From: Candidatus Hodarchaeota archaeon
GTDB taxonomy: Archaea > Asgardarchaeota > Lokiarchaeia > Sigyniarchaeales > SOKP01
Reading direction: 5' to 3'
NCBI GenBank assembly: GCA_048887225.1
Contig: JBHLJY010000005.1
Location: 96,001 to 160,000, forward strand
Length of the DNA stretch: 64,000 nucleotides
Shown: one piece after another, positions 1-64,000 of the stretch
Layout of the letters: each line of letters begins with the position of its first letter
Numbering within the stretch: position 1 is the first letter of the stretch
Made by a program: the position numbers and the translations under genes
The notes under the pieces: generated by a model
Databases searched by the model: none
Told to the model about the DNA's origin: nothing
Seen by the model: only the letters and a program-made list of their open reading frames with translations

Positions 1-1
1 C

Positions 2-256
2 GCGGATCGATATCACGATCAGTATTTAAAAGTCATAAATCAAAAGAAGAAAAGAAACAAAAGCAAGAGATTTTATAGACCAAAGAGAAGACCAATAAAG
101 GGACAAAGGCAAAAACAAGCTGATAAAAACCAAGAAATGCTCGAAAAATTAAAACAAAAAAAATTAGCTGTAGCTCTTGAAAAACGAAAGACAGGAAAAA
201 AATTAAATTTATATGAAGCAAGACTAATTTTAGAACATTCAGAAGATAAATCATAG
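2..256 (+). CDS. 3' end of a coiled-coil protein (archaeal COG1340-like), truncated by the window edge
   Basis: Frame 2 is open from the edge: ADRYHDQYLKVINQKKKR...LEKRKTGKKLNLYEARLILEHSEDKS*. The ending resembles the 'K..GEKL...E..L' tail of archaeal coiled-coil proteins. Not in the ORF track. Confidence 0.55.
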   Translation, partial: ADRYHDQYLKVINQKKKRNKSKRFYRPKRRPIKGQRQKQADKNQEMLEKLKQKKLAVALEKRKTGKKLNLYEARLILEHSEDKS

Positions 257-329
257 GATTTAAAAAAATTTTAATTTTAAATTATATTTAGTAATTTATC
301 GTTTTTCCTAAAACTAGATTTGATTAAAT

Positions 330-1658
330 TTGAGCAAGAAATTAACTGAGATACGATCTATTTTATTAGAACATCATGAAGAATTAAAAAATGCTATTCC
401 GCTAATAGCTTCTGAAAATATAACAAGTCCGGCTGTTGATGAAGCTTGTAACTCAGATTTCTCACATAGATATGCGGAGGGATGGGTTGGTCAGAGAGTT
501 TATGCTGGATGTAGATATATTGATAAAATTGAAGCTATGTGTATGGATCTTGCGAAAAACTATTTTAATTGCGTTCATGCTGACGTCAGACCCGTATCTG
601 GTGTCATGGCAAACTTAGTTTTATATAATGCGTTCACATCACGTAATCATGGTAAAATGTGCGCTATGCCAATACCAAAGGGGGGTCATATTAGTCATGC
701 CCCTATGTATACGAGTTCAGGAAGAGCTATTTATGGTACGGCTGGAACAGTTAGAGGTTTGGAGATTAAATATCTAGATTTTGACGAGGAAAACATGAAT
801 ATAGATCCAGACGGTTCTGCAAAAGTTATTAGGCAATTTGAACCAGAAATGATTTTATTCGGAGCTTCTGTATTTCTTTTCCCACATCCAGTTAAAGAAT
901 TGAGTGATGTTGCCAAAGAAGTTGGGGCATATATAGGCTATGATGGGGCTCATGTTGCTGGTCTCATTGGATCTGGATATTTTCAGGATCCCTTAAGAGA
1001 AGGTGCTGATGCAATGAGTTTATCAACTCATAAAACTTTACCTGGCCCGCAACATGGAACTGTCGTATCAAATCGAGAAGATTTAATCGATATTTTGAAA
1101 TCTTCTGCATTTCCCGCATTGTTTTCCAATCATCATTTGCATAATGTCGCAGGTTTGGCGGTTACCCTTGTAGAAATGCTTGAATTTGGAAAAAAATATC
1201 ATAAATGCGTAATTGAAAACGCTAAAGCTTTTGCTGAAGCGTTAAACGAGAGGGGCTTTAAAGTACTCTGCGAACATCTTGGATTTACAGAATCACATCA
1301 AGTTATTGTTGATATCGCTGAGTTCGAAAAAAAAATTGGTCTCGGAGGAGATATTGAGCAGTTGTTAGAATCAGCAAATATAATTATCAATCGCAATCTA
1401 TTACCTTGGGATATAAGGGAAGGACGACATTATATGAATCCGTCTGGATTAAGGTTAGGAACTTCAGAAGTCACCCGATTAGGAATGGGAAAAGGTGAGA
1501 TGCAAGACATAGCAGAATTTTTTAAGGCTCTATTGGTGGATAAAAAAGACCCTAAAAGAATAAAAAAAGAAATCGCCGAATTTCGTAAGGATTTTCAAGA
1601 GATAAAATATTGCTTCCAACATTCAAACGAAGCTTACGAATATCTCAAATTTTTTTGA
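330..1658 (+). CDS. glyA: Serine hydroxymethyltransferase (archaeal type)
   Basis: LIASEN, RYAEG, GGHISH, and the PLP-lysine motif STHKTLPGPQ; GLRLGT. Confidence 0.96.
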   Translation: MSKKLTEIRSILLEHHEELKNAIPLIASENITSPAVDEACNSDFSHRYAEGWVGQRVYAGCRYIDKIEAMCMDLAKNYFNCVHADVRPVSGVMANLVLYNAFTSRNHGKMCAMPIPKGGHISHAPMYTSSGRAIYGTAGTVRGLEIKYLDFDEENMNIDPDGSAKVIRQFEPEMILFGASVFLFPHPVKELSDVAKEVGAYIGYDGAHVAGLIGSGYFQDPLREGADAMSLSTHKTLPGPQHGTVVSNREDLIDILKSSAFPALFSNHHLHNVAGLAVTLVEMLEFGKKYHKCVIENAKAFAEALNERGFKVLCEHLGFTESHQVIVDIAEFEKKIGLGGDIEQLLESANIIINRNLLPWDIREGRHYMNPSGLRLGTSEVTRLGMGKGEMQDIAEFFKALLVDKKDPKRIKKEIAEFRKDFQEIKYCFQHSNEAYEYLKFF

Positions 1659-1742
1659 GAATCAAATCAAATAACAGTAAAATTTATCTTATATTAGATA
1701 TTTCCAATAATAGCCTACTTATTAATTTTTGAAACATTTATC

Positions 1743-2564
1743 ATGAATCTCGAAGTTCTTGAAAAGACCGATCGTAAACTTGTCTTTGTTTTAGAAGAAA
1801 TCTCTATTGAAATGGTAAACGCTCTACGCCGTATAATCATGACAGAATTGCCTTGCTTCGCAATTGACGAAGTTATTATATTAAAAAATGATTCACCATT
1901 GTATGATGAAATTGTTGCTCATCGGCTTGGTATGATTCCTCTCAAGACTGATCTAGAGCATTATAATCTGCCGCGGGATTGTGAATGTGGAGGATTTGGT
2001 TGTCCATTATGCCAAGTATCCTTAACATTGGAAGTTACTAATGAAACTAATAAGCCTTTAGTAGTTTATTCCGGAGATTTGAATTCTAATGACCCCAATA
2101 TCGTCCCTGTACACGATAAAATCCCAATTTTAAAAATAGATAAAGGTAGCAAAATTATTATTGAAAGTTATGCAATTTTAGGTATAGCTAAGGATAATAT
2201 TAGATTTTCAGCAGTTTCAAATTGTTTCTATAGATATTATCCAACAATTGATTTCGATGAGAGTAAAATTAAAGATCTCGATGAAAAGACTCTAATCGCA
2301 TCAACATGTCCAGAAAATCTATATGAGCTTACTAATAATTCATTAAAATTAAAGAACGATTATTGGAAAACTTGTACTTTATGCAAAGCGTGCGAGAAAG
2401 GTTCTAATGGTAAAATCAAGGTAAATTCGAAAAAGCAGACATATATATTTTTTATTGAAACAGATGGCGTTCTCCCTTTTGAAGTTCTTATTAAAAAAAC
2501 TTTTGAAATATTTAATGAGAAAACTGATGAGTTTGTAGAGAAATTAGAGGAAATCGAGATTTAA
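1743..2564 (+). CDS. rpoD: DNA-directed RNA polymerase subunit D (Rpo3)
   Basis: NALRR, NDSPLYDEIVAHRLGMIPL, Zn motif CECGGFGCPLC, Fe-S-type CP...CTLCKAC; directly upstream of rpl18e. Confidence 0.96.
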   Translation: MNLEVLEKTDRKLVFVLEEISIEMVNALRRIIMTELPCFAIDEVIILKNDSPLYDEIVAHRLGMIPLKTDLEHYNLPRDCECGGFGCPLCQVSLTLEVTNETNKPLVVYSGDLNSNDPNIVPVHDKIPILKIDKGSKIIIESYAILGIAKDNIRFSAVSNCFYRYYPTIDFDESKIKDLDEKTLIASTCPENLYELTNNSLKLKNDYWKTCTLCKACEKGSNGKIKVNSKKQTYIFFIETDGVLPFEVLIKKTFEIFNEKTDEFVEKLEEIEI

Positions 2565-2629
2565 TCAAAAATTTATTAAATTATTAATTATTTAAAAATC
2601 TAATTTTTAGAATTTAAATTTACCTGTCT

Positions 2630-2986
2630 ATGTCCCATAAAGCTACCGGTCCAAGTAATTATTATGTTCGGAAGTTGGTAAGAGATTTATGGAAGACAAA
2701 GCGGAGGATATGGAAAAAAGTCTCGAAAAAAATATCTGGGCCACGAAGAAATCGTGTTGAGGCTAATCTTTACCGCATTAATAAAAAAACTAAAAATAAC
2801 GATGTTATTGTTGTTCCTGGTAAAATTTTAGGGATTGGAGATTTAGATCATAAGCTAACAATAGCGTGTTTATCGTCTTCAAAATCGGCTAAAAAAAAAA
2901 TAGAGGCTTCAGGGAGTAAATTAATTACCATAAATGAATTGCTTGAACAAAATCCTAAAGGAGAAAATGTTAAAGTTTTTTATTAA
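2630..2986 (+). CDS. rpl18e: 50S ribosomal protein L18e (eL18)
   Basis: VVPGKILG, SAKKKIEASG, NPKG; canonical position after rpoD. Confidence 0.95.
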   Translation: MSHKATGPSNYYVRKLVRDLWKTKRRIWKKVSKKISGPRRNRVEANLYRINKKTKNNDVIVVPGKILGIGDLDHKLTIACLSSSKSAKKKIEASGSKLITINELLEQNPKGENVKVFY

Positions 2987-3005
2987 ATAATGGAGTGTCT
3001 AAAAA

Positions 3006-3476
3006 ATGCTAGAATATCAAGTATATGATGCGAAAGATAAAATTCTAGGACGTTTCTGCAGCCAAATTGCGAAGAAAGCTCTTTTAGGGGAACGAGTTGT
3101 TATTATTAATGCAAAGGATGCAATTATTAGTGGTACAAAGAGAAATATTCACGAAAAGTTTTTAGCAAAGTTAAACATCAGAACTGCTACGAATCCAACG
3201 CGAGGTCCCTTTTGGCCAAGACGACCTGATACATTTATGAGAAGAGTAATTAAACAGATGCTTCCCCGAAAGAAACTTCGAGGAAAAGAAGCTCTTCGAA
3301 GAATTCATGTATATATTTCAGACATTCCAGAACGCTTTAAAAATAGGTATCAAAAATTAATTCTGGGGGAAATATGGAACGCCGATAAAATGCGCTTATC
3401 GTATTATGATAGATGCATTACGTTGGAAAATTTATGCCTTAGGATTGGTTGGAAAAAAAGAGAAATTGAGGCTTAG
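3006..3476 (+). CDS. rpl13: 50S ribosomal protein L13 (uL13)
   Basis: DAKDKILGR, GPFWPRRPD, MLPRKK.RG; operon position. Confidence 0.95.
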   Translation: MLEYQVYDAKDKILGRFCSQIAKKALLGERVVIINAKDAIISGTKRNIHEKFLAKLNIRTATNPTRGPFWPRRPDTFMRRVIKQMLPRKKLRGKEALRRIHVYISDIPERFKNRYQKLILGEIWNADKMRLSYYDRCITLENLCLRIGWKKREIEA

Positions 3477-3479
3477 ACT

Positions 3480-3896
3480 ATGTCAGAAAAAGTTAGAATA
3501 ATTCAGTCCTCGGGAAAAAGGAAATCTGCTATTGCTAGAGCTGTTTTAAGATATCCTGCCAAAGGCCAAATAAAAATAAACAATATACTATTAGACCTAT
3601 ATGAACCAGAACTACAGAGAGAGAGAATAAAAGAAGTCATTGAAGTTGCCAATCATGAAAAAATAGAAAAATGCGATATAAAAATATATGTTAAAGGAGG
3701 TGGTAGAATGGGGCAAACGGAGGCAGTCAGGATAGCTTTATCAAGAGCGATTTATAAGTTTCTAAAAACAAAAACAATCGAGCTAAAATTTCGAGAATAC
3801 GACGAGTCGTTATTAAGCGGCGATTCGAGAAGAACAGAGCCTAAGAAGTTTGGAGGCAAAAAAGCTCGGTCAAGACGTCAAAAGTCGTTCAGATAA
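3480..3896 (+). CDS. rps9: 30S ribosomal protein S9 (uS9)
   Basis: GKRKSAIARA, GGG..GQ.EA.R, DSRRTEPKKFGGKKAR..QKSFR. Confidence 0.97.
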   Translation: MSEKVRIIQSSGKRKSAIARAVLRYPAKGQIKINNILLDLYEPELQRERIKEVIEVANHEKIEKCDIKIYVKGGGRMGQTEAVRIALSRAIYKFLKTKTIELKFREYDESLLSGDSRRTEPKKFGGKKARSRRQKSFR

Positions 3897-3946
3897 TAAC
3901 TCGGTTTTTGATAAAGCGCATTCATATTTATCATCCCTTATCTGAA

Positions 3947-5263
3947 TCAATTAAACTCAGCACCTAATTTTTTTAAGTCTTTAATAAAAGAGGGATAAGA
4001 ATCTTCAATAATATTTGTATTTTTAATTTCAGAATTATTTTCTGCATACAAAGCGGCAACACAACAAGCCATTGCGATCCTATGATCTTTTTCGTGATTA
4101 ATTTTTGATCCCTTTAATTTTTCACAATAATATATAGTTAATTTATCATTTTTTTCCGTGGTTTTGACACCCATTTTTGCTAATTCCCTTGCCATGACCG
4201 ATATTCTATCACTCTCTTTTAATCTTAAATTTGAGGCGTTATAGAGTGTTGTTTTTCCCTTTGCAAAAGCACCTACAATAGATAAAATTGGGAATAAATC
4301 TGGAATTTGACTGCAATCGACATCTTTACCTTTTAACGGATATGTATTAATTCCTCCTTTTACGGTAACCTGATTGTTATTTTGATTAACATCTATTTTT
4401 GCTCCCATCCTACGTAAAATTTCAATTATTCTTTTATCTCCCTGTGGATTTTGAATATCTACATTTTTTATAATTACATTCGAATCTTCTGGTGATAATA
4501 CTGCAGCAGCGATAATAAATGCTACAGAGGAAAAATCACCTGGAATCGAATATATTTGTGATCTATATTTTTGACCGCTGGGGATTATATATTTTCCTAT
4601 TTTTTGGTCATTTAATTTTTCTTGAAAATTGATTCCAAAAGAGTCTAATATATCCAACGTAATTTTAACGTAAGGATATGAAACTAAAGGAGTTGTTATT
4701 TCAATTTCTACAAAGTCTTTTTCTTCACATTTCAACATCGGACTAATTATTAACAATGCGGTAATGAATTGCGAACTAATATCGCCTTGAATTTTCACAG
4801 TATTACACTGATGCTTTCTTCGCTCAATATGGATGATTTTCCCCTCTAATTTGTATTCGGCGCCTAAGTATTTTAACGCCTCCAATAACGGAATAATTGG
4901 ACGGTTTCTTTTTAAAAATTCTCCTGTTAAAGATAACCCTCCTTTAACAATAAGACTTAAAGCACAAAAAATTCTTATAGAAGTACCAGAATTTTTACAA
5001 TCAATGGATTCTTTAATTGATTTAAAGGCGTCTGCGGTTTTTTGAACAACATAAGAATTTTCAGTCTCTTTTAAAATGTTTATACCTAATGATTTTAAAC
5101 CATTAATCGTAACCTCAACGTCTCCAGATGTTTGAGGATTTTTAATTACTGAGATTCCGTCAGCGAGACTTGCGATAATAAAAGCTCTATGAGAATAGCT
5201 TTTAGAAGGGGGTGCACTTATTTCCCCATTTAACTTATTTATTGGACTTATAATTAATTCCAT
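3947..5263 (-). CDS. aroA: 3-phosphoshikimate 1-carboxyvinyltransferase (EPSP synthase)
   Basis: PPSKSYSHRA, NSGTSIR, SSQFITA, KESDRI, DHRIAMA. Confidence 0.96.
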   Translation of the reverse strand: MELIISPINKLNGEISAPPSKSYSHRAFIIASLADGISVIKNPQTSGDVEVTINGLKSLGINILKETENSYVVQKTADAFKSIKESIDCKNSGTSIRIFCALSLIVKGGLSLTGEFLKRNRPIIPLLEALKYLGAEYKLEGKIIHIERRKHQCNTVKIQGDISSQFITALLIISPMLKCEEKDFVEIEITTPLVSYPYVKITLDILDSFGINFQEKLNDQKIGKYIIPSGQKYRSQIYSIPGDFSSVAFIIAAAVLSPEDSNVIIKNVDIQNPQGDKRIIEILRRMGAKIDVNQNNNQVTVKGGINTYPLKGKDVDCSQIPDLFPILSIVGAFAKGKTTLYNASNLRLKESDRISVMARELAKMGVKTTEKNDKLTIYYCEKLKGSKINHEKDHRIAMACCVAALYAENNSEIKNTNIIEDSYPSFIKDLKKLGAEFN

Positions 5264-5344
5264 TAAATAATTAATAGAAAGTTATAGATATAATATTAAT
5301 TAATTTAAGATGAAAGATTATAATATTTAATAATCTAAGAAAAC

Positions 5345-6463
5345 GTGAAGAATTTGGGAGATAATACATTTGGAACAATTTTTAAAATCACTTCCTTCGG
5401 AGAAAGTCATGGAGATTTAGTCGGGATTATAGTAGATGGAGTTCCAGCAGGCTTGGGATTTGATTTAGATTTTATTCAAAGTGAGTTAGATAAACGGCGC
5501 CCAGGGCAATCTAAAATAACTACTTCGCGCTCAGAATTAGATAAAGTACAAGTTCTATCTGGAATTTTTAAACACAAAACAACTGGGGCGCCACTTTGTA
5601 TGATAATAAAAAATAAAGATGTAGATTCATCAAAATACGAGGAATTTAAAAAATTTCTAAGGCCTTCCCAGGTCGATTTCTCTGCTTTAAAAAAATATGG
5701 AGGTTTTGCAGATTATAGAGGATCTGGCAGATTTTCAGGACGAATTACTGCAGGATTTGTAATGGCTGGAGCTATTGCGAAACAAATTTTAAGAAATTAT
5801 AATATTACAGTATTTGCTTATACAAAAAGCATTGGAGAAATAGAGGATGACAATTTATATCAAATTGATGATCTCGTAAAATACATCAAATTAAGAGAAA
5901 AATCAGATGTAAGGGCTCTTAATGCCGAGAAATCCAAAATGATGGAAAAAGTAATAGAAGAACTCAAAAGTCAAAAAGATTCTATTGGCGGAACCATAAA
6001 ATGTATTGTAAATAATTTTCCAGAGGGAATTGGCGGTCCAGTTTTTAATAGTCTCGAATCTAACATAAGTAAAGCTATTTTTTCCATACCTTCAATTAAA
6101 GGAATAGAATTTGGTGCCGGATTTAGAGCTGCTGAAATGAAAGGAAGTGAACATAATGATCCTTGGATTATAAGAGATGGAAAAATTCAAACGTTGAAAA
6201 ATGATGCTGGGGGAATAATTGGAGGTATTTCGACTGGAATGCCCATTGAATTTACTGTCGCCGTTAAACCAACTGCTACAATTGGGAAACTTCAGAAAAC
6301 AGTTAATATTAAAACTATGGAAAATACTGAAATTGAATTTACGGGTCGACACGATCCGTGCATAGTTCCTAGAGTTGTTGTTGTTGTAGAAGCCATGACG
6401 GCTATTGTTATATTGGATCATCTACTAATAGAAGGTATTGTTCCCTCTGTTTTTAAAAATTGA
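5345..6463 (+). CDS. aroC: Chorismate synthase
   Basis: FGESHG, RRPGQS, GGISTG, GRHDPC; divergent from aroA. Confidence 0.96.
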   Translation: MKNLGDNTFGTIFKITSFGESHGDLVGIIVDGVPAGLGFDLDFIQSELDKRRPGQSKITTSRSELDKVQVLSGIFKHKTTGAPLCMIIKNKDVDSSKYEEFKKFLRPSQVDFSALKKYGGFADYRGSGRFSGRITAGFVMAGAIAKQILRNYNITVFAYTKSIGEIEDDNLYQIDDLVKYIKLREKSDVRALNAEKSKMMEKVIEELKSQKDSIGGTIKCIVNNFPEGIGGPVFNSLESNISKAIFSIPSIKGIEFGAGFRAAEMKGSEHNDPWIIRDGKIQTLKNDAGGIIGGISTGMPIEFTVAVKPTATIGKLQKTVNIKTMENTEIEFTGRHDPCIVPRVVVVVEAMTAIVILDHLLIEGIVPSVFKN

Positions 6464-6464
6464 A

Positions 6465-7721
6465 CTAAGTTGATAACTCTTTAATTCTTTCTTGAATTCT
6501 TTTCAATTCTCTTTTTAATTCTCTTTCTTTCGATTTTAAAGATTTTCTTTTTTTAAGTTTTAATTGAGAATCTGGAAGAGCGAAAGTAGGAGGAGTTTTT
6601 TGTTTTTTATCATATCCTAGTCTTCTAAAAATTTCAGATATCTCTTTATTATCAAATTCTGAAATATTGACAATGCGTCCTTCTTTTATTGATTTTTCCG
6701 CTGCGAAGGAGACAACACATGCTTCTCTTCCTAATGATAAATTAGCATAAGGTTGCTTTCTTTTCTTGATACATTCAATAAAATCTCTCCGTTCTGCTTG
6801 AATTCCAATATGAACTAGCCCTTCATTATCGGAAAAATAATCTACTTCCACCTCTCTCAAATTACCAATTGGTCCACCTGCGATAATCAGCTCTTTGTCA
6901 TTTTTTGTTAATGCCCATGCCCCATTATCTCCTATAATGCCAATTTCGAGTCCTTCAATTGGTTGGATTTCATACATACATAAACCTAAATTACCCTTTG
7001 CCCCATTTTCGTATTCAATTAATACATTGGCATGATCGACGATTGTGGGCTTTTTTAGGATTTTTCCTGGTTGCCAAGAATATGAGCATTGAATTTTATG
7101 ACCCGCTTTTACAACATGTTGCCCTCCCATCGCAAAAACTCGATATGGAGGTGATTGAAGAAGCCAATTGAATATGTCAAAATGATGAACATTTTTATCT
7201 AGAATAGCCCCTCCAGATTTGTTTTCATCAAAAAACCAAGGACTAGGAAAATTTTCTCGATGTTCCTTACAATAAGCAATCATTACATTTCCAAATGTTC
7301 CCTTCTCAATTAATTGAGCCATCGTTCGAAAGAGATTAGAATAACGATATTCCAATCCAATCTGGATAATCCTATCTGTTTTTGCGTATTCTTTAATAAT
7401 TTGATCTGTCGATTCAATTGTGGGAGCAATAGGTTTTTCTAAAAAGATATCTTTATTTGCTCTTAAAGCTTCAATTGTTATTTGAGTGTGAAGGTAGCTT
7501 GGAGTGGCAATGACAACAGCATCTATGTCAGTGATTTTTAATAAATCCTTATAATCTGTAAAAAATTTTGGCGTACTCCCTTTTATTGTGGATTTACTCA
7601 TTTTAAGTTGCTTTTCGCTCGGATCAGCTACAGCTAAAATTTGGCTATCTGATAATCTATCAAAACCAAGGCAATGATCCCACCCATGGATACCTGCTCC
7701 AATAATTCCAATATTTATCAT
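6465..7721 (-). CDS. Gfo/Idh/MocA family oxidoreductase with a basic C-terminal coiled-coil extension
   Basis: GIIGAG Rossmann motif, ATPSYLH, EKPIA, SGGAILDKNVHHFD. Confidence 0.88.
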   Translation of the reverse strand: MINIGIIGAGIHGWDHCLGFDRLSDSQILAVADPSEKQLKMSKSTIKGSTPKFFTDYKDLLKITDIDAVVIATPSYLHTQITIEALRANKDIFLEKPIAPTIESTDQIIKEYAKTDRIIQIGLEYRYSNLFRTMAQLIEKGTFGNVMIAYCKEHRENFPSPWFFDENKSGGAILDKNVHHFDIFNWLLQSPPYRVFAMGGQHVVKAGHKIQCSYSWQPGKILKKPTIVDHANVLIEYENGAKGNLGLCMYEIQPIEGLEIGIIGDNGAWALTKNDKELIIAGGPIGNLREVEVDYFSDNEGLVHIGIQAERRDFIECIKKRKQPYANLSLGREACVVSFAAEKSIKEGRIVNISEFDNKEISEIFRRLGYDKKQKTPPTFALPDSQLKLKKRKSLKSKERELKRELKRIQERIKELST

Positions 7722-7836
7722 AATCTACACTCTTAAAAGAGATTGAATTTATATTTTTAATAAGTAGATAATTTTATTATAATTCAGAACATAAATTATA
7801 TTATATTTAAAATTTAATTTTAGATGATTAAATAAA

Positions 7837-8070
7837 ATGAGTAAAAAAATCGATACATCGGAACAATTCATAGAATTCTATAAAAAAAAAGCTGAAAACC
7901 TTGTATCGTTAGCCGATAATCATTACTTGAATAAAGAATACCGAAAATGTTTAGAATTGTTAAATCAAGCTTATTCAATGTATCAAAAAGGTCATTATAA
8001 CGAAGAGGCCGATAAAATTAAACTAAGATTTAACGAGGTTAAAGAAATGCATTTTAAAAAGAAGGAGTAA
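7837..8070 (+). CDS. Small all-helical protein (TPR/MIT-like hairpin)
   Basis: 77 aa; pattern A..L...AD......EY..CLELL.QA...Y. Confidence 0.55.
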   Translation: MSKKIDTSEQFIEFYKKKAENLVSLADNHYLNKEYRKCLELLNQAYSMYQKGHYNEEADKIKLRFNEVKEMHFKKKE

Positions 8071-8075
8071 TTCGC

Positions 8076-8561
8076 TCATATTTTTTTGTTCTCTAATTTT
8101 TCAATTATATTTTCAATGTGCGTTCCTTTCCAATATATTTTTTTACAATTTGAATTAGAACATTGATAAAAATTATTATGATACTTAAAAGTCTCGGATT
8201 CTATTAAGTCTTTAATTAAATTCCTATCTACTTTCGTTAACTCGGAATTACATATTGAACATCTCGCTCTTTTTATATCAAAATTATAATCTAAGTCAAA
8301 TTTGATTTTAAGTTGTTTAAGGTAGTTATATACTCCCTCTCCTTCTAAGTAAAAACCATTGTTTTTTGCTTTTTTATAAAAAATATAATCTCTTGTAACT
8401 ATAATTCTATCCTCTTTAAGAGCAAATTCTAATAATTTATCATCTGGTACCGGGTCTAAATTAAAATGATCTATTAAATCGTTAGCATATATAGTATCAT
8501 AGGAAAATATTCGAAGTAAGCGAGCAAGTTTTCCAAGCATAGAATCTACTAAAAATTTCAT
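8076..8561 (-). CDS. Mut7-C RNase domain protein (PIN-like plus Zn ribbon)
   Basis: KFLVDSMLGKLARLLR, IVTRD, RCSICN...C..C.KIYWKGTH. Confidence 0.9.
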   Translation of the reverse strand: MKFLVDSMLGKLARLLRIFSYDTIYANDLIDHFNLDPVPDDKLLEFALKEDRIIVTRDYIFYKKAKNNGFYLEGEGVYNYLKQLKIKFDLDYNFDIKRARCSICNSELTKVDRNLIKDLIESETFKYHNNFYQCSNSNCKKIYWKGTHIENIIEKLENKKI

Positions 8562-8631
8562 CTATAATATATAAAAAATAAGAAGATTTTATAAATTATG
8601 TAGAAGATACATTTTATTAAATTTAGAACTG

Positions 8632-9183
8632 GTGCTTATCAATTTGGAAGTTAGAGATTTAATGAAAAAAGCAGTTAATTTCCATGGACATTCTTGTCCT
8701 GGCGTTGCAATCGGCGTTTTAGTATCTAAATACATACTAGAACATGATAATGAATTTAGTACTGATGAAGAGCTAGTTGCAGTCGTAGAAAATGATAATT
8801 GTAGCGTTGATGCTATTCAAGCAATATTAGGAACAACCTTTGGGAAGGGCAATTTAATATATCTAGATTATGGTAAAAATAATTATACTTTTTATAACAG
8901 AACAAATAAAAAAGCTATAAAAATATCTTTAAAAAGTAGGAATTTTGGAGATCTTCCTTCATCTAAAGAAGAGCGAACAGAAGGAATATTAAGAATCAAA
9001 CCTGAAGATATATTCAGGATCCAAAAAGTGAAATTTAATCCACCTGAAAAAGCTAAAATATATGAATCAATCATCTGTGATGAATGTGGTGATCCTACAA
9101 TGATCACTAGAATAAAAGAGTATAAAGGAAAAAACCTATGTATTCCTTGTTATAAAAGGATTAAAAAAAGTAGGATTATTTAA
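8632..9183 (+). CDS. FmdE family protein (formylmethanofuran dehydrogenase subunit E-like) with C-terminal Zn finger
   Basis: FHGHSCPG, ENDNCSVDAIQ, TFGKGNL, CDECG...LCIPC. Confidence 0.9.
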   Translation: MLINLEVRDLMKKAVNFHGHSCPGVAIGVLVSKYILEHDNEFSTDEELVAVVENDNCSVDAIQAILGTTFGKGNLIYLDYGKNNYTFYNRTNKKAIKISLKSRNFGDLPSSKEERTEGILRIKPEDIFRIQKVKFNPPEKAKIYESIICDECGDPTMITRIKEYKGKNLCIPCYKRIKKSRII

Positions 9184-9264
9184 AAAATTGTTTTAAAGAA
9201 ATTTTTCGTATATTATGAATTAAAAATTTAATTTTTAAATTACCTAAATTAAAATGAATGTAAA

Positions 9265-10497
9265 ATGATTAAAACTATCGAAAAAGGACATACGCTGTTA
9301 GTAAAAGGGCCTACGAGGATAACTTTATTAGATGGAAAATTAGAAGTACTTGGAAAAACAATTCTTCCAGACAAAAGAAGTTCAAATTTGGATTTCTCAG
9401 AATTTGATGAAGATTACGTCATAATTATTCCTAGTGCTAATCATTACCCGTTATTTACGTTAGAAAAATCAAAACTAGAGATATATACATCTAACGAAAA
9501 AGAGAACCTTAAATTAATTAAGGAAAATTCGATATCTAACAGATGGATTGAAATTAAGAATGCCATTTTGGAAGAACTTAAAGAAAAAGAGGGAAAACCA
9601 TTAAAAATTATGGTTTTGGGAATAAGTAGTGGAAAAACAACAATAATTAAATATTTAGCTAATAGTTTCCTTAAAGAGGGATTTAAAGGAGGTTATCTTG
9701 ATTCTGATTTAGGACAACAGATAATGTATTTGCCAACTACTCTTAATATTGGAACAATTAAGGATTCGATTATTTCAGGCGAAGATATTGATTCAGAAAG
9801 CACAGTATTTATAGGAGCCACATTTCCAAAAGGAAATTATAAATTTATAGTGTCGCATTATTGTAAAAATTTAATTGGTGAGTATATAAGAAATCATATA
9901 GATACTAATTTTGTATTAATTGATACGGATGGCTGGATAAAGCAAGAAGCAGGTGTCATATATAAAAATTTTTTTATCGAAATGATAAATCCCGATATTT
10001 TAATCGTATTTCACGATGATACTATTAAAGAATTAAAAACTATTGTAAAAATCGCTAGGTTAAGAAAAGATAGAAAAATCTATTTAATTAAGGAAAATAA
10101 TAAATATTTTTACGAAAAGGATAAAGAAGAAAGAAGATTTTTGAGGCAAAGTCAATTTGCTAAGGTTTTAGAAGATTATAGAAAAATCTCTATTCCTTTG
10201 GAGGATATTAAATTTGTAAAGTCTGATTATAATACTGAGACTAACGAAATTCTTGAAAGAGAGATTGATGTTAGCGAATTAATTAAACTCCCTTATCACT
10301 ATGTAATAATTTCGTTGCTTGACAAGGATTCAAAATTGATAAAAATAGGACTACTCTTTGTTATAAATTTAGAAAAAAACTATATATTAATATTCTCTGA
10401 TTTATCTTATAAAGAGCAAATCAAAGTCAAAAAAATCTTACTGGGGAGTTTAAGGCTTAGTATAAAGGGAAATCATCAAGGTTATTTATATTTATAA
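9265..10497 (+). CDS. Clp1/Grc3-like polynucleotide 5'-OH kinase
   Basis: P-loop VLGISSGKTT, DSDLGQ, IDTDGW, lid RRFLRQ. Confidence 0.82.
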   Translation: MIKTIEKGHTLLVKGPTRITLLDGKLEVLGKTILPDKRSSNLDFSEFDEDYVIIIPSANHYPLFTLEKSKLEIYTSNEKENLKLIKENSISNRWIEIKNAILEELKEKEGKPLKIMVLGISSGKTTIIKYLANSFLKEGFKGGYLDSDLGQQIMYLPTTLNIGTIKDSIISGEDIDSESTVFIGATFPKGNYKFIVSHYCKNLIGEYIRNHIDTNFVLIDTDGWIKQEAGVIYKNFFIEMINPDILIVFHDDTIKELKTIVKIARLRKDRKIYLIKENNKYFYEKDKEERRFLRQSQFAKVLEDYRKISIPLEDIKFVKSDYNTETNEILEREIDVSELIKLPYHYVIISLLDKDSKLIKIGLLFVINLEKNYILIFSDLSYKEQIKVKKILLGSLRLSIKGNHQGYLYL

Positions 10498-10531
10498 GCT
10501 ATTTGTTAAAAAGAAATTATCTTGTGATTTT

Positions 10532-11974
10532 ATGGATGATAATAAGCTCTCTAAATTCGTGAAGCTGATGTCTAAAGAAATATCAGACTCAGATTTAGAT
10601 TTAGTTAATTTAGGAAAAACCTTAGGATTAGATCTAGTACTATTTGCTGATTTAAGAGCGTCTCAAGAGGATAATTTTGCTGATGCTGTTAGGCAAAAAG
10701 CTTTGAGGAAGATGAAAAGAGATAAAGATAACTACTTAAGCAACAACGATTTATTCTATGCTGGCAGTGTTGATTTTATGGTGTGTGATGAGCCAGGAGG
10801 AAAGAAATTTTTTCTTTTGGAGACTAATGGTGGTTCAAATCGCGGGCTTTCTATCCTCACAAAAAAACAACAAACTATTATATATAATGGATATTTTGAA
10901 GCTATTTCTCAAGCTATTAAAAAGAATAAGCGAGGAGATAACAAAGTACTTATTCTTGTTGGAGTTCCGATAGATGATGGTTTAATTCACGAAAAAGTAA
11001 TATTGATTGATTATTTAAGAAAAGAAATAAGAAAAAGAGAGCTTTCGGTAGACATATTTAATGTTAACAATTTTAAAGAGGAATTTGATGTTGACGTTGC
11101 GTTTTTAATTGCTGATTACAAGCAGTTATCCACATCTTTATCCTTTTCAGAAAATTGGTTCAAATTTAAAGATGTTTCTAAAATTAGCGTTCTTATAGGA
11201 GATGGTATTGCGCGTCGGTTTCAAAATGATGTGTTTGCTCAATTAATAAGAAAAGATTTTCGAAAAATTCATACAATTATCGTTAATCCTATTTATCGAG
11301 TTACGGATGATAAATCGCTAACTTATTTAGCAAGTTATTTTGCTAAGGACATCCTTAAAAAGTATAATTTAAAATATCTTCTATTTACAAAAGCTTATAA
11401 TGAGAGTGAATTAATAGAAAAATTGGGATATATCATAAAAAAATATAAAAAACCTTTTATAATTAAGCCTGATGGCGGTTCTGGGGGAGCAGGAGTCCTT
11501 CCGATATCTCCAGATGAAGATCCGTCCAATATTAAAAATCTAATAGAGGAGAGTAAGAAAGAATTTTTTGCGAAATTTATGAAAAATCGAGATCCTTTTC
11601 CATATACAATCCAAGAAATGGCTGATTTTTCGTTAATAGACTGGAAAGGGGGCAAACATACGTTCGATTTAAGGATTTATATGTCTCAGATAAATGGAAA
11701 AATTATCCCAATTGGGGGATTAGCAAGAATAGCAAGAGGCAGTTATCATGGAACTTTAGAAAAACAAGAATTTGTTGTAAATCTATCTGGATTTGATGGA
11801 GTCATAGAAGTTGAACGTGGACAAGGAGTTTCCAAAAATAATAGTAAGCTCTTGAATTTATCCATGGATGATTTTGTAAATATTTTTTGTATTGGATGTG
11901 TAATGTTTGTAAGCATGGCCAAAAATTTTCAAAAAATTATTGAGTTCTCAGATTGGGGCCAAATTATTGGTTAG
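10532..11974 (+). CDS. Circularly permuted ATP-grasp amide/peptide ligase
   Basis: The metal-binding DFMV...LLETN segment lies at aa 81-99 (N-terminal), while IIKPDGGSGGAG (K312), YTIQE, FDLRIY (D379), GGLARIA and VVNLS lie C-terminal. Confidence 0.75.
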   Translation: MDDNKLSKFVKLMSKEISDSDLDLVNLGKTLGLDLVLFADLRASQEDNFADAVRQKALRKMKRDKDNYLSNNDLFYAGSVDFMVCDEPGGKKFFLLETNGGSNRGLSILTKKQQTIIYNGYFEAISQAIKKNKRGDNKVLILVGVPIDDGLIHEKVILIDYLRKEIRKRELSVDIFNVNNFKEEFDVDVAFLIADYKQLSTSLSFSENWFKFKDVSKISVLIGDGIARRFQNDVFAQLIRKDFRKIHTIIVNPIYRVTDDKSLTYLASYFAKDILKKYNLKYLLFTKAYNESELIEKLGYIIKKYKKPFIIKPDGGSGGAGVLPISPDEDPSNIKNLIEESKKEFFAKFMKNRDPFPYTIQEMADFSLIDWKGGKHTFDLRIYMSQINGKIIPIGGLARIARGSYHGTLEKQEFVVNLSGFDGVIEVERGQGVSKNNSKLLNLSMDDFVNIFCIGCVMFVSMAKNFQKIIEFSDWGQIIG

Positions 11975-11986
11975 AATTGAAAAATT

Positions 11987-13147
11987 ATGAAACTTGAAAC
12001 CTTAAAACACTTATTAAATATATCCAAAAGACGAGAGTTATTTGAAAAAATTTTAAATTTTTTAGAGTCCCTAAATAATTTAAATTATATAGTTTACGAG
12101 ATATTCAATATATCAGATGGAACTATCCCCATCATATATATTGGGAAGAATTTTGATGTTGATAAAGTTAAATATGTAAAAATCTTTGTTGGCGCTCAAC
12201 ATAATGAATATAATGGATTATTTGGTATTTTAGAATTTCTTAAAATGGTTCAAAATCAAAAAATCTCTGTAAATGAAATTTTGAAGGAAGACCAGATTTT
12301 AATTTTTTTTCCATTAATGAATCCTTACGGTTTCCTCAACCCTTCCATCCACAATAAATCTGGTTATTATTTAAAAGATGGGACGAATCTTAATAGATTC
12401 TGGCGTAGAACATTTGCTCCTGATTATAACAATTATAATGATGATCAAATTGAATATCCTATTCCAGAACATGCTAATATTGTGAAAAAAATACTTAAGA
12501 AATACTGGGAAAAAGAAGATATGCCCATTTATTTATTGGATTTTCATGAAACATCTCTTCTTGAAAGAATTCCAAAAGAATTGCGTAAAAACTTAATGAA
12601 AGAGTCTATCACCTATAAATTTGATCATTGGCTCAAAGAAGGTATTATACTAAATGTAATGGAGCTCTATCATATAAAATATTATGAAAAACCTCTATTT
12701 TTTAAATGCACCCCTTCTGCAAACCATAATCATATAAGCTTAAGTATTAAACAATTAGATACAGTTTTCGAAAAATTATTAGAATACATGACAACAAATA
12801 AGGACAAATTGCCTTTTTACTTTTGCCACAGCGAGAAAAGCAAGGATTATTGCGAGAATGTAGCAAAAAACGTTTATAATAAGTTAAAAGATAAACTTTG
12901 GGAAACTAAGTATGCTGCAGTAAAACATTTCCATGATCATGGATGTCTTGTAATGATGGGAGATGCTACATCCCGATCTAACGTATTTTCTATAGAACTA
13001 GAAAGTCAAAAGCAATTTTTTGATCTTTTTATTGAAATTGAAAAATCTCAAAACAACACAAATTATTTCGAAAAAAAATTAAAATCAATCAACTTAAGTA
13101 TTGAATTAGCTGTTGAATCGATTTTAACATTGATTAAAACATTTTGA
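11987..13147 (+). CDS. M14-family Zn carboxypeptidase / deacylase
   Basis: GAQHNE (variant of HxxE), PLMNPYG, NLNRFW, LDFHE, FSIEL. Confidence 0.75.
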   Translation: MKLETLKHLLNISKRRELFEKILNFLESLNNLNYIVYEIFNISDGTIPIIYIGKNFDVDKVKYVKIFVGAQHNEYNGLFGILEFLKMVQNQKISVNEILKEDQILIFFPLMNPYGFLNPSIHNKSGYYLKDGTNLNRFWRRTFAPDYNNYNDDQIEYPIPEHANIVKKILKKYWEKEDMPIYLLDFHETSLLERIPKELRKNLMKESITYKFDHWLKEGIILNVMELYHIKYYEKPLFFKCTPSANHNHISLSIKQLDTVFEKLLEYMTTNKDKLPFYFCHSEKSKDYCENVAKNVYNKLKDKLWETKYAAVKHFHDHGCLVMMGDATSRSNVFSIELESQKQFFDLFIEIEKSQNNTNYFEKKLKSINLSIELAVESILTLIKTF

Positions 13148-14131
13148 TTATTCATTAAAAAATCTAAGAGTGGCTCCAACTAAGACTAATTCATTCTTTT
13201 TTTGCATATGCCCTCCTTTTGATAGAATTACTCGATTTTTATCGGAAGACTCTAAAATTATATAATTTTCTTTAAAATTTTTGAACGGAATTATCTTATC
13301 GTTTCTGGTGTGTATTAACAAAACTTTTTCTGAGAATCGTTTCCATTCAACTTCAGAGAGAGAGTTTCTTATATCTTTAATTACGATTGATGGAGATAAC
13401 TTCCGATTTTCTACATCATCAGGAGATAAATTAATACCTTTTATAAAATAGCTTAATTTAACTATTAGATTCGATTCTAATATATTTTTTTTATAATCTG
13501 ACATTGAAGAAATAGCAATTATTTTCTCAACATTTTTATTTGGAAAACCTCCGCATAACACAGTTAAGGCTCCAATACTTAAACCAACCGAATAAATCTT
13601 CATTTGGCTAAACTTATCGCTAGATTTTAACCACTCGATTATTCTAATATAATCATCTATTCGCTTTAAAAAATCGCTTCGATTACCTGCTTTTTTAGAT
13701 TCTCCAATCCCTCTCGCATCGTAAGCTAAAATTATATAACCATTATATGCTAAAGGAAAATAATAATATTGGAGGCTTTCTTTTCTGTCAGAAAAGCCAG
13801 GGCTAATAATTACTACAGCATTTTTTTTGTTTCTAGCCTTTTGATTTTTCGATTTTATTAAATCAGCATATAAATCTCCACCCTCAACTTTAATTTTTAC
13901 TTTTGAAATCTCGAGCTCTTTTAAATATAAATTTTCCCATCTATCAAAATATATATCTCTCCAACTAAAATAAATTTGAAAAGGTGTAAAAATGATTAAA
14001 AAAGTTGTAGTAGATAAAATTAAACAAGTCCAAAAAGTATTTCCCCAGGAAGCATTTATATGCCAAATAAACGCACTAATTAAAACATCAATGGCAATTA
14101 AAATGAAATACTTTTTAATTTTAGTTAGCAT
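13148..14131 (-). CDS. Membrane-anchored alpha/beta-hydrolase
   Basis: Two N-terminal hydrophobic segments, PGFS, YDARGIGES, nucleophile GLSIG, NDKIIP, GGH. Start moved to the ATG at 14131 because the track start (14263) overlaps the upstream gene. Confidence 0.82.
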   Translation of the reverse strand: MLTKIKKYFILIAIDVLISAFIWHINASWGNTFWTCLILSTTTFLIIFTPFQIYFSWRDIYFDRWENLYLKELEISKVKIKVEGGDLYADLIKSKNQKARNKKNAVVIISPGFSDRKESLQYYYFPLAYNGYIILAYDARGIGESKKAGNRSDFLKRIDDYIRIIEWLKSSDKFSQMKIYSVGLSIGALTVLCGGFPNKNVEKIIAISSMSDYKKNILESNLIVKLSYFIKGINLSPDDVENRKLSPSIVIKDIRNSLSEVEWKRFSEKVLLIHTRNDKIIPFKNFKENYIILESSDKNRVILSKGGHMQKKNELVLVGATLRFFNE

Positions 14132-14141
14132 GCGAAATAAG

Positions 14142-14516
14142 TTATTTTTTCTTACTTTTTCCCGACCTTTTTCTTTCTGCTTCGGTCCAGGGCTTCTTTT
14201 TTGATTCTTTTCCAGGCGGACACCCAAAATCATCTCTAACTTTACATTCTGGCTTACTATCACTGCCTGGACAAGGTTCGCACTTAATTTTTCTCATCAT
14301 TTTTTCGACTTCATTAACTTCATAGCCAAATTCTTCATCTTCAGTCTCATCGACTAACATCTCATCTTCTATTTCACTAAGGTCGTAGATTAAATCTTCA
14401 GTTAAGTCATCTTTTTCATCGTATAAATCTAAAATTTCATCTCCATCTTCATCAATTTTACCTGAGGGGATTTCATCATTTTCTCTCTCTGCCAGTAGTT
14501 TCTTCTTTTTAGCCAT
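14142..14516 (-). CDS. Small highly acidic protein with a 4-Cys cluster and basic termini
   Basis: 29 D/E in a 60-aa stretch, then CEPC..C..C; 10 nt upstream of the hydrolase start. Confidence 0.7.
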   Translation of the reverse strand: MAKKKKLLAERENDEIPSGKIDEDGDEILDLYDEKDDLTEDLIYDLSEIEDEMLVDETEDEEFGYEVNEVEKMMRKIKCEPCPGSDSKPECKVRDDFGCPPGKESKKKPWTEAERKRSGKSKKK

Positions 14517-14615
14517 TAATTATTCACTAATAGTTTTAATTGGATTAAATTTAAAATTTTTAATGTTCAAAATTAAAATTAAAATTTAGATTTTATGGTT
14601 TTTAAAGATTAAAAA

Positions 14616-15581
14616 TTATACCATACCTATCTCAGATTCTATAAGTCGTGTTATTCCGATATCGAAAAAGTTTTGGAAACTATTTAAATAATATTTAATT
14701 TTATTTCTAACTTGCTGCACTTCTATATTTGATTTCTCATGTACAATATTTTCGAGCATCATTCCTAATTTAATTAAATATCCTTGAAAGCTTGAAATTG
14801 AATCTAGATTTATATTATCATAATTTTTAATTAAATTAATTAACAAGCTTGGGATTTTAATTAAAATTTCTGAAAATTTTTTAATTATATCATTCGATAC
14901 GAGCTTCAAAGTTAAAGCCTCGTTAATAAAATCTCTAATATAGAGGAGAATAACCCTATCGCCAAGAAATCTAATTATGGGTATATTTCGATAACCTTTT
15001 GATATAGGATAGTCGCTAAGACCTGTAATAAGAATCCTTGTTCCTAAACTATATTTGCGTTCAATCTCTGCTAATAATAAATCACCATTTTTTTTAGTTA
15101 TCCCTTCAATGACATTTTTTATAATTCTTCTAAAGACTTCTGAGAGATCCATTAATATATCTTGAAACGGTTTGCTTGATGTGTCTAATAAGAAATTTAT
15201 GAAAAATTCTTGTCCTTCAGAATTATCTTTGAAATCAAAACCTATAGTTTCCCTTTCCAAATTAATTATGAGTTTGTAGATATCTTCTCTATTATCATCA
15301 TTGTATTTTATATAAATCTCGTCTACATTTAATTTAAAAGCAGATATTATAGCTTGTTTTATTAATTTAACAGGCCATTCATTTCCATCAATGTTGAATA
15401 TTGTCTTTTTTTCCTTATCAACTGTTCTTATAATAATTGATTTATCATCGATTGGATATAATGATATATCAGATTTCTCTTTCAGGTTAGCTTGGTTTGT
15501 CCATTCTTGTGGAAATGTCATTGCGTAAGAATTACCAAGCTTTATCACGCTTCTCACATATTTGTTTTTTAGTTCTTTCAT
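14616..15581 (-). CDS. AbrB/SpoVT-domain plus PhoU-like regulator
   Basis: N-terminal RSVIKLGNSYAMTFPQEW (AbrB-type) followed by helical PhoU-like segments. Confidence 0.7.
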   Translation of the reverse strand: MKELKNKYVRSVIKLGNSYAMTFPQEWTNQANLKEKSDISLYPIDDKSIIIRTVDKEKKTIFNIDGNEWPVKLIKQAIISAFKLNVDEIYIKYNDDNREDIYKLIINLERETIGFDFKDNSEGQEFFINFLLDTSSKPFQDILMDLSEVFRRIIKNVIEGITKKNGDLLLAEIERKYSLGTRILITGLSDYPISKGYRNIPIIRFLGDRVILLYIRDFINEALTLKLVSNDIIKKFSEILIKIPSLLINLIKNYDNINLDSISSFQGYLIKLGMMLENIVHEKSNIEVQQVRNKIKYYLNSFQNFFDIGITRLIESEIGMV

Positions 15582-15663
15582 TACAACACCAAATAAACAA
15601 AGTTATATTAATTATATATATGTTCTAGAATTATATCTTTCTTAAACATTTATATATTTATGT

Positions 15664-17721
15664 TTACAAATAAGAAGTAGAAAATTTTATTATATTCTCT
15701 ATTTCTATTTGGATTTTTTTATTTGCTTTTATTTTATTATATATATTTGTAATTTGGAGTAGTACTGATTTTAATTTTTCAAAAGGAAAGATTTTAAAAT
15801 TTGCCAAATTAAAACGAGGTGTTAAATATTTAATTTGAATATTAGGAAAATAGACTTCTGAATATAAAATATTAGATAAAATATTATAAGATTTATTCGA
15901 TTTCTCGTAGTTTTCTTCAAAGTATAATAAAAAAACTAACGAATTTGCTAATTTTTTAAAGAATTCTAAATGTATTTTAATATTTTTGATATCTATTTCT
16001 TTAAAAATCTTTAATTCTGATTTAATCATTTCATATTTCAATTGGGAAAGAAATTGAATAATTTTTCCTATATGATATAAAGAAACGGGAAGCTGGTTAG
16101 GCATTGGCAACCTTTTAATGAAACTTCCATTGAATCTTAAATAACCTCCTGACATATGTAAAGTGCTAAAAAGGCTTTTAAAAACTGTGTCTATCAATTT
16201 GGAATTTAAGATCGTCATAAGACAAATTAGTTTATTTATATCGATTGAGGGAATTCTAATGAAGTATAGTCCAGTGATGTTCGTCAAAACACCAAGATCA
16301 AATACACATGTCAAGTCCTTAGCGATTTCTCTAAATATTATTTTTTCACTGCTGAGGTCATCCCAAATGTCTTTAAAAGCGGGTTTATAATTGAAATATG
16401 AAACTTTTATATCTTTTTTAGCTATTTTTATTCGTTTTTTATATTTTAAATGATATTTTCCTACATTTCCAGTTCCAATTAGAAGTAGATCTTTTTTAGA
16501 TTTTCTTTTTTCACTAATATTATCAAAAAATTTACTGTATTTCAAAAACCCAAATGGTCGATAAATAATTTTTAAATCATTAAACGTCTCTGAAATTGTT
16601 TTAAATTTAGAATAGAGGTGACTAATTAATTCAATATTACCTGAAATTGGAATTACATTAGATGGAAGTTGATTAATTAATTTCTGAGAAAAAATAAAGA
16701 ATTCTGAAACATTAGATTTAATGATTTCCCCGATATCACTATAAGTTTTTATGATTATTTCATTAGAACCACTAGGAAATCTGTTTTTAAGAGAGAGGAT
16801 TACTGGATATGTTGCTGTTTTGTGAAAAACGGGTAATGAGGAAATATTGATAATCTCTCTAAGTTCTGTTTTATTTATTAATAAATCTCTTATTTTAATA
16901 CCGTAATCCGAAGATAAAAATTTATTAGGTAAAATAAATGAAATGTATCCTGTATTTTTTTTTAATATTTGTAAAGATTTTTCAATAAATAAAATCGAAA
17001 TGTCAAATAACCGATAAGCTGAGTAGAACTTATTGTATAATTGTTTTTTATATATTTTATTTTTTAATTTCTTATTTTCAATATAGGGGGGATTTCCAAT
17101 TATAAAATCAAAATAATTATCTTTATCAAATTCTAAAAGATAATCCAAATTATAAACATTAAGTTTGATATTGATGTGTTGAAAAATTTTCCCAATATCA
17201 TTTTTATTTAGGTTTTTTAAATCAGTTTCTATAGTATTTTGATATAATGTTTGATCTGATTGATCTGAATATATCCAATTCAGTAACTTTAATTTTGAGA
17301 TATAACATGAAGATTTATCAATGTCTATTCCATAAATATTATTTTGAATAATTTTCTTTTTTAAATCAAATTCTTTCAAACTTGGATTAATTTTCTTCCT
17401 TAAATTGAATAATAATTTTGCTACAGAAATTAAAAATCTTCCAGAACCACAAGAAGGATCTAAAACTTTAATATTTTCAATCTTCTTATTTATGATTTCC
17501 TTTAATTCGTCATTTCTAACTAAAAATTGAATTAAATTATGGATATCCAATTCTTTCGTAAAATACCCATATAATTGGAGTAAATCTTTGATGCAAATTT
17601 TAAATATACTTTTTACAATAAAATCAGCAATTTCATTTGGTGTATATATAACACCAAAATTTTTTTGATTTTTAAAGCTTTGATTCTCGAAATTATCTAT
17701 TAACTCATTTAAAAATTCCAT
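15664..17721 (-). CDS. N6-adenine DNA methyltransferase (TaqI/Eco57I-like) with no adjacent nuclease
   Basis: YTPNEIA, DPSCGSGRFL (motif I), GIDID, IGNPPY (motif IV), TaqI-C-like target-recognition region. Confidence 0.88.
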   Translation of the reverse strand: MEFLNELIDNFENQSFKNQKNFGVIYTPNEIADFIVKSIFKICIKDLLQLYGYFTKELDIHNLIQFLVRNDELKEIINKKIENIKVLDPSCGSGRFLISVAKLLFNLRKKINPSLKEFDLKKKIIQNNIYGIDIDKSSCYISKLKLLNWIYSDQSDQTLYQNTIETDLKNLNKNDIGKIFQHINIKLNVYNLDYLLEFDKDNYFDFIIGNPPYIENKKLKNKIYKKQLYNKFYSAYRLFDISILFIEKSLQILKKNTGYISFILPNKFLSSDYGIKIRDLLINKTELREIINISSLPVFHKTATYPVILSLKNRFPSGSNEIIIKTYSDIGEIIKSNVSEFFIFSQKLINQLPSNVIPISGNIELISHLYSKFKTISETFNDLKIIYRPFGFLKYSKFFDNISEKRKSKKDLLLIGTGNVGKYHLKYKKRIKIAKKDIKVSYFNYKPAFKDIWDDLSSEKIIFREIAKDLTCVFDLGVLTNITGLYFIRIPSIDINKLICLMTILNSKLIDTVFKSLFSTLHMSGGYLRFNGSFIKRLPMPNQLPVSLYHIGKIIQFLSQLKYEMIKSELKIFKEIDIKNIKIHLEFFKKLANSLVFLLYFEENYEKSNKSYNILSNILYSEVYFPNIQIKYLTPRFNLANFKIFPFEKLKSVLLQITNIYNKIKANKKIQIEIENIIKFSTSYL

Positions 17722-17844
17722 TTTATAGATTATAATATTATCATTTTAAGTTTCTTACTTATAATATTATACAAAGATAGTTTTATAATTGTAGAAATAC
17801 TATTCCATTAAAATTGTCTAGTTTATATATAATAGGTATGCGTA

Positions 17845-18750
17845 TTGATTGATAATACTTTTTTACAAAAATTAATTAAAACGCCAGAATCTATCACTAA
17901 ACTTGATTTTGATACAATTTCAGAAATTTTGAAACAAGCCAGAGATATTTTTAAAGATGAACCTCTATTATTGGAATTTGATTTAGACAATTCGGAGGAA
18001 GTTTTTGTTCTTGGTGATATCCATGGTAATATGCGTACATTAATGAAAATTATAGATATAATTAATCAACAAAAACCTAAATTGGTAATATCGTTAGGGG
18101 ATATAGTTGATAGGGGAACGAATCAATTGGAATGTTTAATTGTAGTTTTAGCTTTAAAAATTCTTAAACATGATAGTTTTTACATATTAAGAGGAAATCA
18201 CGAGACCTTAGAGATGAACCAAGCATATGGATTTTTTTATGATTTCCTCCAGAGATTTAAGGATTATAATAAATTTAGCGAAATTTTAGCAGTTTATGAT
18301 ATGCTTCCTATGTGCGCGATCATCAATAATTTAATTTTATGTTTACATGGAGGAATTCCTGAAGACATAGATATCTTAAATAAATTAAAAGGATTAAGAC
18401 ATAACAATATTGATAATTCTACTTTAAAGACGATTAATGAAGGTATTTTCCAAATTTTATGGAATGATCCAAAACAATCTGGATTGCGGGGTTTTGAGGG
18501 AAGTTTTAGAGGGTCTGGAATTAAATTTTTTGGCGAGGACGTTTTCGATAATTTCATGGAGTCAAATAATCTTAAATACCTTATTCGAGCCCATGAATGC
18601 TTTCCCGAGGGTTATAAATGGTTTTTCAACGGACGATTACTTTCAATATTTTCCGCAGCAAACTATCGTGGAGATTTTTCACCGAATCCTGCTTCTTATG
18701 CAATTATAAAAAATAATAGAATTATCCCTAAAACGCTAGAACTTCTATAA
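17845..18750 (+). CDS. PPP-family Ser/Thr protein phosphatase
   Basis: GDIHG, GDIVDRG, LRGNHE, HGGI, LWNDP, IRAHE, FSAANY. Confidence 0.93.
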   Translation: MIDNTFLQKLIKTPESITKLDFDTISEILKQARDIFKDEPLLLEFDLDNSEEVFVLGDIHGNMRTLMKIIDIINQQKPKLVISLGDIVDRGTNQLECLIVVLALKILKHDSFYILRGNHETLEMNQAYGFFYDFLQRFKDYNKFSEILAVYDMLPMCAIINNLILCLHGGIPEDIDILNKLKGLRHNNIDNSTLKTINEGIFQILWNDPKQSGLRGFEGSFRGSGIKFFGEDVFDNFMESNNLKYLIRAHECFPEGYKWFFNGRLLSIFSAANYRGDFSPNPASYAIIKNNRIIPKTLELL

Positions 18751-18867
18751 TATTAATTCAGGAGACTTTTCTACAAAAGTAATTCATTATTAGATTTTTG
18801 AGGAAATAATTTTTATTTATCAACTTATAAGAAAAATTAGTTTTAATATTGATGCTGTCTCCTTAAT

Positions 18868-19131
18868 TTACATAATCTCACTCGCGTCCGGTTTCACAAA
18901 CAATAAATTATTCCCACGAATAAAGATCTCATTGTACTTCGCAATTGGGCTTCCATTCATGATTTCTGTGGCATCTTCTAAAATCATATTCATATAGGCA
19001 TCTATCTCCTTTAATATTCCTCGATACTCCGTACCGTCCTTCAATCGTAATAATATTTTTGATTTTTGGGCGTTTTGCAATATTGTTAATGGATTTTTCG
19101 ATTTTCTTTGTGGATTATTATTAAGCGACAT
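18868..19131 (-). CDS. Sm/Lsm-like RNA-binding protein
   Basis: Sm1 LKDG.EYRG.L..IDAYMNMIL, Sm2 IFIRGNN. Confidence 0.93.
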   Translation of the reverse strand: MSLNNNPQRKSKNPLTILQNAQKSKILLRLKDGTEYRGILKEIDAYMNMILEDATEIMNGSPIAKYNEIFIRGNNLLFVKPDASEIM

Positions 19132-19248
19132 ACTAACTTTATCCCTTTTTATACCTTTTCAAAATAAAAAATTATTATTAAACTATTTAAAGATAAATTT
19201 TTTTGAATAAAAACCTTATTATCTGATATTAACCTATTTTAAGTTTCA

Positions 19249-19866
19249 TTGGTTATTTTTTTGAAAAAGAAGAGAGAGAACCAGAATAAGAAAAAAGAGA
19301 TTATAATTAAATACAATTCAACCTCAGATTATTATGAGAGAAGATATAAAGAAATTCAATATAATAAATATAAAATCGTTCTAAAGAGTTATGCCGTAGG
19401 GGGGAAAATTATATTAGATGCTGGTTGTGGTACTGGTTTACTATACGATTTTTTAATTAACTCACTAGAACGAATCAAAACACCATTTTATTCTTATATT
19501 GCAATTGATATTTCAATCAATATGCTAAAGATTTTCAAATTGAAGAATTTGAATAAAGATAAGAAAATAGGAAACAAATTAAATCTAATTTTATGTGATT
19601 TGGAAAATTTACCAATCAGAAGTAATATCTTTAATTCATTTTTTTCTCTTACTTCTCTGCAAAATCTACCTCACATTGTTGATGGTGTTAAAGAAATGCT
19701 TAGAGTAGTTAAAGATAATGCCGATATAAAATTTTCAATCTTAAATAAAAATATAGATTTGAATAAATTAATCTCACAATTAAAATCAAGAATCTTCGAG
19801 CTTCAAATTCTTAATAATGAAATCGTAGAAGATGTTATTATACAAGGAAAAAAGCTGAAAAATTGA
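19249..19866 (+). CDS. Class I SAM-dependent methyltransferase
   Basis: ILDAGCGTG, IDIS..ML, CDLENLP. Confidence 0.85.
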   Translation: MVIFLKKKRENQNKKKEIIIKYNSTSDYYERRYKEIQYNKYKIVLKSYAVGGKIILDAGCGTGLLYDFLINSLERIKTPFYSYIAIDISINMLKIFKLKNLNKDKKIGNKLNLILCDLENLPIRSNIFNSFFSLTSLQNLPHIVDGVKEMLRVVKDNADIKFSILNKNIDLNKLISQLKSRIFELQILNNEIVEDVIIQGKKLKN

Positions 19867-19875
19867 AGTGAAATA

Positions 19876-20754
19876 TCATTTTTGATAAAATTTTGATAAT
19901 ATCTCCTTGCTTTCACTTTTAATTTTAAATTTCTTTTTAAAATAATTACATAAATTCTCAACATCTCTTTTAAGGAGTTTTTTTGCGTTTGGATGGTCAC
20001 TAGGAACCCATTGCAGCCAATCTATTATTAATATATTTCCTTTTTCATCCACAACGACGTTAAATTCTCCCAAATCACCATGAATAATATTAGCTTTTTT
20101 ATAAATTATTATCATTTGGTTAATAATCTCTTTAAATATGTACTCGGGTTTATCAATACTCTTATAATAAGCCAATTCTTTTCCTCTTAAGTATTCCATT
20201 ACAACGATGTGTCTATTATATCCAATTGGTTTAGGAGTGTTTAAATTAAGATTATAAATCTTTTGAAGTGCTTCGAACTCTTTTCTAGCAGCAAGCCTAT
20301 TCACGTAAAGCCACGAGAAATGGGTTCTTTCACCAATCAAATTTCTAAATTTTTTAATATTTTTAAAACTCGTTCTACCAATTCGATATATTTTTATAGC
20401 GTAGATATTTTCATTATCATCCATACAACTGAATACATCCGATTCCTTACCCTTCCCTAAAATAGGGCCTAATTGACTTATTATATTTTTTTTCACTAAT
20501 GTATGTAAAGCTAAAAGATCGTAAGCTTTTGAATTGAGAGTATATCCAATTTCATATGTAGACGAATCTCTGATTATTAAATCTAATTTGTGAACTTTTT
20601 TTAGTCTAAATAATGTCTCTTCCATTGGATACCTTGAATAAAACTTAATATCATTTACTGTTGTAAACTCGGACCTCTTCATTCCGAGTTCTATTGCCAT
20701 TAAAATTCTCAAATCTTCTTTATCAACTTTAGTGAGAAGTTGAGCAGCTTCCAT
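19876..20754 (-). CDS. rio2: RIO2 atypical Ser/Thr kinase
   Basis: N-terminal wHTH, GKGKESDV, R.GRTSF, IHGDLGEFNV, IDWLQ. Confidence 0.92.
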   Translation of the reverse strand: MEAAQLLTKVDKEDLRILMAIELGMKRSEFTTVNDIKFYSRYPMEETLFRLKKVHKLDLIIRDSSTYEIGYTLNSKAYDLLALHTLVKKNIISQLGPILGKGKESDVFSCMDDNENIYAIKIYRIGRTSFKNIKKFRNLIGERTHFSWLYVNRLAARKEFEALQKIYNLNLNTPKPIGYNRHIVVMEYLRGKELAYYKSIDKPEYIFKEIINQMIIIYKKANIIHGDLGEFNVVVDEKGNILIIDWLQWVPSDHPNAKKLLKRDVENLCNYFKKKFKIKSESKEILSKFYQK

Positions 20755-20922
20755 GACATTTATTTTAATATATTAAAGGTTATTAAATTATCAATCTAAT
20801 AATGGTGTTTTAATAATTTTAATTTAAATGAATAGAAGATATAAGAAGTTAAAAATTAAAAAATGTGTGCATAAAAATTTACGAAAAAACAGTAAGATAT
20901 TTTTATTAAATAGCTAAACAAA

Positions 20923-21840
20923 TCATTGATTTTCTAATCTTAATTTGATTTCGTTCCATTGAACATCGATGTATGCTTTATACTGATTAATTTCTTCAGC
21001 AGTTATTCTACTAAATCTTTTTTGAGCTTTTAAATATTCTTCAACAGGTTTTCTCTTAGAAGGATCCAAATATTTTTTACTAATATTAGATAAGATGAAT
21101 TTACCATTAATAACTTCGTACAAAGGCCAGACTCCCGTTTCTGTAGCCAATCTTCCTACTTTGATTGAATCTTTTGGATCATAACCCCATCCTGGAGGGC
21201 AAGCTGAAAGAATATGTATATATCTAGTACCTTTTATTTCTTGGGCTTTTTGAAATTTTTCATATAAATCAAGAGGATAAGACCCGTTAGCAGTTGCTAC
21301 ATACGGAATTCCATGAGCTTCAAGAATTTTTGGCATATTCTTCTTGGGTAATTTTTTTCCCCCAGGAGTCGTTGCTGTGAAAGCTCCGAGAGGCGTTGAT
21401 CCACTCCGTTGAACCCCTGTATTCATATATGCCTCATTATCATAACAAGCATAAATGAAATTGGTACCTCTCTCTGCGGCTCCACTAAGTGCTTGAATAC
21501 CAATATCAGTAGTACCTCCATCACCAGCGAATGCAACAACAGTTATTTCATCGGCCAGATCTTTTTCTTCCAATGATGCTACTATACCAGAGGCAGCAGC
21601 TCCCGTAGTAGCAAAAGGAGTATGAAGTACAGAAAGGTTAGTAGTACAAAAACCTTGCATTCCATGAAGTACGGTCAGACACGAAGCAGGCACCGTAAGA
21701 ATCGTTTTTGGACCAAGAGCTTTAAGAGCAACTCTATAAATTAGCGCCATCGCACATCCTGCACACATTCTTGTGCCTGGATATATAAATTCCTCTTCTC
21801 GAACATCCATTACTTTTACCATATTTCTCATCCCAATCAA
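20923..21840 (-). CDS. porB: Pyruvate/2-oxoacid:ferredoxin oxidoreductase beta subunit
   Basis: CAGC, TPP motif GDGG..DIG...YDNEAYMNTG. Confidence 0.9.
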   Translation of the reverse strand: MIGMRNMVKVMDVREEEFIYPGTRMCAGCAMALIYRVALKALGPKTILTVPASCLTVLHGMQGFCTTNLSVLHTPFATTGAAASGIVASLEEKDLADEITVVAFAGDGGTTDIGIQALSGAAERGTNFIYACYDNEAYMNTGVQRSGSTPLGAFTATTPGGKKLPKKNMPKILEAHGIPYVATANGSYPLDLYEKFQKAQEIKGTRYIHILSACPPGWGYDPKDSIKVGRLATETGVWPLYEVINGKFILSNISKKYLDPSKRKPVEEYLKAQKRFSRITAEEINQYKAYIDVQWNEIKLRLENQ

Positions 21841-23099
21841 TCTAAAAAATCTAATTCATCTAATTTCAATCCTAAAAATTCAGTTTTATGTGTAATTTCC
21901 CCCTTTTTGGATTCTTCTAAGGCTTTATGAACTCCATCTATGATATGTTCATTTTTTACATCCCTTCCACCTAATCCGACAATAAAGCCCTTAATAAAAG
22001 GATAATCTTTTAAGCCATAGAGTGCAGATTTTAATTCATATGATAAAACACCTTCGTATCCATATCCAATTTCTCTATCAAAAACTATAATATTCTTTTT
22101 GCCTCTAAAAAATTCCCTTAAATATTTGACAGGAAAAGGTCTAAATAATCTTAAGCTTACTAAGCCTACATTTATTCCTTCATTTCGCAGTTTTTTAATA
22201 ACAGTTTTTGCCTGTGAAGAAACTGATCCCATACAGAAAATAATTGTATCAGCATCTTCCGTTTTAAATGTTTTAAACAATCCATTTCCATAAGATCTAC
22301 CAAATTTTTCTGCGAACTCGTCATGAACCTCTATAATAACATCAATAGAATTTTCTAATGCCTTTTGTAAAGAGTATCTAAATTCGTAATAACCTGGAGC
22401 TGTTCCTTCCTGCCTCTTCACAACATTAGGTAATGTCACCGGTCCTACTCCTTTCACTTGTGAGACATCAGATAAATTAATGTGATGTTTTAATGGAGGT
22501 AAAAAATCATCAATCTCTGTTTGACTTTCTAAAGTTATTGGCATCATAGTATGTGAGAGAATATATCCATCATAAGCGACGATTGTAGGTATATAGACTC
22601 TTGGATCTTCTACTATTTTAAATGCCTGAATGTTCGTATCATAGATTTCTTGATTATCTTCACACATAAATTGAATCCAGCCAACATCTCTTACCGTAAT
22701 GAAATCTGAATGGTCATCCCAAACTGACCAAGGGGCTCCACAGCTTCTAGTAGCTAAATTTATTACAATGGGCAATCTAGTTCCTGATGCCCATGGTAAA
22801 AGTTCATACATTAGCATAAGACCGTGTGCTGAAGTCGCAGTTCCTACTCTTGAACCTGTAGCTGAAGCTGCACAACAAGCTGCCGCTGCTGAATGCTCAG
22901 ATTCAACCATCAAAAATCTAGCTTTTAATTTCCCATCACGAATAAATTCAGATATTTTTTCTACAACGGGGCTTTGAGGCGTTATTGGATAGGCAGAAAT
23001 GACACCTACCCTTGCTTGTCTAAATGCATAAGCAGCTGCATGATTTCCCGTTAAAATTTTTACTTTTTTATTTTTTGCCGATATTTCACCTTGAATCAT
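21837..23099 (-). CDS. porA: Pyruvate/2-oxoacid:ferredoxin oxidoreductase alpha subunit
   Basis: GNHAAA, AYPITPQS, ESEHSA, GLGGRD. Start set at ATG 23099, giving a 4-nt overlap with porD. Confidence 0.9.
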   Translation of the reverse strand: MIQGEISAKNKKVKILTGNHAAAYAFRQARVGVISAYPITPQSPVVEKISEFIRDGKLKARFLMVESEHSAAAACCAASATGSRVGTATSAHGLMLMYELLPWASGTRLPIVINLATRSCGAPWSVWDDHSDFITVRDVGWIQFMCEDNQEIYDTNIQAFKIVEDPRVYIPTIVAYDGYILSHTMMPITLESQTEIDDFLPPLKHHINLSDVSQVKGVGPVTLPNVVKRQEGTAPGYYEFRYSLQKALENSIDVIIEVHDEFAEKFGRSYGNGLFKTFKTEDADTIIFCMGSVSSQAKTVIKKLRNEGINVGLVSLRLFRPFPVKYLREFFRGKKNIIVFDREIGYGYEGVLSYELKSALYGLKDYPFIKGFIVGLGGRDVKNEHIIDGVHKALEESKKGEITHKTEFLGLKLDELDFLD

Positions 23100-23416
23100 A
23101 GAACTTTCACCTCTTTCATTGAAATCGCTTTTACGGGGCATTCTTCCATACATATCCCACATCCTTTACAATAATCATTGTTGATTTTAGGTGGAATAGT
23201 TCTTGATACACATGAATCTGGACAATAAAGCCAACAATTAAAACAAGAATGTTTTCCTGTTTTTACTGGTATGCATTTTGTTTCATCAATTATGGGTTTT
23301 AAACTACTCCATGTACCTGTTTTGCCAGCCTCACCGATAACTGGTTTTTGGACTGAGGCTAATATTTTTTGATAATCTTTTTTCGAATCTGTCATGGAAA
23401 TAACACAATTAGACAT
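23096..23416 (-). CDS. porD: 2-oxoacid:ferredoxin oxidoreductase delta subunit (4Fe-4S)
   Basis: KTGTW...P, CFNCWLYCPD, YCKGCGICMEECP. Confidence 0.9.
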   Translation of the reverse strand: MSNCVISMTDSKKDYQKILASVQKPVIGEAGKTGTWSSLKPIIDETKCIPVKTGKHSCFNCWLYCPDSCVSRTIPPKINNDYCKGCGICMEECPVKAISMKEVKVL

Positions 23417-23671
23417 ATTTAGACTATTACCCTATTTAATAGCTCTTGAAATAAAACTCTTTTCTTTATTACTTAACCAGATTTTAATCAAAAAAATTAT
23501 AATTTTTAATTATTTGTTATAGTGTGTAAAAATAACAATAAAGAGTAAGAAATATATATTTAATATTTCCTTATTTCTTTTGAGTAAATTTAATACTCTG
23601 ACTAATTGTAAGAATAAATATAAATTTTTTATTTTTAAAAGCCATCAATAAAAGAAAATGGTGAAAAAATC

Positions 23672-26600
23672 TTGAATGAAGATATTAGAAAAAAAAAATC
23701 TGAAGTGGAATATCGTCTCATTTTAGAAAACGCCAATGATTTGATTGCTGTTCTTAACGAAAAATCTGAATATGAATTTATTAACGAGAAAACTCATTTG
23801 AAATTAACTGGTTATGACAGAGAAGATTTAATAGGCAAACCAGCGTTAGATTTTGTTCATCCAGATGAGAGAGAAGTTGCTAAAAGCGCCATAAAAAAAG
23901 CTTTTGAAGTTGGTGAATATACGGGAGAATTAAGAATGAGAAATAAAAAGGATTTTTATGGATGGGTTTATGTTAAAGGTAAAGTGTTTAATGACCAAGA
24001 GGGAAAAAGAAAACTCCTTACAATTGCTAGAGACATTACCGAGCGTAAGAAAATCGAAGATGTATTAAGAGAGAGTGAAGAAAGATACAAAGATCTATTT
24101 AACTCAAGCCCAGATGGTATTGTAACTACTACACTGGATGGTAAATTTCTTAATGCCAATAAAGCTTATCAAGACATGCTTGGTTATACATTAGAAGAAC
24201 TTAAAAGCATGAATTTCCAATTGATTACTCCAAAGAAATGGCACGAGGCTGAAGCAGAGGCAATTAAAAATTTCATATTTGAGGGACATGGAACGTTTGA
24301 AAAGGAATATATAAGAAAAGATGGAACGATATTTCCTATATCACTAACAGGATGGTTAATCAAGGATGAGCAGGGAAATCCTATAAAAATAGGTGCTTTA
24401 ATTAAAGATATCACTGAATATAAGTTTGCAGAACAAATATTAAAAGAATCTGAAAAAAGATTTCGAAGCTTATATGAAAACGCTCTTGTAGGTTTATGGA
24501 CTTCAAAAATAAAAGATGGTAAATTTATTAGAGCAAACGATACTGCTGCTAAAATTGCCGGTTATGACAATGCAGAGGATTTGATAAATAATAGTACTGC
24601 TATAAAACTTTTTAATTATGAAGATAGGGTAGAATTCATCAGGCAATTAAGAGAACATGGTGTAAAATCTGGTTTTGATGCCGAATTGGTTGATAAAAAT
24701 GGAAATAGAAAGGGAATATCTATTTCTGGTAGAATTGATCAAGAAAAAGGGACAATAGAGGGTGCATTTATTGATATTTCAGAAAGAATAAAAAGTGAAC
24801 AAAATTTAAGAGATTCTGAAGAAAAATATAGCAACCTTTTTCATGGTTCGAATGATGCCATCTTTATTCATGATTTAGAGGGTAATATTATAGATATAAA
24901 TCAAAAAGTATTAGATTTATTTGGTTATACAAAATCAGAGATGCTATCCCTCAAAATAGCTAAGATACATCCAACCGAAGCCCTTTCAATGTCTAAAAAA
25001 GCTTTTGAAGAAATTTCGCAAAAAGGTTTTGTAAGATTTGAGATTAATTTTAAAAAAAAGAACGGTGATATATTTCCCGCTGAAGTTTCATCAAGTATCT
25101 TTAACCTAGGTAGAAATAAAGTTATTCAAGGAATTGTTCGGGATATAACCGAGCGAAGGAAAGCAGAACAAAAATTAAAGAGCTCAGAAGGGAGATTTAA
25201 AGAAATCTTTGAAAATGCAAATGATGGTATACTTATTGGTAACCCAAATGAAAATAAATTCTACATGGCCAATAAATCGATTTGTGAAATGTTTGGATAT
25301 AATTTGGAAGAGTTTAATAAAATTGGTGCTTTTGGGTTTTATTTTAAAGAGGATCTACCTTATATCAAAGAACAGTACGATAAACAAATGAGTGGCAAAT
25401 TACCATTAGCTATTAATATCCCCACCAGAAAAAAAGATGGCACTAAATTTTATGTTGATATTAGTACAAAAAACATAACTATAGACGGAAAAACATATAT
25501 GTTGGGTGTATTCCGAGATATCACAGAACGCAGAAAAGCTGAAGACAAATTAAAAGATTCTGAATTAAAATACCGGCATTTATTCGAAAGTTCTCCATAT
25601 TTCATAGGACTTTTAGATCTAAAAGGAAATTTAATAGATTGCAATACTGTGGTAAACAAATTTCTTTCTGTACATACTAAAGAAGATTTAATTGGGAAAA
25701 ATTTCACAGAGATTGTTTCATTAACCGATAGAAACAAACATCTTTCGCCGATGTTAAAAGAGTTATTTTATAATATAATTAAGGGTGAAATTATAGAAGC
25801 TGTTGAATTTCCAATATATAGGTCAATCGGCGATATTAAATGGCTAAGTTTACATGCCTCTTTAATAGAAATAGAAAATGAAACCTTAATACAAATTTTG
25901 ATGCAGGATATAACAGAGAAAAAAAAAGCTGAACAAGAATTAAAAGAATCTGAAGAAAAATATAGAACTTTAGTTGAAACTTCACCTAATTCAATAGTAT
26001 TGTTAGATATAAATGGAATTATTATTGATTGTAATAAAGAGACTGAACTTCTTATAGATTTAGAGAGAGAAGAAATAGTAGGTAAGAATTTTATTGACTT
26101 ATATACTATGCCAAGAAATAAAATACCCAGCTTGATTAAAATTTTTGAGAAGATTAAAAAAGGCGAAATAACTTCTCCTATAGAATTTGAGTATGTGAAT
26201 AAACAAGGTAAAGAAGTTTGGGTGGAAGCCTATATTTCTTTGGTAAAAATTGAGGATGAAATGCTTATTCAAATAGTTTCAATAGATATAACTTCTCGGA
26301 AAATTGCTGAACAAAGCTTAAAAGATTCAGAAAAAAAATATAGAAATATTATTGAGAGCATTAAAGAGGGTTATTTTGAAGTCGATTTAAAGGGTAACTT
26401 TACTTTTTTCAACGACGCTTTAATCGAAATGACAGGTTATACTCGAGAAGAGGCAATGGGAACGAATTTTAGTAATTACATGTCTGAAGAGAATAGTAAA
26501 AGAACATTTAGATTATTTAATGAAGTATATAATACTGGAATCCCACAAAAAAGCTTTCAATACGAATTTTTTAGAAAAGACGGAAGGATTATGTATGGTG

Positions 26601-28561
26601 AATCTTCAGTTTATTTAAGATACGATTCTAACGGAAATAAAATCGGCTTCAGTGGTCTTCTGAGAGATATCACAGAAAAGAGGGAAGCAGAAGAGAAATT
26701 AAAAGAATCAGAAGAAAAGTTTAGAAAAATTACCGAACAAACTCTCCTAGGGATTACTATTCTTCAAGATAATGTAATTAAATATGCAAATCAACATCTC
26801 TCAGATATAAGTGGTTACTCAATTGAGGAAATGAAAAGCTGGAGCCCTAGAGAATTTTTAAATTTTGTCCACCCAGATTATCAAAAAATAGTTTTAGACC
26901 AAACTAGTAAAAAGCAGAAGGGTTTAGAAGATGTTATAAATCATTATATTCTTAAAATTATTAAAAAGACGGGCGAGGAAATATGGGTTGAAAATTATTC
27001 TAAAACAATTACATACCAGAATAAACCTGCAGATCTCGTTACAATAATAGACATTACCGATAAAAAAAAAGCAGAAGAGAAATTAAAGGAATCAGAAGAA
27101 AAGTACAGAAAAATGATTGAGGAGTTAGATTTAGGGTTTTATCAAGTAGCTTGGGATGGTTCAATACTAAATGTTAATCCAGCACTTAGGAAAATAATGG
27201 GATATGATGAGTCTGTAAATTTAGATGAAATAAACACTTTAGATTTTTGGAAAACCGATGAAGATCGAAAGAAATTTGTTAAAGAATTATTAGAACACGA
27301 TTTTGTTGATGATTTCATCGCTCAGGGTAAAAATAGGTACAATTTAGATGTAGCTTTACGAGTGGATTCTCATTTAATAAGAGATGAAAACGGAAAACCA
27401 ATAAGAATTGAAGGAACTATGTCTGATATTACTGATAAATTCAAATTAGAGCAAAAGTTAAAGCGTTCAGAAGAAAGATATCGTCATCTTTTTGAAAGTT
27501 CTCCTTTTGCGATAATATTGATAGATTATAATAATATAGTTAGGGAGTGTAATCCTGCAACTGTAAAAATTATTGGATACGAAAAGGAAGAATTAATCGG
27601 TAGATCACTTTACAATCTTTCAATTGTTCATCCAGAATATATACCAATATTTGTTAAGCGATTGAAATTATTTTTTAAAGGACAATCAATACCCGCTATT
27701 GACGTGAAATTATATAAAAAAGATGGAACTTTATTTTGGGCAAATATTATATCTACAAGCATCAAATTAGGTAATGAAACATTTATTCAAGTTATGGGGC
27801 ATGATATCACGGAACGTAAAAAAGCTGAGCTTCTTGTTAAGGAGGAAGTAGAAAAACTGAAAGAGTTAGATCAAATTAGAAGAGAGCTTATCTCGAGAGT
27901 ATCGCATGAATTAAAAACTCCTTTAATTCCTGTGTTAGGTGGTGCTGAATATCTTCTACACTCGTATAAATTTGATAAGGAACAATTAGAAATATTAGAA
28001 ATGATGGAGAAGGGAGGTAAGCGCTTAGCTAAATTGGTTGAAAATTTACTTGATATAACTCGAATTGAATACAAAAAATTCGAACTAAAGAAACAAATGA
28101 CCAATTTGAGTGAAATTATTAAAGAAACCGTTAGCGATATGAAATACTTAATAAAAAAACGAGATATCGACCTAAATTTAGTAGTTCCTGACGATTTATA
28201 TTTGGAAATTGATAGTAGTAGAATGGAACAAGTAATTACAAATTTATTATCGAATGCAATAAAGAATTCTCCTCCGAAAGGTAGAGTAAGTTTAGCTTTA
28301 GAGAAATATGGCAATTGGGCAATATTTTCGGTTAGCGATACAGGAGTTGGATTTACTGAAGAAGAAATGAAAAGGATATTTACTAGATTCGGTAAAATCG
28401 AAAGATATGGGGAGGGTTTAGAATATGTCGACATGGAAGGCTCTGGTCTTGGATTATATATCACTAAACAAATAGTTGATCTACATGGTGGAAAAATTTG
28501 GGTGGAATCTACTGGAAGGAATAAAGGTTGTATATTTAATGTTAGACTCCCTATCATTTAA
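23672..28561 (+). CDS. Cytoplasmic sensor histidine kinase with 11 tandem PAS/PAC domains
   Basis: 11 units each ending in a DIT/DIS-E/D/S-R/K-type linker; H-box SHELKTPL, N-box NLLSNAIK, G1 DTGVG, G2 GSGLGL; no TM or receiver domain. Confidence 0.93.
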   Translation: MNEDIRKKKSEVEYRLILENANDLIAVLNEKSEYEFINEKTHLKLTGYDREDLIGKPALDFVHPDEREVAKSAIKKAFEVGEYTGELRMRNKKDFYGWVYVKGKVFNDQEGKRKLLTIARDITERKKIEDVLRESEERYKDLFNSSPDGIVTTTLDGKFLNANKAYQDMLGYTLEELKSMNFQLITPKKWHEAEAEAIKNFIFEGHGTFEKEYIRKDGTIFPISLTGWLIKDEQGNPIKIGALIKDITEYKFAEQILKESEKRFRSLYENALVGLWTSKIKDGKFIRANDTAAKIAGYDNAEDLINNSTAIKLFNYEDRVEFIRQLREHGVKSGFDAELVDKNGNRKGISISGRIDQEKGTIEGAFIDISERIKSEQNLRDSEEKYSNLFHGSNDAIFIHDLEGNIIDINQKVLDLFGYTKSEMLSLKIAKIHPTEALSMSKKAFEEISQKGFVRFEINFKKKNGDIFPAEVSSSIFNLGRNKVIQGIVRDITERRKAEQKLKSSEGRFKEIFENANDGILIGNPNENKFYMANKSICEMFGYNLEEFNKIGAFGFYFKEDLPYIKEQYDKQMSGKLPLAINIPTRKKDGTKFYVDISTKNITIDGKTYMLGVFRDITERRKAEDKLKDSELKYRHLFESSPYFIGLLDLKGNLIDCNTVVNKFLSVHTKEDLIGKNFTEIVSLTDRNKHLSPMLKELFYNIIKGEIIEAVEFPIYRSIGDIKWLSLHASLIEIENETLIQILMQDITEKKKAEQELKESEEKYRTLVETSPNSIVLLDINGIIIDCNKETELLIDLEREEIVGKNFIDLYTMPRNKIPSLIKIFEKIKKGEITSPIEFEYVNKQGKEVWVEAYISLVKIEDEMLIQIVSIDITSRKIAEQSLKDSEKKYRNIIESIKEGYFEVDLKGNFTFFNDALIEMTGYTREEAMGTNFSNYMSEENSKRTFRLFNEVYNTGIPQKSFQYEFFRKDGRIMYGESSVYLRYDSNGNKIGFSGLLRDITEKREAEEKLKESEEKFRKITEQTLLGITILQDNVIKYANQHLSDISGYSIEEMKSWSPREFLNFVHPDYQKIVLDQTSKKQKGLEDVINHYILKIIKKTGEEIWVENYSKTITYQNKPADLVTIIDITDKKKAEEKLKESEEKYRKMIEELDLGFYQVAWDGSILNVNPALRKIMGYDESVNLDEINTLDFWKTDEDRKKFVKELLEHDFVDDFIAQGKNRYNLDVALRVDSHLIRDENGKPIRIEGTMSDITDKFKLEQKLKRSEERYRHLFESSPFAIILIDYNNIVRECNPATVKIIGYEKEELIGRSLYNLSIVHPEYIPIFVKRLKLFFKGQSIPAIDVKLYKKDGTLFWANIISTSIKLGNETFIQVMGHDITERKKAELLVKEEVEKLKELDQIRRELISRVSHELKTPLIPVLGGAEYLLHSYKFDKEQLEILEMMEKGGKRLAKLVENLLDITRIEYKKFELKKQMTNLSEIIKETVSDMKYLIKKRDIDLNLVVPDDLYLEIDSSRMEQVITNLLSNAIKNSPPKGRVSLALEKYGNWAIFSVSDTGVGFTEEEMKRIFTRFGKIERYGEGLEYVDMEGSGLGLYITKQIVDLHGGKIWVESTGRNKGCIFNVRLPII

Positions 28562-28583
28562 GCTAATATATATCGAGAAAGAT

Positions 28584-29159
28584 TTACAAAATTTTTGCTA
28601 ATTTATATCCTTCTTCAATCAGTTCAATGTTTAATCTAGCTAAATTTTTATTCATTCTTTTTTGAACAACTTTATTTATATTATCTAAACTTAAGCCATT
28701 TAAAGATTTAGAAAGTAAACCTAAAATTGGAGTATTAACTATTGGAGCTCCATCAATGATTAAGCCTTTCTCTAAAGCCAATTTATTTATATCAGCAACG
28801 ATAATCCTAATGTTGGAAAGGTTATATTTATCTGCAAAATATTTAGGTCCTTTTTCAGAATTTATAATAAAAATTCCGTCTTTTTTTAAAGAAGAAGTAA
28901 TTGTTTGATTTAATACGGTCTCATCAAGAGCAATTATAATATCTGGAGCTTCTATTTGAGTACGATCCCATATTTTTTCTTTTTTAGAAAGTTTAGCAAA
29001 CGCTTGGACAGGCGCTCCCCTTCTCTCAGCTCCAAAAGAAGGATATGCGTGAACATCTGCAAAATTACCTCCTAAAAATGCTGCTTCTGCAATGATTTCG
29101 CACGCAGTTACTGCACCTTGACCTCCTCGACCGTGAATTACAATATTAATAACGTCCAT
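28584..29159 (-). CDS. porC: 2-oxoacid:ferredoxin oxidoreductase gamma subunit
   Basis: HGRGGQGAVT, PSFGAERRGAPV, NTPILG. Confidence 0.9.
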   Translation of the reverse strand: MDVINIVIHGRGGQGAVTACEIIAEAAFLGGNFADVHAYPSFGAERRGAPVQAFAKLSKKEKIWDRTQIEAPDIIIALDETVLNQTITSSLKKDGIFIINSEKGPKYFADKYNLSNIRIIVADINKLALEKGLIIDGAPIVNTPILGLLSKSLNGLSLDNINKVVQKRMNKNLARLNIELIEEGYKLAKIL

Positions 29160-29355
29160 TGAAAAGAAGTTTGCTGATTAAAGTATAATATACTGAAATA
29201 TTACTTTTTAATATGAAATATATTTTATAATTAAAAATTTTTCTTTATTTTGGATAATATTTCGAGTGGTAAAAGAGGTGGTTAAACTTATTTTGTCTCC
29301 TTTTTTCTAATTTTTATTTAAAGCTTAAAGAAAATTTTCAGAAAGAAAATATTAA

Positions 29356-29925
29356 TTAAAAATTTCGTAATATAGAAGGATTTCTATTATTTCCAAATTT
29401 AGCTTGTAATAAATTCTTTTGCAGACATTTTAATATATTGTTTTTTCCCGTTTTTGAGAGTCCATAGGTAAAAATTTTATTTGCATTCTGTTTAATTATG
29501 GCTTTTTCTTTTGGTAAAGATTGATTAAATGAATGAAAAAGATTTACGATTTCATAATATTTTTCTTTATCTCCAAATTTTTCAGATTCACAGTGAAATC
29601 CTTTATAAACTTCAGGAATATTTTGAAGTTCAATCACGAAAAACTCCATTATTTCTTTAAACGAGCTTAAATTATATTGTTGTTCAAAACAGATAAGACT
29701 TACCATGATAAATTCCACATTTCCTCTTGCCAAAGGGCTATAAATTTCAAAAAGCAGGTTAATAGTCCTTATAGGACCAAATTCGTGAATAAAAAAGCCT
29801 TCTCTGTAGAGATCCATAAGAAGAGGAATGTGATCTAGATGAATTGAGTTCTTTAGCTCAGGGGCTTTTAATAAAATCCTTGGTCCAGATATATTGTTAA
29901 AATAACTTAGGAGAGGATAAATCAT
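29356..29925 (-). CDS. Hypothetical protein: longin/uDENN-like N-terminal domain plus a vestigial small-GTPase P-loop
   Basis: LSYFNNISGPRIL...beta/alpha pattern; C-terminal KIFTYGLSKTGKNNIL. Confidence 0.5.
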   Translation of the reverse strand: MIYPLLSYFNNISGPRILLKAPELKNSIHLDHIPLLMDLYREGFFIHEFGPIRTINLLFEIYSPLARGNVEFIMVSLICFEQQYNLSSFKEIMEFFVIELQNIPEVYKGFHCESEKFGDKEKYYEIVNLFHSFNQSLPKEKAIIKQNANKIFTYGLSKTGKNNILKCLQKNLLQAKFGNNRNPSILRNF

Positions 29926-30292
29926 TTATTGTATCAACTCTAGCTTTATTTATAGCGATCAAAATAAATAATCTTATATTATTTGGATATTATAACACAA
30001 AATATTATGCGAATACAATTATTAAAAAAGCTATTCTCGGTTCTTCGACTCGAACCTTAAAAGAGGTAGGATCGTATTTTTCACCAATAGTATTACTAAT
30101 TGGTATTGATTTCCAAAATCTGTACTATGGGAATATCTATCACATAATTTTAAAAAATTTTTTACAGTCTCTTAATAATAATAGTAATAAATATTTGTTA
30201 ATGTTATTAAAAATTTAACAATTAGAGTTAATATTAATTTTTTCTATTAATAATTAGATTTTTTTAAAATTATTTATAAGTATAGCATTGAA

Positions 30293-33169
30293 ATGTCTTT
30301 GGAAGGAATTAATATTAAGAAGCTAACACCGATGCTCCGCCACTGGTTATCAATTCGTCAAAAATTTGATGACGATTATTTAATTGCTTACCGCATGGGC
30401 GATTTCTATGAGTTTTTTTATGATGACGCGAAAAGAGTTTCAAAACTTATCGGGATAACTTTAACAAAGAGGGGTGATGTACCTCTCGCGGGAATCCCTC
30501 ATCATGCAGGGCATAACTATTTTAATAATTTAATGAATCTTGGAGAAACTGTAATAATTGTTGATCAATTAGAGGATCCTGCTAATGTGAAAGGGAGGAT
30601 TGTAAAAAGAGGAGTAACTCGGATACTCTCGCCAGGAACTATAATTGAACCTAATATGTTAAAGGCTAATGAAAATAATTATATCGCTTCCATGGTTAAA
30701 AATAGAAAAGGATTCGGTGTTGCTTTTGCAGATATTTCTACTGGAGAATTTATAGCAACCGAGTTTTCTTCAAAAGAGAAAGACCCTCAAGAAAAATTAC
30801 TAAGTATTTTTTCTCAATATGATCCTGTGGAATTGATAATTTCTCCCGAACTTAAAAAAGATGAGAGATTTTTTATTCTTTTAACAGATTTAACAGAAGC
30901 TATAATTAAAACATATGAAGAATATGTATTCAACTATGAGGAATCTTATACTTTAATAACGCGTCATTTTAAGGTTTCCAATTTAGAAAGTTTTGGAATA
31001 GAAGGAAAAAAAATGGCAATTCGAGCCGCTGGAGGTCTTTTAGCCTTTTTAAAAGAAACTCAGAGAGATATTATCCCTAATATATTTAAAATAAATGTCA
31101 TTCACGAAAAAAATATATTACATTTAGATTATATTACCCAAAGAAATTTGGAATTGATTCATTCATTATGGGAAAAGGGAAAAGAAGCAACTCTTTATTC
31201 CATATTTAACAATACTCATACACCTATGGGTGCTCGTTTACTAAAGAAATTCATTTTACAACCTCTTACAAATATTGAAGTAATAAATCAGAGACTTAAT
31301 ATTGTTCAAAAATTTAGAGATGACATTTTTTTAAGATCTGAATTAAGAGAGGAATTAAAAGTAATAGGAGATCTGGAAAGATTCATAAATAGGATTAATT
31401 ACACTTCTCGAATTAATGCTCGTGACTTAATCAACATCAAAAATTCATTAGAAAAGATCCCGAAGATTAAAGGATTATTAGAAAAAGCAGATATTCCTGA
31501 GATTTCAAAGTTTCATGAAAATATAAATACATTTGAGGACATTAAAAATTTTATTGAGGTTTCAATAAGAGATGACCCCCCTATTACAATAAGGGAAGGA
31601 AATATTATAAGAGAGGGGTTCAATGAAAAAGTTGATGAGCTTAGAGATATGATCCATAATGGTAAAAAATATATATTAAAATATGAAAATGAACAAAAGA
31701 AGCGGTGGAATCTAACTTCAGGCCTCAAAGTTGGGCATAACAATATACTTGGTTATTATATTCAAATCACTTTTAAAACTTTAGGATCAATCTCTAAGCT
31801 TCCAGAAGAATATGTTGAACGTCAAACTCTTAAAAGTGCAAGAAGATACACAACATCAAAATTAAAAGAGCTAGAGGAGAAAATTGTAAATGCTGAGGAG
31901 CAGATTAATGAATTAGAATATGAAATTTTCAATACGATTCGGGAAAAAGTTGAGAAAGAGACTACAAATATTCTTGATACTGCAAGAAATATAGCTATCA
32001 TTGATGTATTGACTTGCTTCGCTGAGGTTGCTGAAAAATATAATTATTGTAGGCCCATTATCAATAATGATGATAAAATAATAATAAAAGATGGAAGACA
32101 TCCTGTTGTAGAACAAATGAACATAGCAGAGCCGTTTATACCTAACGATTGTTATCTGGATAACGAAAAAGAACAATTATTAATAATCACAGGGCCGAAT
32201 ATGGCAGGCAAAAGTACTTATCTCCGTCAAGTAGCACTGATATGTATAATTGCGCAAATGGGATGTTATGTCCCTGCAAAATCTGCAACTATTGGAATAA
32301 TCGATCAAATTTTTACGCGAATAGGAGCTTCTGATGATTTAGCGAGAAAATTAAGCACCTTCATGATAGAAATGACCGAAACTGCCAAAATTTTAAATTA
32401 TGCAACTCAAAAAAGTCTCGTCATTATAGATGAGCTTGGAAGAGGTACTAGCACTAGTGATGGTCAGAGTATAGCTATGGCAACTTTGGAAAAGCTACAT
32501 GAAGTTGAGGTAAAAACTTTATTTAGTACTCATTATCATCAATTAACTGAAATAAATTTACCAAGAGTGAAAAACTATCATCTCGACATCATAGAAAATG
32601 ACGATGGGTCTATTAATTTTGTTAGAAAATTGCGTCCTGGAAGTACTGATAAATCTTATGGTATTCACGTGGCAAAACTTGCCGGTATCCCAGACGATGT
32701 TATTATAAGAGCTTTCGAAGTCTTACAGCAAATAGAAGAAAAAGATCCTTTCAAAACAACAGTGCGGGAAAATGGTAATAATACCTCAACTTGGAAAATT
32801 CATGACAAAATTATTAATGGAAAAAAAAGAGAAATTGATAGGTTAAACTTAGAATTAAAATCTAAAAAAAATGAATTAGAAAAATGCGACGAAGAATTAA
32901 TTCAGAAAGAGAAAGAATTGGAAAGGAAGAATATTGATATTAAACTTTTGAAGGGTACAATTAAAAAAAAAAAAAGCGAAGTTCCGAAAAAGAAAAAATT
33001 AGTTCAGACAAGTTTCTTTAAGCCTATTATAAAGAAAGAAGCAGGAGATGCTGAAATGAACGAATTGATAAAGATCATTAAGGAAGTTGATATAAATTCC
33101 ATTACTCCTTTTGATGCAATGAAAAAATTAATGAAGATTAAGGAAAAATTGAAAGATTTCGAGTTATAG
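30293..33169 (+). CDS. mutS: DNA mismatch repair protein MutS (MutS1)
   Basis: TPM, GDFYEFF (Phe-X-Glu), GRHPVVE, TGPNMAGKST, DELGRGTS, SYGIHVA. Confidence 0.96.
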   Translation: MSLEGINIKKLTPMLRHWLSIRQKFDDDYLIAYRMGDFYEFFYDDAKRVSKLIGITLTKRGDVPLAGIPHHAGHNYFNNLMNLGETVIIVDQLEDPANVKGRIVKRGVTRILSPGTIIEPNMLKANENNYIASMVKNRKGFGVAFADISTGEFIATEFSSKEKDPQEKLLSIFSQYDPVELIISPELKKDERFFILLTDLTEAIIKTYEEYVFNYEESYTLITRHFKVSNLESFGIEGKKMAIRAAGGLLAFLKETQRDIIPNIFKINVIHEKNILHLDYITQRNLELIHSLWEKGKEATLYSIFNNTHTPMGARLLKKFILQPLTNIEVINQRLNIVQKFRDDIFLRSELREELKVIGDLERFINRINYTSRINARDLINIKNSLEKIPKIKGLLEKADIPEISKFHENINTFEDIKNFIEVSIRDDPPITIREGNIIREGFNEKVDELRDMIHNGKKYILKYENEQKKRWNLTSGLKVGHNNILGYYIQITFKTLGSISKLPEEYVERQTLKSARRYTTSKLKELEEKIVNAEEQINELEYEIFNTIREKVEKETTNILDTARNIAIIDVLTCFAEVAEKYNYCRPIINNDDKIIIKDGRHPVVEQMNIAEPFIPNDCYLDNEKEQLLIITGPNMAGKSTYLRQVALICIIAQMGCYVPAKSATIGIIDQIFTRIGASDDLARKLSTFMIEMTETAKILNYATQKSLVIIDELGRGTSTSDGQSIAMATLEKLHEVEVKTLFSTHYHQLTEINLPRVKNYHLDIIENDDGSINFVRKLRPGSTDKSYGIHVAKLAGIPDDVIIRAFEVLQQIEEKDPFKTTVRENGNNTSTWKIHDKIINGKKREIDRLNLELKSKKNELEKCDEELIQKEKELERKNIDIKLLKGTIKKKKSEVPKKKKLVQTSFFKPIIKKEAGDAEMNELIKIIKEVDINSITPFDAMKKLMKIKEKLKDFEL

Positions 33170-33173
33170 AAAT

Positions 33174-34322
33174 ATGAACCAATACGATGTTTTCATTGTT
33201 GGTGGAGCGATTGCGGGTTCTGTGGCTGCACGTTTCATTGCTGAAAAAGGATTAAAAACTTTATTGGTTGAAAGTGCGAAAACTCCTCGTGAAAAACCAT
33301 GTAGTGCCATTCAATTTAAATATTTTAAGAAACTTATTGGGAAAAAAATTCCAAAAGAAAAACTGTGTACCAATCCTCTAAAAAGAGTCTACATGGAATG
33401 GCCTAATGGCAAGGTAATGAAAGTTCCATTTAAAATGCTTAACTTTACTCGAGATATTTTCGATTCTTGGCTAAACTATATCGCAGTAGAAGCAGGAGTT
33501 GAATTTCGGGATGGTGTAAGATGTAATGGTTTTGAAAAAATTGATGATGGTTTTGTAGTTAAGCTTTATCCAAAACATAGAGAAATTGAAAAAGTAAAAG
33601 CAAAATACTTAATAGCAGCAGATGGATTATCATCCACAATTCGTAAAATTATAAGACCACAGGACTTTTACGGAAGGGGGGAAAGAGCGCGTGGAGTGAC
33701 CCTCAATTATTATATTAAGTCAGATAATGAGGGAGATCTGAATCCAAATACGTTATATCAGTTTTGGAATTTAGATTTTAACGACATGATGTTTGCGTGG
33801 ACTTACAAGAAAAATGATTTGTGGGTTGTAGGAACAGGTTATACTGAAAATATTTCCGAACATTGTAATCTTTTATTAGATTATGTTAAAAAAAAGTTTA
33901 ACTTTGATGGAGAAATTGTCAAAAGAGAAGGATTTGCGTCTAAATTTCGTCTTGATGATCAAAACCACGTTTTTCTAGGGGAAGGTAATTTATTGCTTAT
34001 TGGAGATGCAGCAGGTTTAGTCGATGTTTATCGAGGTTTAGGAATGGACGCTGCGGCTCTTAGTGCTCGTCGATGTGCGAAAGCAATTCTAATGGCCGAA
34101 AAAAAAGGGGTTACGGCTATTGAATTTTATGAAAAATCTATGCGAAAACTTGTAAAAAGAATTGAAAAGAATATGGAACGACAGCTACTCAACCTTAAAA
34201 ATAACGAGGAATTACTTCGACACCTTAAGAAAAGTTATATTAAAACAGGTATGACGACCTTTTTTGGAAATATAATTAATAAAATTTTACCCGCAAATAA
34301 AATAATACTTCTACCACTTTAA
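33174..34322 (+). CDS. Geranylgeranyl reductase-family FAD-dependent oxidoreductase
   Basis: VGGAIAG, REKPC, R..FD.WL, AADG, IGDAAG. Confidence 0.8.
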   Translation: MNQYDVFIVGGAIAGSVAARFIAEKGLKTLLVESAKTPREKPCSAIQFKYFKKLIGKKIPKEKLCTNPLKRVYMEWPNGKVMKVPFKMLNFTRDIFDSWLNYIAVEAGVEFRDGVRCNGFEKIDDGFVVKLYPKHREIEKVKAKYLIAADGLSSTIRKIIRPQDFYGRGERARGVTLNYYIKSDNEGDLNPNTLYQFWNLDFNDMMFAWTYKKNDLWVVGTGYTENISEHCNLLLDYVKKKFNFDGEIVKREGFASKFRLDDQNHVFLGEGNLLLIGDAAGLVDVYRGLGMDAAALSARRCAKAILMAEKKGVTAIEFYEKSMRKLVKRIEKNMERQLLNLKNNEELLRHLKKSYIKTGMTTFFGNIINKILPANKIILLPL

Positions 34323-34348
34323 AATATGATAACTTAAATAATAAATCT

Positions 34349-35269
34349 TCAACCAGTTACTAAGACAACTGGAATAAGAAATACAATTATCGTCAAGTAG
34401 ATATAATATAATATAATTATTATTGGGAATAGAATCCTAAACAGTTTTTTTCTTTTGTCCATTGAAATATTTTCTAAATTTGCCAAAAATATTATGATTA
34501 ACAAGCTAATAAACATCAGATGGGAAGGTTGTAAAGCTTTCCAAGTAATTGAATCAACAATTAAAAAACCTTGAATTTCTTCATCGCTATGTAGCCAATT
34601 ATTAATCATTTGCATAAAATATTCGGGAAATATAATATATGGTATACAAACAAGAAGGAACGGAACTACAAAATAAATCAAGTCTCTGGCTTTTAATTTT
34701 CTAATTATAAGTATTACTGGGATAAATAATATTGAATTTATTTTAAAAGTCGCAAGAGTAAAAAAGATTCCCGCAATCCATTTTTTATCATCTTCAATGT
34801 ATTTATACGATAAAAATAAAAAGAATATAATTAAAAAATTTACATTATTAAAATATGCGTCATAGCTATAACCAATAGAGCTTAATATATAGAAAATTAT
34901 TAAATCTATTTTATTTGCAAATATCTCTTTAGCTTTAAAAAATACATACCCAACGCATAATAATCTTAAACCATCCCATATATATAGACCTATTTCAAGT
35001 GGAATTAAATACATTGGAAAAAATAGAAAGTACCAAAAATATAGATAATAAGGAGGCCAATCTGAGATTTCTATAGGATCGTAAAAATTTATTAATCCGT
35101 TTTTCATTCCCTCTATTAATATCTTATAATCAACATCCCTTGTTTCTTTAATCCAAGGACTGATATATAAAAAGCCCAAAAGAATTCTTAATATAATGAG
35201 GATAATTGTGATTATTACTAAACCACAGATGAAATATAAATGAATAGGATACTCTTTCTCGTTGTTCAT
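34349..35269 (-). CDS. Multi-pass membrane protein, GT87/DUF2029-like glycosyltransferase
   Basis: Many TM segments; DY, YDP...PPYY, NNVN, AG.....ATFKI. Confidence 0.6.
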   Translation of the reverse strand: MNNEKEYPIHLYFICGLVIITIILIILRILLGFLYISPWIKETRDVDYKILIEGMKNGLINFYDPIEISDWPPYYLYFWYFLFFPMYLIPLEIGLYIWDGLRLLCVGYVFFKAKEIFANKIDLIIFYILSSIGYSYDAYFNNVNFLIIFFLFLSYKYIEDDKKWIAGIFFTLATFKINSILFIPVILIIRKLKARDLIYFVVPFLLVCIPYIIFPEYFMQMINNWLHSDEEIQGFLIVDSITWKALQPSHLMFISLLIIIFLANLENISMDKRKKLFRILFPIIIILYYIYLTIIVFLIPVVLVTG

Positions 35270-35554
35270 AACTCTTTACATTAGCTGAAATTTAATAAAA
35301 TCAACAAGTTTAAACTATAAAGGAATCTTTTAATTTTAAACTAAATTAATTTGCTAAATTTAATTACCGAAAAACATTATTATTAAGAAAAGTGATATTG
35401 GATTAAAGATTCAATAATCCAGAGCACGGATAATAATTAAATTTTTAAATTTATTTAATCTTTAATAGAGAGTTCATTTAAATTTGGCTTGATAATATTA
35501 TTTATACCTAAAAAATTTATTAATTGGTTATAAAACACATCTAATTGAAGAAGT

Positions 35555-37450
35555 GTGAAAAGAAGAAAAATACAAAAAATCCGAGACGCTGAAAAAATAG
35601 CTGCAGGAGAAGTTGTGGAGAGACCGGCTAATGTGGTTAAAGAATTAATTGAAAATAGTATCGATGCGGGAGCACATGAAATAAGAATTATTGTAAAAAA
35701 AGCAGGTAAAAGTTTCATTCAAGTCATAGATGATGGTATAGGCATACCTCCAGAAGATATAGAATTCGCTTTTGAGAGGCATACTAGTAGTAAGATCAGA
35801 AGCATTGAAGATTTAGATAATCTACACTCTTTAGGATTTAGAGGAGAGGCTTTAGCAAGTGTTGCTGCGGTAAGTCAAGTTGAAATTACTTCAAGAACAG
35901 AAGAGAATAATTTAGGTATTCAATTATTTTTAAAAGGAGGCAAACTGGTTGAAAAAAAAGAAATTTCTTGTCCTATTGGAACGAACGTTAAAGTCAAGAA
36001 CATTTTTTATAATATTCCAGCAAGACAGAAATTTCTCAAGTCAGATTCTACCGAATTAGGACATATTACGGATATTACGCAGAGGTACGCACTAGCTTAT
36101 CATGACATTCATTTTATATATAGGCATAATAAATTGGACATACTAAATTGCCCTTCTAACGATTTAAAAACCACCATGTTTCATGTATATGGAAAATTAA
36201 CCGCAAAATTTATGGAACCGATTGATTACTCAGAAAAAGACACTTATTTTAAGGTATACGGATTATTAGGGCATCCACAAATATCAAAAAAAAATAGAAC
36301 TTATTCGAGTTTATTTATTAATCGTCGTTATGTTATAAGCGACCTTTTATTTAGAGCAATACAAGAAGCGTACAAAGGAACTTTAATGGTTGGAAAACAT
36401 CCGTTTTTTGTATTATATATTGAATTAGATCCCTCTGTAATAGATTTTAATGTCCATCCGAAGAAGCTATACATTAGATTTGAACGAGAGGAGTATATTT
36501 ACAATAAAGTTTATAATGTTATTCGAGATTTTATTGAAGATAAGTTTATCACAAAAGAAGCGAAATATATCTCAACTGAATTAGAACACTTCATTACTGA
36601 GAAGGAAAGCGATTCCATAAGGGAAAATGTCTTAGACTCAAAAAAAATTAGTAGACCAATTAAAGAAATTCGGGATTATAAAAAAAAGGAGGTAAGATCT
36701 AAAGAAGTATTCAACGAAGAAGGTGAGTTAATAGACGAAACAGTACAACTACACTTAACAGATCTTGTTGCAGGTGAGGAACTCGATAAGATGAAAAGAC
36801 CTGAAACATACATTCGAGAAAAATACATCGTAGCAAAAAATTTTCCTAAGGTGCGCTTGATCTCCAATACAGGACAATTGAGCAACAAGACCTATGTTGT
36901 TTTGGAGGGATATAACGAAGAAACTAACGAGCATGGATTATACATTTTAGATCAACATGCGGCATCTGAAAGAATAAATAAAGAAAAATTACTGAAAGCT
37001 TATGAAACATCAAAAATAAGCAAACAAATGTTAGTATCGCCTCTAAAAATTGATGTAACTCCAAGCGAAAAGTTCTTCTTGAAAGTAAATTTGAATGATA
37101 TAAAAAAATTAGGATTTAATTTAGAACATTTTGGTGGAAATACTTTCATTTTGAGAGAAATTCCAGTTATTATGGAAAAAGTTCCAAAGACAGAAATAGC
37201 AAAAGAAATTATTAGCGATATTACGGAAATAGGTAAAGATAAAAGTTTCTCAGAAGTTAAAGATGAAATCATCAATTATTTAGCGTGCCATAGAAGTATA
37301 AGGGGAGGAGATGATTTGACTTTACAAGGTATTAGAAATCTGATTATTGACTTATCAAATTGTAAAAATTCGTTTCATTGTGCCCACGGCAGACCTACAT
37401 TAAAATTTATATCTTTTAAAGAATTAGGTAAAATATTTAAAAGAACGTAA
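35555..37450 (+). CDS. mutL: DNA mismatch repair endonuclease MutL
   Basis: IAAGEVVERPA, ENSIDAGA, GFRGEAL, endonuclease motif DQHAASERINKE, ACH, CAHGRP. Confidence 0.96.
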   Translation: MKRRKIQKIRDAEKIAAGEVVERPANVVKELIENSIDAGAHEIRIIVKKAGKSFIQVIDDGIGIPPEDIEFAFERHTSSKIRSIEDLDNLHSLGFRGEALASVAAVSQVEITSRTEENNLGIQLFLKGGKLVEKKEISCPIGTNVKVKNIFYNIPARQKFLKSDSTELGHITDITQRYALAYHDIHFIYRHNKLDILNCPSNDLKTTMFHVYGKLTAKFMEPIDYSEKDTYFKVYGLLGHPQISKKNRTYSSLFINRRYVISDLLFRAIQEAYKGTLMVGKHPFFVLYIELDPSVIDFNVHPKKLYIRFEREEYIYNKVYNVIRDFIEDKFITKEAKYISTELEHFITEKESDSIRENVLDSKKISRPIKEIRDYKKKEVRSKEVFNEEGELIDETVQLHLTDLVAGEELDKMKRPETYIREKYIVAKNFPKVRLISNTGQLSNKTYVVLEGYNEETNEHGLYILDQHAASERINKEKLLKAYETSKISKQMLVSPLKIDVTPSEKFFLKVNLNDIKKLGFNLEHFGGNTFILREIPVIMEKVPKTEIAKEIISDITEIGKDKSFSEVKDEIINYLACHRSIRGGDDLTLQGIRNLIIDLSNCKNSFHCAHGRPTLKFISFKELGKIFKRT

Positions 37451-37542
37451 TAGATTTTTGTCTTATAACCAATTAAATTATCAAGGTTATACTTGTTTAA
37501 CTTAAGCGAGAAACCTTTCAAACTAATATATAAATTTTTCTA

Positions 37543-37812
37543 TTACGCTTTGGAAAAAGCAATACCTTCAATTCCCTGTATTCCATCAACTTGCCCGAAT
37601 AGCTCTTCAATCTTATCTGTACCTCCCCATTCTTCTGGATATCTTACTCGAACTCGAGCTTTTTTCAAGCCAAATGCAATAGGTAAAATTTCATAATGTT
37701 CAATGAGACAGGTATCAGGAAGTAGTTTTTTTATTTTTTCTATAAATTCTTCAAAGTCGATATCCGTATCTTCAGGAACAACATCAATTAAAGCAATATA
37801 TTGTCCTCCCAT
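37543..37812 (-). CDS. ef1b: Translation elongation factor 1-beta (archaeal)
   Basis: V.PED.DID, PIAFGLK, GGTDKIEE. Confidence 0.92.
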   Translation of the reverse strand: MGGQYIALIDVVPEDTDIDFEEFIEKIKKLLPDTCLIEHYEILPIAFGLKKARVRVRYPEEWGGTDKIEELFGQVDGIQGIEGIAFSKA

Positions 37813-37833
37813 AGAAAACCTCTTAAAAATTGT

Positions 37834-38007
37834 TTAAGGACCCTCAAATTCGCATTTAAGGCATCTATAAGTCTTTCCCATGGCTCGACATCTTTCACAT
37901 CGCCAAATAGTTACATCTCCACAATTAGGACATGGGAAATGCACCGCAGCCTCGAAAGGTGCAATCGGCCGGCCACAACAAAAACACATGTTTTTTTTAA
38001 ATGACAT
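37834..38007 (-). CDS. Zn-ribbon RNA-binding protein (DUF1610 / HVO_2753-like), 57 aa, absent from the ORF track
   Basis: Hand translation MSFKKNMCFCCGRPIAPFEAAVHFPCPNCGDVTIWRCERCRAMGKTYRCLKCEFEGP*; usual position upstream of EF-1beta. Confidence 0.9.
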   Translation of the reverse strand: MSFKKNMCFCCGRPIAPFEAAVHFPCPNCGDVTIWRCERCRAMGKTYRCLKCEFEGP

Positions 38008-38234
38008 GCAAATTTGCTTTTTATAATTTATTAATAGGTGAGATTGAAAATTAAAATAAAAGATAACTTTAATTATTTTTTATTTTTAAAACTCAAGCTT
38101 TCATTGAAATATACATCCTAGGATTAGGCAAATTAAACTTTAAATTGTAAAACATCATAATTAATATATATAAGTTACATTTTGAGTTTCTAATTTATTT
38201 TAAATTTATCAAGAAATTAAAGGTGAACTAACCA

Positions 38235-38759
38235 ATTCCAGAAAATAAAGTTAAAAAATATTTTAGACTCGTCGAAATATGGGCGTGGTGTGATATTTGC
38301 AGTGACATGATTGCGCTAAACGTCGATAAAAAAGAGATTCATGAAGGACTTGAAATGGGCATATATACGAGAGAACATAAACATTCAAATCCATATCCAG
38401 ATTCCGAAGATCCAGACGACAACTCAGGAAAAGAGCACACTATTTATGTCTATATTGATGATAATTATGATGTCACAGGAGTCAAAGCTTTTTTTGGAGA
38501 TAGCCCAGGTATGAAAGAATTAGAAGCAGCATCAACTACGGGAGATGTAAGAATTCCTATTGTTGTAAAAGAGATTCCTCCAATGAGTGTTCATTTAGGC
38601 ATGCTAACTCCAGAAGAATTTAAAGTTCTTAAGATTTGTGATGGAATGAACACTTTAGAACAGGTCGCTGATATTGCTGGTAAAGATGTGGAAGAAATTG
38701 AAAAAATGATGGAAAAACTTAGAAAGAAAGGGCTGGTTGATGTAATTAAAAGAGCTTAG
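38235..38759 (+). CDS. Hypothetical protein with N-terminal CxxC/His metal site and C-terminal wHTH; probable ATT start
   Basis: The ORF-track frame stays open 24 codons upstream of ATG 38307 to ATT 38235, 8 nt after AGGTGA. C-terminus KICDGMNTLEQVADIAG...LRKKGLV. Confidence 0.65.
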   Translation: MPENKVKKYFRLVEIWAWCDICSDMIALNVDKKEIHEGLEMGIYTREHKHSNPYPDSEDPDDNSGKEHTIYVYIDDNYDVTGVKAFFGDSPGMKELEAASTTGDVRIPIVVKEIPPMSVHLGMLTPEEFKVLKICDGMNTLEQVADIAGKDVEEIEKMMEKLRKKGLVDVIKRA

Positions 38760-38807
38760 ATTTTTTCTATTCTTTGGAGTATAAACGATATTTATCAAGG
38801 TCAATGT

Positions 38808-39458
38808 TTAATTTGAATTTATTATTTTAGTACCTTTTTCTAATCCAATGTGCAAAGCCCGTATGTTATCTTCAGGATCTCTTAGCCACTCTTTAATCAC
38901 TTCCTCGTAATGTTCGATTTCTATAAAAGGTATCTTTCCAGTAGCAACTGCAAATCCTAACATAATTAAATTTACCTGTTGATTTCGATTAAATTCTTTC
39001 AAGGATAATTCTGTTGCATTCATGAAATAGATATCGTTTGAATAGCCATATAGAATTTCCTTAATTTTTTCTAAAGAAGGATATTGCTCAAGATCAGCCG
39101 CGATCATTACTCCTGGAATAGTCCTTGAATTAAGAACGAAAGAAGTCTTATTTGAAGCATAAATACCACGCCTTAAAGCTTCTACTGGTTCGAAACAGAT
39201 GTATAAATCAGCATCACCGTAACAAATCAATGGTGAATATAAATTTTTTCGCTCTTCCTCAAAAATCTTTTTTTGATAACGTGTATGGCTGGTAATAGCG
39301 CCCTCACGCTGGGCAAGGCCATGCATTTCGCTTCCGAAGCATCTTTCAACGCCAGCTTTTTGAGCGGCAAATTCAATCAATCTTTTTAAAGTAATGACTC
39401 CTTGCCCAGCGGTTCCAGCAATAACAACATTTATAATATCTGTTTCTTTAAAGCTCAC
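38808..39458 (-). CDS. iorB: Indolepyruvate:ferredoxin oxidoreductase beta subunit
   Basis: AGTAGQGV, EMHGLAQREG, EPVEALR, NLIMLG. Confidence 0.9.
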   Translation of the reverse strand: MSFKETDIINVVIAGTAGQGVITLKRLIEFAAQKAGVERCFGSEMHGLAQREGAITSHTRYQKKIFEEERKNLYSPLICYGDADLYICFEPVEALRRGIYASNKTSFVLNSRTIPGVMIAADLEQYPSLEKIKEILYGYSNDIYFMNATELSLKEFNRNQQVNLIMLGFAVATGKIPFIEIEHYEEVIKEWLRDPEDNIRALHIGLEKGTKIINSN

Positions 39459-41394
39459 GAAATGGCACCTCCGTTCCTAAAGCATTTATAATAGACTTAT
39501 GGATTGCTTTATTTGGACAGATGTGATAGCACACTCCACACCTTACGCATCGATCATCGTCAATTTGCATAGATTCAAAACCATCTATTTCTGTTTTTCT
39601 AATTGCTGGACAACTTAATATGCGAGTACAGTCGTGACATAACTGACATCCATAAATATAATATGAAATTTCTTGTACTTTTTCACCTTGCTCTGAAAGA
39701 GCCCTTATTTGAGACATTCTCCATCTATGAGCTTGTAATGCACATTCACGCTTGATAATAATTACTTTTAAACCATCTAATTTTAGACTTTCTTCAATAG
39801 TTCGAGTAAGTCTTTTAGGGTTATATGAATCCTCAACTCGGAGCCACGGTACTCCTATTGCTTTACAAATTTTCTCAATAGAAAATCCTTGTTTAATTAA
39901 ATATCGTAGAACATCGTCTTGATGACCAGTCATAGCTGTCCATGAATTTTCAAAAATAATAAGTAGTATATTTGAATTATATCCGACTGCTTCTGCTAAC
40001 GGTGCCATACCTGTATGAAAAAACGTAGAATCACCAATCATAGCTATTATTTTTTGTTCAGATTTAGTTGACATTCCAATAGCCGCGCTTAATCCTCCTG
40101 ACATACAGATTATTAAATCGCTACATTTTTGGGGAGGGAAAAAAGACATAACATAACAACCAATATCTCCACAAATTACAGTATTTTCTAAATTATTTGT
40201 TGCTTTTAAAATAGTATAGAGTGTAGCACGTTCTGGACAACCAGCACAAAATGTTGGAAATCTGCTTGGAACAATATCTTTATAAGAGTTGAAATAATCG
40301 ATTGCTTTAGTCATTTGCTCGTTTGGTTTTTTATGAAATATTTGAGCTAAACATGAAGCAACTAATCCGGTTGAAAATTCGTTATATTTAGGGAAAACCT
40401 TTTGTCCTACTATTTCTACGTTAATTTTGTGATTGTGAGCAATTTCAGCAATTTTTACTTCTAAAAAAGGTTCCAATTCTTCAATTATAATTACTTTGTC
40501 AAGATTTTTGATAAAATTCGTTATTTCATTATAGTTTAATGGATGAATCATACCGAGTTTTAATACTGACACATCGTTTAATCCTAACTGATCCAGAGCT
40601 TCCATTGTATAGCCAAAAGGTATACCACTGGTTATTATTCCAACTTTATTATCTCCTGGGATAACACGATTTAATCCGAGCTCTGGAATTACCTCACGTA
40701 GTTTTTCAATCCTTTTATACAATCTTATATGGTTATTAATAGTATGCGGAGGTAGTGAATTGAATTTTGGAATATTTCTGATAAATTCACCTTTATTCTT
40801 ACCCTTTCTTAATGGACCCAATTCAACAAATCCTCTAGAGTGAGCACTTCTCGTTGACATTCGAAAATTAAGAACTAAATCATATTTTTCTGAAATGTCA
40901 AAAGCGATCTTAATCAAATCTTTACATTCTTGAGGGGTATGGGGCTCAATAGTAGGAAGGTGAAACATCCATGCATAAAAACGCTCATTTTGTTCTTGAT
41001 GTGATCCTAACGATCCTGGATCGGAGCCAATTGACACGATCATTGCTCCAGGATTGGGACCATTTAACGCAATTACACTTAAAGCATCACTAGCAACATT
41101 TAATCCTACATGTTTCATGGGATTTAAACTTCTACAACCCGTCCAAGCTGCTCCCGCGCAAGCAGATGTCGCAACAGCTTCGTTTACTGCCCAATGATGC
41201 ACTAAATATTCTCTTACTTCAGGATTTTCTTTAAGCATTTGATGAAAATATTCTCCAATATCACTAGTTGGAGTGCCTGGATATTGCGAAACATAAGATA
41301 CACCCGCCTCAAGACAACCTCTTACAAGTGCCTCGTTTCCAAGCATTAATACATTTCCTTGTTCATCAGTAAAACGTATATCTTTTATTGGCAA
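39448..41394 (-). CDS. iorA: Indolepyruvate:ferredoxin oxidoreductase alpha subunit
   Basis: LGNEA, YPGTPT, MKHVGLNVA, FCAGCP, GDIGCY, GDSTFFHTG, C-terminal ferredoxin Cys motifs. Confidence 0.92.
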   Translation of the reverse strand: MPIKDIRFTDEQGNVLMLGNEALVRGCLEAGVSYVSQYPGTPTSDIGEYFHQMLKENPEVREYLVHHWAVNEAVATSACAGAAWTGCRSLNPMKHVGLNVASDALSVIALNGPNPGAMIVSIGSDPGSLGSHQEQNERFYAWMFHLPTIEPHTPQECKDLIKIAFDISEKYDLVLNFRMSTRSAHSRGFVELGPLRKGKNKGEFIRNIPKFNSLPPHTINNHIRLYKRIEKLREVIPELGLNRVIPGDNKVGIITSGIPFGYTMEALDQLGLNDVSVLKLGMIHPLNYNEITNFIKNLDKVIIIEELEPFLEVKIAEIAHNHKINVEIVGQKVFPKYNEFSTGLVASCLAQIFHKKPNEQMTKAIDYFNSYKDIVPSRFPTFCAGCPERATLYTILKATNNLENTVICGDIGCYVMSFFPPQKCSDLIICMSGGLSAAIGMSTKSEQKIIAMIGDSTFFHTGMAPLAEAVGYNSNILLIIFENSWTAMTGHQDDVLRYLIKQGFSIEKICKAIGVPWLRVEDSYNPKRLTRTIEESLKLDGLKVIIIKRECALQAHRWRMSQIRALSEQGEKVQEISYYIYGCQLCHDCTRILSCPAIRKTEIDGFESMQIDDDRCVRCGVCYHICPNKAIHKSIINALGTEVPFREL

Positions 41395-41574
41395 TTTAAT
41401 CCTCTTGAAAAAATTTTAGGTTAATTTATAATTTTAACGCTAAATTACAAAAAAAATTTGTGATTATCTTTAAAAACTTTTAGATTCAATAGTAGTAAAT
41501 TACTTGCTTTTAGCGATTTAGTAAGTGAGATTAATTAGATTCTAATCTTTACCTATTTTTTTAAAAAACAAACA

Positions 41575-41626
41575 ATAAAAAAAGAAAAAGAAAAAAAATA
41601 CAAAAAAATTATATGCCCGTAAGGGC
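41575..41626 (-). terminator. Probable terminator of the actin gene
   Basis: On the minus strand, GCCC-TTAC-GGGC hairpin (41615-41626) begins 5 nt after the stop and is followed by long T-tracts. Confidence 0.55.
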
Positions 41627-41631
41627 TTAAT

Positions 41632-42777
41632 TTAAAAGCATCGGTGAATTACTTGTGGTCCCATCTCTTTATATTCGCGTCTTGTGACCCACATTCTATG
41701 GAAAGTCTTAAGGGAGCTCAAGATGGATCCACCAATCCATACGGAATACATACGCTCTGGCGGAGCAATGATCTTCACATCTACAGATTCAGGAATTTGC
41801 TCCTTAATTTCCTTAGTTAAGCGCTCCTTAATACCTGGGAACATAGTAGACCCTCCAGAAAGTACAATGTTGCTATATAAATCTCTTCTGAGGTCAACGT
41901 CACATTCAGAAATTGCACCAACAATAACATCATCTAAAGGCTCCAATTCTTTCCCAATTACTGATGGATTAAAGAAGCATTCTGGGGCTAAGAATCTTTC
42001 TACACCTACATTGATCGTTTCTCCGTCAGGAAGCATATAGCTCTTTTCCATTCCAGCTACTTTCTTACTAAGCATCATTTCCTTTTCAGGATCGATTGCT
42101 ACATAGCAGAGTTTCTCTTTTATGTCTCGCACGATTTCCTTTTCCGCTGATGTGGTAAAAGAATAACCCTTTTGTCTCAAAAGTCGTTGTAGATATGTAG
42201 TAATATCTCTACCTGCAAGGTCAATCCTTGCGATTGCATGGCTTAAGGCGAATCCCTCGAAGATTGGTACAACGTGGGATACACCATCACCTATATCTAT
42301 AACGCAACCCGTTGTACGACCAGAAGCATATAAAGATAATACTGCTTGCATTGCAACATAAAGTGCTGGTGTATTAAACGTTTCAAACATTATTTCAGCC
42401 ATTTTTTCTCTATTTGGCCTTGGATTTAATGGAGCTTCAGTCAAAAGTACTGGATGTTCACTTGGATCGATTCTTAAATCAGTATAAAAAGTATAATGCC
42501 AGATTTTCTCCATAGCAGTCCAATCTTCGATAATACCATGCTCTACAGGGAACATTAATTTTAAAACACCCTTTAATTGCATTGCTTCTTCACCAATATA
42601 ATATTCTCTGGTATAGTGCTCAACATCGGTCATTATTGACTCATATTTAGGATACCCAATCAAAGTAGGGAATACTGATCTTGGTTGGTCCTCTCCAGCG
42701 AATCCATTCTTCGAAATCCCCGTTCCATTATCCACGACAAGGGCTTTTGCGCTTAAAAAACTTTCATCTTCTGTCAT
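41632..42777 (-). CDS. Actin (Lokiactin-type Asgard actin)
   Basis: [87 protein letters not shown], ends HRCF. Confidence 0.97.
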
Positions 42778-42886
42778 ATTTTTTATCAGCCTATTTTTTA
42801 ATTTTTATTAGATTTTTTTTTTGTATACATTAATGCATTGTTATAATTTGTTTTTTTATCTTTATAATTGTTTTTTTAATCAAAAA

Positions 42887-42911
42887 ACAACAAATATCGA
42901 TATTTTGTTGT
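42887..42911. promoter_or_regulatory. Palindrome upstream of actin
   Basis: ACAAC-AAATATCGATATTT-T-GTTGT: perfect 14-bp core (42892-42905) extended by 5 bp across a 1-nt bulge. Confidence 0.4.
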
Positions 42912-43083
42912 AAATAAAAAATTAAGTAATTAATAAACTGGATCTTTATAAATTTATTTAATCCAATATATGAATTATTTAAAGTGAGTGAGATTTTTTA
43001 ATTAAATCAAAAAATAGTTAAGTAAAAGCTATAATTCATTTACCATCAAATCGATTGTTTTTGTTAGATTTTTATTTTTTGAC

Positions 43084-43130
43084 AATTTCCCAAAAATGAG
43101 AGATCATAATATTCTCATTTATGGGAAATT
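43084..43130. promoter_or_regulatory. Long inverted repeat, candidate operator
   Basis: AATTTCCCAAAAATGAGA-N11-TCTCATTTATGGGAAATT; arms match at 17/18. Confidence 0.5.
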
Positions 43131-43211
43131 ACAAAATTTTTATTGCGTTTAATTGAAATATTATGATTAATACACTATAACTTGAATTAGATTATAAAAT
43201 ATACAAGAAAT

Positions 43212-43763
43212 GTGAGATTTGTTATGAAGTTCGAAAATTTTATTATTACAACCCGTGTATTAAAATATATATTAGATCATCCTAGTTGCACCATCCCCGA
43301 TATAAAAAATTTCTTTGGTATAGAAAGCTCTAATCCGCCTAATTATGAAGAAAAGAACCTCTATAAAATAATAACAAATTTAGATAATTCTGGATTTATA
43401 GATAAAATTGATAGTATTACAGTTATGCCTAGAGGTGCGCATTATAATCTTAAAGCTACTAATAAAGGAACCCAGATTGTTTTAGCCTTTAAAAAGATTT
43501 TCTCTGATATGGAGTTAGATATTTCTCCAACACGAACTCAAAATAAAAATAATAGAAACGTGAGACCTAGAGAATTATCCACAGAATTCTCTAAACTTTC
43601 ATACTCCGTTCTTAACGGTTTGTTACAGGGATTTCTTAATGAATTACCACAAGATGCAAGATGGATTCTCCGTTCAAAAAGACCTAAATTAAACATTCTT
43701 CTTGAAAAATCTCACATGAAACTTCAAAATCAGGTATCAAAAACAATTGATTTTTTAACTTAA
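43212..43763 (+). CDS. Winged-helix (PadR/MarR-like) domain protein, putative regulator
   Basis: VLKYI.DHP..TI.DI...LYK.I.NL...GFI....Y.L..T.KG. Confidence 0.6.
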   Translation: MRFVMKFENFIITTRVLKYILDHPSCTIPDIKNFFGIESSNPPNYEEKNLYKIITNLDNSGFIDKIDSITVMPRGAHYNLKATNKGTQIVLAFKKIFSDMELDISPTRTQNKNNRNVRPRELSTEFSKLSYSVLNGLLQGFLNELPQDARWILRSKRPKLNILLEKSHMKLQNQVSKTIDFLT

Positions 43764-43772
43764 AGCAATAAT

Positions 43773-45218
43773 ATGAATTTAACTCCGAATTATATTAAAA
43801 ATAATTTAAATAAAATAGGGATTGAAGAGGCGTATTCTCTTTTAAAAGAGTGGATTACCAATTCAAACGATTTGAATTTAAGATTAGAATCGTTGAGGCT
43901 TTTTGGTAGAATTGAAAGTGGTAAAAATTTTAAATTTTTTGAACAATTATTTCTTTCAGACGAAAATAACGAGATTAGGATTAGTTGCGGAAAAATTTTA
44001 AAAGATAAATATTTAAAACATAAAAAAATTATTCCGCTCTTGGAATTTACTCTTTCCAATGTTAATAATTTTGAACAAAAATTTCTTGCTGTAGAGATAT
44101 TAAACATAATAAATACTACAAAAACAAGAAAGATAATTAAAAGTTTTCTTAAGAAATATATTAAGACAAAATTAAGGGACAAAAAAGAAGAATTTCCAAG
44201 AGAAATCTTTTCGCGCGATTTTGATATTCCAATTCCTAAATCTATATTAGAAATTTGTTTTAATGTAATACTTTATGATCATTACGTGAATGAGTGCGGA
44301 TGTAACGTTACTTTACGTGATGGTTTTATTATTTTATTAAATTTTGAAGGTTCTAATTTAAATATGATTAAAAATATAGATGCTTTGAATAAACTTACAC
44401 ACTTAGAACATTTACTAGTTCAAAGGAATAATATAAAAAAAATAGATGGTCTTGAAAAACTAGAAAACCTAAAAAAATTAGATTTATCAAAAAATAACAT
44501 AAAACGCATTGAAAATTTACAGAGTTTAAATAATTTAGAAGAACTAAATTTATCTTATAATAATATAAATGATATTGAAAATCTTAATTCTCTTAAAAAT
44601 TTGAAGAAATTAAATTTAGAATCGAATTCAATAAATATTATTGATGGACTACAGGATTTGAACAATTTAGAAGAGTTGAATTTAAGTCATAATAGAATAT
44701 TAGAAATTAAAAATTTAGAATCATTGGGAAAATTAAAAAAATTAAATCTTTCATTTAATCAAATTGAAAGAATATCAGAGTTAAAAAAAATGGAAAATTT
44801 AATATGGTTGTATCTTAATAATAATATAATTTCCCAAATTGAAGGTTTAGACTCTTTACACAGTCTTAGAGGACTTTACCTTTCTAATAATGTGATTAAA
44901 CGAATTGAAAATATAGAAAATTTAATTAATTTAAGTCAATTAGCGTTATCCAATAATAAAATTCATAAAATTGAAGGATTAACAAATCAATTAAAACTAA
45001 ATACGCTATATCTTGATGATAACAATATAAAGAAATTGGAGGGTATAAAGAATTTAAAGAATTTAAATCAACTTTATCTCGTGAATAATCAAATTTCGAA
45101 ATATAGCAATAAAGATGTTGAAAATTTAGAAAAATTATATTATATCTTTTTAAATGGTAATCCTCTCACTCCTGAAAGTTGGCTTTGTTATAAAAAAAAA
45201 ATGACGAGATTTCCATAA
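43773..45218 (+). CDS. SDS22-type leucine-rich repeat protein with a HEAT-like N-terminal domain
   Basis: About 12 repeats of 22 aa (LxxLxLxxNxIxxIExLxx) ending L.GNPL. Confidence 0.9.
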   Translation: MNLTPNYIKNNLNKIGIEEAYSLLKEWITNSNDLNLRLESLRLFGRIESGKNFKFFEQLFLSDENNEIRISCGKILKDKYLKHKKIIPLLEFTLSNVNNFEQKFLAVEILNIINTTKTRKIIKSFLKKYIKTKLRDKKEEFPREIFSRDFDIPIPKSILEICFNVILYDHYVNECGCNVTLRDGFIILLNFEGSNLNMIKNIDALNKLTHLEHLLVQRNNIKKIDGLEKLENLKKLDLSKNNIKRIENLQSLNNLEELNLSYNNINDIENLNSLKNLKKLNLESNSINIIDGLQDLNNLEELNLSHNRILEIKNLESLGKLKKLNLSFNQIERISELKKMENLIWLYLNNNIISQIEGLDSLHSLRGLYLSNNVIKRIENIENLINLSQLALSNNKIHKIEGLTNQLKLNTLYLDDNNIKKLEGIKNLKNLNQLYLVNNQISKYSNKDVENLEKLYYIFLNGNPLTPESWLCYKKKMTRFP

Positions 45219-45315
45219 TTATTTCTTTTAATTCTTAAATTGATTGATTTTATTTTTATAATTTAAATTACTTATATATCTAAAGAACTTCTAAGTCACT
45301 CTATAGGGAATAAGT

Positions 45316-46146
45316 ATGACTCAACCAAACAACATACCCTCGTTTCAACCTCGTATAATAAAAAAAGACGATTTATATGGAGATAACGGTTATACATTGA
45401 GATTAATTAAGCCAAATATATATCAGTTTTATTGTATAGGTGCTGGCTGTCATGTTTATCTCGTAATTGGTGAAAATTTGAATGTATTAATAGACACCGG
45501 TATCGTCTCAAAATTTAATAGTTTTAATTATTTGCTCACTACAGAAATCGGGCTTAAAGTGGAGGATATTGATCTTGTAATTAATACACATGAACACTTC
45601 GACCACATAAGTTCGAACGCCTATTTTCATTGTCTTATTGCTGCTGGACGCTGGAGTGCAGTAAAAATCCAACACACAGATGAATTAATAACAAAAGGAA
45701 AGAAATGGGGAGTAGACTTATCAGACTTAAAAGTAAACATATGGCTTGAAAATAGAAACATATTTGATTTAGGAAATGTATTTTTGAAAGTAGTGGAAAC
45801 GCCTGGTCATACTTCTGGATGTATATGTCTTTACGAGCCTTTTAAACATTATATTTTTACTGGAGACACATTATTCCAGGGTGCAACAACAAACATATAT
45901 GAATCTGGCTCAATTTCAGAATACATTAATTCTCTAGAAATATTGAGCACTCTAAATATTAGCAGTTTTTATCCTGGACATGGAAAATATGTTTCTGGAG
46001 AGGACAATGTGAAAAAAGAAATCGCATCATCTATAGAAAACGCTAAAATGGAGCTTCAAACTTTTATTTATCGAATAAAATCCAAGCCGTTAGAGGAATC
46101 ACGACCACCCCCCTCTCTATATAATAGAGATGAAGAGGATTTATAG
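45316..46146 (+). CDS. MBL-fold metallo-hydrolase
   Basis: LIDTG, THEHFDH, TPGHT, FTGD, PGHG. Confidence 0.9.
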   Translation: MTQPNNIPSFQPRIIKKDDLYGDNGYTLRLIKPNIYQFYCIGAGCHVYLVIGENLNVLIDTGIVSKFNSFNYLLTTEIGLKVEDIDLVINTHEHFDHISSNAYFHCLIAAGRWSAVKIQHTDELITKGKKWGVDLSDLKVNIWLENRNIFDLGNVFLKVVETPGHTSGCICLYEPFKHYIFTGDTLFQGATTNIYESGSISEYINSLEILSTLNISSFYPGHGKYVSGEDNVKKEIASSIENAKMELQTFIYRIKSKPLEESRPPPSLYNRDEEDL

Positions 46147-46152
46147 ATATTA

Positions 46153-46761
46153 TTAATGTATTGCTTCAAGCTCAATTGGTTGACCACAATAATTACATAT
46201 TTTCAATTTTTTGGAAAATATTTTTCCACAATTTTTACAAGTTTGAAGGAATGTCAAAATAATAAGTTGGGCGACGTTTAAAAATGCTTTTTCGACGTTT
46301 TCTCCGGTTTTTGAAGAGGTTTCTATAGGATCTCCAATACAATTGAATTTTTGACTTGTTTTTTTCGCCTCTGCCATTGAAATTACTCTGTTATCTTTTA
46401 AATCAATTTTACTTCCAATCAATACTTTAATTACATTTTCGAGCGCATTTCCGTCTATGATTTTTACCCAATTTTTAATGTCGTCTAAAGAATCTTCATT
46501 TGTAGTATCATAAAGAATTAGGGCAGCGGAAGCTCCATTACAATAAGATGGGAAAAGAACTCTAAATCTTTCTTCTCCACCAAAGTCCCAAATATTCATC
46601 TCAATATCAATCTCATTTTCTAGTGCGACGACTTTTTTTCTAAACTCAACACCTATTGTAGACCTTGTCCTTTCATAAAAAACGTTATCGCAAAAGCGTG
46701 TTATCAAAGAGCTTTTCCCAACACCCAAAGATCCCGCAAGTATTATTTTATACTTAAGCAT
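46153..46761 (-). CDS. Rab/Ras-like small GTPase with C-terminal Zn ribbon (copy 1)
   Basis: GSLGVGKS, STIGVEF, WDFGGEERFR, GSKID, ETSSK, CKNC..CNYC. Confidence 0.92.
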   Translation of the reverse strand: MLKYKIILAGSLGVGKSSLITRFCDNVFYERTRSTIGVEFRKKVVALENEIDIEMNIWDFGGEERFRVLFPSYCNGASAALILYDTTNEDSLDDIKNWVKIIDGNALENVIKVLIGSKIDLKDNRVISMAEAKKTSQKFNCIGDPIETSSKTGENVEKAFLNVAQLIILTFLQTCKNCGKIFSKKLKICNYCGQPIELEAIH

Positions 46762-46797
46762 TAAAAGATTATTTATTGAATTAACTTAAGTTAATTG

Positions 46798-46825
46798 TAG
46801 AATATGATCACTTAAAAGTTTTTCA
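46798..46825 (-). promoter_or_regulatory. BRE-TATA promoter, duplicated with the GTPase gene
   Basis: Minus strand TGAAAAACTTTTAAGTGATCATATTCTA; 26/28 identical to 47584-47611. Confidence 0.6.
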
Positions 46826-46915
46826 CGTTAAGAAAACGATAAAATTTCTAACTAATTTTTCCAATTTCGATAAAAATGTATTAAATTTTTTTTAGAGATT
46901 AGATATTTTTATATT

Positions 46916-47527
46916 TTATTGAGATATTGCTTCAATCTCAATTTTTTGGCCGCAATAATTACATATATTCAATTTTTTAGAAAAAATTTTTCCACAATTT
47001 TTACATAGTTGAAGATACCTTGAAAGAATTTCTCTACAAACGTTTAAGAACGCTATTTCTACGTTTTCTCCGGTTTTTGACGAGGTTTCTATAGGCTCTC
47101 CAAAACAATTGAATTTTTCTCTTGCTTCTTTCGCTTCTTCCATGGATATTACTCTTTTATCCTTTAAATCGATTTTACTCCCAATTAATACCTTAATTAC
47201 ATTTTCAAAGGCGTTAGCGTCAATTATTTTTACCCAATTTTCCACATCTTTCAGTGATTCTTTGTTTGTCGTATCATAAAGAATTAAAGCAGCAGAAGCA
47301 CCATTACAATATGAAGGAAAAAGAGTTCTATATCTTTCTTCTCCTCCAAAATCCCATATATTTAATTCAATATCTAGCTTTCCATCAACATTAACTTTTT
47401 TCTTTTTAAAGGCAACACCTATAGTTGACATCATCCTTTCGTGAAATACATCATCACAGAATCGGGTTATCAAAGAGCTTTTTCCTACGTCCTTAGACCC
47501 TGCTAAAACTATCTTATATTTAAGCAT
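46916..47527 (-). CDS. Rab/Ras-like small GTPase with C-terminal Zn ribbon (copy 2, tandem paralog)
   Basis: GSKDVGKS, STIGVAF, WDFGGEERYR, GSKID, ETSSK, CKNC..CNYC. Confidence 0.92.
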   Translation of the reverse strand: MLKYKIVLAGSKDVGKSSLITRFCDDVFHERMMSTIGVAFKKKKVNVDGKLDIELNIWDFGGEERYRTLFPSYCNGASAALILYDTTNKESLKDVENWVKIIDANAFENVIKVLIGSKIDLKDKRVISMEEAKEAREKFNCFGEPIETSSKTGENVEIAFLNVCREILSRYLQLCKNCGKIFSKKLNICNYCGQKIEIEAISQ

Positions 47528-47583
47528 TATATAATAGTTCTTCTATATTTATGAAGTTAATTTCAAAATAATTAATAAAATTT

Positions 47584-47611
47584 TAGAATATAATCATTTA
47601 AAAGTTTTTCA
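47584..47611 (-). promoter_or_regulatory. BRE-TATA promoter of GTPase copy 2
   Basis: Minus strand TGAAAAACTTTTAAATGATTATATTCTA; near-identical to 46798-46825. Confidence 0.6.
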
Positions 47612-47690
47612 TAATAGGAATTGGATAAAAATTTTCACAAATTTTAACGCAAATTAATGATTTTTTTTAAAATTAAACATCATTATTAAT

Positions 47691-48251
47691 TTATTTTTTT
47701 ATATAATCGTTTATCCATAATTCTTGCATTACTTCGTCATAATAAGTTGAATTCATGTAGAATTGTTTTTTTCTAACACCAATTACTTTAAAACCTAGTT
47801 TTTTGTAAAGGTGTAAGGCACGTTCATTGGTAGAGAAACAGCTTAGTATTATTTTTTCTTTGTTATTTAATATTTTAGACTCACGAATAGCCGCATCTAT
47901 AAGGTTGAATCCAATTCCCATATCTCGATATTTGCTTGAGACAATAATTCCGAGCCGAGCGACGTGAGATGCAGCTTCCCATTCCAAATTTGAAATTTCA
48001 CATTGCCCTATGATGTGAAAAGGAGATTTCAGAGTTGAGATTTCTGCTACAATGCATATTTCTTTTTCTCTTTTAATATTCCCGTACCAAGTATCTTTTT
48101 CTATTTGTGATAATACAGGTGTTAAAACAGGTAGATAAATTCCTTCTTCTAACACATCGTTAAAATTTTTCCAAACTCCATCTATATCCGTCTTTTTTAT
48201 ATGACGAATAATGACTTTTTCGCCGGTTTTTAACTCTAAGACTTTTTTCAT
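47691..48251 (-). CDS. GNAT N-acetyltransferase
   Basis: LGI.V...YRDMGIG, N.RALHLYKKLGF. Confidence 0.88.
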   Translation of the reverse strand: MKKVLELKTGEKVIIRHIKKTDIDGVWKNFNDVLEEGIYLPVLTPVLSQIEKDTWYGNIKREKEICIVAEISTLKSPFHIIGQCEISNLEWEAASHVARLGIIVSSKYRDMGIGFNLIDAAIRESKILNNKEKIILSCFSTNERALHLYKKLGFKVIGVRKKQFYMNSTYYDEVMQELWINDYIKK

Positions 48252-48328
48252 AATTTAAAGATGTTTATTTCTAATATTTGGATAATAAATATAATTATTT
48301 TTATAATTTTATTGTTTATTTTAATATT

Positions 48329-48778
48329 ATGGAAAGTGAAAAAGATGAAGAAGTAGAAAAAAAAGAGGAAGAAACTGCTAATTTGTCAAAGCAACTTGAT
48401 CAAGATAAAAAGAAACTAGTTGCTAAAGATTTAGTTGAATTAGAACACGTTGATGTCAAAAAGCAGGAAGTAAGTCAAGAAACAAAGGAATTAGCAAACG
48501 CTTTAAAACAGAGAGAACTGGAGGAAGGAATTTCTGAAGAACTTACAAACGATGAGATAACGATCCTTGAATCTTTTATAGGGAAAAGGTTGTTCCTTAG
48601 GCGAATAGCAATTGTAGCCAATCAAAGTAGGATACCATTAGGAATTGAACCGTTTAAAAAAGATGATTTAGAACTCTTACTCGATCGCTTAATTCATAAA
48701 GGTTTTATAGATTTTGATATAGTTAACGACGAAAGAGTCTATTTTCTTACTGAGAAAGGGAAAGAAAAAATTCAATGA
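48329..48778 (+). CDS. Hypothetical protein: acidic coiled-coil N-terminus plus C-terminal winged helix
   Basis: Start moved to ATG 48329 (MESEKDEE); L.RL..KGFI......VYFLTEKG. Confidence 0.65.
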   Translation: MESEKDEEVEKKEEETANLSKQLDQDKKKLVAKDLVELEHVDVKKQEVSQETKELANALKQRELEEGISEELTNDEITILESFIGKRLFLRRIAIVANQSRIPLGIEPFKKDDLELLLDRLIHKGFIDFDIVNDERVYFLTEKGKEKIQ

Positions 48779-48790
48779 AAATAAAAAAAA

Positions 48791-49099
48791 TTAATCTTTT
48801 TTTAAAATAAGTTTATTTATTGGAATATCTTGCCACTCTCCTGAAGGAAGCTCGCGGCGTATTGTAAGTGGCAGGATGCCTTCTCTCAATTCTAACTGAG
48901 CAATTTTAATAGGATCAATCACATTTATTGGCTTTTCAATTAATATCGGGGCACCAAAACTTATTTGAAGAGCTCTTGCACCAACTATTCGAGCTTTTTC
49001 GTATCGAGTTAAAAAAATTGCTCCTATCTTTACGTATTTTCTTACTTCTTTGTAAACTTTGCGCAAGTTCCGAGACTCTAAGAAACTTGATTCAGGCAC
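48791..49099 (-). CDS. rpoK: DNA-directed RNA polymerase subunit K (Rpo6)
   Basis: LTRYEKARIVGARALQIS.GAP, LPLTIRR.LP. The track start (49237) falls inside the tRNA; GTG 49099 is the likely start. Confidence 0.93.
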   Translation of the reverse strand: MPESSFLESRNLRKVYKEVRKYVKIGAIFLTRYEKARIVGARALQISFGAPILIEKPINVIDPIKIAQLELREGILPLTIRRELPSGEWQDIPINKLILKKD

Positions 49100-49176
49100 G
49101 GTTAAACTAACCAAAAATGAGTAATTATCAAGTAAAATACTTGATATCATATAACTTTTTTGGTCAAAAAAATTAG

Positions 49177-49312
49177 TGCGCGGAGGGGGAATTCCGCATA
49201 GATCCAAAGTAGATCGGTGATTCGAACCCCCGACCATCGTGACCTATACATATGTTTAAATAGGTATACACGGTGTGAGCGTGTCGTTATCGCCAAGCTA
49301 AACCATCCGCGC
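49177..49312 (-). tRNA. tRNA-Val(CAC) with two introns (49236-49266 and 49191-49220)
   Basis: Acceptor GCGCGGA/TCCGCGC+A, D-arm GTTT..TAAC, anticodon arm ACACG-CTCACAC-CGTGT. After splicing: AGGTC-GGGGG-TTCGAAT-CCCCC, 75 nt, CCA not encoded. Confidence 0.9.
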
Positions 49313-49489
49313 ATTCTACTATTATGAAGAAAAGAGTAGAATGAATTAAAATTTTCTTTTTCAATACCAATTTAAATGCTAATTATTATGACTTAAATAA
49401 TATTTTTTAAGAGATCTTTAAGACTCTATTACTTTATATAATTTCTTTAATCCACAGTATTATAAACAACTAAGGAATTATGTTTACTG

Positions 49490-51838
49490 GTGATTTCATT
49501 TTCGAAAACTAAAGAATTTATTACTCATCCGTTAATTAAGAGAGATTTAATTTTAAGACGGGCATATCAAGAGAATATATTTGTTAATTGCTTAAATCAA
49601 AATTGTTTAGTCGTAATTCCTACGGGTTTGGGCAAAACTGTTATAGGTCTAATGCTTGCTGTACATAGATTGACAGAAAAACCAAATTCTAAGGTTATTT
49701 TTTTAGCGCCAACAAAACCGTTAGTAGAACAACACTATAAATCATTTTTAGATTTTACACTTCTCCAGCCAGAATCGTTAAAATCCATAACGGGGGCAAT
49801 AGCGCCGGACAAAAGAAAGAAGATATGGGAAACTACAATCATTGCTTTTATGACGCCCCAAGTACTTCAAAACGACATTATATCAAACCTTTATTCAATT
49901 AAGGATGTTTCGCTAATTATATTTGATGAATGTCATAGAGCCGTGGGTGATTATGCGTATTGTTTTATTGCCAAAAAATATTTAGAAGATTCAAATTTTC
50001 CTCAAATATTAGGTCTTACAGCTAGTCCTGGTTCTACTGAAGAAAAAATCAGCGAAATTAAGACCAATCTATATATAGATCACGTAGAAGTTAGAACAGA
50101 AAAAGATTTGGATGTAATACCATATATTCATAATGTTGATAACGAATGGATTAAAATTAAACTTCCAAAAGAGTTTTTGGAAATAAAAAAAATATTAACC
50201 GAAAAATTAAAAGAAATTTATAAATGGTTAAAAGAAAACGATTTATTAGATTCCTATGATATTAATAAAATCAACAGAAAAGATCTATTAAAGTTAAATA
50301 GAGTAATCAATGGTAGAATTTCTGCTACTCGTAACAATCACGAAAGGTTCCAATTGTTCTACGCTAAAAAATTAGCAGCTAATGCAATACGGTTATCACA
50401 TATGACGGAATTAATAGAGACACAAGGTATAAATGCCCTAAAAGAATACATTGAAAAAAATGAATTAAAAATTAAGAAAAACACTGCAAATAAATCCTTG
50501 AAAGAATTATTTAATGATAATGATTTTAAACGAGTTCAAAAATTAACAAACCAAATACAAGCTAAAGGCATTTATCATCCTAAATTGGAAAAATTAAAAG
50601 AAATCTTAAATTCTCAAATAGTCGAAAATAAAACCTCGAGGATTTTAGTATTTTGTCATTTTAGGGACTCTGTTAATAACATAGTGAATTTTTTTGAAAA
50701 TTCTCCAATAGTAAGAGCTCATAAATTTATAGGACAAGCTACAAAAGGTTCTGATAGAGGTTTAACGCAAAAAGAACAAATTGCATTACTTAAAGAATTT
50801 AAAACAGGGACTTATAACACATTAGTTGGAACGAGCGTCGCTGAAGAAGGATTGGATATCGCAGAATGCGATTTAGTCGTTTTTTACGATGTTGTGCCAA
50901 GTGCGATACGATCTATTCAACGTAGAGGACGTACAGGCAGGAAAAAAGAAGGTAAGGTTTTTGTTTTGATGGCTGAAGACACACGGGATGAAGGATACTA
51001 TTGGGCTGAAAAAATAAAAGAAAAAACCATGAAGGATAGTCTAAAGAAAATTAAAGAAGCTGAGAATCAATCGAAATCAGGACAATCTAACCTTTTAAAT
51101 TTTATTTCTCAAGAAAAAGAAAAGAAGAGTGAATTAAGAAAAGTAGATGATATAGACTCTAATACAATTAAAAGAATTGAAGAGGCTAACAGTTATGAGA
51201 TCGTATGCGATAATCGAGAAACCGCATCACCAGTCGTTAGAAAGTTGTCGTTAATAGGAATAAATTTAAAATTGGAACAATTAGATGTGGCCGATTATAT
51301 CATTTCAAATCGAGTTGGAATCGAAAGAAAAACAGCCCTAGATTTTAACGATTCTATAAAAGATGGAAGGTTATTTAACGAATTAATAGAATTAGGAAAT
51401 AATTTTGAGAGACCAATTTTGATTTTAGAGGGAGATCCATTTTTAAATTCAAAAATTAACGATAATGCTCTTTATGGAGCTATAACCTCAATTATTTTAA
51501 ATTTAGGGATATCTGTTTACAAGACAAAAGATTCCATGGAAACTGCAATATTCTTATACCAGTTAGCTAAAAAAGAACAACAATCTTATTCTAAAGGCAA
51601 AATAAAATTAAGATTTGATAAAGCACCTATTGAAAAGTCTTATTTATTAGAATATATAGTTGCTGGAATTCCTGGTGTAAATTCTTTGAGAGCTAAGAAT
51701 TTATTGAGTGAGTTAAAAACTCTAAAAAATATTATTAATTCGGACATTGGGGAATTAATGAAAGTTGAGAACATTGGCAAAAAAATTGCGCAAAATATCT
51801 ATAAATTGGCTAGGTGGAAGTATCAAAATAAATCTTAA
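49490..51838 (+). CDS. hef: Hef (FANCM-like DEAH helicase plus ERCC4/XPF nuclease plus HhH)
   Basis: PTGLGKT, DECH, TASPG, EEGLDI, QRRGRTGR; DNRE, DY, ERKT..DF; IPGV..RA. Confidence 0.93.
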   Translation: MISFSKTKEFITHPLIKRDLILRRAYQENIFVNCLNQNCLVVIPTGLGKTVIGLMLAVHRLTEKPNSKVIFLAPTKPLVEQHYKSFLDFTLLQPESLKSITGAIAPDKRKKIWETTIIAFMTPQVLQNDIISNLYSIKDVSLIIFDECHRAVGDYAYCFIAKKYLEDSNFPQILGLTASPGSTEEKISEIKTNLYIDHVEVRTEKDLDVIPYIHNVDNEWIKIKLPKEFLEIKKILTEKLKEIYKWLKENDLLDSYDINKINRKDLLKLNRVINGRISATRNNHERFQLFYAKKLAANAIRLSHMTELIETQGINALKEYIEKNELKIKKNTANKSLKELFNDNDFKRVQKLTNQIQAKGIYHPKLEKLKEILNSQIVENKTSRILVFCHFRDSVNNIVNFFENSPIVRAHKFIGQATKGSDRGLTQKEQIALLKEFKTGTYNTLVGTSVAEEGLDIAECDLVVFYDVVPSAIRSIQRRGRTGRKKEGKVFVLMAEDTRDEGYYWAEKIKEKTMKDSLKKIKEAENQSKSGQSNLLNFISQEKEKKSELRKVDDIDSNTIKRIEEANSYEIVCDNRETASPVVRKLSLIGINLKLEQLDVADYIISNRVGIERKTALDFNDSIKDGRLFNELIELGNNFERPILILEGDPFLNSKINDNALYGAITSIILNLGISVYKTKDSMETAIFLYQLAKKEQQSYSKGKIKLRFDKAPIEKSYLLEYIVAGIPGVNSLRAKNLLSELKTLKNIINSDIGELMKVENIGKKIAQNIYKLARWKYQNKS

Positions 51839-51908
51839 ATCAGTAAATATTATTAAACATCTTAATTAATAATAATATAATTGAATTATTTTTAGGAAGA
51901 TCTTTCAA

Positions 51909-52502
51909 ATGATTAAATTCAAGGTTGTTATAGCTGGAGATAAAAATGTGGGAAAGACATCACTTTTGAGGCGCTATGCAACTGGTAAATTTGATAAAAG
52001 TACTTTGTCGACAATTGGAGTTGATTTCGAGACAAAAAAAGTAAATGTTGGGGCAGAAGTTGATATACTTCTCAATCTATGGGACTTCGGGGGAGAAAAG
52101 AAGTTTCGCATTCTTTTTCCTTCCTATGCTTCTGGCGCGTCTGGAGCTTTATTGCTCTATGATATTACAAATAAAGAGAGTTTAACAGATCTTCATGATT
52201 GGATAAAAATCATAAGTAATGTTCAAAATCCTCCAAGGACCAAAATATTAATAGAAAACAAAATAGATTTAGAAGGCCAGAGGGAAGTTTCGAGAGAAAA
52301 AGCCATGGAAATTTTTAAGCAATATAATTTTCAAGGAGAAATCATAGGAACTTCCGCAAAGACGGGTCAAAATGTAGAGGAGGCTTTTCAGATGTTAGGA
52401 GAACAGATACTTAAAAATTCTTTAATAAAATGCTCTAATTGTGGGAAGCATTATCCAATTGAATTAAAATTCTGCCAATATTGTGGCACGAAGCGTTATT
52501 AA
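51909..52502 (+). CDS. Rab/Ras-like small GTPase with C-terminal Zn ribbon (copy 3)
   Basis: GDKNVGKT, STIGVDF, WDFGGEKKFR, ENKID, TSAK, CSNC..CQYC. Confidence 0.92.
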   Translation: MIKFKVVIAGDKNVGKTSLLRRYATGKFDKSTLSTIGVDFETKKVNVGAEVDILLNLWDFGGEKKFRILFPSYASGASGALLLYDITNKESLTDLHDWIKIISNVQNPPRTKILIENKIDLEGQREVSREKAMEIFKQYNFQGEIIGTSAKTGQNVEEAFQMLGEQILKNSLIKCSNCGKHYPIELKFCQYCGTKRY

Positions 52503-52677
52503 TTTTTTTAATCGATTTTTTAAATATTCAGGAATATATATTTTTCCTAATAGAAGCTTATTACTTCATTGAATTTAGTATAATTTCTTATTTTTAAAAA
52601 AAAATATATCTTAAAGAAAATTTTACATATAAAAATCATTAAAAAAATATCCTTAACATATCCCAGTCGTTATTAAA

Positions 52678-53748
52678 ATGAGGTATAATATTAACGATGA
52701 TATACAAGAGATCTTAAAGCGTCTTGAAGAAGAGAATATCTCTTTTGAAAACAAAACAATATTAGTTACAGGGGGAGCCGGCTTTCTAGGCTCATGGGTA
52801 TGTGATGTGTTAGTAAAACAAGGGGCTTATTGTATTTGTCTAGATAATTTCTCGTCTGGGCGCTACGAAAATATAGCTCATTTAATGGAAAGGGAAAATT
52901 TTAGGTTTATTAAACACGACATTTCCCAACCTATCTTTTTTGGTTTAACCCATAATTCAAATATTGTTTGTGTAGGAGATATTAAAAAAATTGACATTGT
53001 TATGCATATGGCAAGTAGAGCATCTCCTTTCGAATTCCAACAATATCCAATATCAATTCTAAAAAGTAATACGCTTGGAACAATGATCGCGTTAGGTATA
53101 GCTAAGGAACATGATTCTACGTTCTTTTATACGAGCACATCAGAAGTATACGGAAATCCTCCGAAAGAAGCTGTACCCACATCTGAAAATTACTTCGGAC
53201 ATGTAAATCCTGTTGGACCACGTAGCTGTTATGATGAATCAAAAAGAGCTGGTGAAGCATTCATAAAAGCTTATGAACTTGAACATAACTTAAGAATAAA
53301 AATCAGTAGAATTTTCAACACATCTGGCCCTAGAATACGACATGGTCCGGAATTCGGTCGAGTTATTCCAAATTTTATACATCAGGCTTTAAATGATAAC
53401 GATATAACAGTTTTTGGCGATGGATCACAGACTCGATCTTTTACTTATGTTGTGGATGAAGTCGAAGGAATTTTAAAGATTGTTTATAATGACGAAGCTA
53501 TTGGAGAGGTTATAAATTTAGGAAATGATAAAGAATTTACGATTCTCGAATTAGCAAATTTGATAATTGATTTAACAAATTCAAACTCAAAAATAACATT
53601 TCATCCACTTCCTATTGATGATCCAGTGAGAAGATGTCCAGTCTTAAAAAAAGCTAAAGAAATTATAAATTGGCAACCTACAACTTCAACAGAAGAGGGA
53701 TTAAAAAAAACTATTGCGTGGTTTAAAGATATTGAGCAAGCCGAATAA
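52678..53748 (+). CDS. UDP-glucuronate decarboxylase-like NAD-dependent epimerase/dehydratase
   Basis: TGGAGFLGS, ASRASP, TSTSEVYG, GPRSCYDESKR, GDGSQTRSF, DDP.RR.P. Confidence 0.9.
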   Translation: MRYNINDDIQEILKRLEEENISFENKTILVTGGAGFLGSWVCDVLVKQGAYCICLDNFSSGRYENIAHLMERENFRFIKHDISQPIFFGLTHNSNIVCVGDIKKIDIVMHMASRASPFEFQQYPISILKSNTLGTMIALGIAKEHDSTFFYTSTSEVYGNPPKEAVPTSENYFGHVNPVGPRSCYDESKRAGEAFIKAYELEHNLRIKISRIFNTSGPRIRHGPEFGRVIPNFIHQALNDNDITVFGDGSQTRSFTYVVDEVEGILKIVYNDEAIGEVINLGNDKEFTILELANLIIDLTNSNSKITFHPLPIDDPVRRCPVLKKAKEIINWQPTTSTEEGLKKTIAWFKDIEQAE

Positions 53749-54280
53749 ACAAAAAGAACAAGAGAAAGTGGAACTAAACCTTGAAAATAGACAATTTCAA
53801 AAACTACTTAAAGTTAGTTTACTAATGGGAATAATTATTGTCTCTGGCTTTATTGTTTATTATATTTGGTATTTTAATTTCTCGCAAGAAGAGGATTATG
53901 TTGGTTTTGGAATTCTAAACCATCGTAAAGAAGCAGAAGATTACCCTACGATTGCATATGTTAATCAAACTGTTATTTTCTATGTTACAGTTGAATGGAA
54001 GGCAAAGATATTTAGCAATGATTTTACGTTTAAAGTAAGAGTCTATAGAGGAGGTAATCAGACTGAATTAAGCTCAGATGGGGCTCAAAACGCAGAGTTT
54101 CTTTATTCAACTGATAAAGTAACTCTAAAACCAAATGAAGAATGGGAGTCAGACGAATTAAGTGTGTCTTTTCCTCAATCTGGATCAAATCAAATTATTA
54201 TTGTAGAATTATGGGAATATACTGATGATAAAAGAGAATTCTACGATATTTTATGGTTACGGTTAAATATAATTTCTTAA
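53714..54280 (+). CDS. Single-TM membrane protein (DUF1616-like)
   Basis: One TM helix, then F.IL....AEDYP...LWL. Start uncertain (53714 or 53732). Confidence 0.6.
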   Translation: MRGLKILSKPNKQKEQEKVELNLENRQFQKLLKVSLLMGIIIVSGFIVYYIWYFNFSQEEDYVGFGILNHRKEAEDYPTIAYVNQTVIFYVTVEWKAKIFSNDFTFKVRVYRGGNQTELSSDGAQNAEFLYSTDKVTLKPNEEWESDELSVSFPQSGSNQIIIVELWEYTDDKREFYDILWLRLNIIS

Positions 54281-54296
54281 AATATTGAATCACAGC

Positions 54297-55667
54297 TTAA
54301 CTCACTGCCCCAATAATTCTTACATCCTTGATTCTTACAAAAGGAGCATGATATGCACCATAAATGCTAAATTCTTTAGAAACAGCATCAATATTTTTGA
54401 ATAGATCTAAAAGATTTATTCCAAACATAGTTTCGTTCAACGGTTCTTTTATCTCTCCATTTTCAATTAAATTGCCGTGAAGAATTAAGCCAGAAAAATC
54501 ACCAGTAGTTATATTAGGCGAATCACCTGTATAATCTAAGATGATTCCCTCATTTACATCCTTGATGATTTCTTCTTTAGTATAATCTCCATTTTTCATA
54601 ATAAAATTGGAAATGCCAATTGACGGTACAGAACTATACGAACTTCGAGAAGCATTCCCCGTACTTTCAACTCCTTCTTTTCCTGCTGTATAGCTATTAT
54701 GGATTAATTGAAGAAATTTGCCGTTTTCAATTATTCTTTTATTTTTGCACGGAACACCCTCACCATCAAATTGAGTTGAACCTGATAGTCCATTTATTAA
54801 CGCATTGTCCTCAATGTTTAAATATTCTGTACCTATTATTTTATCTTTTTTGCCAACAAGAAAGCTTCTCTTATATTGAAAAGTTTCTCCATTAACTGCG
54901 GAAGCAATTGGGTTCAAAATAAAACTAATTGTACCTTTAGGTGTTAATATCAACGGAACTCTCATATTTTTTATTTTAATGCGATTTAAATTCCGTTTTG
55001 CATCTTCTAATGCCCTTTTGGCAATTTTTATAGCATTAATATTTTTTAGACTTCTTTCAGATTGCCAATCGTACCCGAATGAAGTCTCATTTCGGATTTT
55101 ATCCTTAACAATGATGTTTGAAGAAATTGAACAATTTGTTTCCATACCATTAATTTCTACACCATTAGTGTTAAAGATATACCTCTTAGAATAGTTTGAT
55201 AGAAAATTTGCCGATTGAGATATCGCCATCTCATCATTGTTGCATATTTTAATTAAATCCTCAGCATATTCTACAGAATCTTCAATTTGCAAATTTTTTA
55301 ATTTAGAATCAAATAAACCTTTTACTCGGGGATAACTATTACATTTTTTTGGTAAATCCTTAAAATCTACATCTTCAGTGCCAGCTTTCATCATTTTACT
55401 TGCTACTTTAACAGTCCTTTCAATTGACTTTTTCTCTAAGGCGTTAGTAAATGCAAAACCAAGTGAACCCCGTTTGTCTATAACTCTTATTGAGACGCCA
55501 AAGTCGCTTCCGATTTCACTATTTTTAACAGAATTTTCTTCAATTTCAATGCTTATATAATTATTTTTGCCAAAAAAAATTTCTGCACAACTGAGATTAG
55601 AATTACTCTTTTCTGCTAAATTTAAACCATATTTAGCTAAACTATAAACATCGATCTTATTATCCAT
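54297..55667 (-). CDS. pmbA: PmbA/TldE protein
   Basis: FDGEGVP, STGNA, N.TTGDFS; no HExxH. Confidence 0.88.
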   Translation of the reverse strand: MDNKIDVYSLAKYGLNLAEKSNSNLSCAEIFFGKNNYISIEIEENSVKNSEIGSDFGVSIRVIDKRGSLGFAFTNALEKKSIERTVKVASKMMKAGTEDVDFKDLPKKCNSYPRVKGLFDSKLKNLQIEDSVEYAEDLIKICNNDEMAISQSANFLSNYSKRYIFNTNGVEINGMETNCSISSNIIVKDKIRNETSFGYDWQSERSLKNINAIKIAKRALEDAKRNLNRIKIKNMRVPLILTPKGTISFILNPIASAVNGETFQYKRSFLVGKKDKIIGTEYLNIEDNALINGLSGSTQFDGEGVPCKNKRIIENGKFLQLIHNSYTAGKEGVESTGNASRSSYSSVPSIGISNFIMKNGDYTKEEIIKDVNEGIILDYTGDSPNITTGDFSGLILHGNLIENGEIKEPLNETMFGINLLDLFKNIDAVSKEFSIYGAYHAPFVRIKDVRIIGAVS

Positions 55668-57116
55668 TTAATTTAAACCTCCCACTACTACATTTTCTAC
55701 TCTAATATATGGTCCACCATCACAAACGCGAACGCTTTGTCCACCTTTACCACACATTCCGTCACTATAGCTAATCTCTTTTCCAATTGCAGAAATTTTA
55801 TTTAGAACTTCTAGCGTCATACCAGATAATGCGACATCTCTCATCATTTCCTTTTTTTCTCCATTCTCAATTTTATAGGACATTTTGCATTTAAATTGGA
55901 AGTTTCCTGTCGTTGTATCCGTGTATCCATATTGAAAATCTTCGCAAAGAATTCCATTTTGAGTGTCCTCAATCATTTCCTCCAAGCTCCAATCTTTTGG
56001 CTCAAGTATTGTTATCCCCATACGAACTTGGGGTTTTGAACTATTTGAAGCTGCTCTACCGTGACCATTTGCGGGAAAATTCATTCTTGAAGAGGTTTCA
56101 AGACTATGTAAAAAACTTTTTAAAATACCATTTTTGATTATCACAGTTTTCTGTGAGAGAATCCCCTCATCATCAACAAAATAACTTCCAAATAATTCAT
56201 AGGGCAAATTATATTTTTTTCCTTGTCCCATCGTTGGATCATCAATAATACTAACATCCTTAATTGCTACTTTCTCTCCAATTTTTCCTTCTAAAATACT
56301 TTCTTTATTTAGAACTATATCAGCCTCACAAGCATGACCAAAAGCTTCGTGTACAAAAGTGCCTGTTAATTTAGGGTCCATAATAACTTTAAATTTACCC
56401 CCAATCGGAGATTTTGCGTCCAGCAACTGAATTGCTTCTCTTGCCGTTTTATTACTTAAATTGTTGGCTTCCTCAGTATCAACAATTTCAAAACCTCCAA
56501 GCCCGCCAATGGAATTAACAGCCCTTTGAAGAATTCCATTTTTTTTAGCATAGACTAAACTATATAATCGTATTAAAGTTATATCTTGAGATATTATGCT
56601 TCCAAAGGAATTTAAAAACAAATTATAGGAGTGTCCATCAATGTAATAAGTATGTGTATTTTTTACACGTGAAGAATAGTTGGAGGCTATTTTTTCGTGA
56701 TACTTAACTTTCTCTATTTTCTCTTCAATACTAATGCTTTCTAGTTTCTTCTTATTACTAATTTTGAAGTTTTTAATTAACGGATCTCTTTCTTCTATCT
56801 TAAATTTATTCTTACATAAAGATTCTGATAATTTTGCAAGTTTGATTGCTTTCATAAATCCATTTTTTATAGACTCTTTAGAAATATCTTTAAGAACTGT
56901 GAATCCCCACCCACCATTAATAAAAGTTCTGATTCCACATTCACTAACTTTGAAAGAAGATATTTCCTTGCTCTTCTGATCTGTAAAATCTAGATTAGTT
57001 CCTACTCCTATTCCAGCTTTAATATCCCAGTATTCTATTTTATTTAATGCTATTTGATTAAGTTCATTAATCAAATTATTGTCAATTTGTATTAGGTTAT
57101 CAATATTAATTGTCAT
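55668..57116 (-). CDS. tldD: TldD metalloprotease
   Basis: HEAFGHACEAD, DDEG, NGHGR, CGKGGQ...GGP; abuts pmbA. Confidence 0.92.
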   Translation of the reverse strand: MTINIDNLIQIDNNLINELNQIALNKIEYWDIKAGIGVGTNLDFTDQKSKEISSFKVSECGIRTFINGGWGFTVLKDISKESIKNGFMKAIKLAKLSESLCKNKFKIEERDPLIKNFKISNKKKLESISIEEKIEKVKYHEKIASNYSSRVKNTHTYYIDGHSYNLFLNSFGSIISQDITLIRLYSLVYAKKNGILQRAVNSIGGLGGFEIVDTEEANNLSNKTAREAIQLLDAKSPIGGKFKVIMDPKLTGTFVHEAFGHACEADIVLNKESILEGKIGEKVAIKDVSIIDDPTMGQGKKYNLPYELFGSYFVDDEGILSQKTVIIKNGILKSFLHSLETSSRMNFPANGHGRAASNSSKPQVRMGITILEPKDWSLEEMIEDTQNGILCEDFQYGYTDTTTGNFQFKCKMSYKIENGEKKEMMRDVALSGMTLEVLNKISAIGKEISYSDGMCGKGGQSVRVCDGGPYIRVENVVVGGLN

Positions 57117-57215
57117 AAAATAGATTAAATTATTAATTAAGTATGAAAATGAATCTATAAAAGAAAAAATTATGTAATTAAATTATTTAAACTCATTCTA
57201 TTGGAGAAATTCATC

Positions 57216-57482
57216 TTAAATATTTTTTTCTTTTAAGGGGAATAGTGTAATGAGATCGGTTTTTCGATTAATATATTTTGTAAGATTCTCACCATTACGT
57301 CTTTTTTTCAATTCTTTAATAATTGCTATAGCACTACTTACTGAACATTTTTTAGTGAATTTAGTTGATTTGTGATATAGAAATGTGTGAAAGCATTTCA
57401 AGCATTTCTTCCTTTTAATTATTTTATTACAGTAATACCATGCTCCGCAATAATAACATCTAAAAAAATAAAATTTTTGCAT
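57216..57482 (-). CDS. Small Zn-ribbon protein (DUF1922-like)
   Basis: FFRCYYCG.......KKCLKC. Confidence 0.6.
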   Translation of the reverse strand: MQKFYFFRCYYCGAWYYCNKIIKRKKCLKCFHTFLYHKSTKFTKKCSVSSAIAIIKELKKRRNGENLTKYINRKTDLITLFPLKEKNI

Positions 57483-57642
57483 TCTTGATCTATGAAGAAA
57501 AGAATATAATATAGTTTCAATAAGTTCGAGGATTTTCTAAATTTTCAATCATATTAATTTTTTAATAAAATTCTAATAAGTAATATAATATTAGGGACGA
57601 TACATTACATCAATTAGGAAAAAAAGAAAAAGGGAAGAAATT

Positions 57643-58995
57643 ATGGATCATAAATTTATTCACCCAGTTGAAACACGATATCGTACGAAAATTTCAGAGT
57701 TATTTACAGAAGAAAAAAAACTTAATGATTGGATGTTAATTGAGGCGGTTTTAGCGAAATCTCATGCAAGGTTAAGAACTATTCCAAAAGAAGCTGCAGA
57801 AGAAATAGATAAGGCAAGAAAGAAAGTTAAATTAGCGAGAGTTAAAGAAATAGACAGAGAAATTCACCATGATTTAATGGCCATGGTAAAAGCTTTAGCA
57901 GAACAATGCGAAGGAGATGCTGGTAAGTACATACACTTAGGCGCAACGAGTTATGATATTGAAGATACTGCTATAGCGTTACAATTAAGGGAGGCACTGC
58001 AGTATATACAAAATTCTCTAAAAGATTTACTCAAAGAACTTATAAGGCTTATGGAAGAGAAAAAAGAACTTGTCTGCATTGGTAGAACTCATGGACAGCA
58101 CGCACTTCCGACTACTTATGGGATGAGATTCGCGGTTTGGGCATATGAAATTGATAGACATCTCGAACGTATATCTGAAACTATGGGGCGTATTTCATAC
58201 GGGAAAATGTCTGGTGCTGTTGGAACTATGGCTAGTTTTGGTGAGAAGGGCATAGAATTACAAAAAATGGTCATGAAAGAATTAGATTTAAATCCTGTAA
58301 TGATTGCAAATCAAGTTGTTCAAAGGGATCGTCAAGCGGAAGTAATCTTATTGACGGCTTTAATTGGACAAACATTAGCTAAAATAGCAAGAGAGAATCG
58401 CATATTACAAAGAAACGAAATTGCAGAAATGTTTGAACCATTTAAGAAAGAACAAGTAGGAAGCTCAACAATGCCTCATAAAAGAAATCCTCACAAATCA
58501 GAACGAATTTGTAGTTTAGCAAGAGTGGTAAAATCTAACATAATTCCCGCGTTAGATAACATAATTTTAGAGGATGAACGTGATTTAACAAATTCAGCTT
58601 CAGAGAGAGTAATATTTGCCGAAAATTTCATATTTTTAGATTTTATGATAAAAGAATTAATAAAAAATCTTCAAGGGCTCGAATTTGACGAGGTTAAAAT
58701 AGAGGAAAACCTCAATCTTACAAAAGGCGCTTGCTTAGCTGAAAAACTTATGATGGAATTAGTTAATAAGGGAATTGGAAGACAAGAAGGGTATGAGATC
58801 TTAAGACAGGCAGCAATAAAAGCGAGAAAAAGGAGTGAATATCTTAAAGATGTCTTAATAGAGAACGAAAAAATTAAAAATAATTTCTCAAAAGAAGATA
58901 TAGACGAGATTTTAAATCCTCATAAATATATTGGGAAAGCAATTGAACAAGTAGATAATTTATTAAAAGTTCTTAAAGTTAAATATAAGTTGTAA
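57643..58995 (+). CDS. purB: Adenylosuccinate lyase
   Basis: HLGATS.DI.DTA, GRTHGQHA.PTT, GSSTMPHKRNP. Confidence 0.96.
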   Translation: MDHKFIHPVETRYRTKISELFTEEKKLNDWMLIEAVLAKSHARLRTIPKEAAEEIDKARKKVKLARVKEIDREIHHDLMAMVKALAEQCEGDAGKYIHLGATSYDIEDTAIALQLREALQYIQNSLKDLLKELIRLMEEKKELVCIGRTHGQHALPTTYGMRFAVWAYEIDRHLERISETMGRISYGKMSGAVGTMASFGEKGIELQKMVMKELDLNPVMIANQVVQRDRQAEVILLTALIGQTLAKIARENRILQRNEIAEMFEPFKKEQVGSSTMPHKRNPHKSERICSLARVVKSNIIPALDNIILEDERDLTNSASERVIFAENFIFLDFMIKELIKNLQGLEFDEVKIEENLNLTKGACLAEKLMMELVNKGIGRQEGYEILRQAAIKARKRSEYLKDVLIENEKIKNNFSKEDIDEILNPHKYIGKAIEQVDNLLKVLKVKYKL

Positions 58996-59004
58996 AGTTA
59001 TAAT

Positions 59005-60186
59005 ATGGCAGATAATAATAACTTATATTCAAAATTAGGCGTATCGTCAAGAAAAGAAGATGTCTATGAGGCCATTAAATCAATCGATAAAGGTCTGTTC
59101 CCAGGAGCTTTTTGTAAAATAATAGAGGATATAGCAGGTAGAGACGATTATTGTTCTGTTTTTCACGCCGATGGAGCAGGCACAAAAGCAAGTTTGGCGT
59201 ATATGTATTACAAAGAAACAGGCGACATTTCAGTTTTTAAGGGTATTGTTAAAGACGCAATGATAATGAATATTGATGATTTTTTATGCGTAGGTGCTAC
59301 TGGTAATGTATTTTTTTCAAATAATCTCGGAAGGAACAGTAAATTCATTAAAGGAGATGTGGTTGGCACAATCATAAAAGAATATCACGATTACAGCAAA
59401 AAATTAACTTCACTCGGCTTGAATGTTACTATATGTGGGGGAGAAACTGCTGATGTAGCAGATTTAGTTAAAACTCTTATTGTTGACGCCTCAGCATTCA
59501 CTATTATGAAAAGAGAGGATATAATTGATGCAAGTAATATAAAACCTGCCGATGTTATTGTAGGTTTAGCGAGTTACGGAAAAGCCTCTTATGAGGAGGA
59601 ATTTAATAGTGGGATTGGAAGTAATGGATTAACATTAGCCAAGCATGGTACACTCAGCCATGAATATTATAAGAAATATCCAGAATGTTACGATCAAAAT
59701 CTTGACGAGAAATATATTTTTTTTGGTAAACATCGGTTAACAGATACGATTGACGACCTTAAATTAAATATTGGAAAAGCATTATTATCACCGACGCGAA
59801 CATATTCACCAGTCATTCTAGATGTTTTAAAAAATTATAGAAATGATATTCATGGGATAATCCATAATACTGGTGGTGGGCAAACAAAAATTCTAAATTT
59901 TGGTAATGGTATTAAATATATTAAAAATAACTTATTTCAAATTCCTAAAATATTTGAAATAATTCAGCAATCGTCCGGAACTCATTGGAAAGAAATGTAT
60001 AGCGTATTTAATATGGGACATAGAATGGAGTTATTATGTAATGAATTAATAGCACCAGAAATTATTAAAATCACGAAAAAATATAATATTGATTCCAAAA
60101 TTATTGGACATTGCGAAAAATCCCCAATGAAAGGTAAAAATGTTTTAGAGATAAAGTCAGAATTTGGTTCTTTTAAATATGATTAG
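59005..60186 (+). CDS. purM: AIR synthase (phosphoribosylformylglycinamidine cyclo-ligase)
   Basis: HADGAGTK, MNIDD..CVG, GGETAD, GSNGLT, LLSPTRTY, HNTGGG, VFNMGHR. Confidence 0.88.
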   Translation: MADNNNLYSKLGVSSRKEDVYEAIKSIDKGLFPGAFCKIIEDIAGRDDYCSVFHADGAGTKASLAYMYYKETGDISVFKGIVKDAMIMNIDDFLCVGATGNVFFSNNLGRNSKFIKGDVVGTIIKEYHDYSKKLTSLGLNVTICGGETADVADLVKTLIVDASAFTIMKREDIIDASNIKPADVIVGLASYGKASYEEEFNSGIGSNGLTLAKHGTLSHEYYKKYPECYDQNLDEKYIFFGKHRLTDTIDDLKLNIGKALLSPTRTYSPVILDVLKNYRNDIHGIIHNTGGGQTKILNFGNGIKYIKNNLFQIPKIFEIIQQSSGTHWKEMYSVFNMGHRMELLCNELIAPEIIKITKKYNIDSKIIGHCEKSPMKGKNVLEIKSEFGSFKYD

Positions 60187-60197
60187 GGGATTAAAAA

Positions 60198-61154
60198 ATG
60201 ATTAAAAATTTGGATGTAATTTGTATAGGTGCAGCTCTTGTTGACATGGTTGCTAATGTAGAGAGGCATCCCCTAGAAGATGATGAAGTTTTTGTATCAG
60301 ATTTAAAGTTATTATCAGGAGGAGCGGCTGCCAATACTGCTTATGCGTGCGCTAAATTAGGATTGAAGACTGCGTTTATTGGAAAGTTAGGCCATAATGA
60401 TGAATTTGGAAATAAAATTATTAGCGATTTTAAAGAAGTTTCCGTGGATACATCGCTAATAAAATATTCTAATAATTATGGTACGGGATCGGCTTATGTT
60501 GCTTTAAATTCTGAGGGAAATAGGAGGATTTATGCACATAGTGGAGCTGCAAATTATCTTTCAAAAGATGATATAATAACTGAAGAGTTATTAAGAGGCA
60601 AGCTAATCTACTTAAGTAGTTTAAAAAATATAGAACCTTTTATTGAAGCCGCTGAAATTGGGAGAGAAAACTATATTCCCGTAATATTAAATCCTGGTAT
60701 GTTGATAATTGACCAAGGACTCGATAATATTATACAATTGTTTGAAAAAATTGATATACTTATATTATCTCAACGAGAATATATGACGCTTCTTAACATT
60801 CAAGGGCCAGAATTGAGGGAAGAAGTCATTTTAGATACATCAAATAATATTCTAAAATTAGGTATCAAAGTAATTATTATTACTATGGGTAGTAATGGTG
60901 CGTATTTACTAACTAAAAAAGATTCAGCAATAATTTCGGCAAAGAAAGTTAAAAATGTAATAGACACGACAGGGGCGGGTGATGCTTTTTCAGCAGGCTT
61001 TATTTTCAGATTTGTTCAACATTTAGGTTATGATTTTACGGAACTTAAATTTAACGTAGAATTTGGAAATCTTATTGCTGGAAGATGTATTCAAAAGTTA
61101 GGTGCCAGAAAGGGGATTCCTTCTCGTAAGGAATTTATGAATTTTATTGATTAA
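60198..61154 (+). CDS. PfkB-family carbohydrate/nucleoside kinase
   Basis: GGAAANTA, G.D.FG, DTTGAGDAFSAG. Confidence 0.92.
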   Translation: MIKNLDVICIGAALVDMVANVERHPLEDDEVFVSDLKLLSGGAAANTAYACAKLGLKTAFIGKLGHNDEFGNKIISDFKEVSVDTSLIKYSNNYGTGSAYVALNSEGNRRIYAHSGAANYLSKDDIITEELLRGKLIYLSSLKNIEPFIEAAEIGRENYIPVILNPGMLIIDQGLDNIIQLFEKIDILILSQREYMTLLNIQGPELREEVILDTSNNILKLGIKVIIITMGSNGAYLLTKKDSAIISAKKVKNVIDTTGAGDAFSAGFIFRFVQHLGYDFTELKFNVEFGNLIAGRCIQKLGARKGIPSRKEFMNFID

Positions 61155-61230
61155 AGTTAAACAAAAAAGTTTATAACTTTTTAATTAAATAATTTTTCAA
61201 TTAGAAACTTATGTTTTAATTACCACTCCA

Positions 61231-62292
61231 ATGGAGACTAGTAATAATACAAAGAATAAAATTGTAAATAATAGACTTAAGTTTTTTGCTGAAGTGGTAA
61301 TTGTATTTATAGGAATATTCTTATTTTTGCTTATTCCAATTATTTTACTTCAATTGTTTATAGAAAGGAATTCTACTTTTTATGGTCCTTTATATTATTT
61401 GCTAAGAGCCATATGTATTCTTATAGCGATTCCTCTCTTCCTATTTGTATCTAATATTATATTAAATTCCCAAGAAAAACAAATTATAGTCGAAAATGAA
61501 TCGAGCCCTGCTACTGCGCATTTTAAACTTTATTCTGTTACGGAAGGAGATTTTAAGGAACAATTATTATTTGCAGTTTTGATTTTATTCATAGTTTTCA
61601 TACCTTTAGATTTTCTTATTTATTTTTTAGTTCCTGAAATGCTTGAGTACACTGGTAATGTATTATCAACACAGACCACTGATACTTATTTATTACAAAG
61701 TTATTATATTTTTCTTATTTCAGTTATATTAATTCAAATTAGTGTTGCGATATACGAAGAATCACTCTCGAGAGGATTTTTAACAAAGAGAGGAAGCGAA
61801 TATTTCCATAAAATGTCTGCTGTAATTATATCCTCTTTATATTTTGGACTCATGCATTTTGCTTATTTCTTTAATCCTATAAGTAAAAATTATCCTATTT
61901 GGTTCCCTTTTATATGGTTTCTACAAACTTTTACTGTAGGGATAATGCTATCTATCTATATCTTAAAAAAAAAGAGATTATTTCCCGTAATTTTTGCCCA
62001 TGCTTTAAATAATATTATTTCTGCTCATGCTGTTTGGAATTATTTACAAGGAAACGATTTTAGTATAGTAGTAATTTACCTTTATCTTCCTTTATTAGTT
62101 ATCAGTGTGGCTTTGTTTATTTTGTATTTTCCAAGGATTAAACACGGAATTTCGACGGGATTTGATGAATTTAAGACATATTTTAAAAAAGATGAATCCA
62201 TAGGAGAATCTAAAGTAGATCTGTATTTTCGTATTTTCTTTGATTTTATCATGGGAGTTTTTATTTTAATTTTAGGCTTTTTATTAGTATGA
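61231..62292 (+). CDS. CPBP-family (Rce1/Abi) intramembrane glutamic protease
   Basis: Multi-TM; EESLSRG, FGLMH, HALNN. Confidence 0.85.
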   Translation: METSNNTKNKIVNNRLKFFAEVVIVFIGIFLFLLIPIILLQLFIERNSTFYGPLYYLLRAICILIAIPLFLFVSNIILNSQEKQIIVENESSPATAHFKLYSVTEGDFKEQLLFAVLILFIVFIPLDFLIYFLVPEMLEYTGNVLSTQTTDTYLLQSYYIFLISVILIQISVAIYEESLSRGFLTKRGSEYFHKMSAVIISSLYFGLMHFAYFFNPISKNYPIWFPFIWFLQTFTVGIMLSIYILKKKRLFPVIFAHALNNIISAHAVWNYLQGNDFSIVVIYLYLPLLVISVALFILYFPRIKHGISTGFDEFKTYFKKDESIGESKVDLYFRIFFDFIMGVFILILGFLLV

Positions 62293-62307
62293 GGGAGGAA
62301 TACTTAA

Positions 62308-62829
62308 ATGGTTAAATTCGGGATAATTTCTGATACTCACATTAAAAAAAATGATGATGCCATGAAAATTAATGATTTATTAAAGCAGATACAAAAAGTA
62401 TTTAATGATGTTGACGAAATTATTCACGCGGGTGATGTATGTGACGAGTTCTTTTTAGAAGACTTAAAGAAAATAGCCCCTACTAAATGTGTCAGAGGAA
62501 ATCTAGATAAAATTACCAATATAGAAGATTTTATTAGATTTTCTGCTGGTAAATATAATATCGGAGTAATTCATAATTTACCTGATGATGTTGAAGGTTT
62601 CTTTAAAGATAATAATTTACATATATTAATCTATGGACACACACATAAACCTATTATAAAAGGAACTCCATATAACACCTTAATTTTAAATCCAGGTTCC
62701 CCTACTAAACCTAAAGCGCCTCCAGCAAAAAGAGGTTTTGATAAGCCAATCGCAAGACCCAGTGTAATGATATTGGAAATTGATGAACAAGATTTTTTAA
62801 AATCTTTCATAATTAATATAAAAATTTAA
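62308..62829 (+). CDS. YfcE/MJ0936-family metallophosphoesterase
   Basis: ISDTH, HAGD, RGNLD, GHTH, NPGS. Confidence 0.9.
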   Translation: MVKFGIISDTHIKKNDDAMKINDLLKQIQKVFNDVDEIIHAGDVCDEFFLEDLKKIAPTKCVRGNLDKITNIEDFIRFSAGKYNIGVIHNLPDDVEGFFKDNNLHILIYGHTHKPIIKGTPYNTLILNPGSPTKPKAPPAKRGFDKPIARPSVMILEIDEQDFLKSFIINIKI

Positions 62830-62927
62830 TTCATATGTTTAAAACTATATATAGGATTTTAAACTTATATAGATCTTAGGAAAGTTAGGTAAAATATTCT
62901 TTCTAAATGAGATAAACTGTGCTAAAT

Positions 62928-64000
62928 ATGGTCGCTTCAAAACCTCTAACAATGAATTTACATAAAATTGGTCGAAAAGATTTTAGTAAGACTGGGAATA
63001 AGGCAGCTAATCTTGGAGAATTAATTCAAAATGGTTTTCTGGTTCCTGAAGGTTTTGTTGTCACAACTGAGGCCTATTCGATTTTTCTTAAACATAATAA
63101 TCTCAATGAATTGATTAAAAGTAATTTAGATAAGATTGATTATACTAATTATGAATCAATTCATTATAACGCCAAAGAAATTCAGGACGCAATCAAAAAA
63201 GGTAATTTCACTGCGGAATTACTTGAAGAAATCAAAAAGAAACATGATAAGTTATATCTTAATAATATAGCAGTGAGATCATCAGCAACTGCAGAAGATT
63301 TATTGACAGCTTCTTTTGCTGGGCAATATGATACTTTTCTCAATTTAAAAACTCTTAGTCAAGTAATTCAAAACATTAAAAATTGTTATGCATCTATCTG
63401 GACAAGTAGAGCGATCATATACCGGCATAAAAACAACATACCCCATATGGATGTTAAATTAGCTGTTATAGTACAAAAAATGATTCCGGCAAAATGCTCA
63501 GGTGTAATATTTACAATAAATCCAGTTTCAATAAAAAAAAACGAATTAGTAATCGAGTCTAATTATGGATTGGGTGAATCTATAGTATCTGGACAATGTT
63601 GTCCTGATCAATTCATGGTTAAGAAAAAGAGTCATCATGGAAAACAAGTATTTAAAATTCTTGATAAGCAAATAGGGAATAAAAAAATTGCTGTTTATCC
63701 AAAATCTTTAGAAAAAGAGAGTGGAACTACCCTTATTGAACTCTCTGAGCAAGAAAGCATGCAACCTTCGCTTGCTAATCAACAAATAATCAAGCTTTCG
63801 CAAATTGGTACTCAAGTAGAAAAATACTTTAAATATCCTCAAGATATTGAATGGGCTATTGATCAAGATAATAAAATCTATATCCTCCAAGCTAGACCAA
63901 TTACCTCGTTAGAAGCTATTATTCCTGAAGAAGGTATTTATTGGACTAGGGGGTATTCTGATGATTATTGGAATGATCCAGTTACACCTTTATTTTTCGA
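62928..64000 (+). CDS. PEP/pyruvate-binding (PPDK_N) domain protein, PEP synthase / rifampin phosphotransferase-like; runs off the window
   Basis: Hand translation from ATG 62928: GNKAANLGEL, VPEGF, AVRSSATAED..ASFAGQY, VQKMI, GLGESIVSG, QDIEWA, LQARPIT. Not in the ORF track because there is no stop. Confidence 0.88.
   Translation, partial: MVASKPLTMNLHKIGRKDFSKTGNKAANLGELIQNGFLVPEGFVVTTEAYSIFLKHNNLNELIKSNLDKIDYTNYESIHYNAKEIQDAIKKGNFTAELLEEIKKKHDKLYLNNIAVRSSATAEDLLTASFAGQYDTFLNLKTLSQVIQNIKNCYASIWTSRAIIYRHKNNIPHMDVKLAVIVQKMIPAKCSGVIFTINPVSIKKNELVIESNYGLGESIVSGQCCPDQFMVKKKSHHGKQVFKILDKQIGNKKIAVYPKSLEKESGTTLIELSEQESMQPSLANQQIIKLSQIGTQVEKYFKYPQDIEWAIDQDNKIYILQARPITSLEAIIPEEGIYWTRGYSDDYWNDPVTPLFF

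Follow-up and report, generated by a model that had tools for sequence, protein, structure and literature searches.

Does an Asgard archaeon encode a prokaryotic counterpart of the enzymes that add amino acids to tubulin tails and remove them again? The question is raised by two neighbouring genes in the window, by which we mean the whole 64,000-nucleotide stretch of DNA analysed here; an initial annotation read them as an ATP-grasp ligase resembling the tubulin tyrosine ligases (TTL/TTLL) and YheC/D, coupled to an M14 carboxypeptidase, and compared the two with the TTLL and CCP/AGBL enzymes of eukaryotes. Pairing an ATP-grasp amidoligase with a peptidase is an arrangement already known from the synthesis and removal of peptide tags and small peptides. 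We propose that the pair is probably of the writer/eraser type, that it consists of two new families and that it probably acts on a small molecule.

The locus and its gene context

Both open reading frames lie on the forward strand, co-oriented and 12 nt apart, as first described: P0001 (10532..11974; 480 aa), whose fold marks it as a carboxylate-amine ligase of the circularly permuted ATP-grasp type, and P0002 (11987..13147), a predicted cytosolic M14-clan zinc hydrolase of 386 aa. Searches at E<=1e-3 return 468 homologues of P0001 and 227 of P0002, so neither is a chance reading frame; both genes are conserved. On the same strand, the gene for a Clp1-type P-loop polynucleotide kinase (9265..10497; PF16575, 1e-25) ends 34 nt upstream of the ligase, and two genes upstream, where it had been placed before, lies the gene for a protein with an FmdE domain and a C4 zinc finger (8632..9183; PF02663, 2e-33). 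With intergenic gaps of 12 and 34 nt, the locus holds no gene for a small carrier protein.

The Clp1-type kinase adjoins the ligase in 74 of 80 same-family loci but not in divergent families, and the FmdE gene is likewise part of a family-wide syntenic block whose linkage is gone in divergent contexts. Because the whole block is syntenic inside one family, the FmdE and Clp1 linkages are not independent, and we dropped them as functional evidence. The position of the FmdE gene had prompted the suggestion that the ligase adds glutamyl residues to a cofactor (methanofuran, H4MPT or F420) whose tail the hydrolase trims, much as the ATP-grasps MfnD, MptN and CofF add such tails in methanogens. However, synteny conserved wholesale in one family is the sole basis of this proposal, and the cofactor ligases known so far are of the RimK type, which is not permuted. 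Most genomes of the phylum lack the ligase family, and some complete genomes from the same Asgard family have lost it, among them a single-contig one (G188). We therefore regard a cofactor tail as very unlikely.

P0001 is a circularly permuted ATP-grasp ligase

The ligase motifs quoted in the initial annotation are all found at their residues in P0001, namely GSVDFMV...FFLLETN (D81/E97/N99), IIKPDGGSGGAG (K312), YTIQE, FDLRIY (D379/R381), GGLARIA and VVNLS, and we scored residue conservation over 34 relatives with 17–68% identity. The N-terminal beta-hairpin G78–S102 (10763..10837, forward strand), which forms strands 78–87 and 90–100 in the predicted model, carries the putative Mg ligands D81 (33/34), E97 (33/34) and N99 (31/34), followed by G100 (34/34). 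The element FIIKPDGGSGGAG (11456..11494, same strand), with the ATP-binding Lys312 and the Gly-rich loop, is retained to a similar extent (K312 in 33 of the 34 relatives, P313 and G321 in all) and can be aligned to the PurD K/Gly loop. In the catalytic strand FDLRIY (11663..11680, forward), D or E at 379 and R381 are each kept in 33 of 34 sequences; in the GGLARIA...VVNLSG region (11714..11791, forward), R or K at 399 is kept in 33 and N417 in 29. The ligase thus keeps the standard carboxylate-amine residues. A separate idea, that the ligase is exceptionally conserved, was rejected: its median identity of 66% is about that of neighbouring housekeeping genes.

The proposed circular permutation is upheld by the order of elements, by the coverage of structural alignments and by the family-wide conservation of the residues concerned. 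The D...ExN hairpin precedes the K/Gly loop; permuted ATP-grasp structures align with P0001 from about residue 18–58 onward, whereas alignment to classical ATP-grasp structures is limited to residues 137–464 and that to TTL/TTLL structures to residues 137–470. The structural likeness to the permuted clade, which takes in the N-terminal segment, also outranks that to classical ATP-grasps. Judging from alignment coverage and conservation, D81/E97/N99 would come together with K312/D379/R381 in one ATP/Mg site.

P0001 represents an undescribed family in the clade that comprises eukaryotic glutathione synthetase, PF08886 'GshA', CP_ATPgrasp and GspS/YgiC. It belongs to this clade by fold and stands outside its named families, because none of PF03917, PF08886, PF04174, PF14403 and PF03738 matches P0001 at E<=1. 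'GshA' (3k1t, Methylobacillus flagellatus) and CP_ATPgrasp_1/2 (3n6x) are close in fold but share only ~12% identity with it, and searches of PDB sequences with the ligase, both single-sequence and profile, gave only the match to the PurD K-loop and chance matches. Eukaryotic GSS/hGSS, GspS/trypanothione synthetase, E. coli YgiC/YjfC and fungal Cp1B have no detectable sequence similarity to P0001 and, unlike it, no dedicated adjacent M14-clan hydrolase. The usual gene neighbours of CP_ATPgrasp encode alpha-E and transglutaminase-like proteins, as Iyer et al. are reported to have described in 2009, whereas the partners of the P0001 family are M14/AstE-type and RtcB-like.

Kinship to TTL/TTLL, by contrast, is not borne out: these non-permuted enzymes, with their E-x-N at the C-terminus, rank below the permuted clade in structural comparison and match only the core of P0001, and the Pfam TTL model (PF03133) gives no match at E<=1. 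The YheC/D model PF14398 scores 19.2 bits, below its gathering cutoff of 26.8, and covers residues 281–402 only; some P0001 homologues bear a precomputed PF14398 label. Given that the nearest structural neighbours of P0001 are glutathione synthetases and PF08886 'GshA', the ligase could be a plain glutathione or gamma-glutamylcysteine synthetase beside an unrelated peptidase. We consider this highly improbable, since identity to these neighbours is just 10–13%, the Pfam models GSH_synth_ATP and GshA do not match (PF08886 finds nothing in the whole genome even at E<=10), no gene would supply gamma-Glu-Cys (neither GCS2, PF04107, nor Glu_cys_ligase, PF04262, was found in the 98%-complete genome), and the distribution of the peptidase depends strictly on that of the ligase.

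P0002 carries a shortened zinc motif

The hydrolase motifs QHNE, NPYG, NLNR, DFHE and SIEL are all present in P0002, and conservation was scored over 44 sequences. QHNE (Q71–E74; 12197..12208, forward strand), the first zinc motif, is almost invariant (Q71, N73 and E74 in 44/44, H72 in 43/44). It reads H72-N73-E74 (H-x-E), which departs from the H-x-x-E of M14 enzymes, and aligns with a one-column gap to QHGNE of a related hydrolase. The missing residue, already remarked on, proved to be a family trait: a homologue from a divergent family, only 28% identical to P0002, keeps the short motif as AQHNEFNG. The same homologue has INLNRFW and LDFHETSL. NLNR (N134–R137; 12386..12397, forward), the M14 substrate-carboxylate N-R motif, is invariant in all 44 sequences and aligns to DLNR of P0338. 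From motif order, H187 of DFHE (D185–E188; 12539..12550, forward) would be the third zinc ligand, and D185, H187 and E188 are kept in every sequence and F186 in 43. Similarly, E337 or E339 of SIELE (S335–E339; 12989..13003, forward), both of them invariant (44/44), may serve as the general-base Glu. NLNR, DFHE and SIELE stand in canonical M14 order.

P0002 has a carboxypeptidase alpha/beta fold, which supports the earlier reading of it as a putative zinc hydrolase of the M14 clan whose HxxE is one residue short. A Pfam scan of P0002 at E<=1 gave no match, PF00246 matched nothing in the genome at E<=1, and searches of PDB sequences with the hydrolase returned nothing significant. Descent from CCP/AGBL was not supported: P0002 is equally close to CPA/CPB/CPD and is without the N-terminal beta-sandwich domain that precedes the catalytic domain in CCP/AGBL enzymes (M14D). 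Its structural matches include AstE/AspA and CphZ, and the AstE-type partner of remote ligases is homologous to it by alignment; P0002 appears to be a divergent relative of this AstE/AspA-type partner. From the AstE/AspA family itself (succinylglutamate desuccinylase, aspartoacylase, DoeB, CphZ), it differs by the one-residue deletion in HxxE, by long helical inserts and by having neither the C-terminal barrel domain nor a PF24827 match.

The hydrolase occurs only with the ligase

Of 80 ligase loci, 55 have the hydrolase gene 5–65 nt downstream in the same orientation, and among 400 genomes of the phylum it occurs only where the ligase does, always directly downstream. The linkage, which we followed into other Asgard genomes, also holds in f3, a divergent family in which the ligase is 41% and the hydrolase 28% identical. 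Remote ligase relatives have AstE/AspA-type hydrolases as neighbours (X-ligase-AstE or AstE-ligase-X); in distant relatives, the ligase and an AstE/M14-type hydrolase are often joined by an RtcB-like protein, again in shuffled orders. We consider ligase and hydrolase to be coupled because of this strict adjacency, the absence of the hydrolase where there is no ligase, the linkage in f3 and the AstE-type neighbours of relatives. A search for ligase–hydrolase fusions longer than 866 aa ('Rosetta stone' forms) found none, which is weak evidence; one distant relative is a fusion with a GPP34 domain. Of the writer/eraser pair likened to the 'tubulin code' enzymes, the coupling therefore stands on linkage and co-occurrence, whereas the TTLL/CCP kinship does not, and the analogy loses its support with it.

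The ligase is present in 127 of the 400 genomes, both families are nearly confined to one Asgard family (Loki-type), and most Asgard lineages lack the pair. The hydrolase has been lost independently at least seven times with the ligase retained, and decayed remnants with stop codons persist at some loci. The hydrolase is thus accessory: lineages can drop it and keep the ligase. Among strains of the Loki family, carriers of the pair, carriers of the ligase alone and strains lacking both all occur in nature.

Proposed function

Building on the folds, the permutation, the residue conservation, the linkage and the loss pattern, we infer the chemistry, the directions of the reactions and the class of substrate. 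The amide bond that the ligase makes is probably the one that the hydrolase breaks. By the mechanism usual for this fold, ATP would be held between K312 with the Gly-rich loop and the Mg ligands of the N-terminal hairpin, and P0001 would phosphorylate a substrate carboxylate to an acyl-phosphate. An amino acid would then attack this acyl-phosphate through its alpha-amino group while R381 stabilises the intermediate. P0002, as a cytosolic M14-clan zinc amidohydrolase of AstE/AspA-like descent, would cleave the amide made by P0001 and free the C-terminal amino acid, whereby the product would be recycled or limited.

The best candidate for the substrate is a small molecule, for instance a short peptide or an amino acid with an N-acyl or gamma-glutamyl group, and not a protein tail. 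One reason for this preference is that N-acyl amino acids or dipeptides are the substrates of AstE/AspA enzymes and of CphZ. Another is that every member of the nearest clade that has been characterised (GSS, hGSS, GspS, YgiC/YjfC and Cp1B) is a small-molecule ligase (PMC12568646). The latter also counts against a ligase that adds Glu or another residue to a protein C-terminus or side-chain carboxylate, to be trimmed by the M14 enzyme, an arrangement that would resemble TTLL/CCP, RimK or LysX/LysK in function without being homologous to TTLL/CCP. So do the low rank and core-only match of TTL/TTLL, with no Pfam TTL match, and the lack of a carrier-protein gene; moreover, a pair that most Asgard lineages do without cannot have a broadly conserved cytoskeletal function. 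A protein tail is therefore unlikely. Taken as a whole, our account of an active permuted ATP-grasp amide ligase, with an accessory hydrolase of the same amide and a small-molecule substrate, has in our estimate an even chance of being right.

The analysis adds two families that neither Pfam nor NCBIfam models recognise: a permuted ligase, which forms 94 clusters among 1.84 billion representative proteins, and an M14-clan hydrolase with a residue deleted from its zinc motif. It also removes, as unsupported, the tempting claim of Asgard relatives of tubulin-code enzymes. Three features offer a testable handle on a metabolite or modification of Loki-type Asgard archaea: the hydrolase depends strictly on the ligase, it has been lost repeatedly, and an RtcB-like protein recurs as a neighbour.

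A recurrent RtcB-like neighbour

That neighbour, X400 (~400 aa), adjoins the ligase in five independent contexts with differing gene orders, and in one genome (G128) the run reads metallophosphoesterase-HD-X400-ligase. Its family signals all point to RtcB (25 of 30 Atlas feature matches; NCBIfam RtcB at E about 0.02), although the likeness rests on weak signals, because X400 has no PDB-sequence or Pfam match. Together with the Clp1-type kinase and a Mut7-C RNase encoded upstream of the pair within the window, these contexts would fit a ligase that acts jointly with the RtcB-like enzyme, and here beside the Clp1-type kinase, on a substrate that is linked to RNA or bears a phosphate; the hydrolase would reverse the reaction. 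However, X400 is commoner than the ligase (212 against 127 of the 400 genomes) and is unlinked to the pair in this genome, where it lies on another contig (C9); its assignment to RtcB is weak, the Clp1-type kinase adjoins the ligase only in one family, where synteny is wholesale, and the ligase retains its standard carboxylate-amine residues. We judge such a substrate decidedly improbable. Just as doubtful is a three-part system of ligase, M14/AstE hydrolase and X400 that reversibly attaches an amino acid to the end of a macromolecule, either a protein tail or a carboxylate linked to RNA or a nucleotide; if true, it would represent archaeal tagging with a dedicated eraser, of which the family in the window keeps the writer/eraser core beside the Clp1-type kinase.

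A new family of permuted ATP-grasp ligases

The ATP-grasp ligase P0001 (10532-11974, plus strand, 480 aa) and the M14-clan hydrolase P0002 (11987-13147, plus strand, 386 aa) are co-oriented and separated by 12 nt, and all motifs quoted for them in the initial annotation are found at the residues given there. With 468 and 227 homologues, respectively (E ≤ 1e-3), both are conserved, genuine genes, whose named homologues all come from Promethearchaeota-type MAGs and are all annotated 'hypothetical'. A Pfam and NCBIfam scan assigned neither protein to a family: across residues 270-400 P0001 gave sub-threshold matches only (YheCD, GSH-S and ATPgrasp_ST), and for P0002 there was no match. Since hydrophobic leaders are absent from both printed sequences, the two proteins are probably cytosolic.

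The P0001 model, built from an alignment of 41 sequences, is confident (pLDDT 88, pTM 0.90). In the PDB, Foldseek ranks eukaryotic glutathione synthetases first (1e-11 to 1e-9) and then 3k1t, 3n6x, Cp1B, YjfC/YgiC, GspS and trypanothione synthetase, in agreement with its structural neighbours in the ESM Atlas (an unnamed Bacteroidota cluster, TM 0.69; PF08886 GshA, 0.58; eukaryotic GSS, 0.53; CP_ATPgrasp_1/2, 0.52). Classical ATP-grasps score below the permuted ones (ArgX 11.0, Ddl 10.6, LysX 10.0, TTLL11 9.7, GshB 9.2, RimK 8.8, TTL 8.8, TTLL6 8.6 and TTLL7 7.4) and cover residues ~137-464 of the model only. Their alignments end short of the target-chain terminus, for example at residue 266 of 314 in E. 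coli GshB, just before the Mg-binding E-x-N strands. The predicted Mg-binding element of P0001 is instead N-terminal: strands 78-87 and 90-100 form a hairpin that carries D81, E97 and N99. Among 34 members with identity down to 17%, this element (D81 33/34, E97 33/34, N99 31/34, G100 34/34) is kept together with K312 (33/34), P313 and G321 (both 34/34), D/E379, R381 and R/K399 (33/34 each) and N417 (29/34), as are the candidate substrate residues E154, D224, N252, K261, Y265 and S341. Given these fold matches, the N-terminal hairpin and the residue conservation, the circular permutation proposed initially is real, and the enzyme looks active. The proposed relationship to TTL/TTLL, however, is not supported, as none of these enzymes is among the best 50 Foldseek matches in the PDB and their alignments have the low scores and partial coverage of the classical group.

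P0001 shares the fold of the permuted GSS/PF08886/CP_ATPgrasp/GspS clade but falls in none of its named families, and is thus a new family within it. When 1.84 billion representatives were searched exhaustively with a profile, only 94 clusters were recovered (E ≤ 1e-3). The ten that were scanned have no above-threshold Pfam match, with the exception of one distant relative, P0322 (674 aa), which has a GPP34 domain (Golgi phosphoprotein 3-like) fused at its N-terminus.

An M14-clan hydrolase with a shortened zinc motif

The P0002 model has an M14 fold (pLDDT 88.7). All 44 family sequences have Q71, N73, E74, N134-R137, D185, H187, E188, E337 and E339, and 43 of them have H72. A homologue from another family, at 28% identity, keeps AQHNEFNG, INLNRFW and LDFHETSL. 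In a profile comparison with the AstE/AspA-type partner of a remote ligase relative (probability 83.5%, E 8e-6), VGAQH-NEYNG pairs with VGGQHGNEWNG. The short first zinc motif noticed initially is therefore a family trait, a one-residue deletion of HxxE. The resulting H-x-E is the predicted zinc motif, and P0002 is probably a diverged descendant of an AstE/AspA-like partner of the ligase. H247, H249, H314, H318 and C320, in stretches outside the canonical M14 motifs (residues 236-249 and 314-320; 12692-12733 and 12926-12946), are also invariant and might belong to a second metal site or to a lid over the substrate; H247 and H249 lie within the sole low-confidence loop of the model (235-248).

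Distribution and loss of the hydrolase

Across 400 surveyed genomes from the phylum, 121 of the 134 that belong to the window's own family encode the ligase. Two neighbouring families have it in 2/14 and 1/2 genomes, respectively, and it is virtually absent elsewhere. The hydrolase was present in 86 of the 134 and in 2/14 of a neighbouring family, directly downstream of the ligase every time and never in a genome lacking the ligase. It lies 5-65 nt downstream at 55 of 80 fetched loci; about 22 have enough room yet lack it, the ligase abutting the next gene, and four genomes retain short remnants bearing stop codons. A likelihood tree of the ligases, in which the outgroup and basal lineages possess the hydrolase, requires at least seven independent losses.

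Within the family the whole block is syntenic (chorismate synthase, oxidoreductase, Mut7-C RNase, FmdE, Clp1, ligase, the hydrolase where present, alpha/beta hydrolase, methyltransferase, phosphatase), and the median conservation of the ligase, 66%, is ordinary for it. Adjacency there is therefore weak evidence, and the links to FmdE and Clp1 are not independent. MAGs assigned by the genome collection to one family bear GenBank names of several Asgard phyla (Thor-, Hod-, Odin- and Hermodarchaeota, Promethearchaeota), so source names are unreliable for gauging how far this family ranges.

Divergent contexts and a recurrent, possibly RtcB-like neighbour

Divergent contexts provide stronger evidence for the pairing. 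Several include X400, a ~400-aa, possibly RtcB-like protein. In family f3 (L081), X400 is followed by pyruvoyl arginine decarboxylase, deoxyhypusine synthase, ligase and M14-like hydrolase; in f7 (L083), metallophosphoesterase, HD and X400 precede the ligase in that order, with a convergent M20 peptidase. Metagenomic contigs have the order AstE-like, ligase and X400 (L086) or X400, ligase and AstE-like (L091/L092). The P0253 contig has the latter order, its 408-aa upstream gene, which lacks a Pfam match, being a putative X400. Ligase relatives at L087 and L090 have neither a hydrolase nor an X400 partner. Such persistence of a ligase with an M14-clan hydrolase, despite changes of gene order, supports their being functionally paired.

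X400 repeatedly adjoins ligase relatives (L081:1013-2230, L083:10098-11306, L086:2221-3420, L091:1687-2817); in the source genome it is unlinked to the ligase, on contig C9 (69333-70556, equivalent to L085:8319-9560). It occurs in 212 of the 400 genomes, far more commonly than the ligase, and has invariant PN-CG, NHF, HGS, HQ and PHGGGY motifs. Searches gave no Pfam or PDB-sequence match, and its only family signals are to RtcB (25 of 30 Atlas feature matches; a weak NCBIfam match, E about 0.02). That X400 and Clp1 tie the pair to RNA-end chemistry seems distinctly unlikely. In one genome, the two genes between X400 and the pair (L081:2268-3842) hint at a possible polyamine or hypusine link.

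Proposed function

In the most economical reading, the ligase would join an amino acid, through its alpha-amino group, to a carboxylate as an amide, and the hydrolase, whose NLNR motif implies a required free C-terminal carboxylate, would cleave that amide; dependence would be one-way, the hydrolase needing the ligase product and the ligase not needing the hydrolase. AstE/AspA-type enzymes have small substrates, either N-acyl amino acids or dipeptides. Since, in addition, the characterised members of the nearest clade all make small molecules, namely glutathione, homoglutathione, glutathionylspermidine, peptide-spermidine conjugates (YgiC/YjfC) and epoxysuccinyl-amino acids (Cp1B) (PMC12568646), we favour a small-molecule product, and the statement as a whole has, in our judgement, about an even chance of being correct. 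A plain glutathione pathway is unlikely, because the source genome, 98% complete, has no gamma-glutamylcysteine ligase of known type.

The likeness to the TTLL/CCP enzymes of the 'tubulin code', drawn initially, survives as writer/eraser logic but not as kinship: P0001 lies in the permuted clade, and P0002 is no closer to CCPs in particular and lacks their N-terminal domain. A protein-tail function appears unlikely, and a cofactor-tail function very improbable. The design of amidoligase plus peptidase is already known; a literature search found no paper describing the pair or its triad with X400.

Other genes of the syntenic block

Found at 75 of 80 loci, the alpha/beta hydrolase (S33/S15-like; 13148-14263, minus strand) has a hydrophobic segment at its N-terminus, and its gene lies stop to stop against the M14 gene. 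Wherever the M14 gene is lost, this alpha/beta hydrolase is the direct neighbour of the ligase. The Eco57I/MmeI-type N6 DNA methyltransferase (15664-17721, minus strand, 685 aa) keeps its syntenic position at 61 of the family's 80 loci, which is unusual for a restriction-modification-like gene. The calcineurin-like phosphoesterase of the block (17845-18750, plus strand) weakly matches STPPase_N, a domain of eukaryote-type PPP Ser/Thr phosphatases, its 18.7 bits falling short of the 26.8-bit cutoff.
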